This document shows positions 1-64,000 of a stretch of 64,000 nucleotides of DNA, one piece after another. The position numbers and the translations under genes were made by a program. Position 1 is the stretch's first letter. The number at the start of each line of letters is the position of its first letter. Source of the DNA: Cladosporium halotolerans (Eukaryota); contig NW_027191467.1 of assembly GCF_011745625.1 (NCBI RefSeq), forward strand, positions 248,001 to 312,000, read 5' to 3'. Below the pieces are notes generated by a model. That model searched no databases and was not told where the DNA came from. It worked only from the letters and a program-made list of their open reading frames with translations.

Positions 1-748
1 GCCGCTCAACGCGAGCAAACCGCGCCCGGTGACATGGGTGTTACCCCAATGGGCGAGACTCTTTATCCGTCAGCACAATTCAGCAGTCTCCGGTCGTCAT
101 CTCTTACCATGCTCGTGTTCACGCGGGGCGACAGGCTCAGCGTGTGTCCAGTCCATGCCAAAAGCGCGTTCCTTTGCGCTACCATCCAATCCAATCTTCC
201 GTCAAGGTGCACGATGACCATGGAGGTAATCGCGGATTTTGTAGAAATTAAAGCCGTATAGGGAGTCGTGGAGGTTATGCGCTGGTAAATGAAAGGAATG
301 CCGAACAATGCTCGCCGAAAAGGCTCGAGGAGGGAAAGAGTAGAAACAGCCTGGGAGTACAATAAGCGACAGTCGCATGTATTGGGTATAGATAATCTGT
401 ACATTCTCAGGCTTGCCATTGAACCCGACGAGAGTGCCTTTGCGCGTGTACAGGTTTTGAGAGGCGGAAATGGAAGCAGAGAGGAGCGAGAAAGGACTGC
501 TTAACACCTCGAATCGCGCATCTACATTTCTCTTAGCTAGATTCTCGAAGCCATGCCCACAGATATATCCTACCGGCATTCGGGCTGGAATTGCTGCCGC
601 CGCTGGCCGGGTTGAGTGTTTGTGTAGGCTCGGTCGACGATGGGGTGGCGCTGATCTGGACGTAGCGGCGACTGGTGCGGCTCACCAAGTTCTGCCGCTG
701 CACATGGCGACATGCCGCGCAGGCAGAGTCCAGCGCGGGGCGACGCAT
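1..748 (-). CDS. AIM24: Altered inheritance of mitochondria protein 24 (AIM24 family), 5' part; runs off the left edge
   Basis: ATG at 748 with an Arg-rich mitochondrial-type presequence. Exons encode [56 protein letters not shown] and [18 protein letters not shown], joined by three GT-AG introns. Confidence 0.85.
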
Positions 749-1020
749 GGTAGGGTGTGCGAGAAGGAGATACTCGTCGTCGTCGGCACCAACCTCGCCC
801 TCACGCTCCAATCGCCTTAAGACCCAAAGATGCGCGCGGGAGCTTCGCGGGACGTTCCGTCGCAAGCTGCTCAGATGGAAGGTGAGGCGACACGCGGCGA
901 GCACATCTTGGCACCCCACACCTGGAAAAGCACGACTTCGTCTTTCGCAGCGCAAGAGTTTCTGGAGTTGACCAGCGACGACTTCGATCTCGACAACCGC
1001 ATTGCCAATCCACCGCCGCA

Positions 1021-1538
1021 ATGCCTACCAGACTCACCCAGACCCGCAAGCACCGTGGCCACGTCTCGGCCGGTCACGGTCGTATCGGCAAGCACCGCAA
1101 GCACCCCGGTGGTCGTGGTATGGCCGGTGGTCAGCACCACCACCGCACCAACATCGACAAGTACCACCCTGGTTACTTCGGTAAGGTTGGTATGAGGTAC
1201 TTCCACAAGCTCCAGAACCAGTTCTGGAAGCCCGTCATCAACCTCGACAAGGTACGCACTTCTTGCAAAATTCCCATTCGCGAAAACTCTTTCACGACAG
1301 GCACTAACAAGCCCTCCAGCTCTGGTCCCTCATCCCCGTTGAGCAGCGCGAGAAGTACCTGGCCAACAAGTCCGCTGAGACTGCCCCGGTCCTCGACCTC
1401 CTCTCCTTCGGCTACAGCAAGGTCCTCGGCAAGGGTCGCATCCCTGAGGTCCCCCTCATCGTCCGCGCCCGCTACTTCTCCAAGGACGCCGAGCGCAAGA
1501 TCAAGGAGGCCGGCGGTGTTGTCCAGCTCGTCGCTTAA
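1021..1538 (+). CDS. RPL28: 60S ribosomal protein uL15 (L27a / yeast L28)
   Basis: [33 protein letters not shown]...[15 protein letters not shown]. Intron 1252-1319 (GTACGC..CTAAC..CAG). Exon 2 reads LWSLIP...[13 protein letters not shown], stop TAA at 1536-1538. Confidence 0.98.
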
Positions 1539-2168
1539 GCGACTTGTCTGTTGACTTCATTGGCATAACGGTTCAAAAAAGCCCGGCGTTGGAAGGCGCA
1601 ACGTGCTTGCGGCATGCTGCGGAAAATAAGGAGGAGTGTGTTGCAAGGATACCTCATTATACCCATCCTTCTCTTCAGCGTGGTGGCTGAGAGATGTTAC
1701 TGCAATTGAACGTCGTAAATACAATCGACCAAAATTCAAACATCTCTGAACAAACCTTCTGACATCCTTCCGAGGATGAGCTGTCAGTGTGACCCATGTG
1801 ATGTCCCGAGCCTCGGCTCTCTTTGCCCATGCCTTTGTGATGTAGTGTTCTATCGTGATGTTATACGTGACCGTGCCCTCGCCAGCATCGTCGGTTTCGC
1901 TCATTGGCCGGATTCGCAATCTGCCTGTTACTGCTAAAGGCACAGACTTACAATTGTGTATCTTACAATTGTGTAGTCACCTGGGGCAAGACAAGTCCAA
2001 CGCCCATGCGATTCCGCAAAAGGACGCGGCGCGGAATTGTAGCAAACTTATGTGAGCTGTAGAGCGACTGACACATTTTGCAATTGATGCGCCTATCACG
2101 ATTCAACGGGCGATCACGGGCCCGAACCTGAGCAACCCAAGAAAAAGAGGACCACAGACTCTTCTCGT

Positions 2169-3319
2169 TCATGCCTGATTGTCCATCAGCTCCCCTTGAA
2201 TGCTAGGGATCCCAAAATCCTCAGCTTCAACATCATTCGTCAGACACCCAGACCTACAGCCGTCCGCACGCGCACATATGCCTTTCTTGATCGTCTTCCC
2301 GTACAGACCTGTAACATTCATGGCTCCGGCGTCGAGGTTCTCGCACAGCCAGGGCAGCCAGTCTGGCGCGTCGCTCGCGTGCCTCAAGATATGGACGTAG
2401 ACCCTCGAGAACCAGAGTCGGATAGCGGTACCAGCTTCCCACGCCGACAGGCGCCGGCCGTCGATGCCGCAGGCCGTTTGCGAGACGAGTTCGCTGTCGA
2501 AGCCCTCGTTCGAGAGGGAAGGTTTCCTGTCGATCAGCGTGTGGCATAGGGCGTCGGCTTCTGGGCCGTTGGTGTTGGAGGCGATCATCAGGTAGGCGAA
2601 GAAGGTGCTGCGGAGGCGTTGGTGGGTGTCCAAGGCTTCTTGGGAAGCTTGGGTGGCGTTTGTGCCGTTAAAGAAGGGTGGCGGGGTTATGGTCAGGTTG
2701 GAGGCGGCGCAGATAGCGGGCAGGAAGCGGTCGGACTGGACCTCGAAGGCTTCGAGGAGGTTGGGACGGAGGGAGTTGCACATGTAGACGAAGGGGTTGT
2801 GGAAGGTGGCGGTTGCGTTCGCTTTTCTAGTTGTCAGCCCGTCTTCGAATGTGAGTAGGGTTGGGGAAGAGACTGACAGAGATCGAATGAGTACAGCAAC
2901 TGGGTGAGGAAGGTGCCCGTATTGAAGAACTTCATGTTGCTGGCAATGCGGTTGCTGGTGGTCGACCAATCCTCCGAGTCTGCGCCGATCTGGTCACAGA
3001 ATGGCCCTGATATACCATGTCAATATGGCGGACAGAACGGCCGTTGTGTTATTTTCATACTCTGCATTGCATAAGTATCGAGGCCCATACCAGCCCAACG
3101 CTGATGGTCCAAGATAGTCATGTTGTTGCATACATCCTCCGGCTCCGCGACTTGCGCCCCTACGAGCTGGTAGCCGAATAGCAAAGACTGGTTGCGCCAC
3201 GTGCTTAGCCATTGTGGCGCTGTATATCCGCTGCGCTTCTCGAAGGCGTTGTCCAAGGCGGAGACGGAGCATAGGAGGCAGCTGCCTATGGTGAAGGTGA
3301 AGAGCATGATGGCTTGCAT
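2169..3319 (-). CDS. Secreted protein of unknown function with four Cys-pair repeat modules (about 346 aa)
   Basis: Hydrophobic signal peptide followed by a KR site. Inferred introns 3007-3060 and 2822-2877 give a continuous 1041-nt CDS. Confidence 0.7.
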
Positions 3320-4307
3320 CCTGGCGTTCTCGAATCGACAGTCGACGTTGGCACTTGAAAATCGTGTAGGCGCGTCCGTAAGAGTTTGAGAGGCATGTCT
3401 TCGCTTGCGTGGTGGTGTTTGTGTGATGGATCAAAGCCCGGTCCGCAAGGGCAACAATAATTCATTGTACTCCGTCAGAGTAACGTTTGACCATCGGGCA
3501 GGTGCCTGGCATTGATCATCGTGACTGACATCCGAATTAAGCATCTGAGGCAGGTACATCCCTCAGTACAACGTGGTACTTGAGACTCATCATATTTCAG
3601 ATGTTTGGTCGTCTGAACAAGGTATCCGTAGCACAGCAATATTGCCGAGGTGATTGCCTTCGAGCTCTCTGTTCGTGTGTTACCGTGGGATATGCGGTTA
3701 CTAGGTACCTGCAGTGGTGCTGCACACATGCATTCCACGTAGTATTGGGGCCTGTACGTCAAGGGATCTTTCGGAGGTGGTGAGCCTGTCGAGATGGTCG
3801 ACGACTGGGTAAAAGGCTATGCAACGAAGAGCTCATGTGAGATGCTCGCAATACTGCACCATATACGAGACATGCCAGGAGACGAGACTTGATCATATAA
3901 CAACCTGGAATGGACCTCATTTGCAGTGTGCAAGAAAAGTCGTTGCCTCGTAATTCCTCGCGGTTCACGATCCAAGTACATGCTGCACACTGCTTTGGCG
4001 CTGAAGATTTGAAAAAGACTTTTTCTAATTGATAAGTCTTCGGCGGGAGTCCAGTAGTAGTGATGGAGATGGAGGAAAGTACTACAGTACACTCGCTCAA
4101 ACACGCGTCTTGTAGGCGTCCGCGCCAATGCTTCGGCTTCGGCAATTCAACGCCTCCGCCTTGTACAATACAGCACTTTCTCTCTGTCATAAAACGCGTT
4201 CAGGATTTGTACCCATACGGACTTAGTGCGCTCTCTTGTGTTTCTTTGCTGTCACGCAGGACCGACATTCGCGAAACCGCAGACAGGATTGCCTGCCTCC
4301 CTACGCC

Positions 4308-6647
4308 ATGGACTCTGATAGTGTTGGCGGGCGCAAACGCCGCAAGACGTTAGTTGCGTGTGAACATTGCCGCATCAAGAAGATAAAGTGCGACGGCGAG
4401 CGACCTGTCTGCGGAGCTTGTGCTAAGAAGGGCTGGCAGAGTGACAAGTGCGTCTGGAAACATCTCGGGGTAACAGAGGAGCCCTCCACGGCTGGCTTGA
4501 TCCATGGCCTTCAAGAGCGGATTGCTGAGCTTGAGAAGCGGGCTTCTTCCAACGCGTATAGTCCCTCTGAATGGGGCACCGCCGGTCTGGATTTGACGAA
4601 TGACGCGCATGGGCGCTTCAGGCCCCAGGGGAAGTCCCCAAAAGGTGTTAGCCCCGGTGGAATCAGCGCTCTCGAGGGCGCCGTCACTGGCAAGCCGCAG
4701 GATGAGGGCTTCATCGGTCCTGGATCAACCGCTGCATTTGTGACTTCCGTCCGAAGCGCTGTTGACCCCGGAAAACCATTTCCTGGAGTACTGTCGGCCT
4801 CCCCGAAGACCTCGGGAAGCTCCAAGCCTATGGACTACGTTTTGCCGCCGCGGAGACAAGCGAATGCTCTGGTTCAGGCGTATTGGGCCTATGTCCATCC
4901 TCTCTACCCATTTCTATATCGACCAAGCTTCGAAGCCACATACCAAAGTCTGTGGACTGGCGATGTTCCTCCCAAGAGTGCACATCCTCTCATGCGTCTC
5001 ACGGAAGCAAGCAGCATTTCGTTGGCCAATCTCGTATTCGCACTAGGATGTCAGTATTCTAGATCTCAGTACATCGATCAACCTCCTGGCGAAGGTCTCA
5101 GGTTGGCAGAAGGATATTTCGAGCGCGCAAAGGCAACCTTCGAGTACGACTTTTTGCAAGGCCTTCATCAGTCACTCCAGGCTGTACAGGTAGCTCTACT
5201 CATGGCTCAGTACTTATTAAGCACCGGAAGGCCGTCTTCAGCCTGGGAGGCTATTGGGCTAGGCATGCGGGCCTCCATCGCTCTAGGAATCCACCGCTGT
5301 GCGACCTTGTCTGAGAGTAACATGCCAAATGCTGCTGATCGGGAGATCTGCAAACGTGTTTGGTATGGTTGTCTGACGATGGAGAGGTAAGATTGACAAA
5401 TTGTTAGCATGAACAGACTGACAATCGCAGGACCCTCAGCGCTACACTAGGCCGTCCTGTCCTGGGGGTACGTACCGATGCTGGTTCGACATCGGTTCCT
5501 CAAGAGATAGATGAAGAGTCGTTTCAGTCTGGCCTCTGTTTTGATACTGCCCGTGGAAACCTATTGTCTACAAGATCTGTTATGTCATTCTTCCTTCTTT
5601 CCATACAGCTTTCCGAGATGACGCAGGAGATCTTGACATCATTCTACACCGATGACTCGGGTATTCTACCGAACGCAGACAGATACTTCACTGGACCTCG
5701 CTCGATTTTCGATTTGGATCGTGACATGATGGAATGGTGCGACGCAATTCCATCACATATCAGCTTACAGCAGGCGCACAAGGCTTTCTTAGATTCCAGG
5801 GACACCGATGAAATTAATAGCATGTTTTACCGACAGTCGGTCGTCTTGTGGGCAAGGTAAGTCTATCTGCTACAATAAATTCGGACTACTAGGATCTAAC
5901 AGCGACGTCAAAGGTACCTTCAAGTTCGAATTTACTTATTCAAGCCGGTACTATCCCTCGTCTGCACTGGTCTTGGAGATCGTCCCAGCCAGAATTCTCT
6001 GGGACGCGAGTCTAGCCTAAAGCATGGCACTTTAGGCCAACGAACGTCAGTCCAATGCTCAGTGCTATGCGTCAGATCCGCAATCGAGTTGATTGAACTA
6101 ATGCACGACCACCAAACAACTGCTGAGGCCTGGGGCCAGAAGCCCACCTGGTTACATGGAGTCCTTCGTATGCCTAATCCATCAATTCCCGTCACGTGCT
6201 TCTGACCTGACCCTCGGCATAGATGTCTACCTTGCTGCAACTGTCCTTTTAGCAGCTCGTCTTGCACCAAGCTTACTTCTGGCGGAAGCTTCTCCGGACC
6301 GCGTGCAAATAGCATGGAACAAGGCATTGGCAGTCTTGCGTGGCTTCCAAGCAGATAGCGTTTCAGCGCATAGATGCGTTGCGGCTCTCGAGCTCTTGTA
6401 CCACAAGCTCCCAGCAGCTGGTTTTACACGAGACCAGCCTGAGATTTCTGAGTTTCTGACGCATGGAGGTACTACAAACCAAGGCATTCAGGGGACACTG
6501 GGCTCAGAAATCATACAAGACTACCCGTCATTTTTTGACAATTCTGGAAATACAACGGATGACGCCACCAGCTGGCTTCACACATTTGACCTGTCGGATC
6601 CATACGAAATGTCATGGTTCATGGCACCTGAGTTTGATATAGCATAG
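4308..6647 (+). CDS. Zn(II)2Cys6 transcription factor with fungal-specific TF middle-homology domain
   Basis: ACEHCRIKKIKCDGERPVCGACAKKGWQSDKCVW; YWAYVHPLYPFL; ALGIHR; KRVWYGC. Three GT-AG introns near 5387, 5857 and 6168. Confidence 0.93.
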
Positions 6648-6702
6648 CCTAGGGGGTAATCATCTATGGGATCTCCTTCCATCGACCTAATGAATGCGTT
6701 TC

Positions 6703-8101
6703 TTACGTCGTGTCTACAGGCCCTGCGTATGGGAGGGCCGCGGCGTCCAAAAGAGCCCCATTTGCCCTAAGGCAAGCTTGTACCTCACTAACATCAAGCT
6801 TTCCTTTGACAAGCAGTCCTGCGGCTGTTCCTGTTGCTTGGCCTGTAGCTAGAGCAGTCCCCATTACCCTGACAGCACTGCTGGTATACTTGTCACCGTC
6901 CACGCATCTCCCGGCAACGAACAAATTGGCGGTATCTCTACTTCGCAGACATCGAAGTGGGATTTCGAAGGTACCCGCTGGCGGGTATCTGAAACTACTC
7001 TCCCAGAACTCGTTGGTCTCATCATGGAACTCCATGCCCCATGCCCCGATCGCGATGGTGTCGTCAAAGCTGGAGTTGTTCATGAAGTCATCCTCCGTCA
7101 GGCTGTATTTAGCGTTTACGTGACGGCTCTCCCTTGTGCCAAAATTCGGTCCTGTCGACACAAGATACAAGTTCTCGTGACCAGGCAGAGTGCGCAAGAT
7201 CTGAAGGTACGCCTGGGCTTGCTGTCGCCCAGAGATCTCCGCTGCCGTGATAGAAGCGGCATCGCGGGCATCGTACGATGCAGACGCAAGGAATGACATG
7301 ATGTCTCCTGACAGCGGCAGAGGAAGAAGTACGGAGGAGTTCTTCTTGCATAATTTGGCAAGAGATGGATCCTTGTCCTTCGCTTTGACGATTGCCTGTT
7401 TCCAAAGATCTGCAGTTGGCCGTGCATCCGGTGAAAACCCACCAAACCGCGTAGCAAGCGATCCAATGTTAACGGAGCCATGGTTCCCGTAGCGAGTCGA
7501 CGCTCCGACATGGTAGGCGAGGTCTGCGTCTCCCGAACAATCGATGAAGGCAGCCGCAACGAATTTCCTTCTTCCCCGTCGTTCCTGCACTTCGATAGAT
7601 GTTGCGAGTGGTCCCTCGCGGCTCGCCTGCACAACCGCGGCATGTAAAAGGACGTCGATGTTGTTCTCAAGCAGCAACTCGTCAAGTACGACCTTTAGAC
7701 ATTCCGGCTCAACAACCTGTGTTGATGTCAGAAGCGGGCTTTACACTCCAACCAAGTGTACGTACCTGGAATATACCTCGGTGTTGACGTGCTCTCGACG
7801 GTGTTCCTCGGATGGCCAAAAGTCTCCGGTTGATCTCGTCCCATACTCCACCCACCGCTTGCCTGGGCTTGGGCTCTGAAGTGAATAGGCCACAAAAGGA
7901 TACAACGCCTCGGTGCGTGATCGCGCCTCCGAGACAGCCTTCCGACTCAATCACGATAATACGCGCCGCAGGGTTAGCTTGACGGGCTCCTATGGCGGCT
8001 CCAATGCCGGCAGCTCCGCCGCCGACCACGATAACGTCGTAGTGAGGGCTCGCAACTTGGCGCTCGCTCGAATATGTGGAAAGGGTTTCGTCGACCGCCA
8101 T
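6703..8101 (-). CDS. FAD-dependent oxidoreductase (FAD_oxidored / PF12831-like)
   Basis: YDVIVVGGGAAGIGAAIGA Rossmann motif, FIDCSGDADLA, GTRESR, NLFVAGRC, AVRVMGTALATGQATGTAA. One intron at about 7718-7765. Confidence 0.9.
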
Positions 8102-8223
8102 TTTTCGTGATTTTGACCACAGCACCAGTCTGAACTACGAGACATGGCTTTTATGTTGCATGTGCTGCGGCTTGGTGCGGTCGGAGAACCCGCTCCTGCG
8201 ACTTGCTGGGGATGAAGATGCCT

Positions 8224-8236
8224 TCGGATCATCCGA
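8224..8236. promoter_or_regulatory. Inverted CGG-N5-CCG palindrome (TCGGAT-C-ATCCGA); candidate Zn2Cys6 binding site in the divergent promoter
   Basis: Perfect 6-bp inverted repeat with a 1-nt spacer between the divergent oxidoreductase (start 8101) and MFS (start 8479). Confidence 0.35.
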
Positions 8237-8478
8237 GATGACAAAAAGTGGGCCCGGGTGCTCCGAACGACTCACCCGGAACCTGAGTGGCACTCCGTAG
8301 GTGAACATACTTTCCACAATGCCAACTCCGGATCCTGCCCCGCAAAAGCACCCCAGGTTGTGGGGGCTCCGAGATTCTGACAAAGGCTATATTATGTTGT
8401 CGAGAATGCTCTCAGTCCTGCTCTTCCTCGTGGCAACCACTTCATTTCCCAAGTTCGCTTCCGATTTATCCTTTCGTT

Positions 8479-10035
8479 ATGGCTGCACCCACGCCTGAAA
8501 AGTTGGAGTTGGAGATGTCCGTTCATCTGGAGAACGGTGACGACGATCAGAATGAGAGGGTCGAGCAGGCGGAGCAAGAGGCGAGGAAGCGTCTTGAGAC
8601 GAAATTGAGACACAAATTCGACGCACGTGTCCTGCCCATCGGAATCGTTGTATACCTCATGGCCCAGATCGACAGGAGTAACATGAGCAACGCTGCCGTC
8701 TTGGGAATCAAGGATGACCTCGATTTGACTGGGAACCGCTTCAATATTGCTCTCACCATTTTCTTCGTGGCCTACATCGCGTTTGAGATTCCGGCCAACA
8801 TGATGTGTAAGCGTTTCGGACCACGGATCTGGATTGCCTTCATCACCTTCGGTTTTGGCGTTACCACAACTTGCATGTCGCTCTGCAAGAGCTATTCAAC
8901 GCTACTACTTTGCCGCTTCCTTTTGGGTCTGTTCGAATCAGGGGTTCAGCCTGGGCTAATGTTCGCCTATGCTCAATTCTATCGGCGCCATGAGCTAGGA
9001 TCGCGTTGGGGTATCAAAGCCGCCGGTGGTTCTGTAGCTGGCGCCTTTGGTGGCCTGCTCGGCAGTGGACTGGGAAACATCCCCCAATATGGCATCTTCA
9101 CTAATGGCGATGGATTTTCCTCATTGAGGGATTGGTCACCGTCCTGGTTGGTGGAATAGTGTTCTGGTTCGTGCCTAATGACACCGCATCAGCAAGCTTC
9201 CTGACTGTAGAGGAGCGAACGGTCGCTATCGAACGAATTGCATCCGAAAACAAGATGACCGGAGCCGACGACGACCTATCGCCATGGCGCTGGGATGTCA
9301 TGAAGCAGGCAGTTGTGAATCTTAACACACAGCTTGTTGGCTTGGGAATCATGATGTCTTTGCTCTCGCTCACGTCCATTTCGCTATTCATGGTATGAAG
9401 CCGCAAACCACAGCATTGTGGAAAGTTAAACTTCACTAACGTATTCATAGCCATCCCTACTTAAAGCAATGGGATATTCTACGACCCATTCCCAGCTCCT
9501 TACCGTCCCGCCATACGTTTTCGCAGCCTGTGTTTGTATCGGGACATCTTTCGTCTCCGATAGGTTACACAGCCGTGGAATTCCCATTATGATCCTAACG
9601 CCACTAACCTGCTTGGGCTTCCTCCTTATGGCATTCGTTCCATCGACCGCGGTACGCTACTTCGCTTTATTTCTCACCACGGCACCCGCTTTTACGTGCT
9701 CGCCTCTCCTCTTGACTTGGGTGGTCAGTAACGCCGCTGGACCTAGCGTACGCGCCATCGTCAGCGCATACGCAGTCGGTGAAGGGAACATAGGGGCCAT
9801 CATTGCCACCTGGACTTACCTGCCAAATAACGGCCCGAGATACCTTCAGGGGCACGTGATCAACTTTGGCGGCTCGGTGATCCTGCTGGCTGTAACCACG
9901 ATCACGTTCGTCTACCTGAAGTGGGAAAATAAGGTCAGGGCACAGGGAAGGAGGGATCACAGACTTCTCACTGCGACTCAAGAAGACAAATGGCGGCTTG
10001 GTCATCGACACCCGGAATTCAAGTACACAGCTTGA
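8479..10035 (+). CDS. MFS transporter, anion:cation symporter (allantoate/nicotinate permease-like); carries a 1-nt frameshift at about 9103
   Basis: KFDARVLP, IDRSNMSNA, FEIPANMM, WRWIFLIEG (in the shifted frame), QLLTVPPY, LGHRHPEFKYTA. Intron 9393-9450. Confidence 0.88.
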
Positions 10036-11592
10036 ATTCAAGGGCATGGAACGAATTTGTACAAGACGCTGCTAAAAGCCTGTATTCCAAAAGATACTGG
10101 CAATGCCAATATCCAAGCGTATATAATCATTTTTGCATGGAGGTGTCTTGTTGTGGAAAATGACCTTCGCCCTGCCCTCAATCTGACTCAATTGTCTTTT
10201 GGGGTTCAACGCATAGAAGGCGGTAGATCTCAGTACCTTGTGTTTCATGTCTTGTACGCTCAGCTCTTGGACAAGTACTTGTCTAAACTCTTGATTACTC
10301 AACCTATCTAATGGGCTGTAGCTATTTCTTCAGAAGTATCGTGCGCGTAGAGGGAGACGATGGGCTTTTGCGGATGACTCGCGGTAAAGTGATATGAGAA
10401 CGTTGGTGGCCAGTTTGGCGGCAAGTCAAAATCCAAGGCTCTTGCAAACATGTCAAGGAATTTCATGCGAACGCAGTCATGCCCAAGACCGTAAAGGCAC
10501 CCTTGTCGATTGCGTGAAACCGATGGCTTCACAGAGCCTGTTCAGCTGCACAGGATCCCACGCGGAAACCATCAATTGACAACCTGTCGCACATTGAGAT
10601 CAGCCTGCGTCAGCACAGCACAAATCGAGCCCAGAACGCTCCCCTCTCCATTGTTGCCGGGGACCGCCTGCTGCGAAGAACTCACAGGGCCAAAACATCA
10701 AGGCAAGGAAACCTTCAAAGCTTCCCGTGGATGGCCCGTAATCAGCAGTGTGGGTAAGAGTACAAGACTCAAGGTTCGTGATATCGATACTTTACTAATA
10801 TGTAGCCAGGGGTACCAGCACATCCGTGGGTGTGCAATCCAACACGCTTCGATACAGTGGTGACAAGGTGTGTCGCCTCTTGTTACCAAGCGTGCACGCC
10901 GTTGCGCTCAGAGCCGTTCAATTTACGGCGCGGTTTCGTTCATGGTATTCGTGTCGAAATAATTGATGGTATTGCCGGAGGCTGTGGAACAAAGAGCGGC
11001 CGACACCGAGTTTCGTCCACCAGCTGAGCTCATCAAAATTCGCAGGGGTTCGTTGGTAGGAGGCTTCGCCTAAAGCGGCGGGCCGGCCGATCGGTCTTCA
11101 ACCCTAATGGTTCCCAGAATGGCCTTCCATTCTCCACAGTCGTCTCACTTTCAAGCCACCTCGTTGATGCACGGGTTCCTTGACTCGAGAGTATCCTCCA
11201 CCGTCGTTTTGGGCCGTGGCTCGAACGGCGCGTGGCCCGATTTCTTCACGTACATCTTGCCACCAGCCCAAGCCTGAGCGGTAGCTTCACCGAGCAACGG
11301 CACTAGAGATGAGGCCGTCACGGCTCCTCGCGGCATACGATATACGCTATGCAGATCGCGCGAGGTCTATGCCATACCGGTCGGCGTGAAGCTCCGTTCG
11401 CTGTAGAAGTTACGTCGTTGGTATACTATTCCCGTACGCTGCACCATCCCGACTCTCGAATCCAGCGTCGCCCGGCTCCTTTTTTTGCAATCATCTTGTC
11501 TTTTAGCACGAACGGAGTCTCGTGACAACGACGTTCGCCAACAGAACAACTGGAGACACACGTCCTGTCTCGACATTTTCCAGCGCAAGACG

Positions 11593-13007
11593 ATGAGGGC
11601 TATACCACTCAAAGTCTACGCAGCGTGGCCGGCTCCAAATTATGTTGACCCAGTGACACGAGGCAACGAGTTGCTGATCATCAACATCATATTCATCACC
11701 GTGGTCACGTTGTCAATTATTGTACGGATCTACGCGAGATTGACGACGTCAAGAATAGGACTGGACGACTGGCTGATTTTTCTGGCATATCTTTTCACGA
11801 TCGGCATGACGGCTGCTGTTCTGTTAGCCAATCGTCGCTACGGCTGGGACAGACATACGTGGGACGTACGGATAGACGTTATTCAGAACGCGCAGATCAT
11901 CGCTTTCGTGACGAAGCAGATGTTTGTTGCCGCATCAAGTTTTACGCGACTTTCACTGATCATGCTATACTACCGACTCGTGAAAGAGACCACGACACGA
12001 TGGTATAGATGGTTAGTGCATTTTGGTCTGGTCTTTAACGTCTTACTCTTCCTCGTCCTGATCTTCATGGGCGTATTTACATGCGTGTAAGTTGCTGTAA
12101 GGGGACCGAGTGAGAAGAGCTCTCGCTGACATTGATGTACAGCCCGGTGCAAGCGTATTGGAAATTTCCGGACGTTGTCGACGGAAAGTGCGTAGACGAA
12201 GGTATCCTCACGCTTTTTGCTGGTGTTTTGAGCTGCGTTGCGGATCTTCTCTGCACCTTCCTCCCAACACCAATCATCATGCGTCTTCACATGCCGCTTG
12301 CAGACCGCATTGGCATTATCTGTCTTTTGTCGGCCGGAATCATTGTCACTATCGCTGGAGTCTTCAAGACTGTGTTCATCTGGAAAGGCCTAGTTGAAAG
12401 TTACGACGAGTCCTGGTACACATATCCTCTGTGGATCTGTGCGGCGCTGGAAGTAGACCTGGCCGTGGTGCGTTCACTCATGTCAATTCCGAGATCAACC
12501 TGAGCTGACTGAGAGTGTTAGATTTGCGCCTGCGTCCCTGCTATGAAGACTGTAGCATGGAAGCCCCTGAGACGCTGGACTTGCCTAGTTTACTCGCGCT
12601 TCAGTTCTCGCCGCGGTAACGGAGCGAGCAGAACCAATGGACCGGAGCTCACCTCACAAGATCCAATCATCTGGACCAACGATCCCTCGCACGGAGGATA
12701 CAAGCTTTCCAATATGGACGCCAAGAAGGTGCCCATTGTTGAACAGGAGAGACAACTCAACGTCTTGGAGAAAGCAATCGCACAGCTCCCGTCTGCAACA
12801 CATGATCACCCGCATTTTGCTCGAGAGAACATTGGCATTCCTCAGCCAACGTGCCAAAGAGCAAGGTCGCCAAGACTTGAGATAAGCAAAGAGACCAGCT
12901 TCTTTGTCGCGTCTGCGAGCGAGGGAAACGTTTCTAGAAATATTCGGACTAGTGCGTCACTGACAGCGCTTCCGAATGGCCACTTCCCGAGACCATCACG
13001 CTCATGA
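11593..13007 (+). CDS. PTH11-like integral membrane protein (fungal rhodopsin-like domain, no CFEM)
   Basis: WPAPNYVDPVTRG, GLDDWLI, YGWDRHTWDV, ADLLCTFLP, LEVDLAVICACVPA. Introns at about 12087-12142 and 12468-12521. Confidence 0.88.
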
Positions 13008-14229
13008 GGCGCCTTTTCTTTCAATTTAAGTGCAGCTGGTCTGTCATCCTTGCGCGCCAGGCCGATCCCAATGGACACTTCATCCTGTCAATATACCAGT
13101 TTAGCTTGCATATTGCCGAATGGGTTTCACGTGGATACATCGAATCAATTCGGCCTGGCATTGATGATATGAGCAAAAGTGACCACTGCCAGCACGTCAC
13201 AAAAGGGCCGAGTTTGAAGAGACTTCAGACGATAATATTCTTCTGCGATATCAGTGACTACCTAAATGAACATGCAACGAATAATTAGACCAAGTATAGC
13301 AGGTACCTAATGAGCGCTATCAAACGCGAGACCAACTCAGGTGCCGGTGAACGCAACCCCCTTTCTCAACACAGGCCGATTGGAGTCGTCCTCCAAACCT
13401 CAAAGGCTGATGACTCCCAGGTCGCCAACAATCTCCTCACGTTCAAAGCTCCAGACCTGAGAGCTGTAGCGTGTTTGATCGGCACCCGGCTCTCCATGTT
13501 CCCCCACATGGTCTGGTCTGGCCTGGCATCTGAATCATGCAGACCCACCGTCAAATTTATTGATCGGCGGGCGAATATTCGGCACGCTTTTGGTCATGAA
13601 CTTTACTTCCTTAGTCAACTCCACGTGCCTGTCTCTAGCGTACGGCTGCAGATTGTTGTAGATATTACGGAGTTGTCTTTGCTTCTGCCAAGCGGCTTCA
13701 GCATCCACAGTCGACCTAGCTCTGATTACGAGCAACGCCAGCCGCCTGTCAGTTATTTAGTGCGCTTGTACTGAATCGATGGGTGCCTGACAGGATAACA
13801 TGCGTGGTCTTGAGGATCCTTCAAATTAGGAATGCATTCAATGAGGCTGACAAGGTGAATTCGAAGATGTGAACACCATGTGTGTGGGAACGAAGCATTT
13901 GTTCAGCTGCGCTGAATCGCGACTTGAGTACTGCCAGTCTTCTCCTAACCGGGTCATTGCCAATGTCGTTATACTATGATCATCGCCATTGCAGCAATAC
14001 GCGAAACTGACCGTTGGGTTTCAAGAAAGCGTACACGCACGGAGGTCCATTCCCGCACATTAAGTCAATGCATAGGACTGTAGACACGAGTTCGCGCACG
14101 CTCGCTGCAAGTGGTCGGTGTAGGGATGAAGGGATCAGCATAAGTGAGCCCAAATGCCCTCCGTCCACTTGGGGAAGCCTCCTAACCATCCTTTTCATTA
14201 CGCTCCTTCGATAACTTTCGTTCTGCAAT

Positions 14230-15564
14230 ATGAAGCTTACTGCCATCTCGCTTCTTGTGAGCTCCACCGCCGCATTTCCGGCGCTGCTCAATCTTAAGGG
14301 CAACGAAAAGCTGCTCGACACCTCAGTGCTTGACTTGAACAAGCACAAGGCAAAAAAGAACATTTACCCTGCCGCTGATCCTAAGAACTGCCCCTTTAAT
14401 CCCGACCACGTACCCGCGGCACCGTGGAATGCAAGCTTTCCTTACAACCATGCGAATAATGGTCTGCCAGGGAAAGGCAAAGGCGGCTACCAGGTCCCTG
14501 CTCCGGGCGATGAGGAGCACAGGTTCATCCACCCGACTGCCACTGACATCCGCGGACCGTAAGCCAACCCTTCTGTCATGGTTCTCTGGAAATCGACACT
14601 GACGCTTGTTGTAGTTGCCCGGGGATGAACATGCTTGCCAACCATGGCTTCATCGCCCGTGATGGTATCACCGACCTGGCAGAGGTGACTGACGCCTGCC
14701 AAAACGTCTTCAATATGGGCTGGGACCTCGCCAACGTCATCTCCCTTGTTGCCCTCGTCCTCGGTGACGGCGACATCGTCTCCAGAAAGTTCTCCATTGG
14801 TTGCGATGCTACCAACCGCACCGCCGCAGCCCCACAAGTCGCAGGCAGCCAGCCCGGTTTGAACGGACATAACAACTTCGAAGCCGACGCCTCGATGGGC
14901 AGAGATGATTTCTTCCTCAACGAAGGGGACAACTAGTCTGAACGGCACCAAATTTGGCATGATGGTCGAAGCCACCGAGGGCCAGTTCAACATCTCCGGC
15001 CTCTCGCGCTACCGCCATCAGCGCTGGCACCAGAGCCAGCAGGAGAACCCGAACTTCTTCTTTGGCCCGGCTGGCCTGCTCCTCTACGGAGACGCCGCGT
15101 TCTTGCCTGAGCTCTACGCCTCCGGAAGCAAGGATTACAAGCCCGACGTGGAGACCATCTCGACTTTCTTTGGCGCGCACCAGAACCCCGACGGCACCTG
15201 GTTCTACGCGCGCAACGAGACGATCCCGGAGAACTTCATCAACCGCGTGGAGCCGTACGGGCTGAAAGACGAGCTGAACGCCATCCTCAGCATGTACCTC
15301 GAGAACCCGGTCCTGTTCGGCGGCAACACGGCTAAGGGCAAGTTCGACACTATCAATTTCGGCGCGATCAAGGACGGCAAGATCGAGGCCGGCGTCAGCA
15401 TAGATGAGGCTCTGTGCTTGATCTTTCAGCTTCTGACGGCACCTATGCCGGGTCTTCTGAATGGTGTTGCTGGACTGGCGACCGGTGCGCTCGAGCTTGT
15501 CCTTTCTAGTGTCGGCGATATCTTCAAGGACCTGGGTTGCCCGGCGCCTTTGAATGGGGCTTAG
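14230..15564 (+). CDS. Secreted heme-thiolate peroxidase (unspecific peroxygenase/chloroperoxidase family); frameshift at about 14934
   Basis: Signal peptide; DIRGP|CPGMNMLANHG proximal-Cys motif split by intron 14559-14614; HNNFEADASMGRDD; SQQENPNFFFGP. The frame breaks at GAC AAC T|AGT CTG AAC. Confidence 0.88.
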
Positions 15565-16355
15565 AGGCCAGGAGAGCCCATCGCCGGACTAGCGACTCGA
15601 AGTACAACGTAAGAACATGTAGCTTTACCTTCTCTTCCACCCGTCTGAAAAGTCAGCCCTGCCCTGAAATACTTAGTATACACCATTCCCATTCCAAGAA
15701 AGCGTTGGAAAGGGAGATGGCTGGATCGGATGCGAATCACTTTTGCAAATATAACCTGTCAACAATACACAACAATTTTTCTCGACAGGGCTCCCACAGC
15801 TGTAGTCTAGGCGCCACAGCTCTGATCAGCCCAGACGAGGTATGACATGCATGCTCGTCGCGGCCGTGGGTCTCGTCTCCCGCGCTTCCCCACATCCATC
15901 GACCATCATCGCGCATCCAACGATCTCATCGTACAGAAGCGCCAATTGGCAAGACAGACTCACAACCGTGGCCAGCATCCAATTGATACACCGACTTAAT
16001 ACCACGTCGATTCTGCAACCGCGAACTCTCGCAGGCGTGCGCCACGCGAGGCGGCCGCGCACGACGTTGCGTGACGAGAGTTCGAGTCCGTAAGTTCTGG
16101 CCCAGGGCCCGCTGCCATCGAGAGCTCAGGGCAATGACGTTGTGCTGGCATGCATGCATGCGCAGCTCTCTACTCGCCGTATCCCTACCCCGTGGCTGGC
16201 GGGAGAGGGCATGGGTGGGAAACCTGTTTCTCATGCGGAGAGCTCTCCTGTCTTCCTACTCGTATATTACCTCGTGTCCTCTTAGCTTGACTTTTGTTTT
16301 TATGCTATTGAGCGTTCTGGTGCAATTGCTTTGCTGCTATTGGATTCTAAGGAAA

Positions 16356-18622
16356 ATGGAAGACCTTAAGAAACAGACTGCTGGCTTGGAAGGTATGTCT
16401 TTTGTTGGAGCTCTGATGTAGACGCGGTGTGGTCTATGCTGCTGGAATGGCACGGTCCTGACCAGACTCGTGGAACGCGAGCCTGGCACTTGGGATCATG
16501 GAACCCACCTGCTCTCAAGCAGCATACCCTTCGAGCAAATGCCACGTCACTCTAGAGGGAACAGCTGGCTAACCCATCACCTCTCAGACGGCATGTCGAA
16601 GATCAGCATGGTAGACAACGACATCAAGTCCGCGCCCAAAAAGACCCCCCAAAAGCTAGGCAACAAAGCAGCCGGCAGCACGCCCGCAAAGAGCGGTGGT
16701 TCGACACCCGCCAAATCCACACCCGCGAAGGCCACGCCCGCAAAGGCCGCGTCCGGCGCAACCGGCACAGCCAAGACCGCTGCCAACAAGACCCCCGTCA
16801 AGAAAGCCCCCGCCGCCGCCAACGGCGCGACCTCGACGGCCAAGAGCACCGCGGGCTCAGCAGCGAAGCCCGCCCGCTCGGTCATCGGTTCGAAGAAGCC
16901 CATCCAGTCTGCGCCGGAGCCTTCGAGGAAGAAGCCCGCTGCTGCGGGCGACGTGACGAACGGCGTGCAGAAGACTGCTGGCTCGGCGACGGGCGCTGTC
17001 AAGAAGCCCGGCGCGACGGCCAAGGACCCTGTTGGCTCGGTGCAGAAGACGGCTGGGCAGGCGCAGAAGACTGCTGGCGGGGCGACCGATCAGGTCCAGA
17101 AGACTGCTGGGGCTGCGACTGGTAAGGCTCCGGCGCCGGTCAAGAAGACTGCTGGGCAGGTTGGCGGGACTGCGCAGAAGGGAGTTGGTGCTGGTGAGTT
17201 GGCAATGCTCATTTCGACATGAATGTAGTGCTAACATCGGTCTTCAGCTGGCGACACAGCCCAGAAAGGCACCGGTCAAGCGTCCAAAGCCCTGAACAAA
17301 ACGACCAACACCGCCGGCCAAGGCGTCAACAAGACGACCGACACCGCAGGCCAGGGCGTCAACAAGACCGTAGGAACCGCGACAGGTACGTCCGTGTCCG
17401 TGCCCGCGCCGCAGGGCCGCAACCCAGACGAGATCGCGCAGTGGCTGCCCGAGTGGCTCACGTGCAGATGGAAGGCCGCGGACGAAGCGCGGCGGTGATT
17501 GGGATGGGGCAGGCTGCTCTCTCAAAAAAACGTGTCAAATGCTGATGATGCTGCTTCGTCAGGCAAACTCGACCAGGCGACTGGCGGCAGGAGCGCGCCG
17601 GTGACGAAGAAGGTCGGCCAGACGACTCAGGGCGCTACCAAGACGGCTGGCGATGCTGGGCAGGCTGCCACGTCGACTGCTAGCAAGACGGGCAAGAATG
17701 TCGGTAATGCTGCGACGGGTGCTGTTGGCAACCTGAAGAAGACCGGTACCGATACTGCTGGTGCTGCTTCTCGTGGTGATATCAAGGGTACGCTGGGCGG
17801 AGCTGCCAAGGGAACTGGACAGACAGTCAGTGGTGTTGGAAGCGGTGCTGGAAAGACCGTGAACGATGCTGGCGATGGCGCGAACAAGCTTGTCGGGGGT
17901 GCCGGAAAGAATCTTGGTAAGGGAGCGTGGTACACTCCATCTCCAGAATTATCTGACCAGGTGAACAGGCAACACCATCGGCGGCCCTGCCGGTAAGGCC
18001 ATCGGCAACACAACCGGCAACGCAGGCAAGACACTCTCTAAGACCACGTCCGGAGTCGGCAAAACTGTGGGAGACACCACTGGTGCGCTCGGAAAGGGCG
18101 ACGTCAAGGGCGTGGCTTCGGGAGCCACTGGCGGAGTCGGAAACACAGTCTCTGGCGCTGGCAGCGGAGCCGGAGGCGCTGTTGAAGGTCTCGGCGACAG
18201 TGTGACCGGCGCTCTCCCCGGCGGTGGTGGAAGAGTTGGCTCGGCTGTTGGCGGTGTCACGAAGGGTGTCGGTATGTTTGAGCTCTGTGTTTGGACCTGA
18301 GGAACAGTTTCACTGACAAGTGCGAACAGGTGGTACCGTGAGCAATGTCACAGGTGGTGTGGGTGACGGCGTCGGCAAGCTAGGCAAGGGCGATGTGATC
18401 GGCGGCGTCGGCTCGACCGTTGGAGGCGTTGGTATGTACTGTCCCGAATTGATGCCGATAGAGAGAGCGAATACTGACAGCTGTGAAGGCAAGGGACTGG
18501 GCTCTCTGGGCTCAGGTGTCGTTGGTGGCCTCACCGGAAAGGGAGGCAAGAAAGCCGAGCCTGAAGGCGATGAGGAAGAAAGCGACAGTGATCGCCAGCA
18601 GAACAGCGGATTCTTCGGTTAA
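16356..18622 (+). CDS. Gly/Ala/Thr/Lys-rich 11-mer repeat protein (LEA-like), 7 exons, about 557 aa
   Basis: Exons 16356-16392, 16588-17193, 17248-17385, 17563-17916, 17969-18271, 18330-18431 and 18489-18622 total 1674 nt with GT..AG boundaries and branch-site motifs. Repeats such as NKTTNTAGQGV NKTTDTAGQGV. Confidence 0.8.
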
Positions 18623-19106
18623 ATAAAGCTGGGGCGTACACATAATTGACGATGGAACGCTGAGATGTACGATATCTGATCGAAATTTATGGTTAGCGTC
18701 ATGAGAATACGGGTGGATTAAAAGCATGAATGTTAATTCTTAGAGCCTCAGAACTCGTTCATCAGTGATATTCGCGCCAGCGTGGAGTATTCGCAGTGTG
18801 CTGTGGTATTGACGTTGTCGAATCGTGATTTCAAGCGCATTCTGGGAGGTCTCGTCTCCCGCACGCTCCTTGATTGATACAGTAATATACAGTCCCGGGC
18901 TTGTCGACTGTGCCCGGCCTCATAAATCCAACACTCGCCTTGTGAACTCCCATTTTGATGCTCGCTGAAATGCAAATCCCTCTGCTGCACGACGCCCTCA
19001 CGCCGGGTATCAAAGGCTCCCACTCTTGCTTCGTTCAGCGCCTGACAGCCATTAAATTCTCGTCTCTGGCTTCATTGACTTTTCATCCAACGTTGCAAGA
19101 CATCCT

Positions 19107-19702
19107 TCAGTGAACAATGTTCACACCCAAGCTGCCCGCCTGAGCAACAATGCTCTTGACAATTCCCTCCAAAGGCTGCCCGCTCAGTCTCACCTCCGAG
19201 TGCTTGATCTTCGCGATCTCGTACACGTGCTTCAAGCTGATCTCGCCAACCGAACCAGTTCCAGCCATGCCGGGCGCGGCGCTGTGGTTGAAGGAAGCCT
19301 TGCCTTTGCCATCAGTTCCTGCTTTGCTGTTCGGGCCAGCAACATTTCCGGCGCCGCGGACTTTGTTCTTCGTCGCTTTCACACCGGCGGCGGCAAGGAG
19401 GAGCTGTGCAGTGGGAGGCGTGCGGATCTCGAAGTGGAAGCTGCGATCGGGACGGACGGTGACGCGCGCGGGTACGGGTGTGCCGGGGACATAGTTTGCT
19501 GTGCGGGCATTGAACTCCTGGAAGCATGGCGGTCAGCGCAAGCGCATGGTGTAGGGTACCAACACACACATACCTTGCAGAAGTCCATGGACTTGACACC
19601 CTTGGAGCCCAGAGCCGGACCGACGGGCGGCGAGGGCGATGCCTGGCCGGCGCCGACAATGAGCTTGACGATCTGGTCGTTTGCGAGCGCCTTGCGTGCC
19701 AT
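19107..19702 (-). CDS. MRPL19: Mitochondrial 54S ribosomal protein uL11m (yeast Mrpl19)
   Basis: [49 protein letters not shown]. One intron at about 19518-19573. Confidence 0.96.
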
Positions 19703-20502
19703 GGTGGATGCTCTGGTGTGTATCTGGCCGCTCACATGCGCCGCCTCCAGACGAAGTCCTACCAATGCCGCAACTTCCTAACGCGGACGTGCGGCCAGCC
19801 GGAGGTGCCCTGGAATCACGTGATGATCGCTCCAACTCCAGCCGAGGGCGGTCCCGCAGACGTCGGACGCCAAAGCTTGGGGGTGGGGACATGCGGCGAC
19901 AACTGGAGGGATCCCTGTCTATACCGCACCCATCACAACCTTCACTCCTTCGCCTTGCAGGCCAGTGGTGACGCCGCCGCAGCTAATCATGGCGCACTCG
20001 CGGATCCGGTCGTCAGCGTGTGCCCGGCTGTCCCATCTGTCGGGTGCGGCTTGCGCCTCTTCTGCACCAGCTGCATGACATGCGGCACGCGGACTCGCGC
20101 CAGCACATCGTCGTCTCCAACCACAGGCCCACCCCTGAGCACTGGCCGTATCTTCGTCCAACCCCGGTCGCCGTTCGCGTTTCACGGCTGCTGCTGCTGT
20201 GAGACACGCCGACGCCCTCTCATTGTTGGGGCCACCTCTACCTGCCCGTAGCTGTTTGCCCCTTCCAATCCACCCTGCATCGCCCGGCCGGCCTGGTGTG
20301 CTCGCGCGCTGCTGGCTCTGCTGCGCTGTCCTACCTTTCCCGTTGCATGCCGGAGTAGCCCTCTCGCCCTCCGTCTGGTACGCTTACAGGCCAGCCCGCA
20401 TGGCTGACGAAAGGGTGTTTGGCGTGGTCGCGAGGCAGTGGATTCTGAATCTGTAGAGATACCCAAGAGGCTTTTGACGCGTTTCTGGGGCGCGGAGACG
20501 GC

Positions 20503-22737
20503 ATGGTAAGTGCGCTTTTCTATTCTCGGGCCCTTCTTTCACCGCTCTAGAAGCATCGCATACCTTCATCCCACCTTTTTGTCTGTCGGACTGACGCCTG
20601 TGCCACTGCATAGACTGGACGGTCCACATCTTCTGTGCCACTCGGCGCCGCGGTCTCAGAGCATATGAGGGAGCAGCCTGGCGCTGGAGACGAGCCAGGT
20701 GCCCGCAGCCGGGTTTCAACTTCCAAAGAGCCAAGCCGCCCCGCCTCTGAATGGGTTGATGTCGACGAAGACCGACCCAGGAGACGCCGTAAGTCCAGAC
20801 AGCCGGTCTATGAGGATAGCAAGACGGATCGCTTGGGAAAGACGAAGCATTCGAGTAACGTCAGCGCCGACATTGGACGCTTTCTTCCTAAATTGAGTCG
20901 CATACTCGAATCAGCCGACACGAATAGTCGAAACACGCAAAGCATATATGGGACCAGGCCCAGTAACAGAGATACTGAGGAGAAGTCTCGCACTAGTCGA
21001 CATAGAGAATCCTCAGACTCCAATCACCGCCATCCAGCGAGGCGGAAGGTCACCGGCGCCCAGCGCAGATCCGAGCCAATCCCCAGGATCAATCCATCAT
21101 TAGTATCGCTTCTATCTAGCCTTACCACCGTATCCGACAGGTCAAGTGGCAGCAATTCTACCATAACTCAACGATCGTACGATCGTCAAAGAGGATTCAC
21201 CTCACGTGCAGATACAGCCGGATCGGAGAAGGCCAAAACGGCAAAACCTTCCAATCTCAGCACCATGTCGCGCTCAAAATCTCCGAATGTCTTTGACTAT
21301 ATGGAGGATCCATCTGTGGTCGACGAGCACAATGGCAAGTCTGCAAAGTCACCTGCGTCATCTGTCTCGTCGCGATACCAAGGTTCCGACGCCGGATCAA
21401 GTGAGGGGCCGGCGACGCCTTCTTCAAGATCCACGATGCCGTCGCCTACCACCTCACGTAATCCAGGTGTCAGCGTAGCCGAGCTGCGTAGAAAATATGA
21501 TCAAGACTTCAATGGAGCCACCACCCAACCAGTCAGCGGATCTCCAGGTATGGTCTCATCTACGCTCAACGCTCAGAAAGAACGATACTCCAGTGGGGCC
21601 AGCGACCAACGGAGTGATAATGGAAGCACCGCCTCCCCATCCATGGCTTCTTCAATACCAGAGTTAGATGGAAATCGTCGACGGTCGTCTCACACCTCAC
21701 TTCGCGCACTGGATGCCGAGCAACGTCTGAAGCAACGAGAGCAAGAAATGCGCGAACACATGGCTTTCACGCAGCATCCCTACGCCTACGAATTCACGTC
21801 ACCACCTGAAGCGTCTGATCACGATGATTCTCAAGCGCCAGATTCCGCAACCCCAGCTACCCACCAGGCACTCCAACACTACATCCACCATCCCGTCCCA
21901 ACCAGACCAATACCAGCCAACGTAGTTCGATCAACCCCCTCACCATCTTGCACAACTCACCCACCGGCGCCAAACCCACCTCACGTCCCCGAAGCCCCCG
22001 ACCTAAGCAAAACCACCCTAGCCGGCTACGAGCTCCTCGCCACCCACCTCGCACCCCCAACCTCCTCCACCAGCACAACCACAGCGGAACCACACCTAAC
22101 CCCCCTCTACCGCAAATTCACCCACCTCCACCACCGCATCCTCCTCCACCTCCAAGACGAGCTCGCCGAAATGGAATCCCAGCTCCGCGTCCTCGACGAA
22201 ATCGTCGCCCAGACCTACACCTCCCCGCCCAATCCCGACCCCGCCCACCACGAAAAGCAAACCCAGCACCACCCCGCCTCCCGCCGCGCCGAATCCCACC
22301 CCCACACCCCGCCCATCTTCGCCCACCGCACCGCCCTGCTCGGCCGCATCTTCCTCAAAAAGCAACAGTACCACGCCGCGCTGCGCGATTTCGCCGCGCT
22401 CGAGCGCGACTCCCGGCCCGCTGAGAGCGGCGAGGTCGCGGCCTACCGCGCTTTTCTCAAGGATCGCGCGCCGGTTTGCGAGGGCGAGGCGGCGTTTTTG
22501 GGCAAGGGGGATCTGGTCGTGCCCGGTTCGCTTGAGAGGGAGGCTGGTGGGGCAAGGGAGAGGGAGAGGGACGGTGTTCTGTGGGAGCAGACGGCGTTTC
22601 TCGCGGCGCTGCTGGTGCTGCCGCTGGTGATTTCGGTTGCGCTGCCGGATTTGGGGGCGAGGGTTGCGGCGACCGGGTTGTTGGGGGCTGGGGCGGGGTT
22701 GGTGGTTTGGGGGGCGAGGGTTAGGGGGAGGGGGTGA
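20503..22737 (+). CDS. DUF6594-like protein with a long Ser/Arg-rich disordered N-terminus and C-terminal hydrophobic helices
   Basis: ATG-only first coding exon (20503-20505) and intron 20506-20613 in frame with the 700-aa ORF. LAGYELLA...LYRKFTHLHHRILLHLQDELAEMESQLRVLD motif. Confidence 0.75.
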
Positions 22738-24165
22738 GGGGGAGGAGAGGGAATGAGGGGGAGGAGGGGAAAACTTCTCCTTGTGGGAGGGAGGATGATG
22801 GAGATAATAACGATGATGATGACGATGACGATGGTGATTTTGCTGCGTTTGGGAGTCTGAGCGTTTGGGAGCGAAGCGTGCGTCGCGGGTTCTCTCTATT
22901 CTTGCTTTGATTCTGGTTTGTTTCCTCGATGCCCTTTCTACGACTTCGATACCCCTTTCCTTTTCTCTTCTCCCCTGTCCTGCGTTTCAAGTCTGAGCAA
23001 TGCGGGTAATGGACGGCGAAGCGAGAGGAGCGGAGAGGTGGAAAAAAAGAGCGAACAAAAGCGAGAACATAGGTAGATACCTGCTTCTTTCGCGGGGACG
23101 GCAGTAATGCAGAGCGACAAAATGGAACACAGAGCACAAGTGTTAAAGTCACCCACTGCCCGAAGACCGTCGACGAGAGATTGTGGTCCGAACGCGAAAG
23201 GAAAAGTGAAACGTGAACCGCGAGAAAGCATGCAGTGCACAAGAACAACCCTCTCGTTTGTCCATCTGTATGTATTATTACCCTGCCCATTCATTCCCAT
23301 CGATGCGCACGCCAATCACTCGCCGTTCGGCATGCTCGTTCGTCTATCTATAATCTCCGGATTCCCCATGTCCCGTTGTCCTCAACAATTACAATTATGT
23401 CCTTTCCTTTGATACAATAGCGTCTCCGTCTCCACTTCGTCCCTCAACCCATCTTCTGCACAGAAATGCACAAAACCCCCATCTCTTCCCCACCCACGCG
23501 CCGAACAAAGCCAAAGCCACGGCTCAGCCCAAAGCTCTCGCTCGAGACCAGCGGCAGTGCTCTAGAATCTCTAGGCGTCGTCGCCGTCGTCCTCTCTCCA
23601 GCAATTGTCGCGTGCGTGCGCTCCCTCTTCCACCCCAAAACTCGCTTTCTTCCTCCCGCGCTAGCGCCGTGTTGCCCATCATCGCGCGGGAAGGGGAGTC
23701 GAGCTCTCGGGGCTGGTCTTCCGCTCGGTAGTGTTGTACAAGCGAGTGTGGTGGCTCGTCGTCGTGGATTTCGGTTCTCTCTCTCTCTTTCTTCGATTCG
23801 ATTCGATTTCCGCGGTGTCGCCGGTGTTGGGGGGATTTTTTTTACAAAAGTTTTACAGGTGTGTCGGGTGTCCACGAATTTGTTTGTCGGTTTGGCGAGT
23901 CGCCGGTCGGGGAATCGAATCGAAGAAGGTGGTGGTGGTGTCTATATTAAGGTTTGTGGTATTGTCGTTGTGGGTTGCGCCGTGGTGTCGTGCGGTGCGT
24001 TCGTCCGGTCGTCCGCGTGGGCTCGTGAGCTCAGTCGCACGTGAGTCGTTGACCGAACCGGGTTTCCCAGCCCAAAAACGCCCGCCGAAAGCCCATCGCC
24101 GCGTGACGTCGGAGGAGCGTGTCGTGAAATGATACCGTTCGTTAGCCAAGGCTCCTCGCCAGCAC

Positions 24166-25518
24166 CTAGCCCTTGATGCCCTCGCTATCGCTGCCACTAG
24201 CCAGGGTGTCGCCCTCCCAGCTCTCGTCGCCCGTGACCGGGCTCCTGAAACCCGTGGACGGACTCCTCGACGCCGGGCTGAAACTGGAGCTCGAGCCCAG
24301 CGTCCACTCGTCGCTGTCGCCCGCGAGCGCGGGGTAGGCCTCCTCGTCGAGGTCGCCGGCGAAGCCGTACGCGAAGGGCTGGCGGGCCTCGCCGCGCTCG
24401 ACGTACTCGTACTCCCAGCGGAAGGTCTTGCCGGGCTGCATGCGCGGGAGGAAGGCGGACTTGGCGACGAAGTAGACGGTGGCGCTGATGATGCCGCCCG
24501 CGACGAGGTCGACGGCGTAGTGGTGGTTGAGGTACATGGTGGCCCACCAGAGCCAGAGGGTGTAGAGGACGAAGAGCGGGCGCAGGCGCGGGAAGGCGTG
24601 CGCCATGAAGAGGGCTTCGATGGTGGCGCTGCCGGAGTGCAGGGAGGGGAAGGCGCCGAAGACGACGGGCGAGGCGGTGAAGGTCGAGGTGTACAGGTCG
24701 ATGTTGAAGAGCTTGTCGATCGCCGCGAGGCCGGCGGGGGACCCGGGCATGCTGTAGTCGGCGGGCGCGAGGCCGTACATGTTCTCGTACCAGGGCGGCG
24801 CGCAGGGGAAGCAGAGCTGGATGCTGACGCCGATGATGTTCATCCAGCCGAAGGCGCGGGCGAAGGTGGGAGTGGTGCCGGGCGGGCCGAAGATGAACAG
24901 GAGACCGGAGCAGACGAAGGGAGCGCCGAAGTGCGTGATTCCGTAGGGCAGCCAGGCCAGCACGTCGAAGAAGGTGCTCTTGTGCGCGGAGAGGATGTTG
25001 CTCAGGTTGGCGCCGTAGAGGATGTTCTCGAGCGCGGGAAGAACACGGACCCAGATGGGCGGGCGGTATTCACCGGAGATAAACTGACAGGCGTAGAAAA
25101 AGATCAGCCATCCCGCTATAGGCAGGAAAGGCAGGAAGAATTGCCGGGTCAGAGGTATCAGAAGGCTGAACATCAACAATGTGGCCACGAGGGTCTTGAC
25201 GAAAGGCCCAGGGCTTTGGATGACGCAGAGCGAGAAGATGCCGAGGATGGCAAGGAATATGTACTGTGCATCCCAGGGACTCCACTGGTGTCTCTTCAAG
25301 CTCCTCAGGGTATCGGCCGGGTTCAATGAGGTCTCCAGGCGGGTGATGGAGGTGGTGAGGTGGTGCTGGTTTCCCGACCGTAACCTCGTCCTCGTGGAGC
25401 GGAACTTGCGGCGCAGTCTGTGAGGGATGATCGCCGGGAGGGTGAGCGGGATCTTGCTGGTGGTGAAGAAGCGCTGGGTGGAGTCGTCGCCGCCGTTGAG
25501 GAAGTAGGAGGCTGCCAT
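24166..25518 (-). CDS. AUR1: Inositol phosphorylceramide synthase catalytic subunit (aureobasidin A target)
   Basis: RPPIWVRVLPALENILYGANLS, PCAPPWYENMYGL, FGAFPSLHSG, WATMYLNHHYAVDL. Intronless, 450 aa. Confidence 0.97.
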   Translation of the reverse strand: MAASYFLNGGDDSTQRFFTTSKIPLTLPAIIPHRLRRKFRSTRTRLRSGNQHHLTTSITRLETSLNPADTLRSLKRHQWSPWDAQYIFLAILGIFSLCVIQSPGPFVKTLVATLLMFSLLIPLTRQFFLPFLPIAGWLIFFYACQFISGEYRPPIWVRVLPALENILYGANLSNILSAHKSTFFDVLAWLPYGITHFGAPFVCSGLLFIFGPPGTTPTFARAFGWMNIIGVSIQLCFPCAPPWYENMYGLAPADYSMPGSPAGLAAIDKLFNIDLYTSTFTASPVVFGAFPSLHSGSATIEALFMAHAFPRLRPLFVLYTLWLWWATMYLNHHYAVDLVAGGIISATVYFVAKSAFLPRMQPGKTFRWEYEYVERGEARQPFAYGFAGDLDEEAYPALAGDSDEWTLGSSSSFSPASRSPSTGFRSPVTGDESWEGDTLASGSDSEGIKG

Positions 25519-26414
25519 GGTCGCGTGAGGCAGTCGGCGGAGGCGGAGAAGAGGGCGGCGGTGATGGTGGTGGTGGTGAGGCGGGTCGGCGCCCTTTGTG
25601 TCGCAGTACAGGCAGCAGAGGGCGGTCGAGCAGGCGGTGCCGGGCTATGATGCTGGGTGTGGAGAGTGAGGCGAAGTGCTGGGCGGCAGTCGGCGCGGCG
25701 ACGGGGTAGCACAAGGCAGGGCACAGCTCAGCAAGCACAGCAGGGCGGAGGGAGGATGCAATGCAGGGCGGCGGTTGGTAAGTGTGCTGCAGGCGGAGGA
25801 GGAGGAGTACTGTACAGTAGGAAGGCTGGCGAGGTGAGACAGGAAACGGAAACGGAGACGGAAACGGGATGGAGTCGCGCGCGCAGGGCCGTGACAGCAG
25901 CGAGCAGTGAGCAGCAGGCGGGCAGAGGCGTTTCTCGGCGGCAGCCTTCGCGCGCTGGGCTGGGCTGGCGGGAAGCACTGGCGCAATCTTAAAATTCGAG
26001 CAATCTCCAGGCGCACGCGAGCGGCAGCCAGGGCGGGCAAGCGCCGACGTCAGGCGCAGGTGCAGGGGGAGAGTGCCGTGGGAGGGCGTTAATGCGTGAC
26101 GATAATGCCGGGGTGGGCGATGATATTGTGTTGTGGTAAGGTATCTTGTTGTTGTTATTGCTGCCGTAGAGGAGGGAGGGCTGCGTGCACGGCGGTCGGA
26201 GTGTGCACTGTGACGGGCAAGGGCAGGCAGTTGGCGGATGCGACTCGTGCGCGCCGGATGCAGTGGCCCAGCAGTCGTTGTGCTAACTGACCAGGTGTGT
26301 AGTAGTGTACTTGCTGTTGGAGCTACTATACGGTTAGCGAGCCAACGCCCGCCAGGCTCCAGCATCGCGGAAGCGCCGGGAGGGCCAGCACGGCTGCGGT
26401 CGGCATGTGGTGCG

Positions 26415-26480
26415 GTGGACTGGCAGTATGTACTGTGGTGCACTAGTGGACTGGTAGTATGTATGTACTGTGGTGCACTA
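26415..26480. repeat. Tandem duplication of about 31-35 bp (GTGGACTGGYAGTATGTACTGTGGTGCACTA)
   Basis: Two adjacent near-identical copies at 26415-26445 and 26446-26480. Confidence 0.85.
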
Positions 26481-26531
26481 CATGCACTACTCGAGCCTCG
26501 CACTCGCTCGTTCGCTGCCTGAGCCTCCGGG

Positions 26532-26627
26532 CAGCGAGGGATGCCTGCAATCGGCCGACCAGCGAGGGATGCCTGATTGCAAGCGGCCGACCAGCGAGGG
26601 ATGCCTGCCTGCCTGCAAACGGCCGAC
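26532..26627. repeat. Minisatellite, 3 copies of CAGCGAGGGATGCCTG..CAA.CGGCCGAC
   Basis: Three tandem units of about 28-36 bp with a variable middle. Confidence 0.85.
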
Positions 26628-27803
26628 AAAGCTCGCGCCATCGACGCCTGACGGGAGCGAGAGCGACTTTCCATTCCGCCCGCCTGCCGCCCGCCTGCTC
26701 GCTCAAGCCTCAAGCTTCGCCTGTATGCGCCGTGACCTCACCGCTCGCCCTGCGCATCAGCAAATGCAAATGCAATGCACGACGCCATCATCATCGTCGT
26801 GCCCGCCTGCCATGCCACGCCGCGCCGCAGCACCAGTGACGCTGTCCTGCGAGGCTGAGTAAACCTGCGCCGCATCTCTTGGCCGAGCTCTCCCGCAAGA
26901 TATGCACAAAGCGCACAAAAAGAATCCCTCCAGTTCAGCTCGTATCCGCAAAGCGAAACCATCTGCCTGCTTGTCTGCCTACCAACACCCACTAACCACC
27001 TACCGAGGTCCCATCCTCCTCCTACCCATGTAGTTCACACAGCTAGCGCACGCTCCAATCTCCCAACAAACAACCAACAAAAAAAATCTCAGTCCTGAAT
27101 CGCCGCCAGCCGAAGAATCGCGGGCCGCCAGCACCAAGCGTTGCCGTGAGAGCCAGCCAGGGGCCCCTCCGCTCGCACAAAATCCCGAGCGCGCGTGCAC
27201 AACTCCCCTCGGCGCGCCGCGTCCGGGCCCTGGCCCATCCGGGCTCCGAGCCCCCCGATTGATTCATTACCTTATTCAAGCGGACAGAGTCAGTGCAGGT
27301 GACGTCCAACGGGCGTTTTCTTTCGCGCTCAGTCTTGGCCCAGGCCCCCCCGGGGCGAAAGTGCCGCGCTGTTCCGCGCGAATCACGCTCGGGCGTGGGC
27401 GATCTGTTGATTCGGGGCGCTTGTGGCTGGCGCAGGGCGTATTGAACACGCGACCGCGACGCGCCGGGGACGTGTTTCTTGGATCTGCGCTGCGCTCTGG
27501 CGACACCGTGCTGTGCTCTGCCCTGCTCTGCGACGCAATGTGGTCTTCGCCAGGCTGGGCGCGTGTTTGAGATTCTGGGAAGCGCGTGCCCCGTCCAAGA
27601 GCTCCGAGATGGCGACTCGCGCGCTCGAGTGCTGCAGCTGTCAGCGCTCGCGAGACGCCCGGGACGCCGCATCCGGATCCTTGCTCTGTCAGCTGCCTCC
27701 AAGGCTTGCCCTTAACGCCGGAGCTGGTGCTGATGCGCCAGCTACTGTCTGTATTCCCTGCTGCTTGGGTGTGCGATCGCAATACCGTTGCTGCTAGGAC
27801 GCC

Positions 27804-28221
27804 TTACAACTCCCGCTGCCGCCTGATCTCCTCCAGACGGTCTTCGTAGACCGCATCAGGATGCCGTCTTCTTTTCTCCAAAAAAACTCGTCGCGTCGGA
27901 AGCCAGTCTGCTCCGCAGCGTTCACGTCCCAGCCGCACTCGAGATACACGTCTTCGAGGCGGCGCTTGGCTAGAAACTCACCTCGGGCTCGCGCTTGGCT
28001 CTCTCAAAGTCGCTCTCGTCGCTGGACTCGGCGCGGTTCTGGCAGGGGAAACGCCGACTCTTCGTAGACCAGTTCGTGCTCGGTGCCGGCCCAAGGCGGA
28101 CGGTTGATGTAGGCCAGGCTGCGGAACTTGTCGATGAGCGGCTCGTAAGCGCCAAATTCCAGCAGCAGCGGCTTTCGCAGTCGACGTTTCAGAACGTCTC
28201 TTGTAGAACGCAGAACGATAC
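27804..28221 (-). pseudogene. Decayed fragment of a fungal hypothetical-protein gene
   Basis: Intron-like 3' end (CTAAC..CAG), then EPLIDKFRSLAYI...LEDVYLECGWDVNAAEQTGFRRDEF(L)EKRRR..EEIRRQREL*. Interrupted by a TGA at 28004-28006 and a T-run frameshift at about 27880. Confidence 0.55.
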
Positions 28222-29605
28222 CTGAAAGATGAAAAATATATAGCACGTTAGATAAATAGCTGAATTTATTTTCTATCACTTTTCCAGGTTTTTATTCTTC
28301 CCGTAGCAGTCAAATAAAGCGTTAAAACCCGCTCGCCGGTTACTGCTCGCTTACCGGGTGGGATTCTACCCTCCACCCTCGAGACTATCTCAGAATCGCA
28401 GATCGCAGGGCAAGCCCGCTAATAAACCAGACGGAAAGGTCTGAAGGAAATTTCTGGAGCTCGTGTGCGGCCCCTTGCATGGCATGGATGCTGTATTTTA
28501 CACATGCATGTAGGTGAGACATTCGGTCGGTGAGCGAGCGTGGGCGCAACGTGGGCGTCGGGGCGTGCTGTCGCGTGCTCTGCTGCTGACACTTGTGTAC
28601 GGAGCTACGCTGTGCTGCGCTGCGGGTACGTTGCTGTGTACTGTACACGTGGGGGTTTTGCGCATCGTGTGGGATCATGGTTGTCTGATCTTCCCCTGTT
28701 GTTAACCGGTCGGGGCGCCGTGGATGTGGACTGACGACTAGGGGACGTTCCTTGAGGAAATATGTTGAGTTTCCTATACGTCTAGCTGAGGACGCCTTTT
28801 TCTCGTCTTCGCCTCCATTGCGCTCCATCTCGCCCCACTCTCAGATCTACCCGTGGGCTCGTGGAAGACCCATACGGCGTATGCTGGACTAAATATTCCT
28901 AGCTGCGAACAGAACGTTTACATACTCGCTCGTGACGCCACTGCGTCCCTTTCCAAGTACAGAAACATCTGGTTTCTGGTGTCTGATTCTCCATCGATGG
29001 TGTCTTTGGATGGGATGCGATATCATCTGAAAGAGGTAGGAAAAGCTGGCTGGTGGATTTTAGTTGGCTGGAATTTTGGTGGCTCTTGCTCGATCGATCA
29101 CTCGAAACCATCAAGATTCGTCTGATTCGATATTTTACTCGGTCAGTCCAAGAGAACTAAAGCTATGGACAAGAGAATTGATAAGCCAAATCAGCTTGTC
29201 AAATTAGCGGGACCTGATCCCCCGTCCTTTGAGGTATGACGGAACGAGTCTGGCGACCACCTTCCACCTCGAATCAATGTTAGAAAATCCCTAGCATATC
29301 GCGAATAAATCTCAGCAATTTATCGAATCGCGTATCTCCTCGTGCAAGCCATCCCCACTTAAGAACTCACAGCCAAACAAACTCGCACCGCCGAAAGACT
29401 CATTGCGGAAACAACGGATCGCTAATCATTCAATCGAATGATTGGTTGACCTTTCAATCGTTTACTAAATTAATTGACTACTAGCAGCATGACTGAAAGC
29501 ATTGGTCAATCGATCGAATTGATGAATGAATGACTGGTTAATGAATCAACAGACCAAACGATCAACCAACCGACAACACCTCCTCTCTCACCCTACCATC
29601 CCCCT

Positions 29606-30749
29606 CTAACCAAGCTTCAACGTATTCCCCGCCTTCCCCACAACCGCCGCCTTCACATTCCCACTCCCCAGCAACGAATACTTATACGGCACGCTCGTCA
29701 ACGTCCCCCTGGGCGCCTCGTCCGTCGCCCCACCCAGCACCAAATCCCTCGTCACCGCGTACCCGACCTCCTTCGAATCAATCGACAGCACCGCCCTCTT
29801 GACCCCCGTAAAAACGGTACTCTCCACCAGCGCCTGCGCCCCCATCCGCGTGTTCACCGCCGTCTCCCCGCCCTCGAAGTACGAGTTGAACACGTGCGCC
29901 GTCCCGAAGCGCAGCAGCGGCATGCGGCTGTTGATGTTGCGGAAGTGGTTGTTGGCGTACGTGATGTGCAGCCTGCCCCGGTCCTCGCCGCCGTTGTTGT
30001 CGCTGTGCCCGACGAGCGAGGCCTTGAAGTGGTCGTGGAACAGCGTGTTGCTGACCGTCAGCCAGTCGCTGCCGTGGCTGAAGTCCGCGAGCCCGTCGTA
30101 GTAGTCTTTGCCCGAGGTGAGGTCCGACGACAGGTCGCAGTGGTCGATCCAGACGTTGGAGGACTCTTGCACGCCGATGGCGTCGCCGCCGGGGTCGCCC
30201 GTGCGCACTTTGGAGATCGCCAGGTTGCGGATGATCACGTTGTTGGCGGCGCGGAGGAAGAGCCCGAAGCCGGTGATGGTCGAGGTGGAGTCTAGGCCCA
30301 GGATGGATTTGTTGGACCCGACGCGGATTTTCTCGGTGCCGGTTATCTTTCCCTTGATGTAGACGGTTACCGGGGCCGTTTCGTCTTTGACGGCTGCGGC
30401 GAGGTCGGCGTAGGTCGAGACGGTGACGACTTTGCCGCCGGCGCCGCCGGTCGTGCCGCCGTTCTGTCAGGGGAGGTTAGTTGGATAGTTGTTGTGGTTT
30501 GATCGGGGTCGAAAGGGGTGGTTCGATTGCATGTGTTGCTGTGCCAGAAGTTTCGATCGTTGATCGATCTTCTAATAGGAAAGAGACATACTAGAAGTTG
30601 TTAGCGGATTCAGTCAGTGAATCGTGAGCCTAGACTTCCATACCCATACTAGCATAGCCAACAGGGCTAGCATTCTGCCTTGCAACCAGAGGACTTGCAA
30701 GAGCAGTCAAAGGCGACAATGCCGCCACGGCAAGGACGGAAAGTTTCAT
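29606..30749 (-). CDS. Secreted pectate lyase, polysaccharide lyase family 1 (about 320 aa)
   Basis: Signal peptide MKLSVLAVAALSPLTALA; VGYASM|NGGTTGGAGG; NVIIRNL, NVWIDHCDL, YYDGLAD, SRMPLLRFG. Exons 30749-30645 and 30463-29606. Confidence 0.95.
30464..30644 (-). other. [D1,2] spliceosomal twin intron (stwintron)
   Basis: G | GTATGG..GCTAAC..TAG (internal, 30643-30591) | TATGT..CTAAC..CAG (external). Only nested removal restores the reading frame. Confidence 0.85.
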
Positions 30750-32376
30750 GATGTCGAGAGTGGTCCACAAATGATCGATGAATTGGTCTGGGTTGAGCTT
30801 GGACGGACAGATCGATGAAAGACCTCAAGGTCTTTTATGTCTTCGATCACCAAGATACTCTAAGATCACAACATGCTCCACGAGCAAATACTTCCGTCCC
30901 CAGTCCCTCAATTTCCTCCACTCACATCCCTCCAACACTGAGAAGCATCACTCTTTGATTGCGTAAACACGCTCAGACTTCACCAAACCCGCCCTCGTGC
31001 TACCACCACACCGCGCCAGAAGACCACGGAGGCAAGTCCAAGGCGTGTGAAGTTATACCCTACTGTACATGAGACCGACTCCCACGAATCAGCTCTCAAC
31101 CCCTTGAGTCCACCTTCCACCAACCGGAGCGCCGGGTATCGATGCCTCTTTCTGCAAACGGTCCGGGGACGCTCCTACCGCGCTACAGCGAGGGGCTTGG
31201 GCTTTTGCGGAGAAATATGCGCCTGAAACGCTATACTGCTGCTGTGGCGTCGGCCTTGAGCAATGTACTAGGGATCAGGCGTCGATCATTCTGGGGCCGC
31301 CAATCGGAGCGCTGGGGCTGGGGGCTTGGATGTTTGAGAGAGGCGAGATAGTTAGGGTCTAGAGACGAAAGGAAGACCTGCGCATTGTTGTCGGATTGGT
31401 TTTATCATGAGTTGAGATTGAAAGGGTTGAGGGGATGTGGTCGTGGAAGGTATCGGGGGAAAAAGCGGTTGTGGACATTTTGGACTTGGAGCCTTCTTTG
31501 GGACGAAGACAAGCCGTTCCAATTTGGGCATGGCGACTCCAAACTCTTCGGAGTCTCTTCCGCGAAGTTTCCTATATGGAGCCAAACACTTCTTCCAGGT
31601 CTTGAATCCTGATTTAAGCTTTGATGGATGATGTAATGAATCAGGACCTTATTATCTTTGTTTTATATATTACAGAGAGCTGGTCACTTCCATTAATTCA
31701 ACGACAAGTTGTAATCAGCAAGCCTGGTCTAGCGGTTATGATTTCTGTCTAACAACAGTTGCAACATGCACGCTGATGGCAGCACAGAAGGTTCCCGGTT
31801 CGATTCCGGGGGTTTGTAACAGATGTTCTTCATTACATTTTTGTCTTTTTTGTCTACTGTACCACCATTGACGAGATGGCAGGTTGTCACGGTCATGTTT
31901 TTGGGGCCAGGTTGTGAACGAATGTGGGTGCAGGTGGTGACGCTGGCCGGATTGGTCGGATTCGTTTCAATAACACGAGATACTCGACACCGATGATCGC
32001 TGCACTGGGTTTCTGCAGCTAGGTCCAAACTTGGGTGATCTTCAGGAGAAGTATCCTGATGCTGCTCTTCATACACTCCGTTCAAAATCTCGGACGAACG
32101 AAGATTGTAGAAACCCAGACTTTGTATTGACATCCCAAACCATTACATCCCCATAAAAAACCCCATGCGTTCGTTAAATATGAAATAGAAATACGAAAGA
32201 AACGACCGTGATCAAAAACATCCCGAAAACCCCAAGAACTCCAACAGCGACGTCCTCGACTCCAACTTTTCCCCTCCTGCATACCCCACCCCCTCCCCAA
32301 GACCATACACCAACCCCCCACAGTCGCCCGCGCGATACGGTTCCGCCTCTTCGGCCAGCACCGACGGCGGAGACCG

Positions 32377-33831
32377 TCACGACCGCGCCTGAGGCTGAGG
32401 CTGAGGCCCAACATTCCTCCTCGCCCTCGCCAGCAGCTTCGACTTGCTCTGCCCGTCGTTCGCGCACACGTAATCCTTCTGCTGCAGACTATACTGGCTG
32501 CCGAACAAGTGGCCCGTCTGCGTCTCGTTCACAAACACCTTCTGCGTCGGCAGCCGCTCGTGGTCCGGGTCGCCCACCCTGCAGCGCGAGCAGTACGTGA
32601 CGTCGACGGTCTTCGCCGGCCCGTCGGCGTTGCGCTTGTACAGGCGCAGCACGCCCAGCACGGCGACGAAGTCCGCCGCGTTGGCGAAGTGCTCCGTGCT
32701 CGCGGTGTAGGCGTGCACGTCCCAGTCGTAGGCCGGGTTGCCGAAGGTGTAGACGTGCAGGAGGGAGGCCATGGGCGCGCGGAGGTCGGCGTGCTGCGGG
32801 TCGGAGTAGATTTGCTCGAGCGCCAGGCGCAGGAGCAGGCAGCCTTGGGAGTGGGCGACCATGACGATGTGCTTGCGGGTGGTCTTGGAGGCTGTGAGGG
32901 CGGCGCGGAGTTCTTTGGCGAGCTGGTGCTGGGCGGTCGTGCTGCTTTTGGTGCGTTCGAAGGGGCGGGGTTTGGAGACTGGGGCGGTCTCGGGGCGCCG
33001 CTCGCCGCCGCATTCGATGAGGTCCCAGAGGATGCCGTCGCTGCGGTTGAAGATGCCCTTGATTTCTGTGCGGCGGGAGGCGGCATCGGTGCTGCCGTTG
33101 CCGTGGGCGTGGGCGGTTCCGTTGGCGTTGGTGGACGGAGTGTCTGGGTCGAAGAAGAAGTCGCGGAGCTTGTTCACGGAGAGTCTGTTCCAGTAGAATT
33201 CGCCGGCAATGCCGTTAACGAAGAGCCATGTTTCGGGCTGCTGGTTTGGATCCTCCTTGCGCTTGAGTCCGGTAGTACCCCACAAGGTTTCTTGTCCGTC
33301 GGAATCCAGAGAGATGTCCATGACGAACTTGCTGTCTTTATCGTCCTTTTGTTTGAGAATCTCGATCACGGACTTGAAGAAGCGTTGCACCTGACTGAAC
33401 ACTGCGTGGCGATTCATGGGCTGGTGAAGGTCCAATTCGCTGTAATCGTTCCACGCATCAGCACCGGACACGGGTGTACCGTCCGGGGACTCAGCTGAGA
33501 CGAATCGTTTCATGGGGTCCAGTAAATCGACGAGAAAGGTAGCAGGCTCCCACCAATTGCGTTTCAAATACTTGAAGAGCTCTTCGTTCGCCGGATTATC
33601 CAACATCGCCTTCCAGATGGAAGGAATAGGTCCGACGTAGCCGACCATGGCGCCAATGATGGTCTTGGTTATAATTCCGACGAACTTGAGAACAGCCATT
33701 TGAGTGGCTCTCAAGAAAGCACTTTCGGCGATTTCCAAGAAGCTGTTGGCTCCGACGAAGGTCATGGCGACATTTGCGCCGGCCTTGGTCACTTCGCCGG
33801 GTATACCGATGATCTTCTTGACTAGATCCAT
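32377..33831 (-). CDS. Putative alpha/beta-hydrolase (lipase-like) of unknown substrate
   Basis: IVMVAHSQG nucleophile elbow, VYTFGNPA, EHFANAADFVAVLGVL, WLFVNGIAGE. Intronless ORF. Confidence 0.75.
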   Translation of the reverse strand: MDLVKKIIGIPGEVTKAGANVAMTFVGANSFLEIAESAFLRATQMAVLKFVGIITKTIIGAMVGYVGPIPSIWKAMLDNPANEELFKYLKRNWWEPATFLVDLLDPMKRFVSAESPDGTPVSGADAWNDYSELDLHQPMNRHAVFSQVQRFFKSVIEILKQKDDKDSKFVMDISLDSDGQETLWGTTGLKRKEDPNQQPETWLFVNGIAGEFYWNRLSVNKLRDFFFDPDTPSTNANGTAHAHGNGSTDAASRRTEIKGIFNRSDGILWDLIECGGERRPETAPVSKPRPFERTKSSTTAQHQLAKELRAALTASKTTRKHIVMVAHSQGCLLLRLALEQIYSDPQHADLRAPMASLLHVYTFGNPAYDWDVHAYTASTEHFANAADFVAVLGVLRLYKRNADGPAKTVDVTYCSRCRVGDPDHERLPTQKVFVNETQTGHLFGSQYSLQQKDYVCANDGQSKSKLLARARRNVGPQPQPQARS

Positions 33832-35080
33832 GATGGCGGTCGTTGTATGTAGTGTTAAATGCGTTGTGGTGATTGAAGAGGAGATGGGATACCGCACTGT
33901 ATCCGAATGTCGGTAGGCAGGAAGTCAGATAAACAGGCGGGCCGCAGGTTGGTATATATAAGGACAACAGCAGAGAGGGGAAACTATCAGGAGCGCGAGA
34001 CACACCCATGCAGCAACACAGCTGCCCTGAGCTGAGGCTTGGAGCGTTGCCTGACCGTCCGCAATGGCTTTCTACTTCTAAGCCTGCATGCTCCGCAGGA
34101 CATACGATGACTGCAGCGACCAGGTTGTCGAACGGTGAGAGAACTTTCGAGCTTTCACATGCTTCAAATTGCTGATAACAAGTGCGACAAGTGGTACAGG
34201 ATCAATATCACAACGCTCAGGGCGGGTGGCGGTGCGGATACCAGCAGTCTCAGCCCCATTCGCTTGGCGAAAGGCATCTCAGCTGCCTCGAGCTGAAGGT
34301 CGACAGGCGCCGACGGCGGCCTCAGCCCTCTGTCCGAGGTTCCAGAATACTTCGCTCTGGCCGATGCGATGTGCATGCAGGTCAGCCGGCCGGCAAGTAC
34401 CACGGTCGAGCGAGACGGCAAAGGCGCATTCGATACGGTGACATTATTGTGTACAGCGTCGGCACATGCGCGTGAATAATGAGCTGACGGCGCCACTCAA
34501 GCCGGTGAGCGCCAGTAAGCGAGACTCATCGCAGCTTGACCGGCAGCCACTTGGCCGGTGCCTTCAGACAAGACAAGAACCCGCGTAGAGGCCAGTCGAG
34601 AGAGCTTCTATAGTTAGAGGATGCGTCCGCCGGCACGTGCTATCAGCCGTGTGCACGAATGGCCTGCATCGGCGGAGGAGCCGTGAGTTCGAGTGATGGG
34701 AGTGAGTCGCGGCCGCCCGTCTGTCTTGGTTGCTGCAAATTGGATGCATGTGTGTTGTTGGAGGCGCAGAGAAGCGGTCTGTGTTTGCAGCAGGCGGAAG
34801 GTCAGGGCCTAGCCCACTCCCTCCACTTTGCCTTCTATCACGTGTCTAGCAACAACAATAATGTCGAAATGGAAGAGCCAAAACGGAGAAGACAAAGGCA
34901 AAGGCAGACAGCCCGGCGGGCGGGCCAAGCTAAATCCCCCGCGCCGTACCTTGCAGGCGGCGCGCGCTCCCTTGAATCCACACGTTGCATCACTCCCGCC
35001 GCGCTAAGAAGAGGCCAGCAGTACAATCGCGCGGCCACGAAGGGGGGCAAACGAGACCCCTCCGGCCATTTCGCGGATTC

Positions 35081-37179
35081 ATGGGCGACACTTTCCCCTC
35101 TCACTTCTCTTCTGTCCCGCCGACCCTCGCCGCCGCCTCATCGCAGCCCGTTCTGCCTCTGCACGAAGCCAGGGACCCAGGCACCGATAACACCGGCCTC
35201 GAGCTTGCAGATCTCTCCGATCAGAGCAGACGGAACCGACGCTCCTTAATAATCGATACCGATCTTTCGCGACACGAGCATTATTACGACGAGCATTTGG
35301 ACAGCGCAGCGAGCCAGACACACCATACACACATGCCGAGCAAAAAATCTAAATCCCGGTCGCCGAATCCACTGGGCCGGGTGCAACACAACGCGAACGG
35401 ATCGACATCATCGGCATCGCCCACGTCGAACGGCGATATGAACGGGTCCTTTAGAGAACGCGGAAAGCCCGCGGCGTCCCTGGAGATTCCGGACAGTGCC
35501 GTGCAAACGGCGCATCTGATGGGCAGAGAGTCTTTCTCCTTGGACCACGTGCCCCCTCCGACACCCGGCAAGGAGGAGAGCAGCAAGGGCTTCTTCGATC
35601 TACCTCGACAGGACAGGAGGAATTTCTTGTTGCTGGTGTTGCTGTATTTCTTGCAGGGCATTCCTATGGGTTTGGCAGCTGGCAGCGTGCCATTCCTGCT
35701 CAAGAGCTACATGAGTTATGGGCAGATCGGCGTGTACAGTTTGGCATCGTACCCATACAGCTTGAAGCTGTTGTGGAGTCCGATCGTGGATGCAGTTTGG
35801 AGTCCTAAGGTTGGCAGGAGAAAGAGTTGGATTCTTCCCATACAAATGCTCAGCGGTTTCAGCATGATTTGGCTGGGCTCGGGAGCCCAGAAGATGATGG
35901 AGGAGGCTGGCGCGAACGGCGGAGCTGGTGTTTGGGGATTCACAGGCTGGTGGTTTGCTCTGGTTTTCTTGTGCGCAACGCAGGATATTGCCGTTGACGG
36001 CTGGGCGCTTACACTTCTGTCGCCGTCTAACCTCTCCTACGCTTCGACCGCACAAACGGTCGGTCTTACTGCTGGCCAATTCTTGAGCTACACTGTCTTC
36101 CTCGCGTTGAGCAGCCCTGATTTCGCCAACAAGTACTTCCGCAGCCAGCCGCTGGATGTCGGCCTCTTCACATTGGATTCTTATCTCGTATTCTGGGGCT
36201 GGGCCTACCTAGCAGTCACCCTTGGCCTCGCTCTGCTCAAGCGGGAAGAGCGCACCAAGGAGAAGGACAGCATTCTTGATGTCTACAAGGTCATGGGTGG
36301 CATCATGAAGCTGCGCAACGTCCAGATCTTCATCGTCATCCACCTGATCGCTAAGATCGGTTTCCAGGCCAATGACGCCGTCACGAACCTCAAACTTCTG
36401 GACAAGGGATTCAGCCAGGAAGACCTGGCCCTCACTGTTTTGATCGACTTTCCTTTCGAGATTATGCTGGGTTACTACGCCGGCATGTGGAGCGAAAAGT
36501 ACCAACCCATCAAGGTCTGGTGCTGGGCTTTCATCGGCAGACTGGCTGCCGCGGTCTTTGCACAGCTGGTCGTCATGGCCTTCCCGGCAGGCGGCACCAC
36601 GACTTCTTACCTGCTCACTGTCATCGTCGAGCATGTCTTCAGCACTTTCATGAGCACCGTCATGTTCGTCGCCATCAGCGCGTTCCACGCCAAGATTGCC
36701 GATCCGGCCATCGGCGGCACCTACATGACCCTCCTTGCTACGTAAGTCTTGCTTCTACACTCCTATCAGAACCCTGAATACTTACACATTCCACAGCGTC
36801 AGCAACCTCGGCGGCACTTTCCCTCGTTTCTTCATCCTCAAGTTCGTCGACGCCTTCACCGTCGCGACATGCCACCCTCCCACCAGTCCCCCGAAGCCAG
36901 ACACCCTCAAGGGCGACCTCATCACGCAGTCCTTCAGCTGCGTACTCGAAGCCGAGAAGCACCGCTGCATCGATGGCGGCGGTTCCTGCGACATTTCGCA
37001 AGACGGTAAGCATTGTGTGGACTCTTGAAGAGAGGATGAATAGCTAACGGAAACCAGGCTACTACATCGTCAACGTACTGTGTGTTCTCGTGGGCGCCGT
37101 GACGTTCTGGATGTTCATCCGCCCACAGGCGCTGAAGTTGCAGCAATTACCCATGCGCGCTTGGCGCATTTCGGGATGA
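35081..37179 (+). CDS. Acetyl-CoA transporter (SLC33A1/AT-1 family, MFS)
   Basis: LLVLLYFLQGIPMGL, PYSLKLLWSPIVDA, ATQDIAVDGWALTLL, DPAIGGTYMTLLAT|VSNLGGTFP. Introns at about 36742-36796 and 37006-37058. Start codon uncertain. Confidence 0.93.
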
Positions 37180-37568
37180 ACAGCCCTCGGCTCTTGGTAT
37201 AGACCACTGTTGTTCGAGATCTGTATTACAATTACCATTTACCACTGCTCACCTTTGTTCTCTGATCTGATGCAGACCGTGTACATTTTTGTCGTCGAGA
37301 CCTGAATCATGCCTTTGTTGTCACGCCTGGAATCCGTTTGCTGCATTGATCGCGCCGAATGCGTACACGAACAAAGGGACAGGACTCGAGTCCGGTCAGC
37401 GATGGAACCTATTGTCCTTTGTTCAATAGACCCTCTTGAGATTATTCCGAATAGACCTCACGAAAACCTTCCATCACAGCAGGCGCGCAGGGACACGATC
37501 AACCACACAACCACACCTCACTCACCCACAATCAAACACAACAAACCCTACAACAAAACCAGCCAAAA

Positions 37569-38531
37569 ATGCCCTTCATCACCAAACTCCTCTCCCTCGC
37601 ATCCTCCAATCCCACCGCCCCCTCCTTCCGCACCACAGGCCGCCACTCCATCTCGCCCAAACTCCGCACCTTCTTCGGCCCTCCCACTCCCACCACCCCC
37701 AAACCACCCTCTCCAAAAGCCACCTCCCCCCAGCAACCCCCTCCCGCTCTCGGCGTCCTCGAATCCCCCCAATCAGCCTACAGCGGCGTCGCCTCCCTCG
37801 GCAGCGTCGAGATCGTGCGCCGCGTCAGCAGGGGGAAAGTCAAGCGCGTCGAGATCGCCGCGCAGGCGAAAGCGAAGGGGTACGCGAGCGCGAGCGTGGG
37901 GACGCAGACGGACGACGTTGTTGGGGAGGTGGGGGCGGGGAGCGTGCGGGATGTGCTGAAGAGGAGGTCAGGGTTGGCGTGGGAGATGCTGCATGGGGGC
38001 GGGGCGGGGCTGTTGTTCGTTGCGAGTTTGGGCGAGATGCATGGCAAGGGGGAAGGGGAGGAGGGGCTGGTGAACGGAAGTATGCCGCTTACGGGGGCGC
38101 TTTTGAGGAAGTTGCAGCGGGCGATTGCGGTGGATGCGGAGCTGCAGGCTGTGCAGAAGAGGGGGGCGAGGGAGGCGGCGGTGCTGGGGGCGTTGGAGGA
38201 GAGGTTGAGGAAGCGGAAGGAGGTGCTGAAGGGGAGGTTGGAGGAGTTGAAGGGGGAGCCTGGCGCGGAGCTGGACGAGGAGAAGCTGGCGGTTGATAAG
38301 GAGCTGGTGAGGGTTTGGGAGGCGTCGATTGAGGCGATGGATGAGCGGTTGAGGGGGGATGAGAGGCTGGAGAGGAAGAGGGCGGAGTTTGAGAGCGCTT
38401 CGAGGGCGGCGTTGGCGGTGTTGGCGCTGGGGCTGGCGGAGAGGATGTTGGTTGATGTTGAGGAGGTGGAGACGGCGGGGAGTGAGGTGGAGTTTGAGCA
38501 GAAGTATCGGTTGACGGATAGGCTGTGGTAG
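37569..38531 (+). CDS. Hypothetical protein with a C-terminal coiled coil
   Basis: 320-aa ATG ORF with an AAAATG start context and a heptad-like E/K/R/L-rich C-terminal half. No family recognised. Confidence 0.6.
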   Translation: MPFITKLLSLASSNPTAPSFRTTGRHSISPKLRTFFGPPTPTTPKPPSPKATSPQQPPPALGVLESPQSAYSGVASLGSVEIVRRVSRGKVKRVEIAAQAKAKGYASASVGTQTDDVVGEVGAGSVRDVLKRRSGLAWEMLHGGGAGLLFVASLGEMHGKGEGEEGLVNGSMPLTGALLRKLQRAIAVDAELQAVQKRGAREAAVLGALEERLRKRKEVLKGRLEELKGEPGAELDEEKLAVDKELVRVWEASIEAMDERLRGDERLERKRAEFESASRAALAVLALGLAERMLVDVEEVETAGSEVEFEQKYRLTDRLW

Positions 38532-39458
38532 GGGTGGATGGGATGTTTCGATTGTCTGGTCTTTGTATCTAGAGGTTGCTCCTACATCATCATTAGGCGC
38601 TGTATCGATTTGCCGGGAGCGATCGTCGAAGATCTGCCTTCTAGCCACATCTACGCGTTGTTGCTTCGTTGTCGATAGGATCAGGAGTGCTGCGTGGGTG
38701 CCGTCCGCCATGTGCGAAGTTCCAACCGCGTCACCATCGATCATCAACAGGCCGACGTTGTATTGCCAACGCCATGTCTCGGTATGTGTATGAGCTTTAG
38801 ATGACGGATGCCGTGTCGAAGCACGGGCAAGGATGTGAAGATCAAGGTTCATCTGTCAATCATCTGGCGACCGTTGTACCGCTGACGGCGAGGCGTGCGC
38901 ACGGCCATGCGACGCAGGGCAACGGTGACCTTGGCAGCCGACACAAGGCATCACCCGTGACCGGCCTCAGTCCTGCACGTCAACACGCCCACTACCACCG
39001 CAGCGAGCAGGCACGGCACTTCTATCGCCAACACGCATCCTCATCCACCGCACAGCGCATCTTCGCCCGCGCTGCTGCTCCGTGCCACCCCCTGTCGGCT
39101 CGTCTGCTCTCGCAGTATCCACCTCCTCACGCTACTGCCCCGAACCGTGCGCGCATCCGCCTTCTCTAGGCCAACGCCCGTTACTTGTTTCGGTTGGCAT
39201 CCTCGTTCACGCTCGCCGAGTAGGTGATTACCACTCGCCCGGATCTCGGCATTTCCGCTCCAAACCAACAACACCACCACCATTGACGGTTTTCTGTTCG
39301 TCCCCGGCGCCTGGGGCAATGGCCGCCTGACCCGTCCCTCAATCTCCTCCCGCTCCCTGTCGTCCACGCCGGCTCCGCCAGGCGAGCCACGCGACTCTGC
39401 GCCGCTGCCCAACAAGCTGGTGAAGTCTGCCTCCTCGAGCGAACTCGGGCAGAAAACC

Positions 39459-41873
39459 ATGGCAGCCGTCACCATGCCGCATTCACACATGTCGCCTTCG
39501 CACGAGGAGCACACTATGGACACCCGGACGCCTTCTCCTGGACCCAGGCCGGATAGCAAAAACACGGACACGTCGAGCTACCAGCCCGACCTGAGCCAGG
39601 AGGTTTCCATGCTGAGCACGAAGTTGATAAACGCCATAAACTATCAGACGAACCTGGACGACTCACTGCAACATACAAGGCATGAGCTTGAAGCAGCCAA
39701 TCGGGAGAATGCGCGGTTACGAGCAGAGAAGAAGTCACTGGATGACATGGTCGCAAATGGATTCCTTGTCAGGAAGACTCTCATGGATAGAACTGTGAAT
39801 TCGTTGAAGCTTGAACTGGCAAAAGAGAAGTCTGCTCGAGAAGAGGCGGAAAAGGCACGGAAGCAGACTGATGCTGAGCTCGAGAACTTGACCACAGCAC
39901 TTTTCGAGGAGGCCAATACAATGGTAGCAGCTGCGCGGAAGGACACTGAGGCGGTGGAGAAGCGAAACTCGCAATTGAAGAGCCAGATCAACGACACGGA
40001 GATGCTGCTTGCTTCACAGCAGGAGCAACTTCAGGACCTCAAACTGACTATGGGCCGCATGTCTGAGCGAGGCGAGAATGATACCGCAGGCAGGGAGAGC
40101 ATTCCTTCTACACCCATTGGATCTTCGGCCGCCATGTTTGATGCCATGCAACTTTCGCCAAACGCAACGAATATCGCAGATATTCCTCCCGAGCACCCGC
40201 TTTATTTCTCGCATTTGCTTACACCGGTTCTCCGAAACGACATTCCAGCATACATCGACTTCCAGGATCTGCTGCAGTGTGCACGGAAAGCAATTAGCCA
40301 TTCACGAGGCGCAAGCTCCGGTAACAACTCATCCGGCGGACTCAGCTCATCAAGCCAATCGAACCTTGCATCGAATTCGTCTCCTTCGCTGCCCGGTGCC
40401 TTCTCCTTCTCGACGAGTTCAAGTCCCCAATCATCAAGCTTCGCGACCACCGCACCACCCCTGAAGGACAGCAAATTCTACAAGCGATCCCTAGTGGAAG
40501 ACATCGAACCAACTCTACGACTCGACCTCGCCCCTGGCCTCAGCTTCCTCTCCCGACGAACGGTCCTCTCATCACTCCTGCAAGGCTCCATGGTCGTCGA
40601 GCCTTTCCTGCCCCAAACGAAATTCTACGGCCCCATCTTTGCCTGCGCCCTCTGCGGCGAAAGCCGCAAGAACGAGCCGTACGTGCGCAAACACCGCTTT
40701 AGGACCTCGGAGGAAGAAAGCGCGCAGCGCTATCCGCTTTGCGATTACTGCTTGAGCCGCACGCGCGCGGCCGGCGACTTCGTCGGTTTCCTGAGGATGG
40801 TCCGCGATGGGCACTGGCGAGCTGAGACCGAGGAGGAGCAGAAAGGCGCCTGGGAGGAGGCTGTTAGACTACGGGAGCGGATGTTCTGGGCGAGGCAGGG
40901 TGGCGGTGTGATTCCTAGTCTGGTCAAGCAGGGCACGCCTTCTACGGCGAACCCGAAGAGCGCCAGGCAGAGCCTCGAGAGCATTCCTGAGCAGCAGAGT
41001 CCGGCGAAGAGGGCTTCGCAGGCTGTTCAGGTCGCTCAGGAGGATGGCGAGCAAACAGAGTTGCGAGAAGTGGAGGAGAAAGCCGAGGTGCAGGAAACAG
41101 TTGAGGGCAAGCCGGCACCTGACGAGAAGCTGATGGATGTTTTCAAGACGCATCGGCGATCCATGACTTTGAGCAGCATTGCGCCGGAGCCGACTCCTGA
41201 ACCGACGACAGTCGATGAAGTACCCGTGGTTTCTGAGCCACAGGATGTTGCGTCTGAGCTGAAGATTGACCTCAACCCTGAGCCAAAGGTCGAGGAGCCC
41301 GCAGCTGAAGAGGCTACAGTTATTGCCATTGAGCCTCAAGAGCTGCAGAATGAGGTGTCGGAAGCTAAAGAGCCTGAGGTCCCTGTACCTGCGCTGGAAG
41401 ACCTGCAGCCTGAGATCGCAGCAGTTGAGCAACCTTCCGTCGTCGCTCCGGAACCCAAGGACACCCAGGCGCAGGAAGTGGCAACCGAATCCTCCGTCGT
41501 AGCAGCTGAGCCAGTAGTCGAACCAACCGCAGCACCGAAGACCGACGATGCGGTGCCCGAGACACCCCTGCCTGTCATTTCAACTGAGCAAGTCGTCACA
41601 TCGCCAGAACCCCCGGTCGAAACTCCTGTTGAGCCAACAACATCCGCAGAGGAAGAGGCGTCTGCCGTCGACGACGCGACACCCGCTGAAGCCCCGGCGC
41701 CTTCGACCTCTCCCCTGTCGCCCACTCCTTCGACAGAAACAGCATCAACACTCCAAGCGCCCGCCCAGCCCACACAGCGAAGAGGCTCATCCGTCCTCGC
41801 CCGCGTACGAGCCATGGAAGCGAACGCAACATCGCCCACCGAAGAGAAGAAGCCGCCTGGAAGCTTCGACTGA
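39459..41873 (+). CDS. SEC2: Rab (Sec4) guanine-nucleotide exchange factor Sec2
   Basis: LSTKLINAINYQTNLDDSL, ELENLTTALFEEANTMVAAAR, EDIEPTLRLDLAPGLSFLSRR, CALCGE, LRERMFWAR. Long acidic Pro/Glu tail. Confidence 0.93.
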   Translation: MAAVTMPHSHMSPSHEEHTMDTRTPSPGPRPDSKNTDTSSYQPDLSQEVSMLSTKLINAINYQTNLDDSLQHTRHELEAANRENARLRAEKKSLDDMVANGFLVRKTLMDRTVNSLKLELAKEKSAREEAEKARKQTDAELENLTTALFEEANTMVAAARKDTEAVEKRNSQLKSQINDTEMLLASQQEQLQDLKLTMGRMSERGENDTAGRESIPSTPIGSSAAMFDAMQLSPNATNIADIPPEHPLYFSHLLTPVLRNDIPAYIDFQDLLQCARKAISHSRGASSGNNSSGGLSSSSQSNLASNSSPSLPGAFSFSTSSSPQSSSFATTAPPLKDSKFYKRSLVEDIEPTLRLDLAPGLSFLSRRTVLSSLLQGSMVVEPFLPQTKFYGPIFACALCGESRKNEPYVRKHRFRTSEEESAQRYPLCDYCLSRTRAAGDFVGFLRMVRDGHWRAETEEEQKGAWEEAVRLRERMFWARQGGGVIPSLVKQGTPSTANPKSARQSLESIPEQQSPAKRASQAVQVAQEDGEQTELREVEEKAEVQETVEGKPAPDEKLMDVFKTHRRSMTLSSIAPEPTPEPTTVDEVPVVSEPQDVASELKIDLNPEPKVEEPAAEEATVIAIEPQELQNEVSEAKEPEVPVPALEDLQPEIAAVEQPSVVAPEPKDTQAQEVATESSVVAAEPVVEPTAAPKTDDAVPETPLPVISTEQVVTSPEPPVETPVEPTTSAEEEASAVDDATPAEAPAPSTSPLSPTPSTETASTLQAPAQPTQRRGSSVLARVRAMEANATSPTEEKKPPGSFD

Positions 41874-42691
41874 TTTCGTTCTCTATGCGCCGCATCGCAC
41901 CTTCCATTCAATTTCAAACGCTCATGGGTAAACGGGTTGTGTGTAAGAAGCCCCGCATCGCATGGCATTTCTACACACATACAGTACGGGAAACACGTGA
42001 ATAATGTATTACTAGTAGCGAACGGCTTCTCGGGTTGGGAGAAAAGTTCTAGCGGCGGGGTTGTACAAGCTCTTTTTTTTTTGTTAAAGTGCATATACCA
42101 TTTCATGGCATGGAACGTTTCTTTCGCGCTTACACTTGATGCTCTTTTCCTTTTCAACGTCGTGCATCTGTCTCCGCCGGGCTCTGGCTAATTGACCACA
42201 CTTGCTCGTATAGTGCAGCTGGAAAAGATTGACCCTAGACGCAAACCCCGCGCCGCCGAGGCCATTGGTGCAGATCTCGCGCTTCGCTTGGATGTCTCGA
42301 GCTCCACATAGCCTCATGTTCATAACGAAGACTTTGATCTATGCGCTTTGACGACTACCTGTCAACGCAGAGAATATGTCGCGACTCAGGGGTCTGTTAA
42401 CGCGAACGCGTCTTATTCAGTGCAGCAGTTTGTCTTCCAAACAGAGGTCGATCGATAATGAGCGTCACGCGTGTTGGCTCTGTATATGCACGTATGTTGG
42501 AGTGCCAAGCAGCTGAACCTAAAAGACGTTTTGCCTAAAGGCAACCACTCATCCGTAAACAATGACTGCGGAGGCCGAGGTTGAAAAATGACGACAGATA
42601 GACCGGCTCTGTTGATATAAATTGTCGAGTGCGGTCAGGCGGCAAGTCAACTGTTAGCCAAAGGGATCGTTGCACAAAAGTACTAACGATC

Positions 42692-44490
42692 ATGTTGTGG
42701 CATAGTTCGATTCTTCCACTTTTTGCGGCCGCCAATGCAGTGCTCGCAGCCCCTCCCAAGTATGGCGGCGGTGATCACCATCACGACAAACTTGTTGAAT
42801 ATACGAACCCTATGATCCCAGGCTACAGACCGGATCCGAGCTGTATTGCGGTCGAAGGCTTCTTTTACTGCATCTCGTCCACCTTCAACAGCTTCCCTGG
42901 CCTTCCCATCTACGCGAGCAGAGATTTACAAAACTGGCGGCACGTCAGCAATGTCATCCACAGCGAGGAGCAAGTGCCCGAGTACAGCCAGATCGCCGGA
43001 ATGCAGGAGGGCATCTACGCACCAACCCTCCGCCACCATGACGGCACCTTCTACGTGATCGTGACCTTCATGGGCGCAGCCGACAGCCCATTCCACATGA
43101 TCTTCAACTCCACGGACCCCCTCGACCCCTCCTCCTGGGGTACCCCCGTCCGCTTCATCAACACAGACATCGGATCCTTCGACCCGGACCTCTTCTGGGA
43201 CGACGATGGCCAGGCGTACGTGACCGCGCACGTCTTCGACATCGTCGGCAACAACATCTACCCCATCGACGTGACGACCGGCGAGTACGGGCCCAACACC
43301 AACCTCTGGAACGGCACCGGCGGCGTCTGGCCCGAGGGCCCGCACATGTACCGCAAGGACGACTACTACTACCTCGTGCTGGCAGAGGGTGGCACCAGCT
43401 TCGACCACATGGTTACCATCGCGCGCTCGAAGGAGCTCCTGGGCCCGTACGAGGCGTACGAGAACAACCCCATCCAGACCAACGCGAATACCTCGCAGTA
43501 CTTCCAGGCCGTCGGACATGCCGATTTCTTCCAGGACTTCGAAGGCAACTGGTGGGGCATCGCGCTGTCGATCAGGCAGGGCCCGCCGGGCTACACGGGC
43601 TCCTACCCCATGGGCCGTGAGACCGTCCTCTACCCTGTGACATGGCCCGAGAACGGCTGGCCGGAGTGCGAGCCTGTGCGTGGACGCATGCGAGGCCCTC
43701 TGCCGCGGAAATCGCGCAAGGTGCCCGGCGATGGCCCCTGGGTTGAGGAAGGCGACGACTATAAATTTAAAGGCGACTCTCTCCCGCTGCACTTCACGCA
43801 CTTCAGGTTCCCGCCCGAGGACATGTACACCATCGCCGACGGTGGCCTGACGGTCAATCCATCGAAGTACAACCTCACTGGCGACGAGACCTTCGAGCCG
43901 TCTGATCGCTTGTCATTTGTGGGCCGCAGGCAGACGGACACGCTCTTCACTTACTACGTCGACGTGGATTTTAGCCCTGAGGCCGAGGGAGAGGAAGCTG
44001 GCGTTACCATTTTCGCGAATCAGTGGCAGCACTCTGATCTCGGACTAGTGATGCTCGATGGATCTTTGAAAGCGCGTCTGCGTACTACTTCCTTTGGGTC
44101 TGATAACACCACGACTGACACGGCTGGTTCGGAAACCATCGTCGACGTCCCTAAGAAATTGATTGGAAAGACGATTAGGTTGCAAGTCCAAGCCGCGAGC
44201 GATACGGAATACGACTTGTACATGGGCGCTGCGCGCAAAAATTCCAAGCTGGAGCACGTGGGTACTGTGCCTGGTGCGGTGACGAGTGGTAGCAATGCGC
44301 AGTTCACAGGTGAGATGCCCTACTCTTTCGAGCCCGAAGATGTTATAAGCTGACCGAGATCGTAGGAACTTTCCTGGGCATCTTCGTGACTGCGAACGGC
44401 GGCGAAGGAAGCACCCCAGCGACCTTCAAGCGGTGGGTGTACAAAGGTCAAGGACAGAAGATTGACTTCGACGAGACGGTGTATAGCTGA
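42692..44490 (+). CDS. Secreted glycoside hydrolase family 43 (beta-xylosidase/arabinofuranosidase) with C-terminal beta-sandwich
   Basis: Signal peptide; NPMIPGYRPDPSC, GIYAPTLRHHDG, FDPDLFWDDDG, PEGPHMYRKD, VGHADFFQD, MGRETVL. Intron 44310-44365. Confidence 0.95.
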
Positions 44491-45869
44491 GCGCAACTGT
44501 ACCGCGTCGTTTGTGATCGAATCGGATCGTTATAGCACGCTAGGTTATCAACAATGAGTTACTCGCGATGGTAAATGTGACGAAAGCTAGGCTCCCAAGT
44601 CGTTAGGACCGCAGACGATGATACAATCGCCCGAGACAGACAGGTAAAGCATGTACGGACTCTCCGATCATTGCTCAAGCCGGTGATGAACCGGTCCGAC
44701 ATCATAGATTGTCTTCTGTCTCGCCAGTGAATCCCGATGGGGAAAGCTGTAGGGCAAGCTGTAGGGCAAGATGTGTCCAAGATAAAGCTGCCAAGTCGGC
44801 AATGATACATTCGTGTCACTGGTGAGAAGGATTCCTTGGAAACCCGGTCCATAATATCATCATGAGCGGTCACTGTTTTCGGATATTCGATTGTTATGCC
44901 ACAACCGTATTACGGTAACCGGAAACAGTAAGCCGGCTCGGTCTTCGCTCCAACGGGAAGACGTACTTCAGCTTCATGCCCTACCGGTACAGTGACCTTG
45001 GCGACACTGCGTTCCATGGGGACTCCACACCGGAGAGGAGCTGCTCCAGGTTTTCGTCCGGTTCTCCACGAGGCTCTTCGCATGAAACGCGTGAAAATGG
45101 ATCTCCCAAGCAAGCAAAGGCCGATCCTTTTTGAGGAGCGTGTTCACGGCGACGGCCTTAAGCACTTATGTGGTAGCCGTTCTTGGAGTTTCTCCAAGTG
45201 GAACACATTCCCATAGCCGATATACTTGATGAAGACGTAGAAGGTTGTGGAGAGTGTGGATTATTGAGGTCAATCGAATTCCAAGCTTCTCCAAAAGCTG
45301 ATGTCGTCACATGCTCATCCCAACCGCCATGTCCGAAGATGCGCCTGGCAAGACCACTGAGAGACACACCAACCGACTCATCAGCTTTTCCGTCGCTGCT
45401 GTGGAATATTCGGATACCCTGCCCTACAGGATCATGAATCCATGCGTTATGTATCCTAGCTGCATGCGACGCCCTTAGGCCAAGCCCCGTCCCGCATTGG
45501 CAGACGCTATTGTTATCGCCCAGCATCCTCACCCAGAATCCAAGAGACAGTGAGCAAGTGTCTCTCACGGTGTGATGAACTATCACCGCAGGGTTTTGGC
45601 TGGGCGGTCGCGGAGAAACAGTCAAGCGGCGCGGCGAATACTGTCGACCAAGACTCGTAACGTGAGCCTCTTGCGATATGGGTGAAGCCCTTTGCAAGCC
45701 CGCAACAATAAGGGATCTCAAAGGGTCCTAGAGATTGCCTTTAAAGCTGGCATGGTAGGTGAAATGGGCTTGAAGCGATCAGGCCGTTTGTGACGTTGTT
45801 CTCGCGTCTTGATCGATCACGCCGTATTCGTTCGCCATGCGTCACCAACCAAACACCAACAATACCGCC

Positions 45870-47826
45870 ATGGGTCCAGATGCCCCTCTCCCTACGGACG
45901 AAAAGCTCGATGGAGAGCATCAAGAGCATGTCTTGGGCGACGAGTCTTCGATCAAGGGAGGCCCCAACGCAATAGACCCTTTGAATGCTTTGGGTATCGA
46001 GAACTGGGGGGATGTCGAGAAGAAAGTAGTGAAGCGTCTTGACATGACAATTCTTCCTATGCTATGGATCTTATATCTGAGCAATTATTTGGACAGGACC
46101 AACATAGCGTTTGCCGCCCGATCTGACGATTAAAATCAGGTGCTAATTGTTTCTACAGCCAGGCCATGCTAGACGACTTCGACGTGCACCTAAATCTCGG
46201 ACCCCAGGGCTACAATACGGCTGTATCTTTATTGACAGTTGGGTAGGTGCATAAGACCAGCGAGATAACATACCTTACTGATTTGAATCAAGCTACATGA
46301 TCGGGCAGCTTCCCTCGAACATGCTGCTGACCCGAGTCCGGCCGGGTATCTATCTCTCCGGATGCGCTTTGGTCTGGTCTGTTTGCTCTGCTTGTACAGC
46401 CGCAGCTCATAATGAAACTACCTTATATGTCATCCGCTTCTTCCTTGGAATTACAGAGGCACCTCTGTTCCCTGGCGCGGTCTTTATCCTCTCTGCTTGG
46501 TACACGAGAAAAGAGCTGGCTCTTCGAATCACGATCCTGTATTCTGGTCTTGTGCTTGGCCAAGCCTGCTCCGGTCTCATCGCTGCTGGCGTATTCCACG
46601 GTCTTGTGAGTTTGCCTATTCCGATGCCGTTTGACTTCTTGAATATGCTCATCTCTGCGCTAAAATGAGACTTTGTTGTGGTATCATCGTGCATGGAATC
46701 AAGATCTGCAGGTCGACCATTGAGTGCCTTCGAGTGAGACAACAAACTGACGCGTGGAAGTCACAAAGCACATGCGAAATTGCCCTTGCTTAGTTGACCA
46801 GGACCTTGCTGACTCATGTCTTCTACAGAGTGGGGTCAATGGCCTCCATGGATGGCAGTGGCTTTTCATCCTCGAAGCGGCATCTGGAGCTGCAGTCGCT
46901 ATCCTCGCTTTCTTCGTGATCCCGGACTTCCCGCACTCGAAGACGGGAGCTGCGATGTGGTACATGACCGAGGAGATGCGATCAGTTGCTACCGCTCGTA
47001 TGCAAGCCGATCGGGTCTCTGAAGGCGAGGCTCATCATGGTGTCTTCTATGGAGTGGGATTGGCTTGCAAGGATTACAAGCTCTATCTTTTCGTATGTGC
47101 TACAAACTATTGTTCCACGAAACATTACTATACTGACGTTCCCCAGTCTTTCACCAATTTTTGTATGACAGCATCTTACGGCTTCAACTTCTTCTTCCCA
47201 GAGATCGTCAGCGGTCTCGGAATTGGAAGCGGACCCAACACCACGGAAGAGATGCAGCGTGTCTATTCGCTACTGCTGACCGCTCCTCCCTATATTTTCG
47301 CCGCTCTTGTGTCCTTCGCTTTTGCATACAACTCTGACAGGATCAAGAACCGATCGTTCCATATCATCCCGGCGCTATGCTTGTCCCTCACAGGCTTCGT
47401 AATCACAGTCGCAACTCTCAACTACCCGGCCCGGTACTTTTCCTCCTTCCTCTTCACACCGGGTTCTTTCAGCGCAAATCCCCTGGTATACACCTGGGCC
47501 GTATCGACACTCTCTACCACACCAGAGAAGCGAGCCGCTTCCGGTGCAATTGTAAGTTCTTTCTCATATATCTCTCGCAAATTGGTTACCTAACGGCAAG
47601 TGTCCAGGTAAACATGGTCGGCCACTGTGGAAATATTGCATCTCCATATTTCTTCAGCAGAGACCAAGCGCCGCGTTTCCTCCCGGCATTCATTATCATG
47701 ATGAGCTTCGCAGCTACGACTATAGGCTGCGCCGTCTTCACCAGATGGAGGCTTATTGTTGAGAACAAGGGTCTCAAGAGAAAGGCTGACGAAACGGGAG
47801 GCCGCTATGTCCCGTTCACTCTATGA
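45870..47826 (+). CDS. MFS transporter, anion:cation symporter family
   Basis: KRLDMTILPMLWILYLSNYLDRTNIA, QLPSNMLLTRVRP, WYTRKELALR, GLHGWQWLFILE, LLTAPPY. Five introns, including 46109-46158, 46243-46292 and a 223-nt intron at 46606-46828. Confidence 0.92.
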
Positions 47827-47992
47827 GAAGTGACCAATTGGTATGATAAGACGAACAGGTTATGGAATTGGTACAACAAGTTCACTCCAAGTACCTGCCA
47901 ACGAGATAATTACATACCATCACTACATAAACCACGAATCATGACGCCCGCCACTCATTCCAAACCAATTACTCAATCATTATGTTCCAACA

Positions 47993-48940
47993 TCAAAAAG
48001 CGATTGTCGCTGTCGAATACGTGATCGAAGACGGATTCGCACCACCCGATCCAGCACAAGCTGTGATCGTGGCCGTCTCAGTCACACCCACAGTCACCGT
48101 CGCGGCGTTCCCACTGGCACAACCAGCCACAGCCGTCGTGGACACAGAAGTGCCAGTCGTCGAAGATGGCTCTGATACACCACTGTCTGTAGTACCAGAC
48201 AGCGTCAGCGCCAGCGTCGGCATAGTCACAGTTCCCACAACACCAGAAGAAGCTATCCTCGAAGGAGATGTCGGCATCGGCAGCTCACTGCCCGCAGAAG
48301 CAAACACAGACACCGTCAGTGTCAGCGACGGCACCGTCACCGTTCCCGCGATACTAGAAACGATTGTCGTCGAAAGAGACATCGGCAGCTCGCTGTCCGC
48401 AGGGCCAGGTAAGAACGTAGTCGGTGCCATGATAGTGGCTCCAGTACTGGCCGACATCCCGCTCGCAGCGGTAGTGCTGCCGCTCGCACTCGCGTTGGCA
48501 GTCGAAGAAGCGTTCGCGGCCGTCCCAGCGGCGATGCAGTAGGTCTCTTCCGCCCACAGCTGCGTCGAGCAAGCTGAGCCGTTGGACCCAAGGATGGGAT
48601 TTAGGACATAGAGTTGCGCGGGCTCGATTTTGTTCGCTGCGGCGAAAGAGATGCATGTGTCGCCGGCCTTTGCGGTGGCGTAGGATTGGCAGTCGGCGGC
48701 AATGCCGGGCTGCGTTTTACTTGGGGCGGTCGAGGTGCTCTCACTGGCGGTGATTGTTGAAGTGGTGTTGCCCGGACCAGCGTCGCGACCACAATCGGTC
48801 ACTGTGGTGTTGGAAGCATCGCGTGGAAGTTTGAAGTTGTAATTTGGCTCCCAGCGGCGCTGGCGTGTACGTTGAAAAGCTGCTGATGTAGAGCTGCTGA
48901 AGATCAAGCTCAGCAAGAGGAGAGCAATGAGTGCTTTCAT
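47993..48940 (-). CDS. Secreted LysM-domain protein with Ser/Thr-rich tail
   Basis: Signal peptide; TQPGIAADCQSYATAKAGDTCISFAAANKIEPAQLYVLNPILG...CSTQLWAEETYCI is a fungal Cys-containing LysM domain. Confidence 0.88.
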   Translation of the reverse strand: MKALIALLLLSLIFSSSTSAAFQRTRQRRWEPNYNFKLPRDASNTTVTDCGRDAGPGNTTSTITASESTSTAPSKTQPGIAADCQSYATAKAGDTCISFAAANKIEPAQLYVLNPILGSNGSACSTQLWAEETYCIAAGTAANASSTANASASGSTTAASGMSASTGATIMAPTTFLPGPADSELPMSLSTTIVSSIAGTVTVPSLTLTVSVFASAGSELPMPTSPSRIASSGVVGTVTMPTLALTLSGTTDSGVSEPSSTTGTSVSTTAVAGCASGNAATVTVGVTETATITACAGSGGANPSSITYSTATIAF

Positions 48941-49656
48941 GTCCGGCGTTGTTGATAGCTTCTTCGATAAGGTACTGACTTACGGTAGTGTGAATTCGTG
49001 ATGAACTGTAATGTGTATGTCTTCCAGGCGGCGATCTATTATATACCAGACACTGCTGCACCGCGGTCAATGTGTCGATGTATGCTCAGTCTATGCTGTA
49101 CCGGAAGCGATCACTGCTCATGGGTTTCAGAGAAGGTCGAGTAGCCAATATTGACACGAGAAAATCGACGGCCCAGGTAACTGCGTGAGTCCCATGGTGC
49201 CCACCGCATATGACCTCCTGTCCGCAATGAGGCATCGTGACGACTCCCAAGCTATTGTCGCATCATATACCACAGGCCCTGTTGTCACGAACTCAAGTTG
49301 TTGTTCCTTTCACCAATACACCTCCAAAGGAATCCTTGATGTTCGAGGTGATTTAATCTTTACTTGAAAGTTTTGAGGCGCGCGACCAAACGTGCTTTCC
49401 AAGTCAAGGTCATCGTTAGGTAGTTTTAAAGGGGATGGTAGCATCGCGAATTTCTCTATAAATGCCGAGATACTGATACACGCGCGAGCAGGCCTCTCTG
49501 CACGGGGTAAGCTCCTACCATCCCCTATGGCTTCTGGAAATTGATTCGGGCCGGAGAGGGCCGCGAAGTACAGTACGATGCCACAGATGCTCGGATCATC
49601 CACCTTTTTGACCTCCATCGCAACCTGTGCTGCAGACCTACACACTCATCAATACC

Positions 49657-51937
49657 TCAATAAAACCTCCCCCAAAACCCCTCCTTCACTGCCAACAGCG
49701 CAAAATTCGACCCGACCGTACTCCTCGCGCGATTCCCCACCCACTTGCCAACCTCCGGACCCTGCACATTATACTTCGTGCCGAACGGCACGTCGTGCAA
49801 GCCATTCGTCAGGAACGCGTGCGTCGAATTGATGACCGATTCCTGGACGGCGGAGGAAGAAGCGGCGGCGGCGACGATGTCTGCGTTGCGATTAGTACCA
49901 TCCAGATCTTAGAAGGGTGGATCTAATAACTTACTCCAATCAACAAGCCCCCAAATGAGCGGCCTTCCAATATACTCGAGATTGTTCGCCGGACCTGCGT
50001 ACGCGAGGCCGAGCTCGCTCATCTGCGACTCGTACCAGTCCGACTGCAGTCGCCAGGCCCCATCGGGGAAAGTCTTGAGATCCAGCAGGACGTCCGAGAA
50101 AGCTGGGAAGAGGACGTTCCAGGTGGCATTCTTGCCGTAGTTGTAGGTGAAGTGCTTGCTGCGAGCGGGGTCCGGGCCGTCGAGGCCGAGGCCACCGGCG
50201 TAGAGGGTTTTGGCGATGGATGAGGCGGTTTTGGAGAGGGTGGAGTTGGAGAGGAGGGCGGCGGCGGCGTTGAGGCCGATGGCGGATTGGATGGCGAGGG
50301 CGGTTTGGTTGGCGGTAGCGGGGATAGCGTCGACGCTGGTGAGTTGGCTGGAGGGGTAGAGGGAGTTTTGGACGAGGTAGGAGGCGTAGCCTTCTAGGAG
50401 GGGGCGGTAGGTTTGCGCGTACGCGGTGTCGTTGCTGTAGTTTTGGTAGGCGAGGAGGAGGATGAAGAGGCTGGAGGTTTCGAAGAGGGGCATTTGTTCA
50501 GCTTCGCCGTTGCTGTGGCCGGTGGCGTTGGGGTATGCTGGGGTGAAGGTCAGTCCGCGGTAAGTGATAATGTGCATGTGGCGATACTAACAAGCTCCCA
50601 TATCATGAATAGTCCAAGGCTTCGGCCAAGTCTGTCCAGCCGGTTTTACAAGGTACGACATCATCGGTTCCAAGAACAGCTTGAGGTACTCTGGGTTCAG
50701 GCTGACGAAGATCGGCCAAGACTGGAACATGACATCGACAGTGTTGAGGTTTCCATTGCTCGAGATCTCTTTGAGGAACACCCAGGGCTCAGCGGAGAGA
50801 TTGTCTTTGGGGACCTGATCTTATAGTCAGTAAGACTTCGAGCAAGTCCATCGTTTCACTTACAGTCAACTCCAACGCGCCAAAAGTCTGCCTCACACTA
50901 GCCTCAATGATATCCGCATACTTGGAGCCGAAAGCAGTCGACACCGCTTCGGCCCTCTGGCGCACTTCCTTGTCGACAGTCTTCGAAGCGGCGTTCGCAT
51001 CATCATAACTCTGCAAGAAATACTCGACCGCCTCGGGAATAGTCGGCCACTTCGACCGATAATACCCTGTCTGCGTCTGACCCAAATAGTTAATCGCATC
51101 AGCCCGGTCAAAACCAACAGCGAACGTAACGCTCTTCGCACCGCCGCCACCAACTCTCCCCAGGTCCTTCGTCAACGCAGCAAAATCATGCTCCGTCTCA
51201 TCCCCCGGCGCAGCCAAACTACCACTCTTCGCGAACTCCCCCAAAACACCCATCACGCTTCCCGAACCGTGCGATGTCCCCTCCCCACTCAGCGCGCCCC
51301 ACACGACCGTCCCGTACGTCGCCATCGCCTCGTTCGTCTCCGTGAACAGGATCTCATCCGGGTTGTGGAACGTGAAGAACCGCGCCGTCCCAGTCTCAGA
51401 GTAATTCAGCTTCGCTGCGCCATTCTGGTTCGTCCAAGTCTGATCGATTCCGCTGAGGACTTGCACGTCCGCCTCCCCGCCATCTGCGCTGCTGGCAGAG
51501 ACAGTCAGGTAGGAGTAGGGCAGCGACTGGCGCGCGTAGTCCTCCGCGGCGGGGAGGACGGGGGAGAAGAAGTCGAGGGTGAAGTTCGTTTGTCCAGCGT
51601 GCAGGACGAGGGTGGTGTGCGAGGAGGTGTAGGAGACGGAGTCGAAGGCGGCGTTCTGGATGCCGGGGACGGGTTCCGGGACGCCGAAGAGGGCGTAGGT
51701 GGCTCCGTCGACGCGGGCGAGGATGGGCCAGGTCAGGTTCTGGCCGTTCCAGAATTGCGGGCGGGGGCTGGTTTTGCGGCCGAGTTGGGCACCGGGGACC
51801 CAGGCGGAGAGGTAGGGGTGTTTGACGGCGAGGGGATAGGAGGGGAGGTTTATGCTTGTGCTCTCGGTGCCGGGGGCGCTGCAGAAGAGCGCGAGCAGCA
51901 GGGTGCTCAGGTAGCTCAAGACGCTGAAGAACGACAT
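49657..51937 (-). CDS. Secreted glutaminase GtaA-like protein (DUF5127/DUF4965/DUF1793)
   Basis: PSYPLAVKHPYLSAW, DYARQSLPYSYL, SVRQTFGALELT, FLKEISSNGNLNTVDV, HDMG.YPNATGH, RARSTVGSNFALLA. Three GT-AG introns. Confidence 0.9.
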
Positions 51938-53146
51938 GAGGAAGGAAGAGAATAGCGACGGTTGGGCGGCGCATGGCTCGAGGACGACCGCCGAGGCGGT
52001 TATATTAGCCGCCTCATTGAGGAGAGGGACTTGGGGGAGCAGCATGGCGCAATACAAGCGGCAGCTCACGAGATGGGAATTATGCGGCGTGTGACTAGAT
52101 AGCGCGAATGCAATGGGGATGCACGAACGAGTAACAAGGACGAGAAGGAAGCTGACTTTGCTAGCGACCTACTGAACGTGGTATGAGTTGCAGCTCGCCA
52201 TGGGAATAGCTGGGAGCGGTGGACAAGGGCACGAGGTGCTGGTGGGCCTCTCGACAGATTTTGGGTCGAAGGCGTGATGATGTTCGCTGTTAGCGAGGAC
52301 GACAAGGTGTGCTGAGAGGTGGGAGAAGGGACGCATCATGCGTGGGCGACGATCGTCAGGAGTGGAGCCGGGCCGAGGCAGCTGGCGACGACCTTCAATA
52401 CAGTACTGCAGGGATTCGACCAGCATGACCACTACGGTATGTAACATCGTGCGAGATACCTTGCAGCTGAGCTCGAGCTGCATGGGATGAACATTCTGAC
52501 CGTTCGGCGGATAGAATCAACGCTTCTTCGCCGTTTAGAAGTCGTTGCTCTGGGAGCCAACGTCGGCGTGAAGCCATGACCGGTTCATCATCTGCGCCTG
52601 AGACATCGAGAAATCCCGCACCGAGACATGAACCAAAATCGTCCGTACTCTTTGTGAAGCTTCGTATTGCCTTGCAGACACTGTTGTTGGGAACAATGTC
52701 TGTAGGTAAATTCACACAGCCGGCATCAACAGAATTGAAAGAAAAGCAGAGACGCGAAAGATGATATTCATCAGTCTGAGCATAGATACATTACGTTCAA
52801 TCAAACCTAGCGCACTAAAATGTACACTCCAAACAACCATCGCACCGCCCTTTCCCATCGTCAAAGGCGTAAATTAGATCAACCATATCCAACCACCAAA
52901 AAGGAAAGCGAAAGACCCCCCTTTTGCCGTCATCGTGGATATCGTTCGTAGCCAGCTTTGGCGACCGCGAGCTAAAACTCGCTTGGCCCAAAAAAATTCC
53001 CAACTCCTCGAAAGGAGGTATCACTCTGTTGTCGTGTATAGAGATTCAAGACATTACGAAAAGTCGCCGTCCTCCTCCTCCGTCTTCGTACATTCTCGCT
53101 GCACGTATGTTGCAGTATTATGAGAGGTATTAACAAGGTGTGTGGT

Positions 53147-54101
53147 TTACTCGTACCTGCGAAGCATGTCAGACACTTTCGCGCGTGTCAGGGATCCCTG
53201 TCGCGAATCGGATACGTACTCGTCCTTGACGCGCCTCTGGCTCTCGGTGTCGATGAAGCTGCCGCGGCTGCGGGTGCTGCGGGTGCTCTTCTTGCGGCCG
53301 AAGTAGGACTTCTTGGTGCTGCGGCTGCTCTCGTTCTTGCCGACGCTGCCGCCGATGCAGAAGAGGATGGTCGCGATGAAGAAGCAGGCGAAGGCGGCCC
53401 AAGTGAAGCCGTAGGCGTAGCGGCCGAGGCGGGCGTCTTGGCCGGCAGAGCGGAAGGCGTTGCGGCCGATGACGGTCCAGGCGCTGTGAGCTTGTCAGTA
53501 TCGTGGTTCGGCGCAATTGTGATAATCGGCAGGACGTACGTCATGAGAGAAGCAGCGAGAGCCTGGAAGAAGAGAGCAAGAGCGGTGTTGAGGCCAGTGA
53601 GGTATGCGCCGAGACGGAAGCACAGAGCCAGGACACTGGTGAAGAAGGCGACGACCGCAAAGAAGACGGCGATGATGTAGAACGCGAACATGAAGCGGCT
53701 CAAGTAGTAGAACTTGTCGGTGCCGATGAACTGCTGAGGAACGTTGTTCTCGGTGCCGAAGTTGTTGGGAGGGTCGAAAGGAAGGGCGGCCTGAGTGCCA
53801 CGGCAGTTTGCATTGCGTCCATTCTCTGCACCGCAAAGCGCGAGGAAGGTCCATCGGGTGGGGTTGCCATAGTCGCTGCGTCCACCAGAGATGCCGCCGG
53901 TGGTGGTCTGGAGGAAGTAAACATCGCCAACGGGGACGCTGTTGGTTGCACCGGAGAGGATGACGAAGAATTGCAGCAGGATGCCGCCGGCAAGGATGAT
54001 GATGGCGCAAAGGCCGAGGATGGGACCTGGATGGTCACGTTAGAGCTTCGTTGCATTGCGCAAAGGTACTGTGGGTGTTGTGGCTTACGTGCGAGGGCCA
54101 T
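53147..54101 (-). CDS. SUR7/PalI family membrane protein
   Basis: LLQFFVILSG..VYFLQ, TRWTFLALCG, ALPFDPPNNFGT..VPQQF, YYLSRFMFAFY, YGFTWAA. Three coding introns plus a probable 5'-UTR intron at about 54144-54207. Confidence 0.9.
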
Positions 54102-55030
54102 GTCTGCTGTGTTGTGTTGTGTGTCGCGCAGAGAGCTAGGCAGCTGCGGTAAACAAATCAGCGAAGCTGTCCGGGGTGCTGCAATGAACCGCGCAGAGTG
54201 TACTCACTCGTCTGAACGACAATTAGATGATGCGTAGGAGTAATATACAGAGTAGAGAGAAAGCGCAAGTTGACGGGCGTTTCAGGTGTGCGGGAGGAGG
54301 CAGCGGGAGGAAGAGGTCAAGGATGGAGAGAAGTATAGGCGCTGCGAGGTGACGTCGGCCTCCCTGGTGTTTGTCGGGTGCTTGGACTCGGGCTTGGAGC
54401 GTGCTGGCGTCAGTCTAGCACCTGCTCCGCGCAAAGTCAATCGCCGCGGGAGATTCGTGGTACGCGGGCGCGGCCAGGCGAGACCCCAAGAGGACAATAC
54501 TCAACAGTAGCGGCAGTGTCTCTGTCGGCGGCGTGGATGGCGCGGTGTTGGTGCGTACGGTTCCTTGTTTACGTCGCACACCTCACGCTGGCGCGCGCGA
54601 ATTCGCAGGCAGCTCGAATTCTGGCCCGCGCAGGTTCAAAGCAAGCAAGCAGCCGCTGTCGTCATGCGATTTGGAAGACATCTACGCCGCTGTGCGTGCG
54701 TGACCCGTCGAAATGCCGCGACAATGACGGCAACACGGCACCGGCCGCCCTACTCCCTGCGCAGATCAAGCATTCCTGCGCACCGCCAACATTGTCTGTC
54801 ACGTGGAATGGATGTCGTCGTGAAGGACGCATTCAGCAGCGCCACAAAGGAATGACTGCATCTTCAGGTGTCCGACGTGGCAGCAGCATGGTCGCTCGCA
54901 AGGAACAGCCCTCCTAATGCCTCGGTGATCTGATTCAGTCCCGCGAGGTAATAATTCGTCTGAACTATGTCTATGAAGCCCGTACCAGGTGGTAGCAGTG
55001 CGCATCGACAGCGCTTGGTCTAAGCAAACT

Positions 55031-56320
55031 TTACTTCTGATCAACACTCGCCTGGACTCTTGCTCGCAGCAGCCATTGCTTCCACTGCGAGTCGGCCAGG
55101 ACGCTTCTGACACGCGCCTCGAGCCATTCCGTATTGCCCCAGAATCCCCAACTCGCCTGGAAACGCAGCCAGTCCACGAGTGCAGTCTCCCAGTGCCGCA
55201 CAAATATCTCCCACTCATACTCCCGTTTCCCAATGTCTCTCAATCGCTTCCAATACCTCTCAAGCAGCTCCTTCTCGCCCTCCTGCATCGTCAGAACATC
55301 CGGCACATCTCCCCCCTCCACCAGCATACCCAACGGCACCGAGCACGTAAACAGCTTCGCCAGATCGCAAACCCCCAGCCCCAATCCAACATACTGAAAA
55401 TCGTAAAACGCCACCTCCTCGCCCGTCGCGCTCGCGAACAAATTCTCCGACTTGACATCCCCATGTATGAGCGTCACGTAGTCCTCCACCGCCCCATGCC
55501 CATCCGCACCCGGCGCCAAAACCTCCGCCACAACCTCCGCCACACACTCCCCATCTCCTTCCCCGTCCACAGCCTCAGTCAGCGCCTCACTCCACTCCGA
55601 CCCCCCATCCCCCACCAGCGAATCCCACTCCTCCCTCCGCGTAGCAAGATACGTATATCCGCCATTCAGCCAAACTCCCCTTCCCCCATCTCCATCTCCA
55701 CCTCCACCTCCCCTCTCCAATTCCTCCAACGGCGCCCTCACCAACCTCCCCCTCTCAAACTCCCCAACCCTCCCGAAACTTCTCTCCCACCAAAACCCAT
55801 GGAACCCCGCCAACCAGTCCAGCGCCGCGTACGCCTGCGTCGCATCCAGCGCCTCGCGCTTCCCGCCCGCGACGGGGAATTCCTGCTTGAGATCGCTGAG
55901 CAGCAGGGCCGTGGTCCGGTTTCCGTCCGGGAGCGGGAGAGTCGCGCTCGCGAGGCAGTCTGCGACGGGGATGGAAGCCGGGAGCAGCGGAGCCAGGTGC
56001 GTGTAGAAGTGCGTTTCGGCGGCGTAGGAGAGGAGTTTGCGGGTGTGGGATTCGGTGGGGGGAGCGCTGGAGGGGGTTGGGGGCGGGGTCGTGAGTTTGA
56101 GGATGTAGGATTGGGGGGTTTGTTGGTCGAGGGGCGTGGAGAGACCGGAGTCTTTTGGTTTGGAGGGTGCGGTGGTGTTGGGTTTGGGAGCTGCGGTGAG
56201 GCGGCAGATCTGGCCGTAGCCGGCCCAGAGGGATTGGATGGGGGTTAGGGAGAGGAGGGTGAGGTTTTTTGTTGCGAGGAGGTCGGCGGCGATGGCCTCC
56301 GGGGAGGGTGGAGGTGTCAT
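55031..56320 (-). CDS. Ecdysteroid-kinase-like / APH-family small-molecule phosphotransferase
   Basis: IQSLWAGYGQICR, RKLLSYAAETHFY, WLAGFHG, TLIHGDVKSENL, YDFQYVGLGLGVCDLAKL, DWLRFQASWGFWGN. Confidence 0.88.
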   Translation of the reverse strand: MTPPPSPEAIAADLLATKNLTLLSLTPIQSLWAGYGQICRLTAAPKPNTTAPSKPKDSGLSTPLDQQTPQSYILKLTTPPPTPSSAPPTESHTRKLLSYAAETHFYTHLAPLLPASIPVADCLASATLPLPDGNRTTALLLSDLKQEFPVAGGKREALDATQAYAALDWLAGFHGFWWERSFGRVGEFERGRLVRAPLEELERGGGGGDGDGGRGVWLNGGYTYLATRREEWDSLVGDGGSEWSEALTEAVDGEGDGECVAEVVAEVLAPGADGHGAVEDYVTLIHGDVKSENLFASATGEEVAFYDFQYVGLGLGVCDLAKLFTCSVPLGMLVEGGDVPDVLTMQEGEKELLERYWKRLRDIGKREYEWEIFVRHWETALVDWLRFQASWGFWGNTEWLEARVRSVLADSQWKQWLLRARVQASVDQK

Positions 56321-56589
56321 TGCGGGTGGTGTAGGTGATTTGATGTATGAAATATAATGGATGATGGTAGCGATGATCAAGACGAGAAGAGAAAATGAGA
56401 GTGTGTGTTGTGAACAGGACGGAAACATCCGATGTAGCAGTGTATGAGGCTTTTCAGCAATAAATGAAGAATCTATAGTCAAACATTTTACTGATATGGT
56501 CGGAGCTTTATAAAGCGAGATGTGCTTCTTTCCTTATTGCCGTCGCCGTGGCAGGCGTCCATACGGAGAGGTCGTCAAGAGTCGTCTTG

Positions 56590-56607
56590 CCTTAACCCTA
56601 ACCCTAA
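56590..56607. repeat. Short telomere-type repeat CCTTAA-CCCTAA-CCCTAA in a divergent promoter
   Basis: About 3 units of the TTAGGG/CCCTAA motif between the kinase and MET1. Confidence 0.5.
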
Positions 56608-57139
56608 GCTTCATTAGCCGTAGTGGTCGCAGATGCCTCACATATAGAACATCCTTACAGAGCGAGATTTGTCTGCTGGGATGAAGTTGCTCAGCATCTC
56701 CGGCAAACATATCGAAAGCCAGCCTACATGTAGATATCTACCCAGGTACTCACAGCATCTGTCAGCGGAGAAAGCAATTCCTCCTCACGCCGCCTATCAA
56801 AGGCCAAGAATGTCGCTGACATCTTCTCCGCGGTCGCCCGCATCAAGCCCGCAGCAAGCCAGCCAACAGCCAGCCAACAGCCCCAGCAAAGGCCGGTCTC
56901 GGCGTTTGGGCCTGATAACGCAATCGCGGGGCGGCCGATTCAGCAAGAAAGATTTCCCATTCGCCTCCCGCCCGCCATTTCGGTTGATAAGGGAATAGGA
57001 AAACATACAATTGCCATGTCTGCTTGACGGATGACTCTCGCTTTCGTTCCTTTTTAAGACCTTCACTCCCTTCCCTTCCTTTGGCTCCTTGGTGTATGTG
57101 GCGATTTGTTCTATCTGTTGCTCTTCACACTCCAACAGC

Positions 57140-58858
57140 ATGACTCCCGCTCTTCTCACTGCGGTAGATTCGACTTCTCATGTACACCTGATCGTCGGCT
57201 CCAACCCTCTCGCCGGCGCACGCTGCAGCAAATCTCTCGAAGTCGGCGCGAAGCCGATCGTTATTGCCCCGGACGATGGCAACCTCCACTACGGCCTGGC
57301 CAAGCGGATCGAAGAGAACAAGGTGCAATGGATAAAGAGGGAGTTCCAAGAGGATGACCTTAAGACGCTTGGACGAGAGGAGGTCGACGGCTTCGTCGAT
57401 GCCGTCTTTGTGACTACTGGCGGCAAGACGTCATTGGGGACACAGATCTCGACGATCTGTCGGAGACTGCGCGTGCCGGTAAATGTTGCGGACGCGCCCA
57501 GTCTTTGCACTTTCAGTTTGTTGTCGACGCACACTTCCGGACCTCTTCAGGTTGGTGTGACGACGTCAGGGAAGGGATGCAAGCTTGCTTCGAGGATCCG
57601 CCGGGAGATTGCTTCTGCTCTTCCCGCTGATCTTGGACCTGCTGTAGAGCGATTGGGTACTGTCAGGAGAAGAATTTGGGAGGAGGACCACGCGGCAGAG
57701 ATGGCAGGAGACCCAGAGGCGGAGGAAGACGAGTCCGGACAGACCGCACAATTCAACAAACTCGTGACGCCGACCGACGTCGAAGCAGCCAAAGCACGAC
57801 GCATGAGATGGCTCGCCCAGATCTGCGAATACTGGCCTTTGCGCAGGCTTGCCGCCATCACCGACGACGACGTGGACACCATGCTCAAGTCCTACAAGCA
57901 AGACACCGCAGCCGCCGTCTCCTACGACAGCAAAGGCCTCCTTAACCCCGCCACTCTGGACGCCCGCTCCAAAACCGGCTGCATCATCCTCGCAGGCTCC
58001 GGCCCCGGGCACCCCGACCTCCTCACAACCGCCACCCTCAAAGCAATCCGCAGCGCCGACCTCATCCTCTCCGACAAGCTCGTCCCAGCGGGCGTCCTCG
58101 AACTCGTCCCGCGCCGGACCCCCGTCGAAATCGCCCGCAAATTCCCCGGCAACGCCGACCAAGCGCAGCAAGAGTTCCTCGAAATGGGCCTCGCCGCCCT
58201 CCGCGAGGGCAAAACCGTCCTGCGCCTCAAGCAAGGCGACCCCTACCTCTACGGCCGCGGCGCCGAGGAGTTCGCCTTCTTCCGCGAGCACGGGTACATC
58301 GCCACCGTCCTGCCGGGCATCACGAGCAGCCTCAGCGCGCCGCTGTTCGCGCGCATCCCCGTCACGCACCGCGCCGTCAGCGACCAGGTGCTCGTGTGCA
58401 CGGGCACGGGCCGCAAGGGCGCCGCGCCCACGCCGCCGGACTACCTGCCCAACCAGACGGTCGTCTTCCTCATGGCGCTGCATAGGCTCGAGGCGCTGCG
58501 CGATAGCTTGACGGCACATAAGGCTGCGCCGTGGCCGGCGAGCACGCCGTGCGCGGTCATCGAGCGCGCGTCGTGCCCTGATCAGAGGGTGATTCGCACG
58601 ACGCTGGAGTATGTTACGACGGCTGTGGAGGAGGAGGGGAGTCGGCCGCCGGGGTTGTTGGTTGTTGGGAGGGCGTGCGAGGTGCTGGAGAAGACGCCGC
58701 AGAAGTGGGTTGTTGAGGAGGGATTCACGGGGCTGGAAGTTTTGGATAGTTTGGGAGAGGGAGGGAAGGGTCTTGATGCGCTGCGGGAGCAGTTGGTGAC
58801 GCCGGGGTTGGAGGAAAGTGGGGATCCTATGAGGATGGCGCAGCCGGTGGTGGTGTGA
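57140..58858 (+). CDS. MET1: Siroheme synthase / uroporphyrinogen-III C-methyltransferase (CysG-like two-domain protein)
   Basis: PVNVADAPSLCTF, LQVGVTTSGKGCKLASRIRREIA, LAGSGPGHPDLLT, RLKQGDPYLYGRGAEE, VIERASCPDQRVIR. Confidence 0.93.
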   Translation: MTPALLTAVDSTSHVHLIVGSNPLAGARCSKSLEVGAKPIVIAPDDGNLHYGLAKRIEENKVQWIKREFQEDDLKTLGREEVDGFVDAVFVTTGGKTSLGTQISTICRRLRVPVNVADAPSLCTFSLLSTHTSGPLQVGVTTSGKGCKLASRIRREIASALPADLGPAVERLGTVRRRIWEEDHAAEMAGDPEAEEDESGQTAQFNKLVTPTDVEAAKARRMRWLAQICEYWPLRRLAAITDDDVDTMLKSYKQDTAAAVSYDSKGLLNPATLDARSKTGCIILAGSGPGHPDLLTTATLKAIRSADLILSDKLVPAGVLELVPRRTPVEIARKFPGNADQAQQEFLEMGLAALREGKTVLRLKQGDPYLYGRGAEEFAFFREHGYIATVLPGITSSLSAPLFARIPVTHRAVSDQVLVCTGTGRKGAAPTPPDYLPNQTVVFLMALHRLEALRDSLTAHKAAPWPASTPCAVIERASCPDQRVIRTTLEYVTTAVEEEGSRPPGLLVVGRACEVLEKTPQKWVVEEGFTGLEVLDSLGEGGKGLDALREQLVTPGLEESGDPMRMAQPVVV

Positions 58859-59408
58859 AGGGGGAGGAGGCAATGATGTACTTGACGGCCGCTGCAGAGA
58901 GCATTGTTTTCAACGAGATACCCAAGCGATATAGACTATTAGACTTCAACATCCAACATCGACATCAACCGATTTTAATCCTCACAATCTCAATCACAAT
59001 CAGCCTTGCTCATCCTATGGACCGTGTCCACGAATGGCGTGCGTCATGAGCATGGTCGTGGAAGCCTGCAGAGGTGATATATCCTAACGCCGATGTAGGG
59101 TGGAATCTTGTAGCCTTCAATGAAGCATGATTGAATCACGATATTCTTTAGATGAATTTATATTCAGCTTTAAGCCTATTCGTTTAGAAACCAGAGTACT
59201 TTACGCTCGTCGATTTGGCAGAAACGAGAAACCGCTGACCCGCCCAGAAGCTTGAAAACCGCCAGTGGCAAAACCTTAATTCCTAACCTCACTTCACCCC
59301 CACGCCCAGCCCAGCCCCTCGACCCCACGCAATCACGTGCCACGCTTTTCACATATATATTGTTGCGCAGTTGCGTATGACATAACCAGAAAGCACGAGT
59401 AGGCGATT

Positions 59409-59604
59409 CGGTCATGTGGCGCAGTGGAAAGCACTATAACGGAGACCCCCCGGGGTCGGCCTCGCCAGTCATCGAGGACTGCTGCCCTGGCACACCCACC
59501 GAAAGCAAAATCCGCCTTAACACCGCGGGTTTTCTTGACACCCCCCGAACGAGGTGGGGTGGCTCTTTTGCCGGGTTCGAATCCGGTGTGCGGCGACTGT
59601 TTTT
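59409..59604 (+). ncRNA. Candidate RNA polymerase III transcript (tRNA-like promoter boxes, multi-hairpin body); identity unknown
   Basis: Box A TGGCGCAGTGG at 59417-59427, box B GGTTCGAATCC at 59574-59584, T5 at 59600-59604, and at least four internal stem-loops. Confidence 0.5.
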
Positions 59605-59737
59605 CCTTTTGTTGGCGGTGATGCTGCTTTTTCAGCATCGCAAATGTGTAAGAATTGTTCCACAGACGTGGCATCATTGTCTAGCAAATAGTATGACGAG
59701 AGCTCAAGACAGTACGACTGGCGCATGGTGACAGCTT

Positions 59738-60970
59738 TCAATACTCGTCGCGCCCGCCACGCCCGCCGTGGAGTCTCCTCCCCGAATCGACATTCTCTGC
59801 TTCCTTCCGCATCCCACCAATGAAGCGGGCTCTGTCAGACCTCTTGCGGTCATCTTCCTCTCGCTGCTTCTCCTCTCTGGCGTCCAACTCTGCCAGCCGG
59901 GTCTTGCGATCGCCCTCAAGCTCTGAAGCGTTCGATTGCATGGCTGCCAAGCGCTTTTCACGCTCGGCTTGCTCTGCCGCGTCGTCACGTTTCTTTTCCT
60001 CAGGTGGTGAACGATAGGATTTAGACCGGTTGCCCGATCGCTCGTACGAAGGCGAAGGTCGGCGCCTAGCGTAGTCATCCTTCGTCGAACGATATGGTGA
60101 TCCTGATCGCGAAGAGCCGGAGCGTCTTGGGCTGGGGTATGATTTGCGGTGCTCTTTACGATCATCGTAGTCGCGTCGTCTTCGTGGCGAGCGAGAGCGG
60201 GATGCGCTGCGATCTCTGTCGCGACGTGACCTGTGGCGATGTTCATCACGGTCACGGTCGTCGCGGCGCCTGTACGGTGATCTCGAGCGGGAGTGAGACC
60301 TGTGCCTGTCCCGACGCGAGCGATGTCTGTGTGATCGTCGGTCGTCCTCCTCGTCGCTGTGCCGTCTCCTCTTGCTCCGGTGGCCGTCATCGTCGTCTCT
60401 GTGGTGCCGACGCCTGTGCCTGTGCTTGGAGTCTCTCTTCTCATCGCCGCCATCTTTTCCCGCCGCCTGCGTGAGCATCTTCTTCCTCGCCGGATCATTC
60501 ATCATAGCCTCGTACGCAGCCTGTTCCTGCCTCTTAATCGCCAGCATTGGATCACTCGCAATCTTCGACGCCGTGTCGCGCGCCGAGTTCGCATTCGAAT
60601 TCAGCGCCATGAACCCCTCCTCCCCAGCATCCTTCTTCATCGCCGCCGCCTCCGACTTCTGCACCAGCCCGTCCAGCTTCCGCTTTCCCAGCAAATACCC
60701 TTCCATCTCCTCGCTCACGCCGCCAGCCCCAGGCCCGCCCGATCCAGGCCCATTATACATCCAGTCCACACGGTCCACGCGCTTCTTGCCGCCAGCGGCT
60801 TCCTGCAACTTCTCCAACTCCAGCAGCGCGCGCTCCTCCGCGCGCTCTTTCAGCACCTGGTCGGTCTTTTTGCGCTCCTCCAGGGCCTTATGTTCCTCGG
60901 CCCAGACGCGCTTCTGGTTGGACATGAGCACCGGGTGCCATGACTTCTTCAAATTGAGGTCGCCACCCAT
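59738..60970 (-). CDS. CWC25: Pre-mRNA splicing factor Cwc25
   Basis: [51 protein letters not shown]-rich tail. Confidence 0.96.
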
Positions 60971-61330
60971 TTTGGCGACTTTGTTGGGTGTGTAGTGTGA
61001 TGGATGGGTTGTGTGGCGGTCGCGAACTGGAGAGTGAAGATAAGTCCGCTGGCGGCTGGGAGGCTCGCTTGCGCTGCGCACTTGCCCCGCTGGCGGCGGG
61101 TCCTGCCGCGTTTCCCCGCGCTAGCGTGGAGCTTCGACATGGCGATTGCGACAGGCGTTTGGAGCCTCGAGCTTCAGCTTCACCAGACACCAAGCGACTT
61201 CACGAACCTTTGACGACATTTCTCTTCCTACGTGCAGCGATTGCTTTGCTTCACCAATTTTCTTCTGAACAATAAACACCTTCAATTTCGACACTGAAGA
61301 TCCCTCTCACACCTGCCCGTCACCGCCACG

Positions 61331-63023
61331 ATGTCTGACGACGATGACTTCATGCAGGCGTCCGATGATGAGAAGTATGAATTACTGAGTGACGATGTCC
61401 CAATCGGCTACTGACGTGTCACAGCTATGATTTCGAGTACGAAGACGACGATGATGCCGAGGAGGGAGGGGACGTGGACGTGGAAAACAAATACTACAAT
61501 GCGAAGCAAATGAAAGCCGATGCACCGGAAGAGGCGATAGAGGAGTTCCTGGGAGTGCCGGCGTTGGAAGAGGAAAAAGGCGACTGGGGTTTCAAAGGCC
61601 TGAAACAGGCTATTAAATTGGAGTTCACACTGGGGAGATACGATAAGGTGGGTAGTCGGACAACTTACGTCTTGGGGCAAATGTTGACGCTTTCCACAGG
61701 CAGTCGAGCATTACACGGAGCTCTTGACCTATGTCAAGTCTGCGGTCACTCGCAACTACTCGGAAAAGTCGATCAACAACATGCTGGACTTCATCGAGAA
61801 GAATGCGGGTGACGAGGCGGCGAACCAGTGCATGGAGAAGTTCTACTCCAAAACACTCGAATCATTCCAGGCCACAAACAACGAGCGGTTATGGCTCTCT
61901 ACCAACACCAAGCTCGCCAGGCTTTGGCTTGCACAGAAAGACTACAACCGCTTGACCGAGAAAGTCAGGGAGCTCCACAAGGCATGTCAGCGCGAAGACG
62001 GTACAGACGACCCCAGCAAAGGCACATACTCTATGGAAGCATATGCCCTTGAGATTCAGATGTACGCAGAAACGCGGAACAACAAACGCCTGAAGGTATG
62101 TCCGTCGATATCCTGAGTGCGAAAATCGCAACTGATCTTCTCGCAGGGCTTGTACCAACGCGCACTCAAAGTCCGCTCCGCGGTGCCTCATCCTAAGATC
62201 ATGGGTATCATTCGTGAGTGCGGTGGAAAGATGCACATGAGCGAAGGTAAGCAATGGCAATCTGTGCAGACACGTCAGCTCATATTGACTAACCCAATCA
62301 TCAGAGAACTGGAACGAGGCGCAAAGTGACTTCTTCGAGTCTTTCCGCAACTACGACGAGGCCGGATCTCTCCAGCGAATCCAGGTCCTCAAGTACCTCG
62401 TACTTACGACAATGCTCATGGGCTCCGACATCAACCCTTTCGACTCGCAGGAAACGAAACCGTACAAGAACGATCCTCGCATTGCAGCAATGACCGAACT
62501 CGTGGACGCCTATCAAAACGATCGAATTCACCAGTACGAGGCAATTCTGACGAAGAACAAGGATCTCCTCGCGGACCCGTTCATTGCGGAGAACATCGAC
62601 GAAGTGACACGCAACATGCGCACCAAAGCCGTGGTTAAACTTGTCGCGCCGTACACGCGCTTCAAGTTAGATTTCATCGCCAAGCGTCTCAACATCTCGA
62701 CCCCTGAGGTGCAGGATATCGTTGGCTTCCTCATCATGGACGGACAGCTGCGTGGCAAGATCAACCAGGATGCCGGGACGGTTGAGATCGAGAGTCGCGC
62801 GGATACAGATCGGATGCACGCCGTCGCGGACTGGACCAGCGCGATCCGCTCCCTGGCCTCCTTTGTACTCAACGAGAGCGAGGGTTTCAAGGCTGACGAG
62901 ATGGGCGCCTCGCTCGGCGCCGGGCCCCAGGGGCTGTCAGCTGGGCCGGAAGGCTTCGCGCCCTCACAACGCGTCGCCGCCGGCGGTGGCAGGCGAAAGC
63001 CGCACCGAGCAGCAGGGAAATGA
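61331..63023 (+). CDS. CSN2: COP9 signalosome subunit 2 (PCI domain)
   Basis: [82 protein letters not shown]. Four GT-AG introns. Confidence 0.97.
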
Positions 63024-64000
63024 CTTGCATGCGCGTCTTCGCCGTGAAGCGCCTCTTGCGCGAGATCCGCCAATCGATGACCCCGTGGCTCTGCGCCTCC
63101 AGGCTGCAGGCCCCTCCACTTACAGTTAGACGAATGATTCACGAAATACGACTCGACGGACAGTTGCACGGTGGCTGCGCGCGCGCTGAAGATGTGTCGC
63201 CTGCTTTTCCCACCACACAGGCGCGCAGCAGAGTTGCACAAGGCGCACCAGTCAAATTCCGCTGCGTTGGGAGACCGGGGGAGGCAGGAGCAGGAGCAGT
63301 GTTCATGCGGCGCGCGACGGCCGGACTTCTTCGGCGTGCTGTGCGCGACCTACAGCCGTCGTCGCACAAGGGAGCGAGCTGGGCTGGCTGGCTGCTGAGC
63401 GACATGCGCGTAGGCGGCGCTGGCTGGCTCTCGGGAGCTGCCATCACGCTGTGTGGCCCTTTTCTCCGCTCGCTCGCTCGTCGCTTGCACGCCTCGGTTG
63501 CTTTTCGCTAGTCAGGTCGCAGATAGCTAGCTAGGTCGTATCGTAGCAGAAACGCCGTGCGAGACGAGACAAAGGCCGCTTGCCTGCCTGCCTGCCTGTC
63601 TGCATCCCCCCCACCATCCTTCATCTCATCCCACAGTCCCACGCCCGGCGGTGCTCGCTCCGGAACGCAGCGCCCTGCGCAATTTAAAAAGAAAAAAGTC
63701 TCCCGACTCACGTAGCCTCCAGTAATCCCAGCCCGATCCGCTGCCTCCCCGTGCGTACAGTGGTCACAGTCAGTCAGCAAAGAGTCCCAGCACCGCGATC
63801 GCGAAACCCTGCCTATAGCACCCACTACAGCCAAGCCGCCCCGCCCGCGGGCTCGCCTATCGCCTTTCCGCAGAAACTAAATCTGCCCACGGCGCCATCG
63901 GGGCTGCACGACCCCTGCTCCCGGCGGGCCAATCACGACCCCGGTTGCCGGACGACATGCGTGCGTCGTGGGCTACGGCCTACGGCCTACAGGATTCATT

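Follow-up and report, generated by a model that had tools for sequence, protein, structure and literature searches.

The window, a 64,000-nt stretch of the Cladosporium halotolerans genome, carries on its minus strand a gene for a PL1 pectate lyase, which runs from ATG 30749 to the stop at 29606 and is interrupted by an intervening sequence of 181 nt (30644-30464, minus strand) with the ends GG..AG. The downstream part of the gene, exon 2, matched Pfam PF00544 with 142.1 bits (cut-off 24, E 2.5e-41) and had 2685 homologues at E <= 0.001, the best of which were named pectate lyase. It opens with AAC GGC GGC ACG ACC GGC GGC and keeps its frame uninterrupted to the stop, and removal of 30644-30464 gives GYAS-M-NGGTTGG within a protein of 320 aa. 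The peptide of exon 1 resembles a signal peptide with the conserved PVGYAS motif behind it. The parts of the gene, with the intervening sequence divided according to the reading developed below, and the neighbouring long frames are as follows.

30645 to 30749, minus strand: coding part of exon 1, 35 codons (MKLSVLAVAALSPLTALASPLVARQNASPVGYASM), with the ATG at 30749-30747 and the end GCT AGT ATG
30644, minus strand: first base of the putative twin intron and G1 of the split donor of its outer intron; taken from the sequence, with no indel in contigs of the public runs X1, X4 and X19
30591 to 30643, minus strand: putative inner intron, 53 nt, donor GTATGG at 30643-30638 and acceptor TAG at 30593-30591
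30464 to 30590, minus strand: remainder of the putative outer intron, 127 nt, TATGT at 30590-30586 and acceptor CAG at 30466-30464
29606 to 30463, minus strand: exon 2, 285 codons and the stop, NGGTTGGAGG...NTLKLG, with the PL1 domain
24166 to 25644, minus strand: neighbouring long frame, PAP2 superfamily
34976 to 36745, plus strand: neighbouring long frame, acetyl-CoA transporter family
39228 to 41873, plus strand: neighbouring long frame, Sec2p
42602 to 44353, plus strand: neighbouring long frame, GH43 with a C-terminal domain

Among these neighbouring long frames there was no CAZyme cluster around the lyase, and the context was that of an ordinary fungal chromosome. The donor hexamer stands twice in tandem (GTATGG GTATGG, 30638-30649, minus strand) across the boundary between exon 1 and the intervening sequence; this tandem could reflect the way in which the extra G and the donor originated.

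The two evident donors, GTATGG at 30649 and at 30643, are both in phase 1, whereas the CAG acceptor at 30464 requires phase 0, a conflict which the earlier note had described and which we reproduced. When all GT/GC..AG pairs between 30720 and 30430 were considered as single introns, eight kept the frame and none of them had a credible donor. Seven used weak donors (GCTCTT, GCAAGT, GTTGCA, GCAAGG, GCTAGC, GTTGGC and GCTAGT) and cut the conserved N-terminus, and the eighth, with GTCTAG at 30635, would add GME before NGG (GYASMGME|NGG). An alignment of nine full-length homologues (319-321 aa) read P[VI]GYAS[LQ]NGG[TK]..., in which S and N are separated by a single residue, in agreement with the in-frame product M-N-G-G-T-T-G-G and the pattern GYAS-x-NGGTTGG that the earlier note had expected. 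Micro-exon and other single-intron models were rejected on their weak donors, on the conserved residues that they lose or gain and on the splice junction reported below. The 181-nt block itself has GG..AG ends, and a nested route was the only one with canonical U2 signals. The alternative [A2,3] route, which the earlier note had considered closed, is indeed closed by sequence logic, since the element is followed by an A (30463) where that route needs a G.

We compared the element with the class of [D1,2] spliceosomal twin introns (stwintrons), using as search formula model A of section 2.1 of PMC9024468. As given there, the formula takes an inner donor G|GTNNGN from a list of 24 donors on which GTATGG and GTACGG both stand, an inner DYTRAY 4-20 nt before HAG and an inner intron of at least 42 nt (PMC9024468). 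Both strands of the window yielded one match, at 30644 on the minus strand, and 299 kb of related loci yielded matches only in six loci described below (class B), each at its predicted start, with one extra overlapping start in L005. In the window, the 5' hybrid motif consists of G30644 followed by GTATGG (30643-30638), a donor that deviates from the GURWGY consensus at position 6, and the branch element GCTAAC (30605-30600, branch A at 30601) is followed by 6 nt and then TAG, which gives an inner intron of 53 nt. The 3' hybrid motif is TAG|TATGT; the remainder of the outer intron, which starts TATGTC, has the branch element ACTAAC (30481-30476, branch A at 30477), followed by 9 nt and then the CAG at 30464. 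On removal of the inner intron, G30644 and the remaining 127 nt form a 128-nt outer intron with the donor GTATGT, and the frame of the conserved protein is restored by removal of the whole element only. The positions and counts of the earlier note (35 and 285 codons, an inner intron of 53 nt and an outer one of 128 nt) could all be derived again from the sequence, and its joining of G to TATGT into a GTATGT donor agreed with both the sequence and model A.

A looser regular expression for the same arrangement matched once on the two strands of the window, whereas 100 first-order Markov simulations gave 0.3 matches on average, so the [D1,2] motif alone is not improbable; what goes beyond chance is that the single match is located exactly where the reading frame needs one. 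The class is already well described, with 117 [D1,2] stwintrons reported in one Hypoxylon genome (PMC9024468) and 288 sequence-similar ones across 14 Xylariales in a paper that puts nearly all stwintrons in the [D1,2] class (PMC12403724); with hundreds known, the lyase case is a further example. The whole 181-nt element folded at -32 kcal/mol (z -2.08), and 5 of 200 shuffles folded equally well. No long terminal stem like that of the Xylariales sister stwintrons appeared in this 181-nt fold, in which only the inner intron's own ends were predicted to pair (UGGAAGU with ACUUCUA). A blastn search with the 181 nt for sister copies in the window and 80 related loci (363,156 bases) returned only the element itself.

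Contigs from four coded public runs (X1, X2, X4 and X19; assembled Logan contigs) were placed on positions 29500-31000. Record 10 of X2, a 699-nt contig with a depth of 17.5, matched 30788-30645 without a difference (144 nt) and 30463-29909 with 11 differences in 555 nt of exon 2. It joins 30645 to 30463 and skips exactly 181 nt (30464-30644), with the minus-strand ends GG..AG; the joint is ambiguous by one base because a G stands on both sides. The depth of X2 was zero over 30469-30621, which is consistent with RNA but no proof of it, and the limits of the contig and the absent intron fit a transcript, the RNA label of the run being a guess. The mature junction from 30645 to 30463, named in the earlier note as a check, was thus present in an RNA-like contig of a related strain, about 98% identical to the C. 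halotolerans sequence. We take the intron DNA of that strain to be the same as that of the window, although a plain intron there is possible in principle.

Two further contigs, X1 record 7 (30365-31000) and X4 record 16 (30244-30749), ran unspliced through the element with 0 indels. Their substitutions within the 181 nt (four in X1 and three in X4) spared G30644, the branch elements, TAG|TATGT and CAG, and the inner donor, changed in X1 from GTATGG to GTACGG, was still on the published list. The X19 contig (depth 34) was identical throughout and kept G30644; as X19 probably represents the source reads of the assembly, it shows only that an independent assembly keeps the G. G30644 is therefore genuine and not the assembly slip that the earlier note had named as a way to refute its reading. 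Among the exon 2 differences between strains that were listed, 26 of 28 were synonymous in the frame of the stwintron model, a sign of purifying selection on exon 2 in that frame; 46 more strain differences fall outside the listing.

Joints skipping only 53 nt or only 180 nt were not listed among the contigs of the four runs; contigs drop rare forms, so neither the missing intermediate nor the missing missplice counts as evidence. A 40-aa in-frame stretch (30645-30764), used to look for database proteins in which this N-terminus leads into exon 2, had no match at E <= 0.01, which is weak evidence either way. X1 also held a contig of a more diverged relative (record 6, on 30365-30466 and 30642-30770), which differs at 14 of 129 exon 1 positions. 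In it, 170 other letters replace window positions 30467-30641 while the alignment extends through ATGGGT and CAG, which may mean that a stwintron unrelated in sequence occupies the same position in that relative.

The public annotation presents the gene differently. The NCBI model (P0002), named hypothetical protein of Cladosporium halotolerans, has 295 aa, is 100% identical to the downstream lyase frame and starts MLALLAMLVW|NGGTTGG, the first exon being:

30644 to 30673, minus strand: first exon of the NCBI model (MLALLAMLVW), from ATG 30673 in another frame; placed from P0002 and the translation

Since MLALLAMLVW is encoded by 30673-30644 in this other frame, the NCBI model uses the downstream ATG and a single 180-nt intron (30643-30464), much as the earlier note had predicted that gene predictors would mis-model the gene. 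P0002 lacks the hydrophobic N-terminus (a putative signal peptide) and the PVGYAS motif, both common to full-length homologues, and on this comparison we judged it to be a mis-model. According to PMC12403724, excision of the 180-nt type is an occasional missplicing event, after which one G of the intron stays behind and the frame is shifted. The frame entered by such a one-G missplice (29778-30476, minus strand) is open for about 229-232 codons and Arg-rich, a GC-rich artefact, so a misspliced mRNA would encode a long aberrant protein with no early stop.

Taken together, we consider it highly probable that the only intervening sequence of this gene for a secreted PL1 pectate lyase is a [D1,2] stwintron that is excised in two steps. 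Under intron definition, the GTATGG donor at 30643 would pair with the nearest GCTAAC and with the AG that comes next (TAG, 30591), and loss of the 53-nt inner intron would join G30644 to TATGT to form a consensus GTATGT donor. This donor would then be used with ACTAAC and the CAG at 30464, so that the 128-nt outer intron would leave and ATG would be joined to AAC in frame, giving 320 aa. Splicing of the inner donor directly to the distal acceptor would leave one G and shift the frame, and it is this form that the public annotation adopts. For the [D1,2] class, excision in two steps, intermediates that can be detected and the one-G missplice have been described, as has intron definition for Ascomycota (PMC12403724); from this class behaviour and from intron definition we infer the order of the two reactions.

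Three other accounts of the locus were weighed against two-step excision. The gene might be mis-spliced or decaying, with only the 180-nt intron 30643-30464 in use and with an intron lacking the extra G in the X2 strain, so that the gene would yield either a frameshifted protein or, from ATG 30673, the 295 aa of the annotation. The NCBI model P0002 is built in just this way, low-frequency one-step missplicing is on record (PMC12403724), and the X2 junction stems from a related strain and was seen in a transcript-like contig only. We nevertheless hold this account to be unlikely, given that the 295-aa model has neither the signal peptide nor the PVGYAS common to full-length homologues, that the X2 transcript contig carries both start codons, with ATG 30749 ahead of ATG 30673, that the G is kept without indel in two other strains, that the exon 2 differences listed are 26 synonymous against 2 non-synonymous, and that the same device is needed in six orthologous loci.

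The mature junction alone is silent on the route, and a single non-canonical event might remove the 181 nt as GG..AG (or, one base shifted, as GG..CA) with no nested intermediate. Against this, both nested introns have complete sets of canonical signals at the correct spacings, the TAG|TATGT junction is intact in X1 and X4, and the class B orthologues retain a CAG|TACGT hybrid motif despite their diverged intron sequence. To our knowledge, GG donors form no recognised class of U2 introns, and we regard such an event as very improbable. If G30644, which does lie within a short homopolymer inside the tandem GTATGG GTATGG, were an assembly or sequencing error in the GGG run, the real intron would be a plain phase-0 one (ATG|GTATGG...CAG); with the contig of the probable source run identical and no indel across the site in the X1 and X4 contigs, which come from two independent studies, we give this account almost no credence. 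Two-step excision of a [D1,2] stwintron is the reading retained below.

A metagenome scan gave 80 loci, and the N-terminal region was examined in the 21 closest. In the orthologue comparison proposed in the earlier note, the same device, as G|GT..AG|TACGT, recurred in six loci, 12 nt downstream; other loci were uninterrupted or had a plain intron, displaced downstream by 1 nt.

Class A, nine loci (L001, L004, L011, L012, L015, L022, L058, L059 and L079): uninterrupted at the site
Class B, six loci (L002, L003, L005, L006, L007 and L076): [D1,2] stwintron 12 nt downstream, at L002:227-385, L003:2373-2512, L005:581-724, L006:1083-1239, L007:337-508 and L076:1646-1790
Class C, five loci (L008, L009, L010, L023 and L057): plain phase-1 intron 1 nt downstream, at L008:2407-2465, L009:2407-2465, L010:993-1049, L023:1764-1823 and L057:849-907
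L078: unclassed, 5' end absent

The class B proteins are 77-81% identical to that of the window gene. Their elements have the form AAY GGA GGA ACY G|GTAWGK...GCTAAC...CAG|TACGTC...YAG|ACY GGC GGY, with an inner intron of 52-53 nt, an outer remainder of 87-119 nt and spliced models of 319 aa, and the device is placed after the four codons of NGGT, whereas that of the window stands before NGGT. P0012, a database protein from an uninterrupted contig of 1222 nt, agreed with the spliced models of L007 and L006 at 314 and 313 of 319 residues, respectively, which suggests exact removal of the class B element as well. The outer intron at this position varies in length by a 15-nt tandem unit (GAAGCAAATTGTCTT-like), which L007 has three times and L006 twice. 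In class C, the protein is 62-71% identical and the plain intron measures 57-60 nt (ATG A|GTACGS...CAG|AC GGN); its start coincides with the start of the window's inner intron, 1 nt downstream of the stwintron boundary.

With interior-shuffle controls, comparison of the window element with the stwintrons at +12 and the plain introns at +1 gave z values of 0.5-2.9 for the inner intron and no higher than 1.9 for the outer part, and the class C intron was only weakly similar to the window's inner intron (z up to 2.7). On these values, the case for common descent of the window stwintron with the introns of class B or class C was unconvincing beyond the splice signals that they share. A maximum-likelihood tree was built from 23 rows, without L009 (the same as L008) and L076 (cut short). 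L010, L012, L015, L023, L057, L058 and L079 were also left out because their frames break after about 173 aa; these breaks, at about 173-179 aa, point to a second intron, which is absent from the window gene with its uninterrupted exon 2. The window gene paired with P0003 (support 96/94), and the class B loci formed a clade (100/99) that was sister to a clade of the intronless L001, L004 and L011 (98/96). Within this orthologue group of Cladosporium-like fungi, the two stwintron positions thus belong to different clades; independent gains, relocation or an old element with losses could each account for them. As a tentative explanation, to which we assign a rather low probability, [D1,2] stwintrons might be actively gained or relocated in Dothideomycetes, or the whole stwintron might have shifted by four codons between the flanking, similar (N/T)GG(T/A) coding repeats.

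In the recursive (ratchet-point) splicing of long animal introns, the first step regenerates a donor and the intron leaves in two steps, as proposed here for the lyase element. There, however, the upstream exon is joined to the regenerated donor and the introns measure tens of kilobases, whereas the lyase gene has a short, complete intron lodged inside the donor of one of 128 nt. The closest counterparts are the [D1,2] stwintrons of Hypoxylaceae and Xylariaceae, in which an inner U2 intron likewise sits between G1 and U2 of the outer donor (PMC9024468, PMC12403724). The accounts of these stwintrons share with our case the five-motif architecture, the need for exact removal to keep the frame, the one-G missplice and intron sizes whose published ranges include those of the lyase. 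The lyase element differs in that its host, Cladosporium, is a Dothideomycete outside Xylariales, and in that it has no similar sister copy in 363 kb and no long terminal symmetry (z -2.08); intermediates are on record there, whereas the case here comes from the sequence and the mature junction. For the Xylariales [D1,2] stwintrons, active gain and propagation have been proposed.

The mixture of states among orthologues also has precedents. In the DHA1 antiporter series of Pezizomycotina, the DNA for a conserved peptide contains a [D1,2] stwintron in some orthologues, a canonical intron shifted by 1 nt in others and further states in the rest (PMC5587772). The 1-nt shift in that series runs through the alternative [A2,3] route, which needs a G after the element (PMC5587772); in the window and in the loci with the stwintron at +12 this route is closed, as the next exon base is A, and the lyase's canonical intron at a distance of 1 nt (class C) belongs to a more distant clade. 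The [D1,2] stwintron of lipS, which according to PMC5639578 (summarised in PMC12403724) formed from an existing canonical intron, is comparable in that its position in other taxa is either occupied by a plain intron or intronless, with repeated losses (PMC5639578). In lipS, however, the plain intron lies at the stwintron position itself, whereas the nearest one of the lyase is offset by 1 nt and falls at the start of the inner intron, not of the outer. Introner-like elements are likewise recent intron gains in the same fungal class, Dothideomycetes, and are longer than regular introns (PMC3609843, PMC4457414); as reported in these papers, they are single introns in hundreds of similar copies, whereas the lyase element is single in 363 kb. 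Our literature searches found no paper joining 'stwintron' with 'pectate', and for 'stwintron' with 'Cladosporium' only a general review.

The lyase gene extends validated-looking [D1,2] stwintrons to Cladosporium, a genus of the Dothideomycetes. In all likelihood the true product of the gene is a secreted pectate lyase of 320 aa, which corrects the public gene model, and counts of secretomes or CAZymes drawn from the annotation would misjudge this gene and others with the same device. A move of a stwintron by four codons, if true, would be a new kind of intron shift. The four states found at this site (stwintron at 0, stwintron at +12, plain intron at +1 and none) form a compact natural series suited to testing the origin, movement and loss of nested introns.

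Follow-up and report, generated by a model that had tools for sequence, protein, structure and literature searches.

A dispersed nine-copy family of Pol III-type genes in Cladosporium halotolerans and the structured RNA that it may encode

A Pol III-type element in the gap between two convergent protein genes of Cladosporium halotolerans is, to judge from its sequence, a member of a dispersed gene family of nine copies. The element lies near the end of the window, which here means the whole 64,000-nucleotide stretch of DNA that was analysed. The explanation favoured here, with a somewhat better than even chance of being right in full, is that Pol III reads these genes into a structured, uncatalogued RNA some 190 nt long, which acts as a protein-binding scaffold. 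That the element is a transcribed gene under selection at the RNA level is probable, and for such a gene a scaffold role is fairly likely, although the only argument for it is exclusion. What is observed is the anatomy of the promoter and the conservation; transcription, the 3' end and function are inferred. The features of the window copy and its neighbours are as follows.

57140..58858, + strand: neighbouring gene, MET1-type siroheme synthase
59284..59339, + strand: upstream promoter-like block (TAACCTCAC, CCCCACG repeats, CACGTG), its arrangement varying among the copies that share it
59354..59360, + strand: TATA element, 23-24 nt before a conserved TGAC in 8 of 9 copies
59379..59569, + strand: predicted RNA, about 190 nt (186-215 nt in eight copies), with the start taken from U6 spacing and the end at the T4 run
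59379..59404, + strand: conserved 5' leader, mostly invariant, predicted to be single-stranded
59411..59440, + strand: hairpin H1, whose tip carries box A; it is degenerate in the window copy
59417..59427, + strand: box A, internal, at about +38, in 9 of 9 copies
59444..59457, + strand: variable hairpin H2, about 13-42 nt long, a hairpin in 8 of 9 copies with a sequence that differs by subfamily
59460..59481, + strand: conserved middle block, which may either fold on itself as a 5-bp hairpin or supply the 3' strands of a pseudoknot formed with the leader
59503..59536, + strand: hairpin H3, its A/U-rich stem interrupted by a single bulged C and its loop variable; 98.6% of cells are paired
59539..59561, + strand: terminal hairpin H4, with one compensatory change
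59564..59571, + strand: TCTTTTGC, probably the terminator for Pol III, found without change in 8 of 9 copies
59574..59584, + strand: box B, which probably lies beyond the transcript; the terminator motif precedes it by 3-14 nt, a spacing that varies between copies
59600..59604, + strand: T5 run, a back-up terminator, or the true end if T4 is read through
59738..60970, - strand: convergent neighbouring gene, CWC25 splicing factor

The first-pass annotation had named most of these landmarks, and they are in place: TATATAT at 59354-59360, a consensus box A at 59417-59427, a box B 146 nt 3' of it at 59574-59584, a TTTTT run thereafter at 59600-59604, and four hairpins between the boxes, each where it had been claimed. 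The identity of the convergent neighbours was likewise confirmed. Two of the hairpins need qualification, in that GACCCC/GGGGTC is correctly positioned and can form 5 bp at most rather than the full 6, and CAGTC/GACTG, present in the window copy, is not kept in the others. The CGGTC/GACTG stem suggested to close the two ends is absent from the other copies.

The nine copies and their promoter layout

Within the window, the box A pattern occurs twice for 2.1 expected and box B with one mismatch ten times for 9.7 expected, which is chance level for both. The element stands above chance because the whole motif arrangement recurs at nine places in the genome. A DNA search of the 27.9-Mb genome, as the first-pass annotation had proposed in the form of a BLASTN check for other copies, found these nine dispersed places on eight contigs, and the two most divergent copies, used as queries, returned only members of the same set. 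A covariance model gives eight copies 183-220 bits, by construction, and the ninth 56 bits. The TATA-plus-box-A pattern matches seven places in the genome, all of them family members, and no control places.

All nine copies are full length, with a core identity between copies of 0.60-0.95. Four copies, the window copy among them, make up a young group (92-95% identical); three form another group, one is intermediate, and one, L009, is decayed and has lost the terminator motif and H4. No branch of this grouping has strong support. Eight of the nine keep the order of TATA, conserved leader, box A, conserved body, YCTTTTGC, box B and T-run. A 105-aa open frame at 59414-59731 was rejected as a gene, given that the copies differ by frame-breaking indels and the frame is not kept among them.

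Mean identity among eight copies is 0.79 in the core, 0.70 at -30..-1 (0.91 in the young subfamily) and 0.61 at -100..-31; over the 30 nt that follow the terminator it is 0.60, and farther out, on either side, about 0.50. Conservation starts from the TATA element, and the RNA probably extends from about 38 nt before box A to a point before box B, so that the borders first suggested, for an RNA of about 195 nt, had to be moved. The TGAC downstream of TATA is invariant. The U6 gene of this genome has a TATA-to-start spacing of 25 nt, equal to that of the family, and a similar TATA-to-box-A distance; the start was placed at G59379 because U6 starts 25 nt after its TATA. That U6 gene (L124, contig C196, about 7144-7380, - strand) itself appears to carry two spliceosomal-type introns, the first with a box A-like motif and the second with a box B-like motif. 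Further upstream of five family copies (L005, L006, L009, L010 and L011), at 220-255 nt, lies TCACGTGA followed by TCACTT(A/C)AC repeats; the strict form of this pattern matched only family loci, and pieces similar to it lie upstream of the MRP RNA gene (L138).

At the 3' side, conservation stops at YCTTTTGC, which is invariant in the intact copies, and is followed by a variable spacer and then box B. The distance from box A to box B is 143-151 bp in seven copies and 167-178 bp in two, and none of the copies has a T5 inside the core. For comparison, T-runs were examined after 48 tRNA genes called at 47 loci, drawn from 63 Rfam tRNA matches after leaving out seven on two contigs with clustered tRNAs, presumably organellar, and nine others; the rows are not independent, as repeated isoacceptors are included. 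A T-run follows within 25 nt in 34 of the 48, and T4+G is the commonest type of first T-run within that distance (18 of 48), with no T5 within 40 nt in 11 of those 18. The 3' motif of the family therefore matches the local terminator. T4+C occurs inside two tRNA genes, and the T4 followed by C inside H3 therefore matches the type that is read through. As an observation on the tRNA genes themselves, the YCTTTTG context, as first T-run after 18 of 48, suggests that four T are enough to stop Pol III in this fungus. From the sequence context, the RNA probably ends at T4, 59566-59569, with box B outside the transcript.

Termination could instead fail at T4, giving a primary RNA of about 222 nt that ends at T5, with or without trimming, and holds box B as a T-loop-like hairpin. 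This is a possibility of real but minor weight. In 8 of 9 copies a run of at least four T lies no more than about 25 nt past box B, a T-arm-like stem with 3-5 of 5 pairs can be drawn in 8 of 9, and Pol III of budding yeast usually needs at least five T. Against read-through, T4+G is the usual tRNA terminator in this genome, the sequence and spacing near box B vary freely, and no helix closing 5' to 3' ends is kept, pairing between a copy's own ends being predicted at -6.9 kcal/mol versus -7.0 for ends taken from different copies.

Conservation of the family, as far as the sequences go, is seen among very close relatives only. Runs X1, X2 and X8 represent such relatives, differing on the CWC25 side by a few per cent; contigs of X1 and X8 lie over the element and differ from it little, and in X1 and X2 loose contig ends match, by eye, the flanks of four or five other copies. 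G59595 is A in three runs aligned to the window. Run X2, which is RNA only by guess, has contigs over 59402-59604 and 59623-60200 and none over 58700-59362; it was not taken as evidence of expression because one paralog contig runs well past both predicted ends. Immediately after the T5 run, at 59619-59641, is a short GC-rich hairpin that is not kept in other copies and that lies near the ends of the CWC25-side contigs (59623 in run X2). A metagenome scan with a leader-plus-box-A pattern returned at least 96 stretches, and a profile search extended the similarity of none of them past the pattern; with so loose a pattern, the scan is no evidence of absence. A 3' pattern matched six unrelated viral stretches and nothing in prokaryote genomes.

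Comparison with known RNA classes and mobile elements

The proposal of a structured Pol III-type gene that is neither a tRNA nor an Rfam family is supported by negative searches. ARAGORN calls no tRNA in the window and none at the eight other loci, and Rfam models match nothing credible in the window element at E up to 10 and nothing in the other eight copies. The absence of U6, SRP and RNase P hallmarks, as first noted, is borne out by covariance models at this locus and the other copies, and a profile search matched no U6, SRP, RNase P, MRP or 5S to the family; U6, SRP, RNase P, MRP, U3 and 5S were each found elsewhere in the genome. In the openly accessible literature the family is not described. 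Aspergillus has structured RNAs of 200-350 nt, Afu-182, -202, -254 and -309, that are likewise intergenic and have been given no class (PMC2377427); Afu-182 adjoins insA (10.1101/2025.10.16.682787). The present family differs from these in having no Rfam match at E up to 10, and the portion of PMC2377427 drawn on here gives no Pol III assignment for them.

A relationship to tRNA was suggested in two forms. Of the first, a novel tRNA-derived ncRNA, the novelty stands and the derivation has just the two boxes as its basis: nhmmer aligned none of 32 distinct tRNAs, an incomplete set, beyond the boxes at E up to 10. The second, a tRNA gene with a very long structured intron, is highly improbable and largely refuted. 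It has boxes A and B in its favour, and intron-bearing tRNA genes with Rfam matches up to 145 nt do occur in this genome. Allowing introns to 300 nt, however, ARAGORN finds a tRNA in none of the nine copies, and its relaxed-threshold calls disagree between copies; the acceptor has 0-3 of 7 pairs in all nine and there is no consistent anticodon. The first-pass annotation had itself been unable to fold a canonical acceptor or anticodon arm. The intron-bearing genes of the genome include ten related ones (L203-L210, L212 and L216; Rfam matches 116-145 nt) whose introns look unusually long, and which ARAGORN labels Asp(ATC), a call that looks wrong and is apparently about 25 nt short.

Dispersed copies bearing boxes A and B, four of them 92-95% identical, could also be a low-copy, SINE-like selfish element whose RNA is spread by a LINE. 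The genome has 75 reverse-transcriptase matches, and fungal SINEs may be low in copy number (PMC5063351); AfuSINE2 and Mg-SINE are comparable in being short and dispersed, with boxes A and B (PMC5063351, PMC2104539). The family differs from fungal SINEs in several respects. Candidate target-site duplications average 3.7-6.2 nt within copies versus 4.0-6.3 nt across copies for four border sets, the longest being a 10-nt word at L006 versus a cross-copy maximum of 9. The copies have no A-rich or repeat tail and no 3' end in common with a LINE or other element, BLAST finding the nine family places only. TATA and upstream motifs, which would lie outside any transcript, are common to the copies, the body is enclosed by the two boxes, with box B at its far side rather than in a 5' tRNA head, and no copy is truncated. 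Homology past both transcript ends, together with the lack of duplications and tails, therefore argues against a SINE, which is considered unlikely. The Magnaporthe WEIRD RNA was rejected as a match, being 1.1 kb and always LINE-fused (PMC2104539).

A Pol III precursor of microRNA-like small RNAs is also rather unlikely. Neurospora milR-1 to -4 offer the precedent of intergenic, Pol III-transcribed genes with TATA-like elements and poly-T ends (PMC3547838), although milR-1 has no predicted A or B box. The invariant 5' leader of the family is 25-26 nt long, within about 35 nt of conserved sequence before box A. The conserved parts contain no long Dicer-type stem, however; the longest uninterrupted helices, 12-13 bp, are in variable parts, and the conserved motifs are spread across 190 nt. 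With up to two mismatches, the 5' motif occurs at three non-family places in the genome, the same as at control places (three), and there is therefore no near-perfect genomic target.

A guide role fared similarly for the 5' leader, the part covered by the complementarity test. Against rRNA, U6 and 5S (three copies by five targets), 14 of 15 comparisons were no better than shuffled queries; the exception, the L005 leader with LSU, beat 12 of 12 shuffled queries and is not common to other copies. Two further candidate pairings, of the leader with the 5.8S rRNA 3' end and, rich in G-U, of the RNA 3' end with the 18S/ITS1 junction, are at chance level. HDV-like and hammerhead ribozyme layouts misfit, by eye against their consensus, and no telomeric template was seen, also by eye. 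As for protein partners, Ro60 (TROVE) has no match in this genome assembly, with matches in 2 of 14 controls, and a search for the major vault protein was silent here and in the controls alike. The genome has a Bin3/MePCE gene, but such a gene is to be expected for U6 anyway and is no specific sign. Elsewhere in the window, 61361-61416 (+ strand) has C-box and D-box motifs and weak matches to archaeal C/D snoRNA models (E 0.04); it lies between open frames of the next gene and may be an intronic box C/D snoRNA.

Predicted structure of the RNA

Most copies form H3 and H4, in which 97-99% of cells are paired. H1 and H2 are two hairpins in 8 of 9 copies folded separately, with arm sequences that differ, and H1 reaches 12-13 bp without interruption in two copies. 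A59438 of the window copy is G in three aligned runs, which restores a pair in H1. The H1 and H2 region folds better than shuffled sequence in L006, L010 and L011 (z of -3.6, -5.1 and -3.4) and no better in the other six of nine copies. In the subfamily of the window copy, z is -0.4 to +0.4 for H1 and H2 and -1.0 to +1.5 for the whole RNA; the window copy itself is not better than its shuffles with the first borders (-1.29) or the revised ones (-0.91). Column-wise covariation is thin, at one to two compensatory pairs.

The middle block can be drawn in two ways. As a local 5-bp hairpin, it is paired in 95% of cells; as a pseudoknot with the leader, it is paired in 72 of 72 cells, with one compensatory change, and GGC(G) of the leader may pair with (C)GCC at about 59463-59466. 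The nested model is reached by 41-66 of 500 shuffles, and pseudoknot models by 5-8 of 500 on three to four measures, the best by 5-6 of 500 on four of five measures, having been chosen after looking at the same sequences used for the test. The pseudoknot is in competition with the lowest part of H1, and nested folding gives the pseudoknot helices a low probability. A pseudoknot of the 5' leader with the middle block is therefore put forward as a modelling hypothesis. Two other folds were rejected. A three-way junction using UUUUG at 59566-59570 pairs in 48 of 48 cells and could not fully form if the UUUUG run is the terminator; a P1 helix (CCAG/CUGG) is paired in only 62.5% of cells as aligned.

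The element could also act as DNA only, as a boundary or roadblock between convergent genes that is bound by TFIIIC and makes little or no useful RNA. The boxes are about one nucleosome apart, and for most copies the surrounding gap has an opposite-strand gene facing it, as judged from open frames. Such a role is quite improbable in that it leaves unexplained the approximately 100 invariant positions between boxes A and B, the hairpins kept despite sequence change and the conserved terminator.

A proposed ribonucleoprotein RNA

For a transcribed RNA gene, the promoter suggests the following mechanism. TFIIIC would bind box A, at +38, and box B just past the terminator, the A-to-B spacing of 143-178 bp being about that of one nucleosome, as in yeast SNR6, while TFIIIB would sit on the TATA box. 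Pol III would start near G59379 and stop in the T4 at 59566-59569. La-type proteins bind the 3' oligo-U of Pol III RNAs, and the product, with its 3' hairpin and oligo-U, would be bound by them. A stable ribonucleoprotein could result, in which the invariant single-stranded motifs (the 5' leader, UCGCC, CGAGGACU and CCACCGAA) bind protein and helices H1-H4 hold these motifs in place, the RNA serving as scaffold or decoy. The RNA would not decode, and an antisense guide sequence was not seen.

The closest architectural parallel is SNR6 of S. cerevisiae, in which box B lies outside the transcript and a nucleosome between the boxes brings both together (PMC13475603). The family is similar in its TATA about 25-30 nt before the predicted start and its internal box A, but its RNA is not U6, which is encoded elsewhere in this genome, no more than 3-14 nt separate its box B from the probable terminator, and it is multi-copy. 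RNA170 and ZOD1 of budding yeast are box A/B genes with non-tRNA transcripts of unclear function, likened here by description and not by sequence, and are single-copy rather than present in nine copies. Vault, Y and 7SK RNAs are Pol III RNAs that act by protein binding. Together with BC1, these resemble the family in proposed working mode only; the family is unrelated to them, has no Rfam match and resides in a genome without a Ro60/TROVE match. On a broader and decidedly tentative view, the family would belong to a new fungal class of Pol III ribonucleoprotein RNAs: an old set of genes whose RNA, with a pseudoknot in its 5' domain and a 3' end of the La/LARP type, scaffolds or sequesters a regulator, a functional counterpart of 7SK or vault RNA, with divergent homologs across the Dothideomycetes that sequence searches would have missed.

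The Pol III set of filamentous fungi is usually taken to consist of tRNA, 5S, U6, SRP and a few milRNA precursors. Nine genes held at 64-95% identity, with a promoter layout of their own, would add an RNA class to that set. The sequences also indicate that, in this fungus, termination at four T and a box B located beyond the transcript are workable, which would matter for genome annotation and for the design of Pol III promoters.
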